DNA from: a virus
Lineage: Duplodnaviria; Caudoviricetes
IMG/VR virus record: IMGVR_UViG_3300044492_000094
Coordinates: 1-35,611 of that record
Direction: 5' to 3' (one strand)
Length of the DNA stretch: 35,611 nucleotides
The notes under the pieces are model-generated. The model was not told the origin of the DNA. It was given only the letters and a program-made list of their open reading frames with translations, and made no database searches. Within the stretch, counting starts at the first letter, position 1. Each line of letters opens with the position of its first letter. The position numbers were made by a program, and so were the translations under genes. This document shows, piece after piece, positions 1-35,611 of this stretch.

Positions 1-216
1 CTCGTCAACGACCGGCTCGAGGTGCTCAAGCATCTCCGCGAGGCGCGCAAGGCTCTCGCCCAGACCGTGCCCCACGGGCGCAACTATATCGGTGACGACG
101 CCGGGTATCATTTCGACCGCGACGTGTGGGGTGACCGCGCGATCCGGCTCGAGGAACTGATCGCGGTCATCGAGGTCGAGGCCGAGGCGATCTTCAACCT
201 GCCGGGGAGGCCATGA
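1..216 (+). CDS. Hypothetical phage protein, probably truncated at the window start
   Basis: Frame is open from base 1 with genome-typical codons; ORF track 22..216; stop lies 1 nt before the next ATG. Confidence 0.6.
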   Translation, partial: LVNDRLEVLKHLREARKALAQTVPHGRNYIGDDAGYHFDRDVWGDRAIRLEELIAVIEVEAEAIFNLPGRP

Positions 217-217
217 C

Positions 218-442
218 ATGACCAAGACCAAGACCAAGCTGACCCTCGTCGCCGGGCGACTGCCCGACGAGAGCGACCTGCTCAGCATTCCGCTTGCCCA
301 TACGAGCGAGTACGAACTGAGCGACCACGAGACCAAGGTCCTGCGCACCCGCATCTATGCGCTGAACAAGTCCAACGCGAGCTTCCGCTTCCGCACGATG
401 CGGGAGTATCCCCTGCTGCTCGTGATGAAGATCAGGAAGTAG
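218..442 (+). CDS. Small basic hypothetical protein (74 aa), possibly DNA-binding
   Basis: GGGAGG RBS at 205-210; genome-typical codon usage; basic C-terminal half. Confidence 0.7.
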   Translation: MTKTKTKLTLVAGRLPDESDLLSIPLAHTSEYELSDHETKVLRTRIYALNKSNASFRFRTMREYPLLLVMKIRK

Positions 443-443
443 C

Positions 444-602
444 ATGACCACGAAGCTCATCCACGGCAGGCGGCAGGCGGTGCGGGTGAACCGCGCCGCC
501 CGCGCCAAGACCGGCTGGTTCAACTGGTATGTCGATCGCGGTCGGCTGCCGCTCAACCCGACAGCGCGCGACCTGCGCATGATATCTTGGAGGCGACCAT
601 GA
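444..602 (+). CDS. Small basic hypothetical protein (52 aa, MTTKLIHGRRQ...WRRP), not in ORF track
   Basis: Hand translation; fills the gap exactly; TGA overlaps the next ATG (ATGA at 599-602). Confidence 0.6.
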   Translation: MTTKLIHGRRQAVRVNRAARAKTGWFNWYVDRGRLPLNPTARDLRMISWRRP

Positions 603-790
603 CCGGAGCCGAGTTCAAAGCCGCGCGCGATGCGCTCGGCCTTACCCAGAAGGAGATGGCGAGCGAGCTTCACATGGGGCGGTGGGGCTGGCAGACGATC
701 ATCGGCTGGGAGGCCGACCGCAAGCCCGTCCCGGCGCTCACCGCGATGGTGGTCGAGCGCCTCGTCTCCGAGCGCGGCGCGCTGGCATGA
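599..790 (+). CDS. XRE/Cro-family helix-turn-helix protein (63 aa)
   Basis: MTGAEFKAARDALGLTQKEMA...QTIIGWE..KPVP pattern typical of HTH_XRE; GGAGG RBS at 589-593; ATGA coupling. Confidence 0.85.
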   Translation: MTGAEFKAARDALGLTQKEMASELHMGRWGWQTIIGWEADRKPVPALTAMVVERLVSERGALA

Positions 791-972
791 TGATCTGGTA
801 TGTCCTCGCCGCTGCCGCCGGTGCCGCGACCGGCTGGGCGCTCGCCGACCGCGCCGCCCGCCACAGCCTCGGCGGTGCGCCGCTGAACGAGCGGCTGCTG
901 GTGATCGGGCTCTGCACGATCGGCGCGGTCGTCGCCTTGGCGCTGATCAGCACGGCGGTCTCGCTCTTGTGA
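787..972 (+). CDS. Small membrane protein (61 aa, two hydrophobic segments)
   Basis: MMIWYVLAAAAGAATGWAL...LLVIGLCTIGAVVALALISTAVSLL; ATGA and GTGA overlaps with neighbours. Confidence 0.65.
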   Translation: MMIWYVLAAAAGAATGWALADRAARHSLGGAPLNERLLVIGLCTIGAVVALALISTAVSLL

Positions 973-1232
973 CCGAGCCGGTCGATGTCGCTGCGATCCG
1001 CGCGCTGATCATCCCCGCCACCCGTACCGTCTACCGGACGGCGGACATTCGCGGCAAGACCAACGCGCGGGTCGCGATCCTCGCGGTGCTGCCCGACGTG
1101 CTCGAGGAGATCGAGCAGCTGCGCGCCGCCGTCCGCCTGCACGCCGCCGCCACCGACATCTGGATGGAGCGCGCGGGCGATGCCGAGGCTCGCCTTGCCG
1201 AAGCCCGCGCAGCACGGGAGGACCAGCCATGA
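969..1232 (+). CDS. Hypothetical coiled-coil protein (87 aa, GTG start)
   Basis: C-terminal part of ORF 630..1232; GTGA overlap at 969-972; LPDVLEEIEQLR helix typical of phage accessory proteins. Confidence 0.6.
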   Translation: MTEPVDVAAIRALIIPATRTVYRTADIRGKTNARVAILAVLPDVLEEIEQLRAAVRLHAAATDIWMERAGDAEARLAEARAAREDQP

Positions 1233-1768
1233 CCACTGACCCGCTGCCGGTCGAGCAGGATGATCGGGATGCTGCCGAGTTCGCCGCGAAAGACATTTAT
1301 TTCGCCAACAGCCATACTCTGTGCGAAGCTGATCAAGCAGAAATAGCGGGCATTCTCACCCAAGCCTTCGCCCGCCACCGTCTCGCCACCCGACCGCAGC
1401 ACGACCGCGAGGCGATTGCGCGGCTAGAATGTCCGTTCTGTGCCGGGACTGATATCCGCTTCAACAACCACGGGAGAAAGGAACGCAAGTTCGGCGACAC
1501 GCATACCGATGCGATGCACTACGGCGACACCATCTGGTCGACGTGCTGCTATCAATGCGGTGCGACATTCCCGAACATGTACAGCCGCGAGAAGCTGGAA
1601 GAGAAGTGGCGGCAGCGCCCAGCCACCCGCGCGCAGCCAGACCGCGAGGCGATTGCGCGGCTCGCTGAACGGTTCTGGCGGGTGCATCCGAAGGAACTAC
1701 AGGACGCGGGCATAACACGGCAGCAATTCTACGAACGCGAGATGCTCGCCCTCATCGCATCCGGGTGA
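1229..1768 (+). CDS. Mosaic accessory protein with Lar (restriction alleviation)-like zinc ribbon
   Basis: CPFC...CYQC zinc ligands followed by ...EEKW; GGAGG RBS; ATGA coupling; lower GC than flanks. Confidence 0.7.
   Translation: MTTDPLPVEQDDRDAAEFAAKDIYFANSHTLCEADQAEIAGILTQAFARHRLATRPQHDREAIARLECPFCAGTDIRFNNHGRKERKFGDTHTDAMHYGDTIWSTCCYQCGATFPNMYSREKLEEKWRQRPATRAQPDREAIARLAERFWRVHPKELQDAGITRQQFYEREMLALIASG
1385..1662 (+). repeat. Imperfect 41-bp direct repeat (1385-1425 and 1622-1662) with a 23-bp identical core
   Basis: GACCGCGAGGCGATTGCGCGGCT at 1403-1425 and 1640-1662; encodes ATRPQHDREAIARL and ATRAQPDREAIARL. Confidence 0.9.
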
Positions 1769-1790
1769 ATACAGTCACACCCGGACACTG

Positions 1791-1825
1791 GGATGGCGAG
1801 GGCGTGCCCCCGCCATCCGCTTTTT
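1791..1825 (+). terminator. Rho-independent terminator between convergent gene blocks
   Basis: GGATGGCG(A)GGGC-GT-GCCC(C)CGCCATCC hairpin followed by GCTTTTT. Confidence 0.75.
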
Positions 1826-1830
1826 ACGCC

Positions 1831-2190
1831 CTACTTCTTGGGCTCCGCGTGGGGCGGCAGTCCCTGATCTGGCCTGTTGCCCGGTGCCTTCACGTTCGGA
1901 TCGAGGTCCGGGTTGACGTTCGGGTTGAGCCCGCCGCCCGGCAGCGTGTTGTCGATCCCCGGCTGGCTGCCCGGCAGCGTGTTGTCGGGACGACCGGGCT
2001 GACCCGGAAGGGTGTTGTCGATCCCCGGCTGGTCACCCGGTAGCTCGTTGTCGATGTCGGGCTGTTCGCCCGGCAGGCCCTGATCAGGACGACCGGGCTG
2101 ACCCGGCTTGCGGTCCTCGCGGCGGTCCTCGCTGCGATCGCGGCGATCTTCCCGGCGGTCTTCACCGGGCGGTTGGTTCTTCTGGTCCAT
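1831..2190 (-). CDS. Pro/Gly/Asp-rich repeat protein (119 aa) with PGIDNTLPG / PDQGLP repeats
   Basis: Strong AAGGAG RBS; internal repeats, e.g. 21-bp identity at 1946-1966 and 2012-2032. Confidence 0.8.
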   Translation of the reverse strand: MDQKNQPPGEDRREDRRDRSEDRREDRKPGQPGRPDQGLPGEQPDIDNELPGDQPGIDNTLPGQPGRPDNTLPGSQPGIDNTLPGGGLNPNVNPDLDPNVKAPGNRPDQGLPPHAEPKK

Positions 2191-2210
2191 GTCACTCTCC
2201 TTGTGGTGGG

Positions 2211-3530
2211 CTAGCCGCTGGCCTGCTGCAGCTGAGCGTCGGTGAGGCGGGTGTTCCAGTAGCGTATCCGACGCAGATGACCATTGAGATATGCCGCCAC
2301 GGGTGTAACGCCCCCGAGCCGCATCTGGGTCACCGTCGGGATCGTGCCGACCGCGTCGAGCGCTGGCACCCCGCCGTTCAGGACGAGCGAGAAATCATTC
2401 GCCGCCCACGCCGCCGCGACCTTGGACACCGTCGTCGCCAGTGCGGCGTTGGCGGTGTTGTGCGCGACCTGCGCGACGCTCGCCGTCGTGACCGCGAGGC
2501 TGCCCAGCCCCGGCGTCACCCGTGCCAGCGTGATCTTGTTGTTCGCCGTGGCGTCGTCGATCGACATCAGCGGGTTGTTGACCGCGCCGAACCCGTTGAG
2601 ATCATGGTCGACGACGATCGAGCCGGTCGCGGCATTGTACCAAGCCGAGAAGTTGGTGCCCGTCATGATCAGCCCGTCGGCGGTGCGCGACACCGCCGCT
2701 GCCACCGTCGGGATGTACGAGGTCGGCACCGCCGACTGCTCGACCTGCGCGCCGTACATATAGTAGGCGGCGCCGTTGACCCTGACGAGGCTGAAGTCGG
2801 CGTTGGCCGAGAAGGTCCGCACCAGCATGCCGGTGATGGCGCCCATGATCACCGTGACGACGCAGCGATACCAGCCGTTGCCCGCCGGGTAGATCCGCCC
2901 GAGCACGTTGGTGCCGGTGCCGAGCCCTTGGCTCGCGCCGACCGTGCCGTTCTGGATGTCGAACCAGATCTGGCAGCCATTGGCGAGGCTGGGGTTGGTA
3001 ACCGCCATGCAGATGTAGCGGCAGTTGTTGTACTTGAAGTAGCGCGACACGCTGTAGATCATGCCCGAGGTCACGGTCAGCTGGGTGTTGACCAAGAGCG
3101 CGGTGCCCGCCGACCCCTCGGTGACCTGCGCGGCGTTGACCGTGCCGTCGGGCGATGCGGTCGCCGCCGCCGTGACGATGCTGTCGGTCGGCACCCACGG
3201 CGCTGCGGCGAAGCCGTTGCTCTGGATCTGGATGTTGGTGCCCGCGCCCTCGACATAGACGCCGAGCGGCGCCAAGGTCGCCGGGTCGTAGTCGAAGCGC
3301 GGCGTCACCGCCGTGACCAGCACCCCCGATGCGTTTACACGCGTCGCGTTGGCGCCGCCCGAGGCGGTGATCCGCGCGTCCAGTACCTCCGAGCCGGTGA
3401 AGCCGATGTCGAGCGCGGCGGCGGGGAGCGCGGGCGGCGCGACGCCGGGTTTCCAGATCGGCCACTCGCCGAACCCGGCGGCGAACGGCAGCCCGATGCG
3501 GCGCCCGAACGGGTAGCCGAAGTTCTTCAC
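2211..3530 (-). CDS. Virion spike/fibre protein with lectin (ConA/LamG-like) domains
   Basis: Motifs ATRVN..G, PRFDYDP, G..VEG..TN, YGAQVEQ...PTSYIPT...SRTAD and LNGHLRRIRYWNTRL are typical of phage head-spike/minor structural proteins; GTGA overlap. Confidence 0.7.
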   Translation of the reverse strand: MKNFGYPFGRRIGLPFAAGFGEWPIWKPGVAPPALPAAALDIGFTGSEVLDARITASGGANATRVNASGVLVTAVTPRFDYDPATLAPLGVYVEGAGTNIQIQSNGFAAAPWVPTDSIVTAAATASPDGTVNAAQVTEGSAGTALLVNTQLTVTSGMIYSVSRYFKYNNCRYICMAVTNPSLANGCQIWFDIQNGTVGASQGLGTGTNVLGRIYPAGNGWYRCVVTVIMGAITGMLVRTFSANADFSLVRVNGAAYYMYGAQVEQSAVPTSYIPTVAAAVSRTADGLIMTGTNFSAWYNAATGSIVVDHDLNGFGAVNNPLMSIDDATANNKITLARVTPGLGSLAVTTASVAQVAHNTANAALATTVSKVAAAWAANDFSLVLNGGVPALDAVGTIPTVTQMRLGGVTPVAAYLNGHLRRIRYWNTRLTDAQLQQASG

Positions 3531-3802
3531 GTCCCGCTCTCGAGCACCCCGACCGCCGTGTCGGTCGGGCGCATGCCGTTCATCCGCAGGCTGACGCTGT
3601 CCCCGCTCAGCACCCCCAACGAGATCCAGCCGTCGGTCTCGCCGACCGGCACGAGGCTGGTGACACCGTTGGCGACGATGGCGAGGGTGAAGGCCGGGGA
3701 GCCGGTGGTCGAGGAGAAGCGCACGCGCAGCTTCTCGCCCGCGCCGATCACGATCGCGGCGCTGGTGCCCGAGCCGGTGAGGTTGAAGGTCTGTGCTGGC
3801 AC
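3527..3802 (-). CDS. Small beta-rich hypothetical (structural?) protein, 91 aa, GTG start
   Basis: AAGGAG RBS 7 nt upstream of GTG at 3802; C-terminal part of ORF 3527..3991. Confidence 0.7.
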   Translation of the reverse strand: MPAQTFNLTGSGTSAAIVIGAGEKLRVRFSSTTGSPAFTLAIVANGVTSLVPVGETDGWISLGVLSGDSVSLRMNGMRPTDTAVGVLESGT

Positions 3803-3806
3803 GGTG

Positions 3807-3977
3807 CTACTCCTTGGTTGAACGGGGCTTGGCCTTGGCCTTCGGCGCGGCCTTGCGCTTCGGCGCGGGCTCGGGCGGTGTCGTGTCGCGCGGGTCCACC
3901 CGGTCGGCCAGCGCGGCAGCTCTCCGCTTGGCGTAGAAGGTGCCGATGTCGCGGCTCCGATCCTTGTCGTCGGGCAT
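3807..3977 (-). CDS. Small basic Lys/Pro/Ala-rich protein (56 aa)
   Basis: GAGGA RBS; MPDDKDRSRD...PAPKRKAAPKAKAKPRSTKE; fills the gap between genes. Confidence 0.65.
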   Translation of the reverse strand: MPDDKDRSRDIGTFYAKRRAAALADRVDPRDTTPPEPAPKRKAAPKAKAKPRSTKE

Positions 3978-3987
3978 TGTCCGGTCC

Positions 3988-5223
3988 TCAATAATTGTTC
4001 GCCACCCGCTTGTTGACGCCCGAGCCGCCGTCGCTCGGGACGGTGCAGCCGCCGAGCAGGTTGTCCGATATGTTGTAGCGATCCGAGGCGCCGGGATCGA
4101 CATAGGCCGAGCCCAGCTGGCGGTAGGTGGTGGTGTCAGGATCGCGCTGGAACAGGCAGTTGCGCACCATGAAGTCGGTGCCCGGCTGCAAGAAGGTCAG
4201 CCCCCAGCCGTCCGATGTGCGGCTGAAATGGTTGCGCTTTATACTGACGCCTTCGAACAGCGTGAACTTGTTGTCATTGTAGACCAGCGCGCCGGTGTTG
4301 CCGTTGTTGTAGAACTCGCCACCGAGGAACTTGGTGTGGCTGCACTGTGACATATCGACCCCGGCGACATTGAGCGCGGAGGCATAGCCGACCGCCTCGT
4401 CATGCCCGCCGCTCGAGAACCAGCAGTCGGTGAAGCTGGTGTGCGAGGACTGGCGCAGGAACAACGGCGCACCCTTCGAACTGTCGCAGAAGACCTGTGA
4501 GAACTTGTTGTACCACGGCGACTGCCCGCGCAGCACGCTGCCCGCATTGCCCGCCGTAGCGATCGAATGGCCCAGCCCGAGGGTGATATCGCCTTGGCTC
4601 GCGGTGAACCCCTCGACCCCGCCGATCAGCGAGATAGCCGCGTCGGCGCCGTTGATGCTGTCGGTCGCGTGAAACCGGAATTGTGTAAGGTTGATGTCGA
4701 GCGCGTTTTCCACAAGCAGCGCCGAGCGCTTGTAGCTGAAAGCACGGTAGCCGATAATCGAATGGTTGCCGCTCGACCCGCCCGCCGCGTTGGTGATGCG
4801 GATGCCGTTCCAGACGTCCTCGCACCAGATGTCGCGCAGGTCGCAGAAGAACGCGGTGTCGAGCAGGATGCCGTCGGCGCCCGCCACCGGCGTGCCCGCA
4901 TAGCCGAGCCGCAGGTTGCTGATCTGCACCCGCTGGACGTTCGCCGCCACGAGGATCGGGACATTGAGCGCGGTGCATCGGATCAGCGTGCCCGAGGTGT
5001 TGGCTCCTTGGAGGCTGACATGATCGGGCACGACGAGCGTGCCCGAGGTCTTGTAGCTGGTCGCCGCCCCGCGCGGCTCGGGCAGGATCACCCGGTCGGC
5101 GCCGCTGTTGAGCGCCGCCTGTATCGCCGCCCGGTCGTCGGTGACGCCGTCGCCCTTGGCGCCATAGTCGATGACGTTGACCTCGTTGCGGGTCAGGTGC
5201 TGCCCGAGATTGAAAGGCTTCAT
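3988..5223 (-). CDS. Tailspike / polysaccharide depolymerase (pectate-lyase-like beta-helix)
   Basis: VNVIDYGAKGDGVTDDRAAIQAA N-terminal motif followed by beta-helix repeats. Confidence 0.8.
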   Translation of the reverse strand: MKPFNLGQHLTRNEVNVIDYGAKGDGVTDDRAAIQAALNSGADRVILPEPRGAATSYKTSGTLVVPDHVSLQGANTSGTLIRCTALNVPILVAANVQRVQISNLRLGYAGTPVAGADGILLDTAFFCDLRDIWCEDVWNGIRITNAAGGSSGNHSIIGYRAFSYKRSALLVENALDINLTQFRFHATDSINGADAAISLIGGVEGFTASQGDITLGLGHSIATAGNAGSVLRGQSPWYNKFSQVFCDSSKGAPLFLRQSSHTSFTDCWFSSGGHDEAVGYASALNVAGVDMSQCSHTKFLGGEFYNNGNTGALVYNDNKFTLFEGVSIKRNHFSRTSDGWGLTFLQPGTDFMVRNCLFQRDPDTTTYRQLGSAYVDPGASDRYNISDNLLGGCTVPSDGGSGVNKRVANNY

Positions 5224-5492
5224 CGTGGTGTCCTCTCGGGGCTCTGGCGATAATAGGCCGCGAAGACCGGGTCCTTCATATGCTCGGCAAGCTGCTCGGC
5301 GCTGACCTGACCCGAGCGGATACAGTCGAGCAACGGTGCCATCACCTCGTCGCGCTTCGCCGCGTCCGCCTTGACCTGCTCGCCGTCAGCTTCCAGCTTG
5401 TCGATGCGCGCCATCATCTCTGCCTTCTCGAGCACCATCTGCCCGATCATCTGGGCAAGATATGTCGAGGCGCTGTCGATCAGCAGCGCCAT
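5220..5492 (-). CDS. Hypothetical helical protein (90 aa), possible spike chaperone
   Basis: C-terminal part of ORF 5220..6374 starting MALLIDSAS; TGATG and ATGA coupling on both sides. Confidence 0.7.
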   Translation of the reverse strand: MALLIDSASTYLAQMIGQMVLEKAEMMARIDKLEADGEQVKADAAKRDEVMAPLLDCIRSGQVSAEQLAEHMKDPVFAAYYRQSPERTPR

Positions 5493-6652
5493 CAGTTCGC
5501 CACCCGCAACATGCGGAAGCCCGACCCGCCGCTGTCGACCGCGCCGACCTGTACCTGACGCGCCAATCCCCCGGCCACGATCTTCACCGGATTGGTGCCG
5601 TCGCTGACAAGCTCGAGCCCCGTGAACCGGGCGCCGCCGCCCATCGTGTTGGCTTGGAACACGATCCCGCCCGCGTTGAAGATCACCGCGCCGCCATTGT
5701 CGACGGTACAGATCGAGGCGACCATGCCTGCGCCTAACCCGCTGCCAGCGCCCGCGGCCCATCCGATCACATGCCCCGGCGCGTTGGCCTGCAACTGGAC
5801 CGCCGCGTTGCTGTAGCTGAGATAGCCAGCGCGGAAGCCATAGCCGATCGTCTTGGCCCCCAGCGTCGCGATGCTGCCGTGGAGTAGCGCCGCACCGGCT
5901 GAGAGAGGAAAGTCGGCGTCGGTGCCAGCGCCGATCTGCACGCCGTTCTTGTAGCCCGCCGCTCCGGCGCCCTGCTTGGCGATCCAGATCGCCGCATCGT
6001 GGACCGAGCCAACCCCGATCGAGGTCGAGATGTCGACGATCTGCAGGCCGGTCTTGCGGACCACCGCCGCGCACCGGACATCGGTGTTGACCTCGGCACC
6101 CGACACCTCGGTCCCCGCAGCTGCTGCCGCTTGCGCCGCGCCCACCGCGTTGACCCCGAAGACATTGCCGTTCGACGAGGTGTTGCCGATCGCGTTGAGC
6201 CCGACGATGAACTTGCCGCCGGTGCCGTAGGCACGTGCGTCGCATTCGACATGCGCCGCCTCGAAATGCCCGAGCGCGCCTGCCTGCAACAGCGTCCTGT
6301 AGTTGAGGCCGATCTGGAACGCGGCGGCATCGCCGCCTGCCACGAACCACACCGTCGCCTCGGGCCGCACCCATTCGCCGGGGATCTCGGCAAAGGTCGC
6401 GCCGTTGATCGTGGCACCTTGCGGCAATTCCCAGCGCACCCGCTTCGCCGCGAAGCCCAAGCCGCCCACGGCCAGATCATAATCGCCCGCGCCGGGGACG
6501 ACGACGACCCCGCCAGTGGGCGCGAGCGCGTTGATCGCCGTCTGGAAGGCGGCGGTATCATCGATCGCCCCGTCCGCTGTCGCGTCATAGGGCCAGTCGA
6601 CGACGTTGACCGGCGAGCGGGCGACGTGCTGCGAGAGATCGAAGGGGTTCAT
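5492..6652 (-). CDS. Second tailspike-like receptor-binding protein
   Basis: VNVVD..YDATADGAIDDTAAFQTAIN motif; C-terminal VGAVDSGGSGFRMLRVAN tail seen in phage spikes; GGAGG RBS. Confidence 0.75.
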   Translation of the reverse strand: MNPFDLSQHVARSPVNVVDWPYDATADGAIDDTAAFQTAINALAPTGGVVVVPGAGDYDLAVGGLGFAAKRVRWELPQGATINGATFAEIPGEWVRPEATVWFVAGGDAAAFQIGLNYRTLLQAGALGHFEAAHVECDARAYGTGGKFIVGLNAIGNTSSNGNVFGVNAVGAAQAAAAAGTEVSGAEVNTDVRCAAVVRKTGLQIVDISTSIGVGSVHDAAIWIAKQGAGAAGYKNGVQIGAGTDADFPLSAGAALLHGSIATLGAKTIGYGFRAGYLSYSNAAVQLQANAPGHVIGWAAGAGSGLGAGMVASICTVDNGGAVIFNAGGIVFQANTMGGGARFTGLELVSDGTNPVKIVAGGLARQVQVGAVDSGGSGFRMLRVAN

Positions 6653-6828
6653 CGCGCGTCCTCCCTGCGGGTTTCCGCCTCGACCACGGCCAGATCAAGT
6701 TCGAACCCCCGCGCCTGCGCGTAGAGGAACGCCGCCGCACGCGCGGCATCGGGTAGCTCTACCGCGTCATCCGGCGCATCGTCGTCGCGATGAACCCGAC
6801 CGGTCGTCTTGCTGTAAAAATAAGTCAT
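6649..6828 (-). CDS. Short tail-fibre-assembly (Tfa-like) protein, 59 aa, not in ORF track
   Basis: Hand translation MTYFYSKTTGRVHRDDDAPDDAVELPD...REDAR; resembles the YFYS..T...P.DAVE N-terminus of tail fibre assembly chaperones; ATGA coupling. Confidence 0.6.
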   Translation of the reverse strand: MTYFYSKTTGRVHRDDDAPDDAVELPDAARAAAFLYAQARGFELDLAVVEAETRREDAR

Positions 6829-6832
6829 ATCG

Positions 6833-9076
6833 CTACCCCGACACCGGGCCGGGACCGACCGACGTGATCACGGCGCCCGACGTCAGCTGTGAAGCCATGA
6901 TGAAATCGAAGCTACCCCCAATGGTATAATTGCCCGCCGTGTTGGCATTGAAGGTGCAGCCCAGCGTCAGCAGCGCGCTGTTGCCAGCGCTTCGCAAGCC
7001 ATAGCCAAGACAGCTGGAGAGCACGAAGTCGTTGAGCTTCACCAGCCCGGCCTGAATGGCGTTCTTGTTGAAGCCGTGCCCGGTGCAGTCGCGGATGAAC
7101 CCGCCGTTGAAGACGAGGGTGGCGCAGCCCGTCGAGAGCGCGATGCCGTCGGCGTTAGCCGCCTTGTTGGTGAGGAAGTTTCGCCCGAACACGCGCGTGT
7201 TGACGAACAGGCTGTTGGTCACGTTCTCGCAGTAGATGCCGACATTGTTGCAAAGCCCCGCCGAGAAGGCGACCGCCTCGAACTGGTTGACGTTGTAGAG
7301 CAGCAGCCCGAAGCCGCCGCAGGTGTCGGCGCGGCAGCCGAACAGCCACACCGCCGCCGTGTTGCGGATGTTGAAGGCGTTCTGGAGGGGATTATTCTCG
7401 ACGTCGTTGCGGCCAAGCACATCGCAATCGCGCATGATCAGCCCGCCTGCCGCCGGGCCGAGCCCGCCGAGATCGAACACGAAGGCGCCGACATTGGCCG
7501 ATGCGCTGTTGACATAGTCGATCACCACCTCGTTCCAGAACGAGAAGGCGAACAGCCGGGTCATGCTGACGCCTTGGCCGCGATGCTGTCGCGCCTGTAT
7601 CGACCTGAAGCGGGTGGTGATGTGGATGCCGTTGGCGCCGCTGCCGCTGTCGGAGATCAGCCCGAAGCTGTTCCAAGTGTTGATGTTGGTGAGCGCGATC
7701 CGCTCGAGCGTGCTCGTGCCGCAGGCCAGCACGAAGTCCCAGCCGCCGGTCTTGAGACTGTCCTCGATCCACAGGTTCTCGAACGTGACGTCGGAGCCGA
7801 CGACGGTGAACAGATTATAGTTGCCCGCAGCGGCGGTGATCCGCGACTTGCCGCCGACCCCGACGATCGCGACATTGGCGGGCACCGTGACCGGGCCATG
7901 CCGGATCGCCAGCGGATAGCGCAGCACCGCCCAGCGATTATAGGCGGCGCTGATCGCGGCCTGAACCGCAGCCGTGTCATCGGTGATGCCGTCGCAGACC
8001 GCGCCGAAATCCTCGACGCTGATCCACTCGCGCATCTTGTTCTGCGAGGTGCGCTGAACCGCCCCCGCGCCCGCCTGAATGAAGGCGCTGCTTGCCGCGC
8101 TGTTGCCCGTGCTCGAGCCGAGGAAGCCCTCGATCAGGACGATGTCGCCCAGCGCGCACGGCTCGTCGAGCACGACGCTGACGCCGTCGGTCGCGGTGAA
8201 CTCCTGCTCGGACAGCCTCACCCCGTTGAGGAACACGCCGACATAGCCGACCGTGTAGTTCATCACGGTCTGGAAGACCGTCTGCCCCGCCGTCGCGGTC
8301 GCCTCGAGCCGCTGGACCACGCTCTCGTAGGTCGGGGTGCCCGCCCCGAAGAAGCTCTCGAGCAGGACGACGTCGCCCGCCCGGCACGGCTTGAAGATGA
8401 CGACGTTGCGGCCATCGGTCGCGGTGAACTCCTGCATCGACAGCAGCACGCCGTTGAGGTGGACGCTGACGAAGCCGACCGTGTAGGTCGAATTGGTCTG
8501 GAAGCTGGTCTGCCCGGCGACGGCGATGATCTCGCGGCGCTGCAGCACGGCGGGCACCGCCGTGACCGTACCCGGCGGGAGGATGATCGGATCGCCATTC
8601 TCGTCGAAGCCGAGGATGCCGTGGATGCGCTCGCTGGCAGGCGGCAGGTCGTCGACCGTCTCGCCGGGCGGGACCTGTATCGCCCTGTCCTCCAAGTCGC
8701 TGAAGCCGTGGTCAAGCTGCTGGATCAGCGCGGTCAGCTTGTCGAGGCCTTGGTTCATCAGGTCGGGGCGGTAGCGCCCTTGGTTGATGAAGTTGATCTC
8801 CTGCGTCGCCGGGATGTCGCTGACGATGGTGAGGTTGAGCCCGACCGCCAGCGCCGCGTCGAGCATCACCGAGCCGCCCGGCGTCGCCTCCTGATTGGCG
8901 TTGAGGGTGACGCTATAGTCGCCGACCGGCACGGTGGTCTCGGTGCCGCTGGCATCGGTGACGACGATGTCGACGTCGCTCGGCTTGAACACCTTGTAGC
9001 TGAAGGCGAACGGCCCCATCGAGGCGCCGGTCCCGGCATAGGGTCCCGACACGCGGTGAAGGGTGGAGATCGGCAT
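6833..9076 (-). CDS. Main tail fibre/tailspike (747 aa): N-terminal tail anchor, two tandem repeats, beta-helix
   Basis: Start MPISTLHRVSGPYAGTG..PFAFSYKVF (T7 gp17-like anchor, LDKLTALIQQL); FIQAGAGAVQRT..KMRE.ISVEDFGAVCDGITDDTAA tailspike motif. The ORF track start at 9448 overlaps the upstream gene and is rejected. Confidence 0.85.
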   Translation of the reverse strand: MPISTLHRVSGPYAGTGASMGPFAFSYKVFKPSDVDIVVTDASGTETTVPVGDYSVTLNANQEATPGGSVMLDAALAVGLNLTIVSDIPATQEINFINQGRYRPDLMNQGLDKLTALIQQLDHGFSDLEDRAIQVPPGETVDDLPPASERIHGILGFDENGDPIILPPGTVTAVPAVLQRREIIAVAGQTSFQTNSTYTVGFVSVHLNGVLLSMQEFTATDGRNVVIFKPCRAGDVVLLESFFGAGTPTYESVVQRLEATATAGQTVFQTVMNYTVGYVGVFLNGVRLSEQEFTATDGVSVVLDEPCALGDIVLIEGFLGSSTGNSAASSAFIQAGAGAVQRTSQNKMREWISVEDFGAVCDGITDDTAAVQAAISAAYNRWAVLRYPLAIRHGPVTVPANVAIVGVGGKSRITAAAGNYNLFTVVGSDVTFENLWIEDSLKTGGWDFVLACGTSTLERIALTNINTWNSFGLISDSGSGANGIHITTRFRSIQARQHRGQGVSMTRLFAFSFWNEVVIDYVNSASANVGAFVFDLGGLGPAAGGLIMRDCDVLGRNDVENNPLQNAFNIRNTAAVWLFGCRADTCGGFGLLLYNVNQFEAVAFSAGLCNNVGIYCENVTNSLFVNTRVFGRNFLTNKAANADGIALSTGCATLVFNGGFIRDCTGHGFNKNAIQAGLVKLNDFVLSSCLGYGLRSAGNSALLTLGCTFNANTAGNYTIGGSFDFIMASQLTSGAVITSVGPGPVSG
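8117..8530 (-). repeat. Two ~62-aa tandem domain repeats in the tail fibre (offset 228 bp)
   Basis: AGQTSFQ..YTVGFVSVHLNGVLL..QEFTATDG vs AGQTVFQ..YTVGYVGVFLNGVRL..QEFTATDG; 21-bp identity at 8187-8207 and 8415-8435. Confidence 0.9.
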
Positions 9077-9081
9077 GGCCT

Positions 9082-9115
9082 CGTTTACACCTCCCGGTCG
9101 TTGACACGCGAACCC
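9082..9115 (-). promoter_or_regulatory. Candidate late promoter copy 1 (GGGTTCGCGT-N18-TAAACG) upstream of the tail fibre
   Basis: Same upstream box and 18-nt spacing as three other copies; intergenic. Confidence 0.6.
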
Positions 9116-9116
9116 G

Positions 9117-12100
9117 CTACTTGGTCCTTGCCTCTTGGCTCGGCCCGAGGAACAGCGCCACGGGGTTCTTGGTCTTGCCCTTGGCAAGCGCATAGGCACC
9201 CTCGACGGTGCGCTGGACCTGCGATGCCGGATAGTGAAACAGCGTGCCTGCCAGCTGGTTGGCCGAGCGCAGCAGCGCCGCGTCGACCTCGCCCTGCTTG
9301 ACCTGCTTGGCGAACTTGGAAACCTTGCCGAGCGCCCCCATCCCGGCAGGAGCGTCGCTGCCATAGGTGATCGCGCCGCCGACGTCGCGCAGGCCGACCA
9401 TCGTCGCGAACAGGTAGCCGACCCCCTCGAGCCCGAGCGCCTTGGCAAGCTCCTCGGGATCGTCGGGGATGTCGCCCTTCAATCCCGAGCGGATGATGTA
9501 GCCGAGCAGCGTGGGCAGCAGGAACAGCAGGAAGGCGTCGACCGCCAGCTTCGACTTGTTGCCGGTCAGCCGCGCCTCGCCGACGCTCTCGGCGGCGAGG
9601 TTGTAGGTCGTCGAGAAGTAGGAATAGAAGTTCGTCCACAGCTTCTGCAGCGGCCCTCCGCGCTGGATCGCGGCGAGGTCCTTGATCCCGCCGCCGCCCT
9701 GCGCGTCGATCACCGCCTGATCGGCGATCGCGACAGCGCGGTCGTGCTGCTCGCCCGCGTCGATCGACTTCTCGTACTGGCCCACCCATGTCGGGATGTC
9801 GGCGACCATCTGGGTCTTCTGGATCATCGAGAAGAAGGTGCCCTGCAGCGTCGAGATCGTCCCGCCCTGCTTGGTGATCTGGTTCTGGATCTCGCTGATC
9901 TCGCGCTGCATCGTCTGGGCGCGGGTCGCCATGAACGGCGACTGCTCGTGTATCCACTTGAGCCCGCGCTCCATGCCCTGCGCGTCGCTGCCCCAGCGGG
10001 TCATGCCGCGCGCCACCCACTTGAGCCCGATCCGCTTGACCGACTGGGTCAGGCCGAGCGGCTGGAGCAGCGCGGTCGACAGCGACCACCCCATCCCGGC
10101 GACGGTCATCCCGGTGCGCAGGTAGTTGACCCCGCGCTCCCAGCTGTTTGCCGCAGGGACCTCGCCCGCCGCCATGTCGGTGACCGCGCTGGTCAGCGCC
10201 TTGAGCACCTCGGGTCCGTAATATTGCCGGATCGCCGCATCGACCTTGGCGTGGCCGAGCAGCCGGTTGGCGTCGATCAGATATTCGTGCCACGCGAGAT
10301 CGTGGATCACCTCGGTCAGATGCTGGAAGACGACGCCGAGGTCCTTGCGCACCGGGCGCTTGACCGAGGCGACGCGCTCCTTGGTGTGGCCCCGCCGGGT
10401 GGTCGCCCGCGAGTAGAGCCCGCGCATCATCTGGCTGGCGATGTCGGCGGCATTGTCGGCCTCGGCGCGGGTCGACCGGCTCGGGTCATATTTGATCGGG
10501 TAGTAGCCGCCGGTCATGTCGATCGTCACACCATCCGCCGTGGTCACGGTGAACGGCTCGGCGGCGACCTGCTCGGGGGTGAGCCCGGTGACCCTCTGCT
10601 CCTTGGACGCGATCTGCGGCCAGTAGCTGCCGACATAATCCCACACCTGCTGGACGATCCCCCAATGCTCGGCGGTCAGGGTGGCGAGCACCGCGTCCAG
10701 CTGCGCCTGCGTCCAGCCGTCACCCTCGAGGACGCGGAGGCGATTGGTCGAATTGCCCATGTTGAGCGCGATCGCGATGCGCCCCTCGAGCGACAGCGAC
10801 CCGCCGATCTCGGGGATGAAGACATGCTGGTTGATCGGGGTCTTGCCGATCGTGGTGACCTTCTTGGTGATGACCGGCTTGAGGATCTCGGCGAGGCGCG
10901 CGGTGGCCTCGGCGCGCATCGTCGCCTCCTTGTCGCCCGCCGCATTGGCGGGACGGACGAGATATTCCCAGATCACCCCGCCGTCCTTGAAGCCGTCCAT
11001 CTGGCGGATCAGCGAGGCGAACTTGCGGTGCATCGCGAGGAACTCGTACCAGCCCTTCGTCGCCCTCTGCCATGTCGTGCGCGGACCCTCGAGGCGGACG
11101 CCGCGCTCGCTGACCGCGTTGGCCTCGACCGTGTCGGCGATCGCGGCGACCGCGATCGCGATCTCGCGGTTCTTCTTGGCGGTGAGCAGCTTCTTCTTGA
11201 GCTTGCCGAGGTGGACGATATTCTCGATCGCGTCGACCAGCCCCATCAGTTCGTCGACCGTCATCTCCTTGTAGCTGGTGCCGCGCCCGAGCGCCGCCGC
11301 CATCTCGGGGGTGATCACCGGCTCGAGCCCCATCGCGCGCTGCGCCTCGATCCATGTCGCGAGGCTGTTCGCGCTGTCGATCGAGCGCAAGGTCGTCGAG
11401 CGCCGCAGGTCGACCGCCTCGAGCAGGGTCCAGATCTGCTCGAGCGCCTTGCCGTCGATCGTCTTGGCAGCACCCGGTCGGCTCAGCCGCCGCAGGCTTG
11501 CGACCTTGCGCTCGACCTGCTCGCGGGTGCGGTGAGCGGCGCGTGCCATCTCGAGGTTGATCAGCTGGTTGCGCTTCTCGACCGCCGCCTCGACCAGCTT
11601 GTTCTCGCGGACGAGGCGCGCTGCCTCCTTCGCCGCCCGCGCTGCTGCCGCCTCGTAGGTCGAGGGCGTCAGGTTGCGCACCTTCAGCCGCCCGATCGTC
11701 TCGCGGGCGAAGTTCTTCGCCGCCGTCGCCAAGGTCTTGGGCTTGCCCGCGAGCTTCGACAGCATGTTCAACTCGGTCGCAACGAACCGGCTCCTCGCCT
11801 CGTTGTGGACGGCGGCGGCTGCCGCCTTGCGCAGCGCCTCGTCGCCGACCAGTTCGCCGTGCTGCTCGAGCATGCGCTGCTCGGTCAGCCCATCGATCTT
11901 GGCACCCATCTCCTCGGCCTCCATCACCGAGCGGATCAAATGATCCGCCGAGGTGAAGCCGAACAGTTCGGCGACCTGCTCGGGGTGGAGGCCATTGTCC
12001 CTCGAGAGCATGCCGTACTTGCCATAGCCGAGCGCCCGCTTGACCACCTCGACCGCCGCCGTGTCCTCGCCGTAGAGCGCCTCGAGTTCGGGGATCGAGA

Positions 12101-15100
12101 TCTTGGTCGGCCCCTCGACCGGCTGGCCCTCAAGCTCGCCGCGCGTCATGTAGAGGCGCGCGGCATAGACCGGCTCGTGCGCGACCTCGTCGGCGACCTG
12201 CGCGCGGATCTCCTTGCGGTAGATCTTGGCGAGCTTCTTGAGCTTGTTGAGTTCGCGCCCGAACACATTGTCGACCCAGCGCATGTCGGTCTGCGAGCGC
12301 GCGTCGAGTTCGCGCACCGCGTCGTCGGTCGCGTCGCGGTGCTGGCGCTGGTACTCGGCCCAAGCGAGCGGGTCGATCCCGGCCTTGGCCTGCGTCTCGA
12401 ACAGCGGCAGCATCGAGCGCTGCGCCTCCATCGTCGCGATCGCGTCGTCGGTCGCGAGCATCCGGTCGAACACCCCCCGGATCGTCTTGGGCGGGACGTG
12501 GCCGATCGCACGGACCCGCTTGTAGATCGAGACGAGCCAGCCCCGGAAGGTGGTGAACAGCCGCTGCGTCTCGAGCGACGGCGCCTTGCCCCGGTAGAGA
12601 TAGGCCTCGAACGAGCGCGCCCACTTCTCGTGATAGGGCCGCTGCTCGTTGAGGGTGAAGCCGCGCCACTCGTCGGCTGTAACCCCGAACCATTTGAGCG
12701 CCGCCGCCCAGTCGTCCTTGATCTGCTGCGGCGCGTTGGGGTCCTCGGCCAATGTGCGCAGCACCTCGAGGAAGAAGTGCCCGCTCTCGTGGAGGAAGGT
12801 CGAGAGGTTGGTCCCGTCGAACAGGGTGATGAGGTTGGTCGACGGCTGGAACGAGCCGAGCGCGCGGGCGGGGTTCTGGAACAGGGCGAAACCCTGCTGC
12901 GCCTGCGTCTTGAGACTGGGCGGGATCGTGAAGCCGGGGCTGGTGACCTCGCGGCTCTCGATCTCGTCCATCGTCTGCGTCGCGGCATAGTGCATGTCGA
13001 CCGCCGACTTGATCGTCTCCTTGTCGCTGATCAGGTAGAGCTTGTCCTGCGCCTTCTCGAGCAGCCCGGCCCACGACGAGACGTTCTCGGTCTCGGTGCC
13101 CATATAGTCCTTGATCCGCTCGACATCCTCCTCGGCCTTGAGCAGCGCCTCGGCGTAGCTCTCCTCGAACAGCGACGGGCTGAGCGATATGTCGAGCGGC
13201 AGCAGCATCCGCCGGGTGGTCTTCGCGGTCTCGGCTGCCGCCTTGTAGGCGGCGACGTCCTCGGGGCTCTGCTGCGCCGGGTCGAGCCCCTCGACCTTGA
13301 GCATCTCGACCTTGGCGCCGTGCGGCTTGAGCAGGTTGTTCGCCATGTTGACGAGGTTGCGGTCGTAGAAGCCGCGCATCCCCTGCCCGCCGATCTCGAG
13401 CCCCTCGTCGGCGAGCACGAACGGTGCGCCCTTGCGCGCGTCGTTGACCCGTGCGCGGGCCTCGAACACCTCGCCCTCGAGGTCGGTATATTCGGCGACG
13501 GTGGCACCGGCATGGTAGCCGAGGTCGGTGGCGAGGTTGACGATGCTCCTGCCACTCGCCGTGTTCTCGATGACGCTTAAGGTCTCGTCCCCCTTCGCCA
13601 TCTCCTGCTTGATCCACGCCCGCTCGAGGTCGGCGCGGTAGGTGTCCTTGGCGATGATCGCCGCGTCGAGCATCTCGGTCGCCTCGCGCAGCGCGGTCTC
13701 GCGCTTGGCCGGATCGCTGGACGTCTCGGCAACCCCCTCGACGACCCGCTTGGCGACCTCGGGTCCGAACGCCTTCTCCAGCTGGTCGGCGCTCATCACG
13801 AGATCCGAGATGAACGAGACGCTGGTCGGCACCCGCTCGGCGAAGCCTTGGTCGATCACGAAGTCGGTCGCGTACTGGTTGCCGAACTGGACCCGGTAGC
13901 GCCCGTCGTCGCGCTGCTCGGCGCTGATCGAGCCGACCGCACGGCTCAGCCCGTAGCGCTTGGCCTGCTGCGCGCCGGTCGTCCACGCCACCGTCTCGAT
14001 GCCGTTGTCCGCCGCCCAGCGGATCGCGCGCTTCATCGCGAGGGTCGGCCACGACGCCTTGAACGGCGCGTCGGGGATGAGGTCCTGCTCCTTCTGGCGC
14101 ATCTCGCTGAGATCGTTGATGACGTCGGCGCGGTAGCCGACCGCCTCGCGATAGGCGCGGACCTCGTCGACAACCGCCGCGTAGGTCACCCCGCCCCGGT
14201 CAGCCATCAGGTTACGGTCGATACTCTCGGCCTTCTCGTTGAACACCCCCGGCATGGTCGCCGCGATGTCGTACTCGAGGTTGCGCGCATAGCGCTCGGC
14301 CTCGCCCGGCATCGCGCCGGGGGCGCCCGCGTCGAGCCACGCCTTGACCAAATCCTGTGCCTTGGCCTGCACGTTGGCCTGCACCTCGGGCCACATTGCC
14401 TCAAGCTGCTCGTAGCGCGCCTGCTCCTCGGCGGTGCGCCCGGTATTGTAGCCCTTCTTGAGCCCGCGCTGGTGCCAGTCCGACTGGATCTCCTCGATGA
14501 ACATGACGTCGCGGCCATCGGGGGTCTTGCGCAGGTTGAAGCGGATATGCGCGATCACCGGCTGGTCGTTGTAATGGTTGGGGTGGTAGAAGGCGGTCTC
14601 GGGGTTGCCGCCCACCCCCTCGGGCAGGGTCAGCAGCAGTTCGCGATAGCCGGTCTGGAAGCCCTCCTCGAGGGTCCAGCCGGAGAACTTGACCGCGCCG
14701 CCAAGCTCCTCGGTGGCCTGATCGTAGAAGTCGGGGACGTCGTCACGGTGATCCTCCTCGGCTGACCGCCGAGCCTCCTCCTCCTCGGCCTCGACGTTCG
14801 CCTCATGATCGGCGTCGGCCTGCTCGCGCGCCGCCTCCTCGCTGTCGAACAGGTCGAAGCTGCCCTCGACCTTCCAGTAGGTCTGGCCCCCGTCCTCCTC
14901 GGCGGGCACCTCGACCACCCTCGGGTAGGGGACGAAGCTGTCGTCGAACTCCCAGTCCTCCATCTGCTGGGCGACCCACTCGTCCTGAAGCTCCCAGACC
15001 CGCTCGCTGATCGTGTCCTCGCGGACCCCGCCGAGCATAACCTCGTGGACCTGCACGCCGCCTTCGCGGACGAAGGCGAGAAGCTCGTCGCGCTGGACGA

Positions 15101-18100
15101 CGGTATCGCCCATGCCCTCGAGCCACTCGAGCAGGCCCATGCTGGTGATCTCGTCGATCTTGACGCCGGGCAGCAGCGGGCGCGGCTGGACCTGCTTGGT
15201 CTCGAACATCGGCTGGCCCTGCTCGTCGAGCTTGGGGACCTGCCGCCGCTTGATCTTGGGGTTGCCCTCCTTGTCGAAGCCCGGCTCCTCGATCTCGTCG
15301 CGGATCGCGACCTTGCGGGTAGTGCCCGGTTCGAGGATCGCAGCACTCCACTGCGCGCCGGTCATCGCCTCGGCGGGGTGGCTCTCGATCGCGCGCTCGA
15401 GCGGCGAGAAGAACCCGGTCGCCTCCTGATAGAGGATGTCGGGATTGGTCGGGCTGAACGCGCCGGTGTTGGCGATCGCCGATTTGATCTGCTCGGGGTA
15501 GAACGCGACATAGCTGTCGGTCGCCTCGCCGTCGGGGCCGACCTCGCCGATATTCTTGTAGACCAGCCCGTCGTGCCCCGCCGCCTTGGCCTGCGCCACC
15601 ACCTCGCGCCAGCGGTGGTCCTCGTCCTCGAGGAAGTCGCGGACCCGCATCGGGTTCTGGATGCTGAGATAGACCGGGTAGGTGACGGGGGTCTGATCAG
15701 CGGCGCGGGGTTCGCGCCCGGTGCGGAAGGCGTCGGACAGCCCGGCCTTGCCCTCTACCCGTATTGCGGCCTGCTCGGCGGTTCCGAAGTGGCTGTTGGG
15801 GTTGAACTCGCTGAAGTCGGCGAGGGAGCCGTGGTAGACGACGAGGGGCTGGCCTTGGTCGTCGGTGACCTTGGAGTTGCCGAACCACGCCTTGAACTCG
15901 GGGCTGTCGGTTTGACCCGTGGCGGCTCCTCGGGTGCCGGTTTGGGCTGCGCCGGTCGCGCCCTGCGCGAGCGTCTCGCCGCCATCCGTTGTGCCACCAG
16001 CAGGTCCTGTTCGCCCTGCGCCTCCCACGTCTGGTCCTCCGCGTCCAGCAGGTCCCAGTCGATTGTCGACAAGTCGTCGCGCAGCGTTGGCGTAATCTGG
16101 GGCTTCGTCGTCTTCATAGGGTGGGACCCCCTCGCCCTCGGGTTTCTTCGCCGCCTCGTAGAGCAGCTTCTCGGGATACCAGATCAGCGCCTGAAGGTCA
16201 GCCATCGTCAGGCTTTCCATGCCCGGCTGCTGGCGCAGCTTCTCGAGGCCGCGTGTAAACACCTTGCGCAGGAAGGCGCGCTCGTTGGCACCGGCGGGCT
16301 GCTCGACCTGACCGTCGAGATATTTGGCAAGCCCGTTGCCGAGCGTCCGCATCGTCTCGCCGCCCTCGAGCTTGTTGATCGCCGCGCGCCAGCCCTTGTC
16401 CTGCGAGCGCTTGGCGGTCTCGACCGCGAGCGCGTCGACCTCGGCGGCGGTCATCCGCGAGCCGAGCTTGACCTCGCTGCCCTCGAACATCTTGCGCAAT
16501 ATGTTGCGCTCGGCAGGGGTCAAGGTCGCGATGTGCGCCTTGATCTGGCCGCGCTTGGTGCCGATCATCTCCTCGTTGCGCTCGATCAGCGTGCCGCGCC
16601 AGCGGCCCACCGAGCGGACCAGCCAGCGGTCCATCGTCAGCCCGTCGAAATGCCCGTAGAGGTTCGAGAAGAAGCCGTTGCCGATCTTGGGTCCGAGGAT
16701 CGCGGCGCCGCGCACGATCGTGTTCTTGCCCTCGCCCGACACCTTGAGCCCCGACATCTTCTCGATGTCGCGCACCGTGTGCTGCGAGACCATGAAGTCG
16801 CGCAGCGCCTGCCACGATCCGAAATGCTCGATCATCTCGATGTACAGGCCGAGCCCCTCGTTGATCTTCTGCGCCGCCTCGCCGATCCCGATGTCCTCGG
16901 GGAAGTTGCCGTTGCCCGCCTTCCACGCCTCGTAGGCGGTGTTCGCCAGTTCGAAGTTCTTGTTCACCTTCAGCCCGTTGGAGGTCACCGCGAGCGCCCA
17001 TGTGAAGGCGAACTCGGCCTCGCTGCCGGGGACAAGCTCGGGGTGCAGCCGCTGCAGTTCGTTCTTCGCGGCGGTCACCGCCCGGTCGTACCAGCCGATC
17101 GCGTTCGAATTGTCCTGCACCGCCTCGACCGCGTCCTCGAACAGGAAGTCGGCGAGCCGGTCGATATTCTCGGGATCGAGCGTGGTCAGGTCGATCCCCG
17201 CCGCGCGCTGCGCTGCAAGGCTCATCTCCTGCAGCGCCACCTTGAGGTCGCGCCCGGTCTTGAAGCTGCCCGCCGTCGCCAGCTGCACCGCCTCGGCGAG
17301 GCTGGTTGGCATGTCGACGCCGGTCTCGACGCCGGTGCGGTCGGGCACCCGGCGCACCGCCTTGCCGTCGATCTCGGTCAGGTAGCGCGCGGCGGCGTCG
17401 GGGCTGAGCACGATCTCGCCCTCGCCGAGGTTGCCGATGATCGCCTCGCCGTTGCGGACGAGGTCGAGCAGTTCGCGCGGCGGGATGCGGAAGGTGCCGA
17501 CCACCCCCGGTCGGGTGCTGCGGAACTGCTCGGTCCAGCTGGTGAGCCCCGAGGTCGGGACGCCCCGCCCGCCGCCGTGGTGGAGCGAGGTCCGCATCAG
17601 TTCGGCAAAGTCGAAGGGCCGCTCGTCGGTGACCTCGCCATATTTGGTAAGGTGCTGGTCGTCGTCGGCGACGCGGGTCAGGACGACATTGCCGTCCTCG
17701 TCCATCGTGATCGTGCCGAGGCCGGGGAAGCTGCCGCCCTGCAGGCCGAGGTGCGGCGAATTGGGGTGGCCCCCCGGCACCGCCTCGTTGGACAGCCGTC
17801 CAAGCTCGCGCACCACGTCCTCGGGGGTCATCCGCTCGGACGGCGGTATCGGCGGGCGCGGCGCGTTCTGGCCGAACCGCGCGTGCATCGGCTGCGACTG
17901 GGCATCGGCGGCGCGCTGGACGGTCAGCGGCATCCGCGCATAGAGTTCCTTGGCGGTGATCCCGGCGCGCTCGGCCATCGTCGCGTACATCGCCACGACC
18001 ATGTCGGCCTTGGCCTCCTGCGCCCGCGTGGTGAACTTGCCGGTCGCCGACAGCATGCCCTGCAGATTGGCCTTGATCTCGTCGAGATCGGCGCGGGTCG

Positions 18101-19841
18101 CGTCGTCGGTGCGGGCACGATCGAGCGCGGCGTTGACCTCATCCCGAAAGGCAGTGCCCTCCTCCTGCATGAAGGTGTCGGCCTCGCGCATCGTCATGCC
18201 GAGCGGATCGGTCCTCAGTTCAGGGAGCAGCAGCGTCTCGGCGCCGGTGCCCGCGATCGCGGCGGTGAAGTCGCCGATCGGGATCGCGACGTCCGAGCCG
18301 GTCTGCTCGGCGACCGCGACGTGCGGCGCGATCAGCTGGGCGATCGCCGCCTGCTGCTCGGGCTCGAGGCTGGTCTGGGCGAACGCCTCGGCCAATGTGT
18401 CACGACTGACATAGACCGTCTCGACCGGCGACCCCTCGGCGGCGCTGGCGACGAACTCGGCGAAGCTCGCCGGGTTGCGGGTCTGAAGCTCGGACGCCTG
18501 CGCCAGCTTGAACAGGCTGCCGAGCATGCCTTGGGCGTCGCTGATCTGCCGCGCCTGATCGCGCTGCACCGCCCGGTCGATCGCCTTCGACGCGACATAG
18601 CTGGTCGCGGTCGAGCCGCCGACCATCACCCCGGTGGCGATCGAGGTGATGATCGCGTGCTCGACGATCTCGCCCGCATAGTCGTCGAAGCTCTTGCCCT
18701 TGTTGCGGTCGATCGACACCCACTGGTTGAAGTCCTGACCCAGAGTGGCGAACTGCTCGCCGATCTGCTCGGTCCACATCTGGTCCCAGATGACCTTGCC
18801 CCAGCCCTTCTTGCCGATCACGTCGTCGAGCAGGAACTTCTGCGGCAGGACCTCGGTCCCATACTCGATCACCGCGTCGATCGCCGACTTGTTGAACGCG
18901 CCCGAGAAACCCATCCCCGCTTCGCGCGCCTCGCTGTAGCCGGTCAGCCCGGCGCTGAGCCCGGCGAAGGCGGCGCCTGCCTGCGGGTTGCCGGTCACGA
19001 AGCTGACCGCTGCCGCGCCGATCGTCACCGGCATGCTCTGCGCGCCCGAGTAGATGCCCTTGGCGACGATGCTCTCGCCTTGCGGCGCAGCATTCTTGGC
19101 CCAGTCCCTGACCGCCTGCCGCGCCTTGACGAGGGGCAGGTCCTTGTACGGCACGTCGGGTCCGCCGAGCGCTGACATGACCCCGCGCACCGGCACGATG
19201 AAGTCGGCGAGGTCGGTGACGAACGCGCCGCCGGTGAGCGCCACGTCGCTGATCAGGTTGACCGCGCCGACGCCGAAGTTCTGGGCGATGCCGAGCGCGC
19301 CCTGCGGCCCCATGTCGTAGATGTCCCGCGCCGCCTGCGGCCCCTTGTCGACCAGCCACGCGCCCGCCTTCTGGCCCGCCAGTGCCGCGCCCGCGATCGG
19401 GTTGACCGCCGCCATGCCGTTGAGCAGCCGCTCGACCATGCCGAGATTGGCGGTGTCGTCATGGGCGATCGCGGCATTCTCGGGCTTGGCGAGGTGGCGC
19501 TGCGCGTTGGGCGCCCCCTCGAGATCGCGCTGCGCCTGCTGGACCCGGCTCTGCCGGTCGGCCTCGGCCTGCTGGTTGCGCACCGTCTCGACCGGCAGCC
19601 CGAGCGCCTTGGCCTGCCGCTGGCGCAGGTTCGCCTTGTCGGCATCCTCGCCGCCCCACATCCCGATCGTGCCCGCCGCGACATTGCGCTGGGGCGCGAA
19701 CATGTCGGCGGCGATCGCGTCATAGGGATTGTCGTTCGCCGTCGGCGGGGCGACCGCACCGGGCATCGGCGCGGGGCCGGGCGCCTTTGGTCCCGGCGCC
19801 GCCATGTCGGCGGCGATCGCGTCATAGGGGTTATCCGCCAT
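9117..19841 (-). CDS. Giant internal virion (ejection) protein / large polyvalent protein, 3574 aa
   Basis: Occupies the position of the last ejection protein before the tail fibre; contains ART-like, HhH-like, EEIQSD and HExxH (HESGH, 12777-12791) modules. Confidence 0.9.
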   Translation of the reverse strand: MADNPYDAIAADMAAPGPKAPGPAPMPGAVAPPTANDNPYDAIAADMFAPQRNVAAGTIGMWGGEDADKANLRQRQAKALGLPVETVRNQQAEADRQSRVQQAQRDLEGAPNAQRHLAKPENAAIAHDDTANLGMVERLLNGMAAVNPIAGAALAGQKAGAWLVDKGPQAARDIYDMGPQGALGIAQNFGVGAVNLISDVALTGGAFVTDLADFIVPVRGVMSALGGPDVPYKDLPLVKARQAVRDWAKNAAPQGESIVAKGIYSGAQSMPVTIGAAAVSFVTGNPQAGAAFAGLSAGLTGYSEAREAGMGFSGAFNKSAIDAVIEYGTEVLPQKFLLDDVIGKKGWGKVIWDQMWTEQIGEQFATLGQDFNQWVSIDRNKGKSFDDYAGEIVEHAIITSIATGVMVGGSTATSYVASKAIDRAVQRDQARQISDAQGMLGSLFKLAQASELQTRNPASFAEFVASAAEGSPVETVYVSRDTLAEAFAQTSLEPEQQAAIAQLIAPHVAVAEQTGSDVAIPIGDFTAAIAGTGAETLLLPELRTDPLGMTMREADTFMQEEGTAFRDEVNAALDRARTDDATRADLDEIKANLQGMLSATGKFTTRAQEAKADMVVAMYATMAERAGITAKELYARMPLTVQRAADAQSQPMHARFGQNAPRPPIPPSERMTPEDVVRELGRLSNEAVPGGHPNSPHLGLQGGSFPGLGTITMDEDGNVVLTRVADDDQHLTKYGEVTDERPFDFAELMRTSLHHGGGRGVPTSGLTSWTEQFRSTRPGVVGTFRIPPRELLDLVRNGEAIIGNLGEGEIVLSPDAAARYLTEIDGKAVRRVPDRTGVETGVDMPTSLAEAVQLATAGSFKTGRDLKVALQEMSLAAQRAAGIDLTTLDPENIDRLADFLFEDAVEAVQDNSNAIGWYDRAVTAAKNELQRLHPELVPGSEAEFAFTWALAVTSNGLKVNKNFELANTAYEAWKAGNGNFPEDIGIGEAAQKINEGLGLYIEMIEHFGSWQALRDFMVSQHTVRDIEKMSGLKVSGEGKNTIVRGAAILGPKIGNGFFSNLYGHFDGLTMDRWLVRSVGRWRGTLIERNEEMIGTKRGQIKAHIATLTPAERNILRKMFEGSEVKLGSRMTAAEVDALAVETAKRSQDKGWRAAINKLEGGETMRTLGNGLAKYLDGQVEQPAGANERAFLRKVFTRGLEKLRQQPGMESLTMADLQALIWYPEKLLYEAAKKPEGEGVPPYEDDEAPDYANAARRLVDNRLGPAGRGGPDVGGAGRTGPAGGTTDGGETLAQGATGAAQTGTRGAATGQTDSPEFKAWFGNSKVTDDQGQPLVVYHGSLADFSEFNPNSHFGTAEQAAIRVEGKAGLSDAFRTGREPRAADQTPVTYPVYLSIQNPMRVRDFLEDEDHRWREVVAQAKAAGHDGLVYKNIGEVGPDGEATDSYVAFYPEQIKSAIANTGAFSPTNPDILYQEATGFFSPLERAIESHPAEAMTGAQWSAAILEPGTTRKVAIRDEIEEPGFDKEGNPKIKRRQVPKLDEQGQPMFETKQVQPRPLLPGVKIDEITSMGLLEWLEGMGDTVVQRDELLAFVREGGVQVHEVMLGGVREDTISERVWELQDEWVAQQMEDWEFDDSFVPYPRVVEVPAEEDGGQTYWKVEGSFDLFDSEEAAREQADADHEANVEAEEEEARRSAEEDHRDDVPDFYDQATEELGGAVKFSGWTLEEGFQTGYRELLLTLPEGVGGNPETAFYHPNHYNDQPVIAHIRFNLRKTPDGRDVMFIEEIQSDWHQRGLKKGYNTGRTAEEQARYEQLEAMWPEVQANVQAKAQDLVKAWLDAGAPGAMPGEAERYARNLEYDIAATMPGVFNEKAESIDRNLMADRGGVTYAAVVDEVRAYREAVGYRADVINDLSEMRQKEQDLIPDAPFKASWPTLAMKRAIRWAADNGIETVAWTTGAQQAKRYGLSRAVGSISAEQRDDGRYRVQFGNQYATDFVIDQGFAERVPTSVSFISDLVMSADQLEKAFGPEVAKRVVEGVAETSSDPAKRETALREATEMLDAAIIAKDTYRADLERAWIKQEMAKGDETLSVIENTASGRSIVNLATDLGYHAGATVAEYTDLEGEVFEARARVNDARKGAPFVLADEGLEIGGQGMRGFYDRNLVNMANNLLKPHGAKVEMLKVEGLDPAQQSPEDVAAYKAAAETAKTTRRMLLPLDISLSPSLFEESYAEALLKAEEDVERIKDYMGTETENVSSWAGLLEKAQDKLYLISDKETIKSAVDMHYAATQTMDEIESREVTSPGFTIPPSLKTQAQQGFALFQNPARALGSFQPSTNLITLFDGTNLSTFLHESGHFFLEVLRTLAEDPNAPQQIKDDWAAALKWFGVTADEWRGFTLNEQRPYHEKWARSFEAYLYRGKAPSLETQRLFTTFRGWLVSIYKRVRAIGHVPPKTIRGVFDRMLATDDAIATMEAQRSMLPLFETQAKAGIDPLAWAEYQRQHRDATDDAVRELDARSQTDMRWVDNVFGRELNKLKKLAKIYRKEIRAQVADEVAHEPVYAARLYMTRGELEGQPVEGPTKISIPELEALYGEDTAAVEVVKRALGYGKYGMLSRDNGLHPEQVAELFGFTSADHLIRSVMEAEEMGAKIDGLTEQRMLEQHGELVGDEALRKAAAAAVHNEARSRFVATELNMLSKLAGKPKTLATAAKNFARETIGRLKVRNLTPSTYEAAAARAAKEAARLVRENKLVEAAVEKRNQLINLEMARAAHRTREQVERKVASLRRLSRPGAAKTIDGKALEQIWTLLEAVDLRRSTTLRSIDSANSLATWIEAQRAMGLEPVITPEMAAALGRGTSYKEMTVDELMGLVDAIENIVHLGKLKKKLLTAKKNREIAIAVAAIADTVEANAVSERGVRLEGPRTTWQRATKGWYEFLAMHRKFASLIRQMDGFKDGGVIWEYLVRPANAAGDKEATMRAEATARLAEILKPVITKKVTTIGKTPINQHVFIPEIGGSLSLEGRIAIALNMGNSTNRLRVLEGDGWTQAQLDAVLATLTAEHWGIVQQVWDYVGSYWPQIASKEQRVTGLTPEQVAAEPFTVTTADGVTIDMTGGYYPIKYDPSRSTRAEADNAADIASQMMRGLYSRATTRRGHTKERVASVKRPVRKDLGVVFQHLTEVIHDLAWHEYLIDANRLLGHAKVDAAIRQYYGPEVLKALTSAVTDMAAGEVPAANSWERGVNYLRTGMTVAGMGWSLSTALLQPLGLTQSVKRIGLKWVARGMTRWGSDAQGMERGLKWIHEQSPFMATRAQTMQREISEIQNQITKQGGTISTLQGTFFSMIQKTQMVADIPTWVGQYEKSIDAGEQHDRAVAIADQAVIDAQGGGGIKDLAAIQRGGPLQKLWTNFYSYFSTTYNLAAESVGEARLTGNKSKLAVDAFLLFLLPTLLGYIIRSGLKGDIPDDPEELAKALGLEGVGYLFATMVGLRDVGGAITYGSDAPAGMGALGKVSKFAKQVKQGEVDAALLRSANQLAGTLFHYPASQVQRTVEGAYALAKGKTKNPVALFLGPSQEARTK
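15755..16117 (-). CDS. Putative nested out-of-frame gene inside the giant protein (120 aa, acidic N-terminal half)
   Basis: GAGGGGG 9 nt before ATG; the alternative frame has G/C-ending codons while the main frame switches to A/T-ending codons over about 15900-16117. Confidence 0.5.
   Translation of the reverse strand: MKTTKPQITPTLRDDLSTIDWDLLDAEDQTWEAQGEQDLLVAQRMAARRSRRARPAQPKPAPEEPPRVKPTAPSSRRGSATPRSPTTKASPSSSTTAPSPTSASSTPTATSEPPSRPQYG
19701..19829 (-). repeat. 27-bp direct repeat (19701-19727 and 19803-19829) within two DNPYDAIAADM peptides
   Basis: CATGTCGGCGGCGATCGCGTCATAGGG is present twice at the 5' end of the giant gene. Confidence 0.9.
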
Positions 19842-22086
19842 GCCGCTTCCGATAGGCGTACATCACCTCGGTGGTGTAGGGGTCGCGCCCGAACTGCCGC
19901 TTGAGCGCGCTGACGATCTGGCTCTTCTCGCCGGGTGGTATCTGCGTCGTGAAGCGGGTCGTCGACTGGTAGCGCTCGAGCACCTGCTGCTCGGTCGCGC
20001 CCGGCCCCAGCTGCGCCTCGATCTGGTCGCGGGTGCCGGGGTCCATGTCGTCGTAGGTGACCGCCGCCATCGGCGTGCCAGCGAGGTTCTTGCGCGCGAG
20101 GAAGCCGTCGATCACCTGCGTGATGCCGACGTCGTTGAGCACCCCCTTCTGGCTCTGCTGCTGGAAGGCGATCTCCTTGATGACGGCGGCGCGGATCGCC
20201 CCTGCCCGTGCCTGCATGTCCTTGTCGTTCGTCTTGGCGCTGTCATCGATCCCCATCTCGGCCAGCCGCGCGTCGAGCACCGCGTTGATCGTCGGGTAAT
20301 TGAGGTTGCCGGGGTCGGCCTCGTTGCCGGTCGGCAGCAGCCCGAGCAGCTGGGCGCGGCGCTGCGCGATCGAGTTGAACTGCGGGTGCCCGGCATAGGC
20401 GGCGTAGAACTCGGGGTTCGACAGCCCCTTGAGATAGGGCACATCGGTGATCGCCCGGTTATAGGCCATGTCGTCGGCGACCGGGTCGCGCGCCGTCCCG
20501 GCCCTCGGCCTGATCGCGCTGGCGAAGCTGTACACCTGCGCCAGCCCGGCGGGATCGTTGGCGATAATATTGTTGCGCAGGTTCGCAGGCATCTGGTCGA
20601 CCGTCTTGTGCGGGTTGTTGGCGACCCAGCGCTGGGCCTCCTCGGTCGCGTCGTTCGCCGCCTCGCGCTCGCTCGAGGTGTGGAGCGACCAGCGCGCGGT
20701 GCCCTCGCGCCGGATCGCATCGACATCCTTGGCACTGAGGTTCGGGTTCGCGCGCCGCGCCGCGTCGATCCCGGCGTTGACATACTGCTCGACCGTCGTG
20801 CCGGTGAAGCGCTGGCCCGAGGGCCTCGACCCCGGCTTGCCGTTCGAGTTCGCCCACTCGGTCGGGTTGACCCGCTGGCCGTTGACCTTGACCTCCCAGT
20901 GGAGGTGCGGACCCGTCGAGTTGCCGGTCGAGCCCGACTTGGCGAAGACCTGCCCCGGCTGGACCTCGGCGCCCTTGGGGAGCAGCTGCTCGGACAGGTG
21001 CATGAAGACGTGCTCCGACCCGTCGGCATAGGTGACGTGCATGAAGTTGCCCTGCTTGGCGTCGCGGCCCACCGCCGAGACCTGTCCCGGCAGCTGGGCG
21101 AACACCGGCGAGCCGGTCGGCACCGCCCAGTCCTCGCCGCCGTGGACGTGGCCGGGGCGCGCATCACCATAGTCGCCGGTCTTGACCCCGCCCTCGACCG
21201 GCCTAGCGCCCATTGTGGGCACCACGGAGCCCGTCACGGTGGTGGCACGCCCGTCTAGGCTGTCGAACACCGAGAGCGCCTGATCGGCTCTCCTGCCCTC
21301 TTCCAGCCGCCCCTGAAGGGCATTGCGGATATTGGCATCGAGGCCGGGGCCGTACTTCTCGAACAGCGCGGTGGCGGTGTGCCAGTCGTCCTCGTTCATC
21401 GCCTGCTCGATCGAGGCGCCGATCGACTGCGAGCGGGCCATGATCTTGTCGCTCTCGACCTGACCCTGCCGCCCGGTCACCATGCTGAGCGCGGTGATGT
21501 GCTGGTCGTTCTCGGCGAGCAGCCGCTCGCGCAGCAGGGTGTTGCGCGGGTTGGCCGCGATCTGCTGGTTGTTGAGCTTGATCGCGTCGCTCAGCGTGTC
21601 GGTCTGGTAGACCTTGTACTCCTGCGAGGTGTGGGCATCGACATCGCCGAGGAAGGCGGTGCGGACCTGCGCCGACTGGTCGGCGAACATGCGCCGCTGG
21701 GCGTCGTTGCCGAGCCCCGCCGAGATGTTGTTGATCCGGTCGGTGAGCTTGCCGTCATACTCGACCGAGAGCGGCTTGCCGCTGGGGCGGTCGAGCACCG
21801 ACGCGCCCTTGATATGGGCATAGCCCTCGTCCGGATCATAGGTCAGGTCGAGCGCGGTGCGCCTCGCCTCGTTGGTCGCGGCGAGCACGCGGGTCTTGTT
21901 CGCCTCGTCCAGCTGCTTGGCGTAAAGCTCGGTCGCCGCACTCGCCACCACGCCCGCGTTGCGTGCGCCTTCCTGCACCGTCTTGGCACCGGCGGTGAAC
22001 GCCTCGGTCTCGGGCTCGGGCAGCGACGGCTGGCGCCCGCTCGGAAGCTCGGTGCGGTAGTTCTCGACGGTGGGGACGCGGGCCAT
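19831..22086 (-). CDS. Internal virion protein with M23 peptidoglycan endopeptidase domain (751 aa)
   Basis: HGGED (HxxxD), FMHLS and GSTGNSTGPHLHWEV (HxH) M23 motifs at about 20870-21190; probable start MARVPT at 22086. Confidence 0.85.
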   Translation of the reverse strand: MARVPTVENYRTELPSGRQPSLPEPETEAFTAGAKTVQEGARNAGVVASAATELYAKQLDEANKTRVLAATNEARRTALDLTYDPDEGYAHIKGASVLDRPSGKPLSVEYDGKLTDRINNISAGLGNDAQRRMFADQSAQVRTAFLGDVDAHTSQEYKVYQTDTLSDAIKLNNQQIAANPRNTLLRERLLAENDQHITALSMVTGRQGQVESDKIMARSQSIGASIEQAMNEDDWHTATALFEKYGPGLDANIRNALQGRLEEGRRADQALSVFDSLDGRATTVTGSVVPTMGARPVEGGVKTGDYGDARPGHVHGGEDWAVPTGSPVFAQLPGQVSAVGRDAKQGNFMHVTYADGSEHVFMHLSEQLLPKGAEVQPGQVFAKSGSTGNSTGPHLHWEVKVNGQRVNPTEWANSNGKPGSRPSGQRFTGTTVEQYVNAGIDAARRANPNLSAKDVDAIRREGTARWSLHTSSEREAANDATEEAQRWVANNPHKTVDQMPANLRNNIIANDPAGLAQVYSFASAIRPRAGTARDPVADDMAYNRAITDVPYLKGLSNPEFYAAYAGHPQFNSIAQRRAQLLGLLPTGNEADPGNLNYPTINAVLDARLAEMGIDDSAKTNDKDMQARAGAIRAAVIKEIAFQQQSQKGVLNDVGITQVIDGFLARKNLAGTPMAAVTYDDMDPGTRDQIEAQLGPGATEQQVLERYQSTTRFTTQIPPGEKSQIVSALKRQFGRDPYTTEVMYAYRKRHGG

Positions 22087-22088
22087 GC

Positions 22089-22823
22089 CTAGAACACCGT
22101 CCACAGGTCGGCGCTGCTCGACCCGTATTTCTTGCCATAGCCGCGCTTGGCGTCGAGCGGGCCGCGCCCGAAGTCACCCCAGCCGATCGGGTCACCGCCG
22201 TGGCTGCCCCACGTCACGTCGGTATAGCCGCTGCCGGTCTTGGACGGGGCGCCGGTGCCGCCCGGCTTGTCGAACGCGCCGAGCTTGTTGAGCGCGTACC
22301 AGCTGGTCGCGACCTTGCCAGCGCCGGTGACGAGGCTGGTCACCCCGGTCATGAACGGGCTGATCCCCGACGCCTCGGCCTTCGCCATCGTCGCCCCCAT
22401 GCGCTGGCCGGTCGCGAAGGTCTGGTAGCCATGCGCCTCGTAGACCGCGCTGCGCTGGATGTTCTCGGCGTCGACCTCGGAGAGATAGTCGGTGGTGACC
22501 TGCGCCTCGAGCGCCGACCCTTGCGACAGGTCGACATTGTTGGCGCCCATCGCTGCGCGCTGCTTCGACTTCAGCTGGGCGTAGGCGAGGCGGCTCTTGG
22601 TCTCCTCGAAATTGCCCTTGGCGCGCACCGCTCTTGCCGCCTCGTCGCCCGACTGGGCGTTGAGTTCGGCGATCCGCGCCTGTGCCTTGAGCGCGTAGCG
22701 CTTGCCCGATGCCGCCATCACGTCGCCGACTGCTCCTGCGACCGCAGCCCCCGCCTGCGCGCCGAGCACCGCATAGCCGCCCGCAGCGCTTCCCGACGAT
22801 GACGCAAAGGCCGAGCTACACAT
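22089..22823 (-). CDS. Internal virion protein (T7 gp14-like position), 244 aa
   Basis: AAGGAG RBS before MCSSAF; Ala/Gly-rich N-terminus; QRAAMGANNVDLSQGSA motif typical of this family. Confidence 0.8.
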   Translation of the reverse strand: MCSSAFASSSGSAAGGYAVLGAQAGAAVAGAVGDVMAASGKRYALKAQARIAELNAQSGDEAARAVRAKGNFEETKSRLAYAQLKSKQRAAMGANNVDLSQGSALEAQVTTDYLSEVDAENIQRSAVYEAHGYQTFATGQRMGATMAKAEASGISPFMTGVTSLVTGAGKVATSWYALNKLGAFDKPGGTGAPSKTGSGYTDVTWGSHGGDPIGWGDFGRGPLDAKRGYGKKYGSSSADLWTVF

Positions 22824-23289
22824 CGCCGCGCTCCTTCCAGAACCGATGGAACGGCAGCCCTGCATAGCCGAACGGCTCGGCCTCGGCGATCCTGCAGCCT
22901 ATCCCGCGCAGCAGCATCAGCGACTGGCGGTGACGCGCATCGGCATAGTTGATCAAGAGGGCATAGTCGTCGAGCATCGCGTCAAAATACGCCCTCGCGA
23001 CCTTGATAAGCGAACGCTTGTGGCGGGCGAGCAGGTTGGTGCCGAGCATCCACGGCGCACCGCTCATCGCGAGCAGCCCCAAGGGTGCCGTCCCGAACAT
23101 GCAGAGCATCGCGCCATTGGGCTCGCGCACCGTGTAAACGCTCGACGAGATCCGCACCGAGCGCTCGACCGCGTCGCCGACCTGCGGCCCCGACGCCGCC
23201 TCGACCTCGCGATAGTCGGCGTGGCGCAGGCCGAGGAAAAGCTCGTGCGCGTCACCCGGCTCGGGGATCGAGATGACGACGTCATCCAC
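22816..23289 (-). CDS. Internal virion protein A-like / GNAT-fold protein (T7 gp13-like)
   Basis: LRHADYREV, PWMLGT, LINYADARH.QSL.LL..IG, PFHRF motifs; synteny after tail tube B. Confidence 0.75.
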   Translation of the reverse strand: MDDVVISIPEPGDAHELFLGLRHADYREVEAASGPQVGDAVERSVRISSSVYTVREPNGAMLCMFGTAPLGLLAMSGAPWMLGTNLLARHKRSLIKVARAYFDAMLDDYALLINYADARHRQSLMLLRGIGCRIAEAEPFGYAGLPFHRFWKERGDV

Positions 23290-25804
23290 CGACCGCGAAC
23301 TCGGTGGTGATCGAGACGATCGTGGTGGGAAGCGGCAGGTCCTGCCGGATGCAGACCTGCCCGTACAGGTCCCACGCCGCCTCGAGCGGAAGCTCGACCT
23401 CCTCGGTCAGCAGCTTGGGCGGCGTGCCGGGGGGCTCGTCGGTGCGCGGCTCGACCTCGGTCAGCCGGTCGAACGCGGGGCCTGCCTTGACGTTGCGGGT
23501 CTTGTAGAGGCGCAGCCACAGCCGGTTGACATTCTTGGGGACGCCCTGCCCATAGGCTGCGGTGCCGCGAATGTCGAAGGCGAGCGGCAGGCTCTTGATG
23601 TCGGCTTGGATCGGCAGCCCCGCCGAGACTTTCGAGGCAGGCTCGTCGAGCGTGATCGCGCCTGCGGTGACGATCTGGGTGCCGAGATAGGCGCCGTCGG
23701 CCATCACCGCGACCACCTGCCCCTCGAGATGGCCGAGCCCTGCGAAGACGGTGGCAGGCGCCCCTGAATAGCTCTTGCCGCTGTCGACGAAGAACAGGTC
23801 GTTGGGGTTGACCGGGTGGCGCGGCGCCATCCGCTCGATGTAGCTGTGCGTACCCGCCCCGAAGTCGCGCGCCACCACCGCGTAGAGGATGTCCTCCTCG
23901 CCTTCCGCCACGCAGGCGATGCTCTCGAACCAGCCGTCGACGGTGTCGTGGCGATGCCACGCGCCGACCTCCTGCTCGGGGACATAGGTGCAGCCGAGCA
24001 GGTGGCCCGAGGTCGACACCGCCCAGATCGTCGGGGTCGGGGCCTTGCCATAGCCGATGTCGGCGATCTCCCAGTCGTCGAACATATGGGTCGCCCTGAG
24101 ACTGAGATCGCCGGTGAGATAGCCCGACGCCTCCCAGTTGTAGGCAAGCTCGCGCAGGTGCCCGCCTCTGGCTGCCGCGAAGATCAGGTTGTTGTTGACG
24201 ATCGCGGGAGTGGCGTGGCCCGCGCCGATGAAGCTCTGCGGCTTGAGGCTGACATTGGGGGTGAGCACCTCGCCGTCGCCGGGGTTGACCCGCCACTCGG
24301 CTGCCTCGGTCAGCAGCAGCAGGTTGTTCATCGGGATGATGTGGCGGATCGTGTTGCGCTCGCGTGCCGCGATGCGGAAGCGGATCGCGTCGTCGTCGCG
24401 CTGCGGGATCGACGAGGACATATTGCTCTCGGTGCCCGACTTGGTCGCCCAGAAGTTGGCGGGCTTGTTGATCGACCCGGCAAAGCACCGTCGCTGCTCG
24501 TAATAGCCGACCGCGCCGGGGCGCTCGCCCGCCGACGAGACGTCGTCGGTGAAGCGCGGCGGGGTCTTCGCCACGTCGGGAGCGATATTGTCGTCCTTGA
24601 AGCTGGTCGCCTCGGTCTGGCCGATATAGCCGTACAGGCCGTTGGTCTGCTTGTAGACATAGTAGCGCTCGGCGGTCGGCGACGCGGTCCACGCGATCGT
24701 GTTGTAGGCGCCGTCGTCGAACAGGTTGTTCATGCAGCTGCCAGCGACCGCGCTCTGGATCGTGCCGCCCGCCGTGTAGGTCGAGTAGCCGGTGGTGTCG
24801 ATCACCACCGTCCCGGCGGCGTCCTTCAGGGTGACGTGATAGTCGTAGACCAGATTGGTCGGATTATAGGCGAAGGTCGCGGTGTTGACGACATAGGCCT
24901 TGCCGTTGATCTGGCTCATCCCGCCGACCCCGTCGATCCATACCTTCTGGCCGACCTGCAGCCACGCCGGGTTGGCGTCATTGCCATAGGCGTAGACCAT
25001 GCCGGGGTTGGCCTTGCTGATCAGCGCGATCACCGCCGAGGCGGTATAGTCGCCAGCCGGTGCCCCCGACGGGATGCCGGGGTTGCTCTCGTCGGCGCCG
25101 ATCACGGCGGTCACCGCGTAGCTCTGCTGGGTCGGCGTGCCCGGCGTGGTCGTGGCAGGCGTCGCGGTCGCCGAGATCCCCGACGGCGGCGGCGTCGAGG
25201 GCCTGAAGCTGACCGGGGTGAAGGTCCATTTGAGCGGGCCGTAGCGACGCAGTTCGTGGACCTCGTAATTGGGGTGGGTGAGGGTGATGACGTCGTTCGA
25301 CTGGACGTACTTGATCGTCCTCAGATCGGCCTCGGCGTAGATGTTGGGTATCTCGTAGATGTTCTCGGGCATCGCGTACCAGTAGGTCGTGTCGCTGATG
25401 AACACGCCGGTGTGCGCGACCTTGCAATAATAGGCGACCCCGGCGCCGCCGAGCACGACGTCGCCCACCGCATAGGGGATGGTCGGGTTCCAGAACCCGG
25501 CGGTGTTGGGGGTCAGCGTGGCGCCCATGCTGTGCGCGCGGAAATAGCCCTCGCCGATCTCGATCACCATCGTCTCGTCGATCGCGAAGGTCGCCGGGAT
25601 CAGCCTTGTATACTTGGCCGGGAACTTGGTCGGGTTGACCATGCCGAACCCCGAGCGGTTCTCAGCGGGACCATGCGGCTTGACGACGAAGTTGCGGCAG
25701 GTCTCGACCCCGGTCTGGAACTTGGGGTCGTCGATCCGCCCGAAGAACTCGGGGGATACCTCGCCGCCGGTGAAGCTGCGTGTAAACGTCTTCGGGTTCG
25801 CCAC
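23282..25804 (-). CDS. Tail tubular protein B / nozzle (stabilisation protein)
   Basis: SFTGGEVSP..FGRID, NFVVKPHG, YVQSNDV, YYEQRRCFAG, AWHRHDT and FVDSG motifs; 840 aa; synteny. Confidence 0.9.
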   Translation of the reverse strand: MANPKTFTRSFTGGEVSPEFFGRIDDPKFQTGVETCRNFVVKPHGPAENRSGFGMVNPTKFPAKYTRLIPATFAIDETMVIEIGEGYFRAHSMGATLTPNTAGFWNPTIPYAVGDVVLGGAGVAYYCKVAHTGVFISDTTYWYAMPENIYEIPNIYAEADLRTIKYVQSNDVITLTHPNYEVHELRRYGPLKWTFTPVSFRPSTPPPSGISATATPATTTPGTPTQQSYAVTAVIGADESNPGIPSGAPAGDYTASAVIALISKANPGMVYAYGNDANPAWLQVGQKVWIDGVGGMSQINGKAYVVNTATFAYNPTNLVYDYHVTLKDAAGTVVIDTTGYSTYTAGGTIQSAVAGSCMNNLFDDGAYNTIAWTASPTAERYYVYKQTNGLYGYIGQTEATSFKDDNIAPDVAKTPPRFTDDVSSAGERPGAVGYYEQRRCFAGSINKPANFWATKSGTESNMSSSIPQRDDDAIRFRIAARERNTIRHIIPMNNLLLLTEAAEWRVNPGDGEVLTPNVSLKPQSFIGAGHATPAIVNNNLIFAAARGGHLRELAYNWEASGYLTGDLSLRATHMFDDWEIADIGYGKAPTPTIWAVSTSGHLLGCTYVPEQEVGAWHRHDTVDGWFESIACVAEGEEDILYAVVARDFGAGTHSYIERMAPRHPVNPNDLFFVDSGKSYSGAPATVFAGLGHLEGQVVAVMADGAYLGTQIVTAGAITLDEPASKVSAGLPIQADIKSLPLAFDIRGTAAYGQGVPKNVNRLWLRLYKTRNVKAGPAFDRLTEVEPRTDEPPGTPPKLLTEEVELPLEAAWDLYGQVCIRQDLPLPTTIVSITTEFAVGG

Positions 25805-26166
25805 TATTTGAGCCCCTCGTAGAACGGGCTGTTGCCGCCGCGCAGGCGCTTCTTGGCGTGGTCGATAGCCTTGAGCAGGATGCTGTTAGGGACCGTCTTG
25901 GTGACTTGGTCGATCGGCTCGTTGAGCAGCCACTTGACCTCGCTCTTGTCGAGCGTCGGCACCATCAGCGGCACGTCGATCTCCTTGCCGTTGATACCGA
26001 CGCCGATGCTCATCTCCGAGGCGACCGTGCCGTCGGTCCTGCGCATCATCCCGAGCCAGCCGCGCCCCTTGGGGCTGCCGTCGACACGCCGCCCCCACGG
26101 CGCCGACGGGTCCTCGCCGGGGTCGGGCTGGATGTCGGGATCGGGGCCGGGCGGTATGCTCGCCAT
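25804..26166 (-). CDS. Hypothetical protein (120 aa) inserted between tail tube A and B
   Basis: TGATG and TAGTG one-base overlaps on both sides; globular G.R.DG.PKG.GW.G...E.SIGV...PL.VPTL core. Confidence 0.75.
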   Translation of the reverse strand: MASIPPGPDPDIQPDPGEDPSAPWGRRVDGSPKGRGWLGMMRRTDGTVASEMSIGVGINGKEIDVPLMVPTLDKSEVKWLLNEPIDQVTKTVPNSILLKAIDHAKKRLRGGNSPFYEGLK

Positions 26167-26777
26167 CAGCGGGACCTTATCCACGGAGCGTCGCGCTCGT
26201 TCAGCTGCTGGCTTCCCGAGGCATCGCTCGACGCTGCCTCGGCCATCTTCTGCATGTAGAACTTGTAGCTGCTCTCGGCGATCTTCTGCCCGGTCTCGCC
26301 CTTGATGATCGGTCCCGCGATATAGCTCGCGAGCAGCCAGCTGAGCGCGGTCGAGAACAGCGGGCTGAACCGCTCGGGTTCGACGCTGTGGTGGATGTAG
26401 CGCAGCACCGCGCCCTCGACATTGGTCAGCACCAGCTTGGCGCCGTCATCGCCTGCCTCGATGTCGAACGGGATCAGCACCTTGTGCTGCGAGCCGAGGG
26501 TCAGGTCCATCACCTCGAGCGCTCGGACCATCTCGCCGGGGGCGGCATAGGCATATTGCCAGCCCGCCGGGGTGGTGGCGAGCGGCACGCCGAGGCTGAC
26601 CCGCCGCGTCGCGAAGCTCCACGCCCTGCTCTCGATGATCTCGTCGCGGGCGATCGGGTAGAAGCGCGCACACACCGACGCGTTGGCGCTGCCCTCGGGC
26701 GGGTCGATGCTGGTCACCGTCGCACCGTCGCCGATGTGGCTGAGCGCCATGTTCACGATGTCGACGGCATTCGCCAT
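26166..26777 (-). CDS. Tail tubular protein A / head-tail adaptor (203 aa)
   Basis: MANAVDIVNMALSHIGD, CARFYP.ARD, WSFAT.R, W.YAY..P motifs; GGGAG RBS. Confidence 0.9.
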   Translation of the reverse strand: MANAVDIVNMALSHIGDGATVTSIDPPEGSANASVCARFYPIARDEIIESRAWSFATRRVSLGVPLATTPAGWQYAYAAPGEMVRALEVMDLTLGSQHKVLIPFDIEAGDDGAKLVLTNVEGAVLRYIHHSVEPERFSPLFSTALSWLLASYIAGPIIKGETGQKIAESSYKFYMQKMAEAASSDASGSQQLNERDAPWIRSR

Positions 26778-26789
26778 TGCGGGCTCCCG

Positions 26790-26820
26790 AAACAATTGAG
26801 GGGGCGCGAAGCCCCCTCAA
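26790..26820 (-). terminator. Rho-independent terminator after the capsid cluster
   Basis: Perfect 10-bp stem TTGAGGGGGC-TTCGC-GCCCCCTCAA followed by TTGTTT on the minus strand. Confidence 0.8.
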
Positions 26821-26857
26821 GCGCACGACCCGCGCGACCGGGGCGTGGATGCTGTGA

Positions 26858-27436
26858 TCAGGCCAGCGGCTTGGTCTTGTCGACTTCCTTGCCCTCGGCC
26901 TTGGCGCGCTTGGCTTCCTGCTCACGGCGCTCCTCGGCCTGCTGGCGGCGGATCTCTTCCCTCTTGTCCTGATCGACGCTGTCGCGCACCCGGTTCTCGG
27001 CCTCGCTCGCCTTGGTCTGGGCGCGGGCCTTGCCGCCCTCGAGGGTGCGGTGGCGCGCATCGTCATTGTCGTCGTCGCTGCCCACCACGTCGGCGGGCAT
27101 CAGGTCGTCCTCGGCGCGTCCCGTGCGGGTCGAGCGCGCCAAGGTCAGCGGCGCCTCGCCGCCGCCCCCGATCGGCTCGAGATTGGCCGAGGGATCGCCG
27201 ACATAGTCGACCTCCTCGCCGGGTTCGTAGAGCCGGTCGTTGATGAACGAGCGCTCGAGCACCCGGTAGCGCTGGGCGGGCTCGACGGTGCGCGCATCGG
27301 CGCCCTGCTTGCCGGTCGGGCGGGTGTCGCTCGCGGCGTCGCGCGCCCGGCGCTGGTCGTCGTCGCGCTGCTTCTGCTCTTCCTGCCTGCGACGCTCGGC
27401 ATCTATGCGCTGCTGCTCTTCCTGCTTGTCGGTCAT
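26858..27436 (-). CDS. Hypothetical capsid-cluster protein with charged extensions
   Basis: Core YRVLERSFINDRLYEPGEEVDY.G....NLEP typical of the gene after the cement protein in BPP-1-like phages; AAGGAG RBS. Confidence 0.8.
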   Translation of the reverse strand: MTDKQEEQQRIDAERRRQEEQKQRDDDQRRARDAASDTRPTGKQGADARTVEPAQRYRVLERSFINDRLYEPGEEVDYVGDPSANLEPIGGGGEAPLTLARSTRTGRAEDDLMPADVVGSDDDNDDARHRTLEGGKARAQTKASEAENRVRDSVDQDKREEIRRQQAEERREQEAKRAKAEGKEVDKTKPLA

Positions 27437-27459
27437 GTTGGTCTCCTTGGCGCCGCCGA

Positions 27460-27957
27460 TCAGAGGATGGCGTAGCCGCTCTGGTAGTTCTGCTGCTTCG
27501 AACGGTCGCCGGTGAAGGGACCGATGCCGCCATTAACCGAGCCAGCCGTGGTTGTTCCCACCGAGACGACCTGCCCGCCGACATAGCGGCGCAGGGTACG
27601 CGGATCGACCTTGCCGATCGGCACCGAGACCTTGGCGCCCGCCTTGAGCGCCGCCGTCGCGATCGGCCCCGAGGTGGCGAGCACCGTCACGTTGGTGGTG
27701 AGGGCGGCATCGTCCGCCGAGATCACCTGCACGTCCATCCCGGTGCCGCCGACCACGGCGTTGATGAAGGTGACGTTGAGGTAGAGCGGCTGGCCCTCGC
27801 CGAGGTCGGCGGACTGCAGCTGCTTGGTGGCGCCGGTGGTGTCGATCGACGAGCCCGACACGATCGTCGTCGCCGCCCCGAACACGTTCTGCGCGACCAC
27901 GTTCCCGGCAGCGTCGAAGCTGCCGAAGATGTGGGTGAATGCGTCAACTACGGCCAT
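27460..27957 (-). CDS. Capsid cement/decoration protein (Bbp16-like)
   Basis: DLGEGQPLYL, S.D.AL, LRRYVG, YQSGY motifs; directly after the major capsid gene; AGGAG RBS. Confidence 0.75.
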   Translation of the reverse strand: MAVVDAFTHIFGSFDAAGNVVAQNVFGAATTIVSGSSIDTTGATKQLQSADLGEGQPLYLNVTFINAVVGGTGMDVQVISADDAALTTNVTVLATSGPIATAALKAGAKVSVPIGKVDPRTLRRYVGGQVVSVGTTTAGSVNGGIGPFTGDRSKQQNYQSGYAIL

Positions 27958-27981
27958 GATGATATCTCCTGCTGGCTGGCC

Positions 27982-28989
27982 TCAGACGACCCGCGCCTCG
28001 GTGTTGAGAAGGGCGTCCGTCCTGCGGAGCGGGATGCCGTCGAACGATGTCCAGCTGTGCGACTTGCCGAACTGGTTGAGCCCGCTCTCGATCGCCAGCA
28101 CGTTGCCGGTCTGGGTCATCGCCTGAATGCGCATCATCGAGTGGACCGTGCGGTTCATGTAGAACACCGGGGTCACCGATCCGAGGCTCGGCAGATGGTC
28201 GATCGCACGCGCCATCAGCTTCATCAGGTTGGCGGGCGTGGTCTCGCCGACGAGGTTCGAGACATCGATGTTGGCGATCCGGACGACGTAGCGCCAGTCC
28301 TTGACGACGAGGCCATTGTCCCACTGGTAGAGTGACTTGTAGGCGCGATACCAGCCGCCGAGTGCGTCCTGCACGTCGTCGAGCCCGAGGTCCTCGTGGT
28401 GGAGACCTGCCTGCGAGCCCTTGGGATAGGTGCCGAACACCGAGCCGTCGCCCCAGCCGACCAGCCAGATCGAGGTATTGTCGGTCTGCTGCCCGCCTGC
28501 GTCGAGGATGTTGATCTTGTTGGGCGAGTTGACGAGGTCCGAGTAGCGCGGGCTGAGCCCGAGATACTGGCGCGGATCGGCGCCGGGGTTGCCGTAGAAC
28601 ATCGTCTCGGCCTGCTGCTGGTTCATCGCCTCGAGGAAGGCGCTGTCCTCGGACAGGCGGAACGAGGCGGTGTTGCCGTTGAGGTCGGCGAGCTTCTGGT
28701 CGACATGGCTGCGCGCCTCGAGCATGCCGACGGTCTCGTCGACCTGCGCGGTGGTGCTCTTCGACGGCGGCACGCCCTGATTGATCGCGCGCCAGTAGAC
28801 CCGAGGCAGCCCGGTGCGGATCGTCACCCGGTGGCCGGTGGGCAGATTGCCCTCCATGAACACCATGTCGGTGAGGATCTCGTTGGTCTGCGAGAGCATC
28901 TCGACGATCGGCGCAATGCCGTCGCCCGAGGGGTTGGTCCGCTTGGCGATGTCCGCGATGGTCGCGGCTTGGGTCGAGAGTGCTGGCAC
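27982..28989 (-). CDS. Major capsid protein
   Basis: IVEMLSQTNEIL.D..F.EGNLPTGH...IRTGLP...WR, SIWLV.WG, DWRYVVRIANID, F.GIP.RR.DAL motifs of BPP-1-like capsid proteins. Confidence 0.92.
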   Translation of the reverse strand: MPALSTQAATIADIAKRTNPSGDGIAPIVEMLSQTNEILTDMVFMEGNLPTGHRVTIRTGLPRVYWRAINQGVPPSKSTTAQVDETVGMLEARSHVDQKLADLNGNTASFRLSEDSAFLEAMNQQQAETMFYGNPGADPRQYLGLSPRYSDLVNSPNKINILDAGGQQTDNTSIWLVGWGDGSVFGTYPKGSQAGLHHEDLGLDDVQDALGGWYRAYKSLYQWDNGLVVKDWRYVVRIANIDVSNLVGETTPANLMKLMARAIDHLPSLGSVTPVFYMNRTVHSMMRIQAMTQTGNVLAIESGLNQFGKSHSWTSFDGIPLRRTDALLNTEARVV

Positions 28990-29000
28990 AGCGGCGATCC

Positions 29001-29705
29001 TTACTGATTGCTATGGGCTGGGAACATGCGTTCGGCGAGCGACTTGTCGCCGCGAGGCGAGGTCGATCCCGCCGCGACAAAGCCGTCTTCACTCGCAAGC
29101 TCGCCGACGCGCGCAAGCAGGCGGATGATCTCGGGATGGTTCTCAAGCTGCTCCTCGCGGAGGAACTTGGTAAGCTCGGGGGTGCCGAAGGTCTCGAGGC
29201 CGAGCTTGGCCTTGGCGAGCGCTGGCGCCTCGAACGACGCCTTCGACTGGGTGAGCCACTCGGTGCGGGTCTGGGTGAAGCCCTCGACGAGGCTGTCGAT
29301 GGTGCGCTGCACCAGTGCTGCGCCGAGGTTGACGATCTCCTGCGCCTTGGCCTGCGGCAGGTTCAGTTCCTTGGCGACGCCCTTGAAGCTGTCGATGCTG
29401 GTCGCATCGAGCACCACGCCCTCGGGTGCGTCGAAGTCGGCATAGGCTTCAGGCGCACCCTCGGGGGGTGGCTCGGGCACGGCGTTGGCGTCGGGATCGG
29501 GGGGCGTGGCGTTGGGGTCGGGTGCCGGGTCGCCGGTGACGAGGCCCTCTGGAGTGGGCGGATCGGTAAGCAGGCCGGGTGTGGCACCCGCTGCAGCCGG
29601 TGTCGTAGCTGGGGCGCTGGACGGAGTGGCTGCAGCGGGCACCTGTGCCACCGATGAAGCCGGTGGTACGGGGGAAGGGGATGCTACAGGAGGGGCAGTC
29701 GCCAT
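29001..29705 (-). CDS. Capsid assembly scaffold protein
   Basis: GAPEAYADF..PEG, AKELNLPQ..AQ, NHPEIIR and SED.FV motifs; directly upstream of the capsid gene. Confidence 0.8.
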   Translation of the reverse strand: MATAPPVASPSPVPPASSVAQVPAAATPSSAPATTPAAAGATPGLLTDPPTPEGLVTGDPAPDPNATPPDPDANAVPEPPPEGAPEAYADFDAPEGVVLDATSIDSFKGVAKELNLPQAKAQEIVNLGAALVQRTIDSLVEGFTQTRTEWLTQSKASFEAPALAKAKLGLETFGTPELTKFLREEQLENHPEIIRLLARVGELASEDGFVAAGSTSPRGDKSLAERMFPAHSNQ

Positions 29706-30014
29706 TCAATCGTCCTCATTGCCTAGCAGCAGCACCAGCTGGTGCGGGGTCCACCGGGCTGCGCGATCCAAGATCCACAGCCCCATGTTCCGCTGGCCCT
29801 CGTTGAACGCGGTGACGGTGGGGTCACGATCATAGGACACCCTCCATACACCGGCCTGCGACAGCCACCGCCGCGCGATGCGACGGCCCCTCGGGTCGGC
29901 CATGAGCCATCGGAAGTCCCCCTCGTCATTGGCCTCGGCGAGGCGTTCCGAGGCCTTGCGCTCCTCGTCCGCCTGCTCTTGGCCCCGGATGTCGAACGGG
30001 TCCAGATCGCTCAT
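29706..30014 (-). CDS. Conserved small protein between portal and scaffold (Bbp19-like)
   Basis: D.RWLM.DPRGRR...R.L..AGV...S......TAFNEGQRN.GL motif. Confidence 0.8.
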   Translation of the reverse strand: MSDLDPFDIRGQEQADEERKASERLAEANDEGDFRWLMADPRGRRIARRWLSQAGVWRVSYDRDPTVTAFNEGQRNMGLWILDRAARWTPHQLVLLLGNEDD

Positions 30015-30023
30015 TCGACGCGC

Positions 30024-30057
30024 ATCATAGCGCGTGTAAACGACGACACGCGAACCC
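30024..30057 (-). promoter_or_regulatory. Candidate late promoter copy 2 (GGGTTCGCGT-N18-TATGAT)
   Basis: Intergenic; -10-like TATGAT lies 9 nt before the ATG at 30014, which has no RBS. Confidence 0.75.
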
Positions 30058-30059
30058 CA

Positions 30060-30221
30060 TCACATGACCCCCGCCCGGTTGGCGATGATCACCACCGCGA
30101 CGACGATCAGGAGGCACTGGATGATCATGTTGAACGGCGACGGCAGCGGCAGCATCGACACCGCGTAGCAGAGCAGCGCGACGAGGATGATGACGATGAT
30201 CGCGAAGATGAGAATGCTCAT
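30060..30221 (-). CDS. Two-transmembrane micro-protein (53 aa), not in ORF track
   Basis: Hand translation MSILIFAIIVIILVALLCYAVSMLPLPSPFNMIIQCLLIVVAVVIIANRAGVM; TGATG overlap with portal stop; typical codons. Confidence 0.8.
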   Translation of the reverse strand: MSILIFAIIVIILVALLCYAVSMLPLPSPFNMIIQCLLIVVAVVIIANRAGVM

Positions 30222-31942
30222 CAGTAGGTCTCCGCAGAGGGGCTGTTATAGCCCGAGAACAGCGACATGATGTCATTCGCCGCGTTCGAGGTGCCCCCCT
30301 TGGTCGGCACCGCCCCGAGCTTCTGCGCCGTGTCGGCGCTCTGGTTGACCATCGCCGCCTGCTCTGCCGCCTGCTGTGCCTGTGCGCGCTGGTCGCGGAC
30401 CAGTGCCGCCTCCTCGCTCGAGACGATCAGGTCGGGGTCGACGCCCAATGCATCGGCATAGGCGTCGGCCCACTTGTCGGCGTCGAACTTGTCGAGCACC
30501 GTCGGCTTGAAGCTCGCCACCGTGCCGAGCGTGCCGACATAGCGGTCGAGCGCCGTCGTCGAGACTGCGCGCTGGGCCTGTGCGAGGGTCGATATGAACT
30601 CGACCCTGACCGGCATGCCGTTCATCTCGGGCGGCGGCACCGGCAATATGCCTGCGGCCAGCGCATCCTCGAACGTGCCGCCGACCAGCGGTGAGAGAAG
30701 CTCGTCGTGGAGCCGCTCGAGCACCGGCCCGAGCATCAGCAGCTTCTCCTCGTGGCGCTCGGCGACCTCGGTCGCGGTCATGTTCTTGTCACTCTGCGCG
30801 ATCATCAGGAACAGGTCGGCGTAGAAGGTGCTCTCGATCCGCTGGCGGACGTCCTGAATGTCGGCGAGCAGGTGGTTGAGGTCGAGCCGCACCTCGAACA
30901 GCGAGCCGATCGACTGGCCTCCAGCTGCTGCGATGTCGAGATAGTTGACCCCACCGGGCAGCTGGTTGATCTCGCGGCCCTTCATCGCCGAGGGCACCTG
31001 CAAGGGCGGCTTGGTCATGTAGTCGATGCCCTGCGCCTTGCGCAGCTGCTCGTGCTGCAGCTGCTTGATATCGCCCAGCGCCTCCATGCCGGGGCTGTAC
31101 CCGTAGATGTCGTTGGCGTTGGTCTGCCAGCGTGGCGCCAGCGGCCTGAACCGCTTGAAGCCGCCCTCGCGCAGGTAGACGTTCGGCGGCGTGCCCTGCT
31201 CATAGTAGCAGCTGCGATAGGGCATGTTCTTGGCGTCGCTCTTGGTGCGATCGCGATCGGCACGCGGCTCGATGACGTGCATGATCGGTATCCATGCATC
31301 GAGGTTGCCGTTGTTCCAGAGGTTCTGCACCGTCCCCGAGACATTGTCCCAGCCGAACTCGCCGACCAGTTCGTGGACGGTCTTGGAAAGCTCGCGGAAC
31401 AGCGTGTTGACCCGCCCTTCCGCGTCGGTCGCCAGCGCGTACTGGCCGATCGTGCAGGGGTAGTGGTGGATGACATTGTCGAAATTGGGCAGCGGGATCG
31501 TGACCGCCGTGCCGAAGCAGCCCAGTTCCTCGTAGCAGGTCTGCAGCGCCCGGTAGGTGTTCGAGCGTGCAAACACATCGAGCATGATGCGGCGCACATC
31601 GGCGAGCCACAGCTTGACCGAGTGATATTCGGTAAGCTCGGGGTCGGCGGTGGTCAGCCTGAACCACGGCCTCGCAGGGCTCGTCACCCCCGCCATCATC
31701 CCCGAGGAGAGGATGCGCAGGGCACGGGTCGCGGTGTTGTCGTAGATGTTGTTGTGGCGCTTCTCGCCCCGGTTCGCGTCACTGACGAGGAACTGGCCGA
31801 GCCTCGGCTGGAGGACGGTCGAGATCTCCTGCCAGTGGGGAAACCATGTCGAGCGCTCGGTCTTGAGCACCGACCAGCGCTCGTTGAGCCGGTCCTTGTG
31901 GGGCTTGCCCGCAGTGCCGGGGCGGTAGGTGTCGGGCTTCAT
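30221..31942 (-). CDS. Portal (head-to-tail connector) protein
   Basis: TSPARPWF.L, YGYSPGMEALGD, MTATEVAERHEEKLLMLGPVLERL motifs; 573 aa. Confidence 0.95.
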   Translation of the reverse strand: MKPDTYRPGTAGKPHKDRLNERWSVLKTERSTWFPHWQEISTVLQPRLGQFLVSDANRGEKRHNNIYDNTATRALRILSSGMMAGVTSPARPWFRLTTADPELTEYHSVKLWLADVRRIMLDVFARSNTYRALQTCYEELGCFGTAVTIPLPNFDNVIHHYPCTIGQYALATDAEGRVNTLFRELSKTVHELVGEFGWDNVSGTVQNLWNNGNLDAWIPIMHVIEPRADRDRTKSDAKNMPYRSCYYEQGTPPNVYLREGGFKRFRPLAPRWQTNANDIYGYSPGMEALGDIKQLQHEQLRKAQGIDYMTKPPLQVPSAMKGREINQLPGGVNYLDIAAAGGQSIGSLFEVRLDLNHLLADIQDVRQRIESTFYADLFLMIAQSDKNMTATEVAERHEEKLLMLGPVLERLHDELLSPLVGGTFEDALAAGILPVPPPEMNGMPVRVEFISTLAQAQRAVSTTALDRYVGTLGTVASFKPTVLDKFDADKWADAYADALGVDPDLIVSSEEAALVRDQRAQAQQAAEQAAMVNQSADTAQKLGAVPTKGGTSNAANDIMSLFSGYNSPSAETY

Positions 31943-32274
31943 CCGCCGAGCGCCGAGGTCGAGCCGAGCAGGCCCTGCACGCCGCCGCCCAAGGCGGACG
32001 ATATGCTCGAGCCCAAGCGGCTGGTCAGCATCGTCGAGCCGATCCCCGACGAATTGCGCAGCGCGTTCATCCCGCTGATCACGCCGAGGTCAGGGGTCTT
32101 CTGGTTGAGCCGGTTGTTCTCGCGGGTCTGCCGGGCACGCTCCTCTGCCGCCTGCCGCTCGGCCTGACGCGCGCCCTTCTTGGCAGCCTTGGCCTGCTTG
32201 GCGCCCGAATAGACCGACGTCCCCGCACCGATGACGGCTGAGCCGACGATCGCAGCTGAGATCGGATCACACAT
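31939..32274 (-). CDS. Small virion protein upstream of portal (111 aa, T7 gp7.3-like position)
   Basis: GGAG RBS before MCDPISAAIVG; C-terminal STMLT...ALGG typical. Confidence 0.75.
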   Translation of the reverse strand: MCDPISAAIVGSAVIGAGTSVYSGAKQAKAAKKGARQAERQAAEERARQTRENNRLNQKTPDLGVISGMNALRNSSGIGSTMLTSRLGSSISSALGGGVQGLLGSTSALGG

Positions 32275-32287
32275 GCAGGAGGCTCCA

Positions 32288-33913
32288 TCAGGACTGGATC
32301 GCATAGGGATCATACTCGCCCTGCGCCCGCATACGCGAACCCCTCGCTGATCGCAGGTCCTCCATGCGCGGCGTGTCGATCAGGGCGAGGATGACAGCGC
32401 TTGCCCGATCGGGGCTGCGGCCCGTCCGCTTGACGATCTCCTCGCGGCTCTCGACCTCGATGATCGGGCCTCTCAGGCGCCACTTGGGCGCGGCAAGCTC
32501 GGCGAGTAGCTCGGGCTCGGGCGGCAGTGCCGCGCCGTTATTGGCCTCGGGGTCGAGCCACTCGCGCATCCGCCACCACAGTTCGGATCTGAGGTTCTGG
32601 AAGCTCAGCCGCCCCGACCTGTCGGTGCCGACGGCGCGCTCGGCGACGTTTACACCCATCACCTGCTGGCGTGCGCCGACGAGGAAGTCATAGGGGCTGG
32701 CACCCACCCCGATCACGTCGATGTGGATGGGGGCACGGTCACGCTGGTGCTGGATCACCAGCCCGGCGATGCTCGGCCCATTGGGGGTGGCGGTGCCGGG
32801 GAAGACGAGGGTGCGATCGAACCAGTTGTCGTGGCGCCGCGCGATCGTCGTGTTGTCCTTGCCGCCTCGAGCCACGTCGACGCCCATCGAGTGCATGAAG
32901 GGGATGATGTCGGGGCTTCGCCAGCGGTCCATCGCCCGCTCGATCCATAGCGTCGGGATCACTTGCCATATATCGTCTTGGGTCCCGGCGTTGAAGTCGC
33001 CGTTAAGCATCTGAGATCGCAGGGGTTCCGGGAGAGCTTGTAAGGTCGACATGTAGCCTGTCCCGTAGAGGTAGGGGTTGTCGGTGATCTTGCTCGGGAT
33101 GAACGTGCGCGATCGCGGCGTGATTATCTCGGTGGGCTTGGTGCTGGGCGGGTACGTGTAAACGGGCTCGCCGTCCTCGAGCACGAAGGTCTCAGGGCCA
33201 TCGACCCAGATGTCCGCCGACCCGCCGCGTCCATCGGGGATCATCGCGGCGTAGCGCACCTCGCCGGGGGGTGTGGGGTAGAGGTGGTGCTTCTGATCGA
33301 GCCACGGCGCGAAGAACGGGATGATCCACCGGCCTTCCGCCGAGGTGGGCGGGTTGAAGTTGAGCAGCGCTTGGCACGGCTGGTTGGGGTCCACGGTGCG
33401 CAGCCAGCCCATCAGGAAGCGGACCTGCGCCTCGAGGAAGTTCGACGCCTCGTCGAACACGAGCAGATCGTGCGCCCTGCCCTGATAGCGCATCTCGTCG
33501 CCGAGGTGAGGCGTCGAGCCGAACTCGATCTGCTTGCCGTTGGCGAGCCGCCAGATGCGATCGGCGCCGTTGTAGCCGTCGCGGTTGCCCAGCAGCGCGG
33601 TGAACTCGTCGATGATGCCGACCAGCTGGGTGGCCTCGCGCCGCAGGATCATGGTGCGGGTGTGCTTGGTCAGCGCCTTGCCCACGGCGAGGTAGGATTT
33701 GCCGCCTCCCGCCGCCCCGCCGAAGCCGATGATGTCCGCCTCGCTGACATAGGCAGCAGTCTGCGGCCCCGGCAGTGGGAAGAACAGCTGCTGGGCCAGC
33801 AGCTGGTCGATCTCAGCCAGTTCGGAGCGTGTCAGGTAGGGTAGAAGATCGGCGATTTCGCGCCTGCTCGGCGATCGTGGCCCACCGGCAGTTGCCGGGC
33901 TCGTAGTTGCCAT
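32288..33913 (-). CDS. terL: Terminase large subunit (start uncertain)
   Basis: Walker [10 protein letters not shown], Walker B LLVFDEA, nuclease [10 protein letters not shown] and SPDRA motifs. Confidence 0.95.
32309..32342 (-). promoter_or_regulatory. Candidate late promoter copy 3 (GGGTTCGCGT-N18-TATGAT) within the terL 3' end
   Basis: Exact box, spacing and -10 match to copy 2; upstream of the portal operon. Confidence 0.7.
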
Positions 33914-34376
33914 AGGGGTCGATCCTGTCGATGGTGCGCTCTAGCGGGCGCTCGCCCATATCCTCGAGGAAATTGGCGAAGGTGTGCCAGCGTTTACACA
34001 CCGTAACGCCCTTCGCCCCATACTTGTAGAACCCGCTCGACTTGGGCTTGTGGCAACGGGCGAGCATCGAGTGCCATGTGGCGTAGGTGCGCGATACTTG
34101 GCCGATGCGGGCATGGCCGTGAGACAGCCTGCCGCCTACAGGCCGCTTGCTTAGGTTGCGCAGCTTGGATGCCACCATCGCACAGCCGCAGGACTGGATG
34201 CGCCCGTCTCTAAGCCTAACCCCCGGTCGTATGCTGATGTTGCCGCAAGAGCAGCGGCAGCGCCACAGCGCCAGATTGTTCTTGTCCTTGCCCGCGTAGC
34301 CCTCGACCGTCAGCCTGCCATGCTGCTCGCCGGTCATATCCTTGATGTTGCTAGGTGGTTGGTCATGCGAGGTCAC
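33813..34376 (-). CDS. HNH homing endonuclease (start at GTG 34376, ATG 34385 or ATG 34337)
   Basis: [70 protein letters not shown]; atypical codon usage. Confidence 0.9.
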
Positions 34377-34821
34377 CCTGATCATCCTCTTTGCGCTGCG
34401 CCGCGAGGTTGATCAGACTTGCCAATCTCGATGCGCGCTCGGTGTCGCTGATCACCAGTGGCCCACCGTTCGGCCCGCTGATCTCATTGCGCATCCGCTC
34501 GCCATATTTGGCACTATTCATTTTCGAGAGCAACCAGCGATCGGCATCGAAAGCCAGCTTGCCCTTCTGGGGATCGGTCGCCGCCTTGGCGTCCATCACA
34601 GCCTTCTCAGCCCGCACATCCCAGCCGATCTCACGCGCCCGCGCGATACGGGCCGAGAGGGTAGGATCACTGTCCACACGATAGCTTATGCTCGACCTAC
34701 GAGGCATGCCCGGCATCGCCGATATCTCGGTGAGATTATGCCCCTCGAGCAGCAGCTGCTCGACCCTGTCGATGATCGCGGGGGTCACCGGCACGGGGGG
34801 TTTGGAAGGTGCTCGCGCCAT
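34363..34821 (-). CDS. terS: Terminase small subunit
   Basis: N-terminal HTH ([15 protein letters not shown]), ARAREIG, RWLLSK...KYGE and [10 protein letters not shown] motifs of Sf6/P22-type TerS; upstream of terL. Confidence 0.85.
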
Positions 34822-34824
34822 CGG

Positions 34825-35073
34825 TCACTCGTCGAACATGCGCCCGACGAAGCGCAGCAGCCCCGCCTGCGCAAAAGCGTCGAAGCTGCCCGCCTGCACA
34901 TAGCCGGTGAGCGCAGCACCATCCTCGATCTTGCCGTAGGCGACGATGATGTGCTCGGCGTCGAGGTCACCCGACCTGACCCGGTGGAGCAGCGCCTCGA
35001 GACAGTCCTCGATGCTGTAGCTGCCGGGCATGCCGTCGCCGCTGTCCCAGCGCTTGCGGGCGATGTCGTTCAT
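34825..35073 (-). CDS. Hypothetical protein (82 aa)
   Basis: Genome-typical codons; directly downstream of promoter copy 4. Confidence 0.75.
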   Translation of the reverse strand: MNDIARKRWDSGDGMPGSYSIEDCLEALLHRVRSGDLDAEHIIVAYGKIEDGAALTGYVQAGSFDAFAQAGLLRFVGRMFDE

Positions 35074-35079
35074 GCGTCC

Positions 35080-35111
35080 GCTATATCACAGCCCGCCGGT
35101 GCCACGCGAAC
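35080..35111 (-). promoter_or_regulatory. Candidate late promoter copy 4 (GTTCGCGT-N18-TATAGC)
   Basis: Same box and spacing; -10 is 6 nt before the ATG at 35073; heads the packaging operon. Confidence 0.65.
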
Positions 35112-35319
35112 GCGACGCGCTGTCATGGTCGAAGCTCGCCCTGCGCTCGGCCTGCATCACCGTGGTCACCTCGAGCGCCTCGATCACGTCCGCCGTCAGC
35201 TGCAGCCCTCCCATCACCTCGAGGGCAACCTCCATGTCGGCCTTCTGGGCGGCTGGGAGGGCGTTGTACGCCCAGAACAGCCTCGTCCGCAGGTCACGTA
35301 GCCCGGCGCCGCTGATCAT
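35086..35319 (-). CDS. Hypothetical protein (77 aa)
   Basis: AAGGAGG RBS; ATGA overlap with the upstream gene. Confidence 0.7.
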   Translation of the reverse strand: MISGAGLRDLRTRLFWAYNALPAAQKADMEVALEVMGGLQLTADVIEALEVTTVMQAERRASFDHDSASRSRGTGGL

Positions 35320-35585
35320 CGCTTGGTGACCTCCTTCCAGCCCGCAGGGGTCGAGGCGCGTCGCCGGAAGTTGACGATGTCGTGGACGGCGCCCTTCGAC
35401 GTCTCGAACTTGCGCGCTATCTCGGCGAAGGTCAACGGCAGCACGCCCTCCTCGCCCTCGGCCAGCTGCCGCATCAGTTCGATCTCGGCATCGCTGAACT
35501 TCGCCGAGGGGTGGCCCTCGCCGATGCGATATCCGCGCTCATCGACCTGCACCATGACGGTCGGCGGTGGCTTGACGCCGGTCAC
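35316..35585 (-). CDS. Small HTH DNA-binding protein resembling HNH-associated C-terminal domains
   Basis: GE.HP.AK.S..E...R....TFAEIARKFETSKGAVHDIV motif. Confidence 0.7.
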   Translation of the reverse strand: MTGVKPPPTVMVQVDERGYRIGEGHPSAKFSDAEIELMRQLAEGEEGVLPLTFAEIARKFETSKGAVHDIVNFRRRASTPAGWKEVTKR

Positions 35586-35611
35586 GCGGTCGAGCGCGTA
35601 AAATCTTGCAC

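Follow-up and report, generated by a model that had tools for sequence, protein, structure and literature searches.

How can a phage make a giant, enzyme-rich virion protein without harm to its own replication? This question is raised by a 35,611-nucleotide stretch of DNA (the window), which is the whole of a linear viral record estimated to be 82% complete. Its minus strand encodes a protein of 3,574 residues together with late virion genes for a head-tail connector (PF12236), the capsid protein GP7 (PF20911) and an M23 peptidase. A preliminary description had proposed that a small acidic protein is encoded within the gene for the giant protein, in another frame and between two effector domains, one of which it might keep silent. 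The features concerned are the following.

9117..19841, minus strand: host gene, encoding a 3,574-residue phage polyvalent protein with LPD22, a predicted HhH-fold domain, ART-PolyVal and, further on, a zincin-like HESGH motif
16059..17312, minus strand: predicted HhH-GPD glycosylase-fold domain, residues 844-1261, ending in YEDDEAPDYANAA; model pLDDT 89.5 (23 sequences)
16127..16133, minus strand: Shine-Dalgarno-like GAGGGGG, 9 nt 5' of the nested ATG; anti-SD duplex of -11.6 kcal/mol
15755..16117, minus strand: nested ORF of 120 codons with a TAG stop, in the +1 frame relative to the 3,574-residue ORF
15998..16117, minus strand: conserved part of the nested protein, residues 1-40, with an MKTTK start within the YEDD motif, followed by an acidic core; predicted to be helical
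15755..15967, minus strand: tail of the nested ORF, residues 51-120, rich in S, T, P and R, without conservation and overlapping the start of the ART domain
15456..15863, minus strand: ART-PolyVal domain (PF18760), residues 1327-1462, E-value 2e-14, above the gathering cut-off

Polyvalent proteins of phages, as portrayed in the main text of Iyer et al. 2017 (PMC5512222), are giant multidomain late proteins with LPD22 and ART-PolyVal domains that are encoded near virion genes. The same combination is present here, with LPD22 at residues 65-144 scoring above the Pfam cut-off, and we class the host protein by its sequence as polyvalent, since several unrelated effector and LPD domains are joined in a product encoded among late virion genes. 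From this context, the protein would be packaged and injected into the host. The long acidic region that follows the ART domain (15420-13100, minus strand) gave a weak PHROG match (phrog_7348) and no Pfam family. The stretch around the nested ORF was found mainly in soil metagenome runs: 16 of the 24 runs share half of its words or more, 7 possibly being its own source, and there was no RNA run among the 24.

The translation of the nested ORF, its 120 residues, its TAG stop and its +1 offset were all reproduced as described, and GAGGGGG is indeed present at 16133-16127. The ATG (16117) lies at main codon 1242 of the host gene. The unusual main-frame codons that had been pointed out over the start of the nested ORF are borne out by a frame-specific plot, in which the GC3 of the main frame (30-codon windows) falls to 0.40 at codons 1246-1290, compared to about 0.93 (roughly 0.8-1.0) elsewhere in the gene. 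A- or T-ending codons make up 28 of the 49 main codons 1242-1290 versus 240 of the 3,455 outside the nested ORF, and it is only here that the codon-usage log-likelihood prefers the +1 frame (+1.44, versus at best -0.78 elsewhere in the gene). The same holds for the rare main-frame codons said to lie at the nested stop: the TAG (15757-15755) is formed by the host gene's only GTA codon, next to one of its 5 ATA codons; across 14 long ORFs in the window, GTA is used for 9 of 632 valines.

Closer examination revealed that the coding signal is confined to the first part of the nested ORF. Codons 1-50 look coding (GC3 of 0.85-0.86), whereas codons 51-120 show main-frame codon usage and read as the +1 shadow of a GC-rich main frame. 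As codons 1-45 alone are conserved, the functional part of the protein appears to comprise about 45 residues rather than 120, and the idea of a small acidic nested protein holds for this core but not for the tail. The core includes IDWDLL (16063-16046, minus strand), and its net charge ranges from -7 to -10 in 27 of 27 aligned sequences of the type described below. The Gly/Arg-rich character of the linker in the main frame would be explained by acidic GAx codons of the +1 frame being read there as xGA. The peptide was modelled as a single helix with low confidence (pLDDT 67), and no significant Pfam or PHROG family was found for the nested protein or for any of five standalone relatives. A second copy of the peptide was not found in this genome. 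Viral contigs gave no match when searched with the single peptide, and 5 loci when searched with the peptide alignment.

We examined whether the nested ORF is kept in homologous cassettes. Homology searches gave 288 loci; with the window included, 280 of 289 contained the domain end motif; distinct loci with sufficient flanking sequence numbered 124. The +1 frames were sorted by patterns defined after viewing the sequences, namely [IV]D[WY]D[LM] for type A and an AQ.QHD-like acidic motif for type B. By these patterns, 36 of the 124 loci, including the window, are of type A and keep the [IV]DWDLL core in the +1 frame, 76 are of type B, with a different acidic +1 ORF in the corresponding position, and 12 belong to neither type, although 6 of these 12 outscore all 351 control windows on the type-B profile. 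The conservation anticipated in the preliminary description was thus found. No nested ORF was evident in L194, L243 and L271, which form one HhH clade with a different following domain. The window peptide is the most divergent type-A member, yet it reaches 12.5 bits on a profile built without it, the best control window scoring 3.4. A homology between the type A and type B peptides had been suggested by eye, and was rejected because their profiles do not match each other (the window has 0.7 bits on the type-B profile). Several loci (L056, L065, L073 and their relatives, as well as L211) have a nested +1 ORF that extends 127-136 codons beyond the motif and seems to hold a second conserved segment; in the L056 group this ORF has a TTG start with a strong Shine-Dalgarno sequence. 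Three loci in which the main frame stops soon after the domain (L200, L235, L288) were considered as C-terminal toxins followed by a downstream gene, and were set aside as decayed copies with damage upstream as well.

Selection was assessed for a 25-codon core in 32 of the 36 type-A loci, the other four having been dropped because they lacked the upstream control motif. In this core, pN/pS was 0.28 in the +1 frame (95% bootstrap interval 0.17-0.44) versus 2.13 in the main frame (1.33-3.90), and the pattern was reversed in a control inside the domain (0.20 in the main frame, 1.32 in the +1 frame). Parsimony changes at +1 codon positions 1, 2 and 3 of the core numbered 75, 45 and 146, close to the 66, 36 and 149 counted for the control in its own frame. 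The +1 value was 0.33 without the five motif codons by which loci had been picked, and 0.34 on 14 thinned sequences. For type B, 14 hand-picked loci without a GNAT domain gave 0.67 (0.47-0.92) in the +1 frame versus 1.40. It should be noted that these intervals are optimistic, because they come from pairwise estimates on related sequences; the direction was the same in every test. The nested ORF is therefore under purifying selection in its own frame.

The start signals point in the same direction. The ATG lies within the YxDD motif (from TAT-G or GAT-G) in 34 of the 36 type-A loci, and in the remaining two an in-frame ATG lies a few codons further upstream. Taken alone this is weak evidence, as such an ATG is also present in 59 of 88 other loci. 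An anti-SD duplex of -5 kcal/mol or better precedes 79% of the 34 type-A starts versus 8% of 739 background +1 ATGs, to which upstream purine-rich Glu/Gly codons may contribute; the corresponding figure for 72 type-B starts is 64%, inflated by taking the best of nearby starts. No sigma-70-like promoter was found in 15700-16800. On this basis, the ORF lies wholly inside another coding sequence, in a different frame, with what appear to be its own start and ribosome-binding site.

These observations also bear on a different route into the +1 frame, namely programmed frameshifting that would yield a shortened polyprotein with the acidic tail fused to the HhH domain. Consistent with this, no stop interrupts the type-A +1 frame over the 32-90 codons that precede the motif and reach back into the end of the domain, and on the tree the GAC GAA codons of DDEA are unchanged. 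However, the ATG and Shine-Dalgarno sequence are kept in type A, and in 47 of the 76 type-B loci a +1 stop falls between domain end and motif, followed in 47 of 47 by a start codon at most 12 codons from the motif (30 of them ATG), an arrangement that favours internal initiation. Nor was there conserved RNA structure at the nested start (z-scores of -0.12 to +2.19, 6 sequences), and a hairpin predicted to mask the Shine-Dalgarno sequence in the window was discarded as it was neither better than shuffles nor conserved. We consider frameshifting quite improbable.

The view that no protein is made at all, the +1 frame being a relic, open by chance or the result of faulty assembly, draws on the occurrence of long chance +1 frames in GC-rich genes (L373 is an example) and on strain variants, which were few, of low depth (four runs) and mixed, with 2 of 8 distinct changed +1 codons being silent. 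Against it, relatives with only 52-57% identity in the domain keep both frames free of stops and conserve the +1 frame rather than the main one, and an independent assembly (X15 record 1) covers the stretch without gaps. We regard this view as still less probable than frameshifting, and the nested gene as in all likelihood real and very probably translated.

Which of the two flanking domains would the peptide belong to? The HhH-like domain that had been claimed upstream is corroborated by its predicted fold. The top 22 rows of a VIA-align comparison are all glycosylases or glycosylase-fold proteins (Z-scores of 11.3 to 6.9), headed by the 8-oxoguanine glycosylase 3n0u (Z 11.3, rmsd 4.1, 198 aligned residues). 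The best score is moderate, since for helical proteins the tool advises caution below about 13, and the assignment as HhH-GPD-like derives from the consistency of the list, not from the height of the score. Foldseek, a PDB sequence search and Pfam gave nothing significant for this domain, and the nearest named Atlas family is DUF7178. The Lys of GPKIG (residue 1052, domain K209) and the Asp of TMDRW (residue 1071, domain D228) are conserved in 91 of 92 aligned sequences, and they may, by motif analogy rather than superposition, correspond to the HhH-GPD catalytic pair. Rows 3 and 22 of the list, a queuine-salvage hydrolase and a DNA-modifying transferase, indicate that the fold is not limited to base excision, and the domain as a whole lacks a strong basic character (59 D+E versus 51 K+R). 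From its predicted fold, the domain may act on DNA. It is common (1,273 clusters at 50% identity, E-values up to 1e-30) and, among the 144 top representatives in which the domain end could be located, 139 carry it at an internal position.

The homologous loci connect the peptide to this upstream domain. When 110 loci were placed on a domain tree, the type-A loci, 28 in number, all fell into a single clade of 30 (support 0.81). The other two members, L008 and L076, are the nearest relatives of the window in the HhH domain; they are without DWDLL and carry B-like ORFs. A reverse search with a DNA pattern for the peptide gave 32 loci, 30 of which have the HhH end upstream, while one was too short and one, L452, was without it. 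Part of this linkage is trivial, because the start of the peptide overlaps the last codons of the domain. The domain that follows the type-A peptide varies: it is zincin-like in 26 loci, unrelated in L183 and L193, and ART in the window only. Since the core thus accompanies the HhH domain regardless of which of four downstream domains comes next, a partnership with ART is unlikely. A peptide devoted to ART would fit a nested ORF that runs into the ART region and whose stop is made by rare main-frame codons, but ART follows the peptide in none of the other type-A loci, codon usage in the tail is that of the main frame, and inspection by eye of the 34 ART homologue loci displayed, out of 53, revealed no conserved +1 peptide. 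We consider a pairing with ART scarcely tenable, the least probable of the readings weighed here. The location between two effector domains had been described correctly, and the association is with the upstream one.

The exception, L452, is a near copy of L001 (91-94% identical on both sides) in which the HhH domain is gone and the peptide core is kept. The whole domain (about 879-2244 in L001) is cleanly lost, the two sides overlapping by 8 bases where they meet, and the main frame is preserved. This represents either excision of the domain as a cassette or mis-assembly, and it speaks against strict coupling unless the loss is too recent for the peptide to have decayed. With this one exception, the sequences indicate a small ORF (less than 150 codons) placed directly after an effector domain and moving with it.

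L452 also agrees with the idea that the peptide is an independent anti-host effector, for instance a DNA mimic acting on host restriction or repair enzymes, that merely rides in a linker tolerant to change. Acidic helical peptides would suit DNA mimicry, and one conserved domain is accompanied by peptides as different as types A and B; if both were inhibitors, this domain would have two inhibitors unlike each other. On the other hand, the type of peptide tracks the clade to which the adjacent domain belongs (one HhH clade has 30 members, of which 28 are of type A), while another type described below (HPGLTREEA) tracks a GNAT domain whatever lies upstream, and late expression from a virion gene would fit poorly with an early anti-restriction role. 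An independent effector is, in our estimation, improbable.

Instead, we propose that the nested acidic peptide is a cognate inhibitor of the adjacent predicted HhH-glycosylase-like domain during phage development, a reading we hold as evenly balanced between right and wrong. An immunity gene cannot be placed downstream of a domain that is internal to a polyprotein, so the partner of such a domain would be written into the linker. Ribosomes would initiate internally on the late polyprotein mRNA and so produce peptide and polyprotein at the same time. The acidic helix of the peptide (core net charge of about -8) would occupy the DNA-binding cleft of the HhH-like domain, and this presumably base-excising domain would thus be kept off phage and host DNA during replication and assembly. 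If the peptide is unpackaged or lost, the injected domain would be free in the next host. Domain and partner would move as one cassette.

The evidence for a real and linked gene is equally compatible with a positive partner, that is, a chaperone, an activator or an aid to processing or packaging of the adjacent domain or the polyprotein. Ugi, Ocr and ArdA are small acidic DNA-mimic inhibitors that are encoded by free-standing genes and target host enzymes, Ugi inhibiting a DNA glycosylase. The nested peptide resembles them in being small and strongly acidic, and differs in being shorter, in its predicted single helix and in having no Pfam or PHROG match. Given this resemblance, a short helix of strong acidity, encoded next to a predicted DNA-acting enzyme, looks more like an inhibitor than like a positive partner. 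GNAT cassettes, with a conserved helical +1 peptide of their own before the domain, are arranged as would be expected for a domain-specific chaperone, but the solo GNAT of Streptomyces phage Amela, the one example examined, has no such ORF before it. All in all, a positive partner seems to us rather unlikely, though less so than an anti-host effector.

The GNAT cassettes came from a separate, independent search that gave 573 relatives, of which 80 were fetched (L290-L369) and 46 were distinct and usable. A +1 stretch of at least 60 codons ending right before the GNAT domain is present in 46 of 46 loci, versus 5 of 46 in the +2 frame, and shifted +1 control windows had a long stretch in 9, 12, 14 and 17 of 43-46 loci. 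At 23 of the 46 loci the +1 ORF is present without an HhH domain before the GNAT. This ORF, located about 65-95 codons before the DIVSVF motif, ends in DPIE.AM..HPGLTREEA.EM...FGF*, and its pN/pS was 0.61 versus 1.15 in the main frame (23 thinned sequences). The HPGLTREEA...GF* ending also occurs in type-B ORFs followed by a GNAT domain; by rough patterns, it is present in 37 of 42 loci with GNAT downstream versus 3 of 68 loci without. The linker between adjacent HhH and GNAT domains is spanned by a single ORF that starts with AQ.QHD and has an HPGLTREEA-type end. These findings suggest a wider scheme, in which two-frame cassettes make up virion proteins of the polyvalent and MuF type: every harmful internal enzyme domain (HhH, GNAT) would have its own immunity peptide in the +1 frame of the linker, and double peptides would be fused where such domains meet. 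We advance this scheme tentatively, with somewhat less confidence than the inhibitor itself.

That standard annotation misses nested genes of this kind, as had been predicted, is evident from cultured phages. Limnohabitans phage DC33 has an unannotated +1 ORF of 71 residues (PQ492659.1 27781-27566, minus strand; L423:2780-2995) inside the giant gene XLZ15523.1, between an HhH-like and a GNAT domain. The record of this phage gives its taxonomy as Inoviridae, which fits poorly with a 39-kb genome carrying XLZ15523.1. Microbacterium phage Barnstormer has an unannotated acidic +1 ORF of 47 residues (OQ190478.1 4601-4744; L424:968-1111) inside a minor capsid protein gene, right before GNAT, with a sequence unlike the HPGLT type.

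Nested genes as such are already known. In phage lambda, Rz1 is nested in Rz, and the hidden HNH gene in the ShiLan insertion is reportedly another same-strand nested gene. Further same-strand cases (PMC11230408) are gndA in gnd of E. coli and comS in srfA of B. subtilis. All four, like the present ORF, are frameshifted small reading frames that lie in a larger coding sequence and have a start of their own, whereas none is a modular partner of a mobile effector domain that recurs across domain families. In the polymorphic toxin-immunity pairs of MuF proteins (Jamet et al. 2017, PMC5576092), the toxin is C-terminal and a small ORF follows its stop. The likeness lies in a phage virion protein with an effector domain and a small ORF directly after this domain; the difference is that here the domain is internal and the small ORF lies wholly inside the gene, in another frame. 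RpnS (Zhong et al., PMC10327210) is an in-frame product of an internal start that equals the C-terminal domain of Rpn, a bacterial defence system. It likewise is a small protein made by internal initiation in a gene for a DNA-acting protein, but our nested peptide is out of frame (+1) and unrelated in sequence to its host protein. By analogy, the proposed pair would work like a MuF pair or the Rpn antitoxin, yet it departs from a defining feature of each, as the domain is internal and the partner out of frame.

In the main text of PMC5512222, nested partner genes or an HhH-glycosylase domain of this kind were not found: the words 'overlap', 'linker' and 'glycosylase' occur 0 times, the passages with 'nested', 'immunity' and 'antitoxin' concern other matters, and Ocr and ArdA are named. 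A description of nested partner genes in polyvalent-protein linkers was also not found in full-text literature searches, which cover neither subscription journals nor supplements. If the two-frame scheme is true, the Gly/Arg-rich linkers of giant phage proteins hold a hidden, unannotated layer of antitoxin genes and, since the HhH-like domain is so widespread, many genes would be absent from annotation. The proposal offers a testable answer to the question with which we began, and to that of how effector domains shuffle between phages with their control attached. The presence of a nested partner would also be a way to predict active effectors among uncharacterised domains and a practical route to their cloning, and the clade of L194, L243 and L271 provides a natural control for domain activity.

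Lastly, 156 small standalone proteins match the peptide profile. They are mostly gene calls on short contigs and do not constitute independent evidence of expression. One of them, P0016 (WP_368343672.1), from the cultured bacterium Pelagovum sp. HNIBRBA483, is a type-A peptide annotated as a hypothetical protein of 54 residues.
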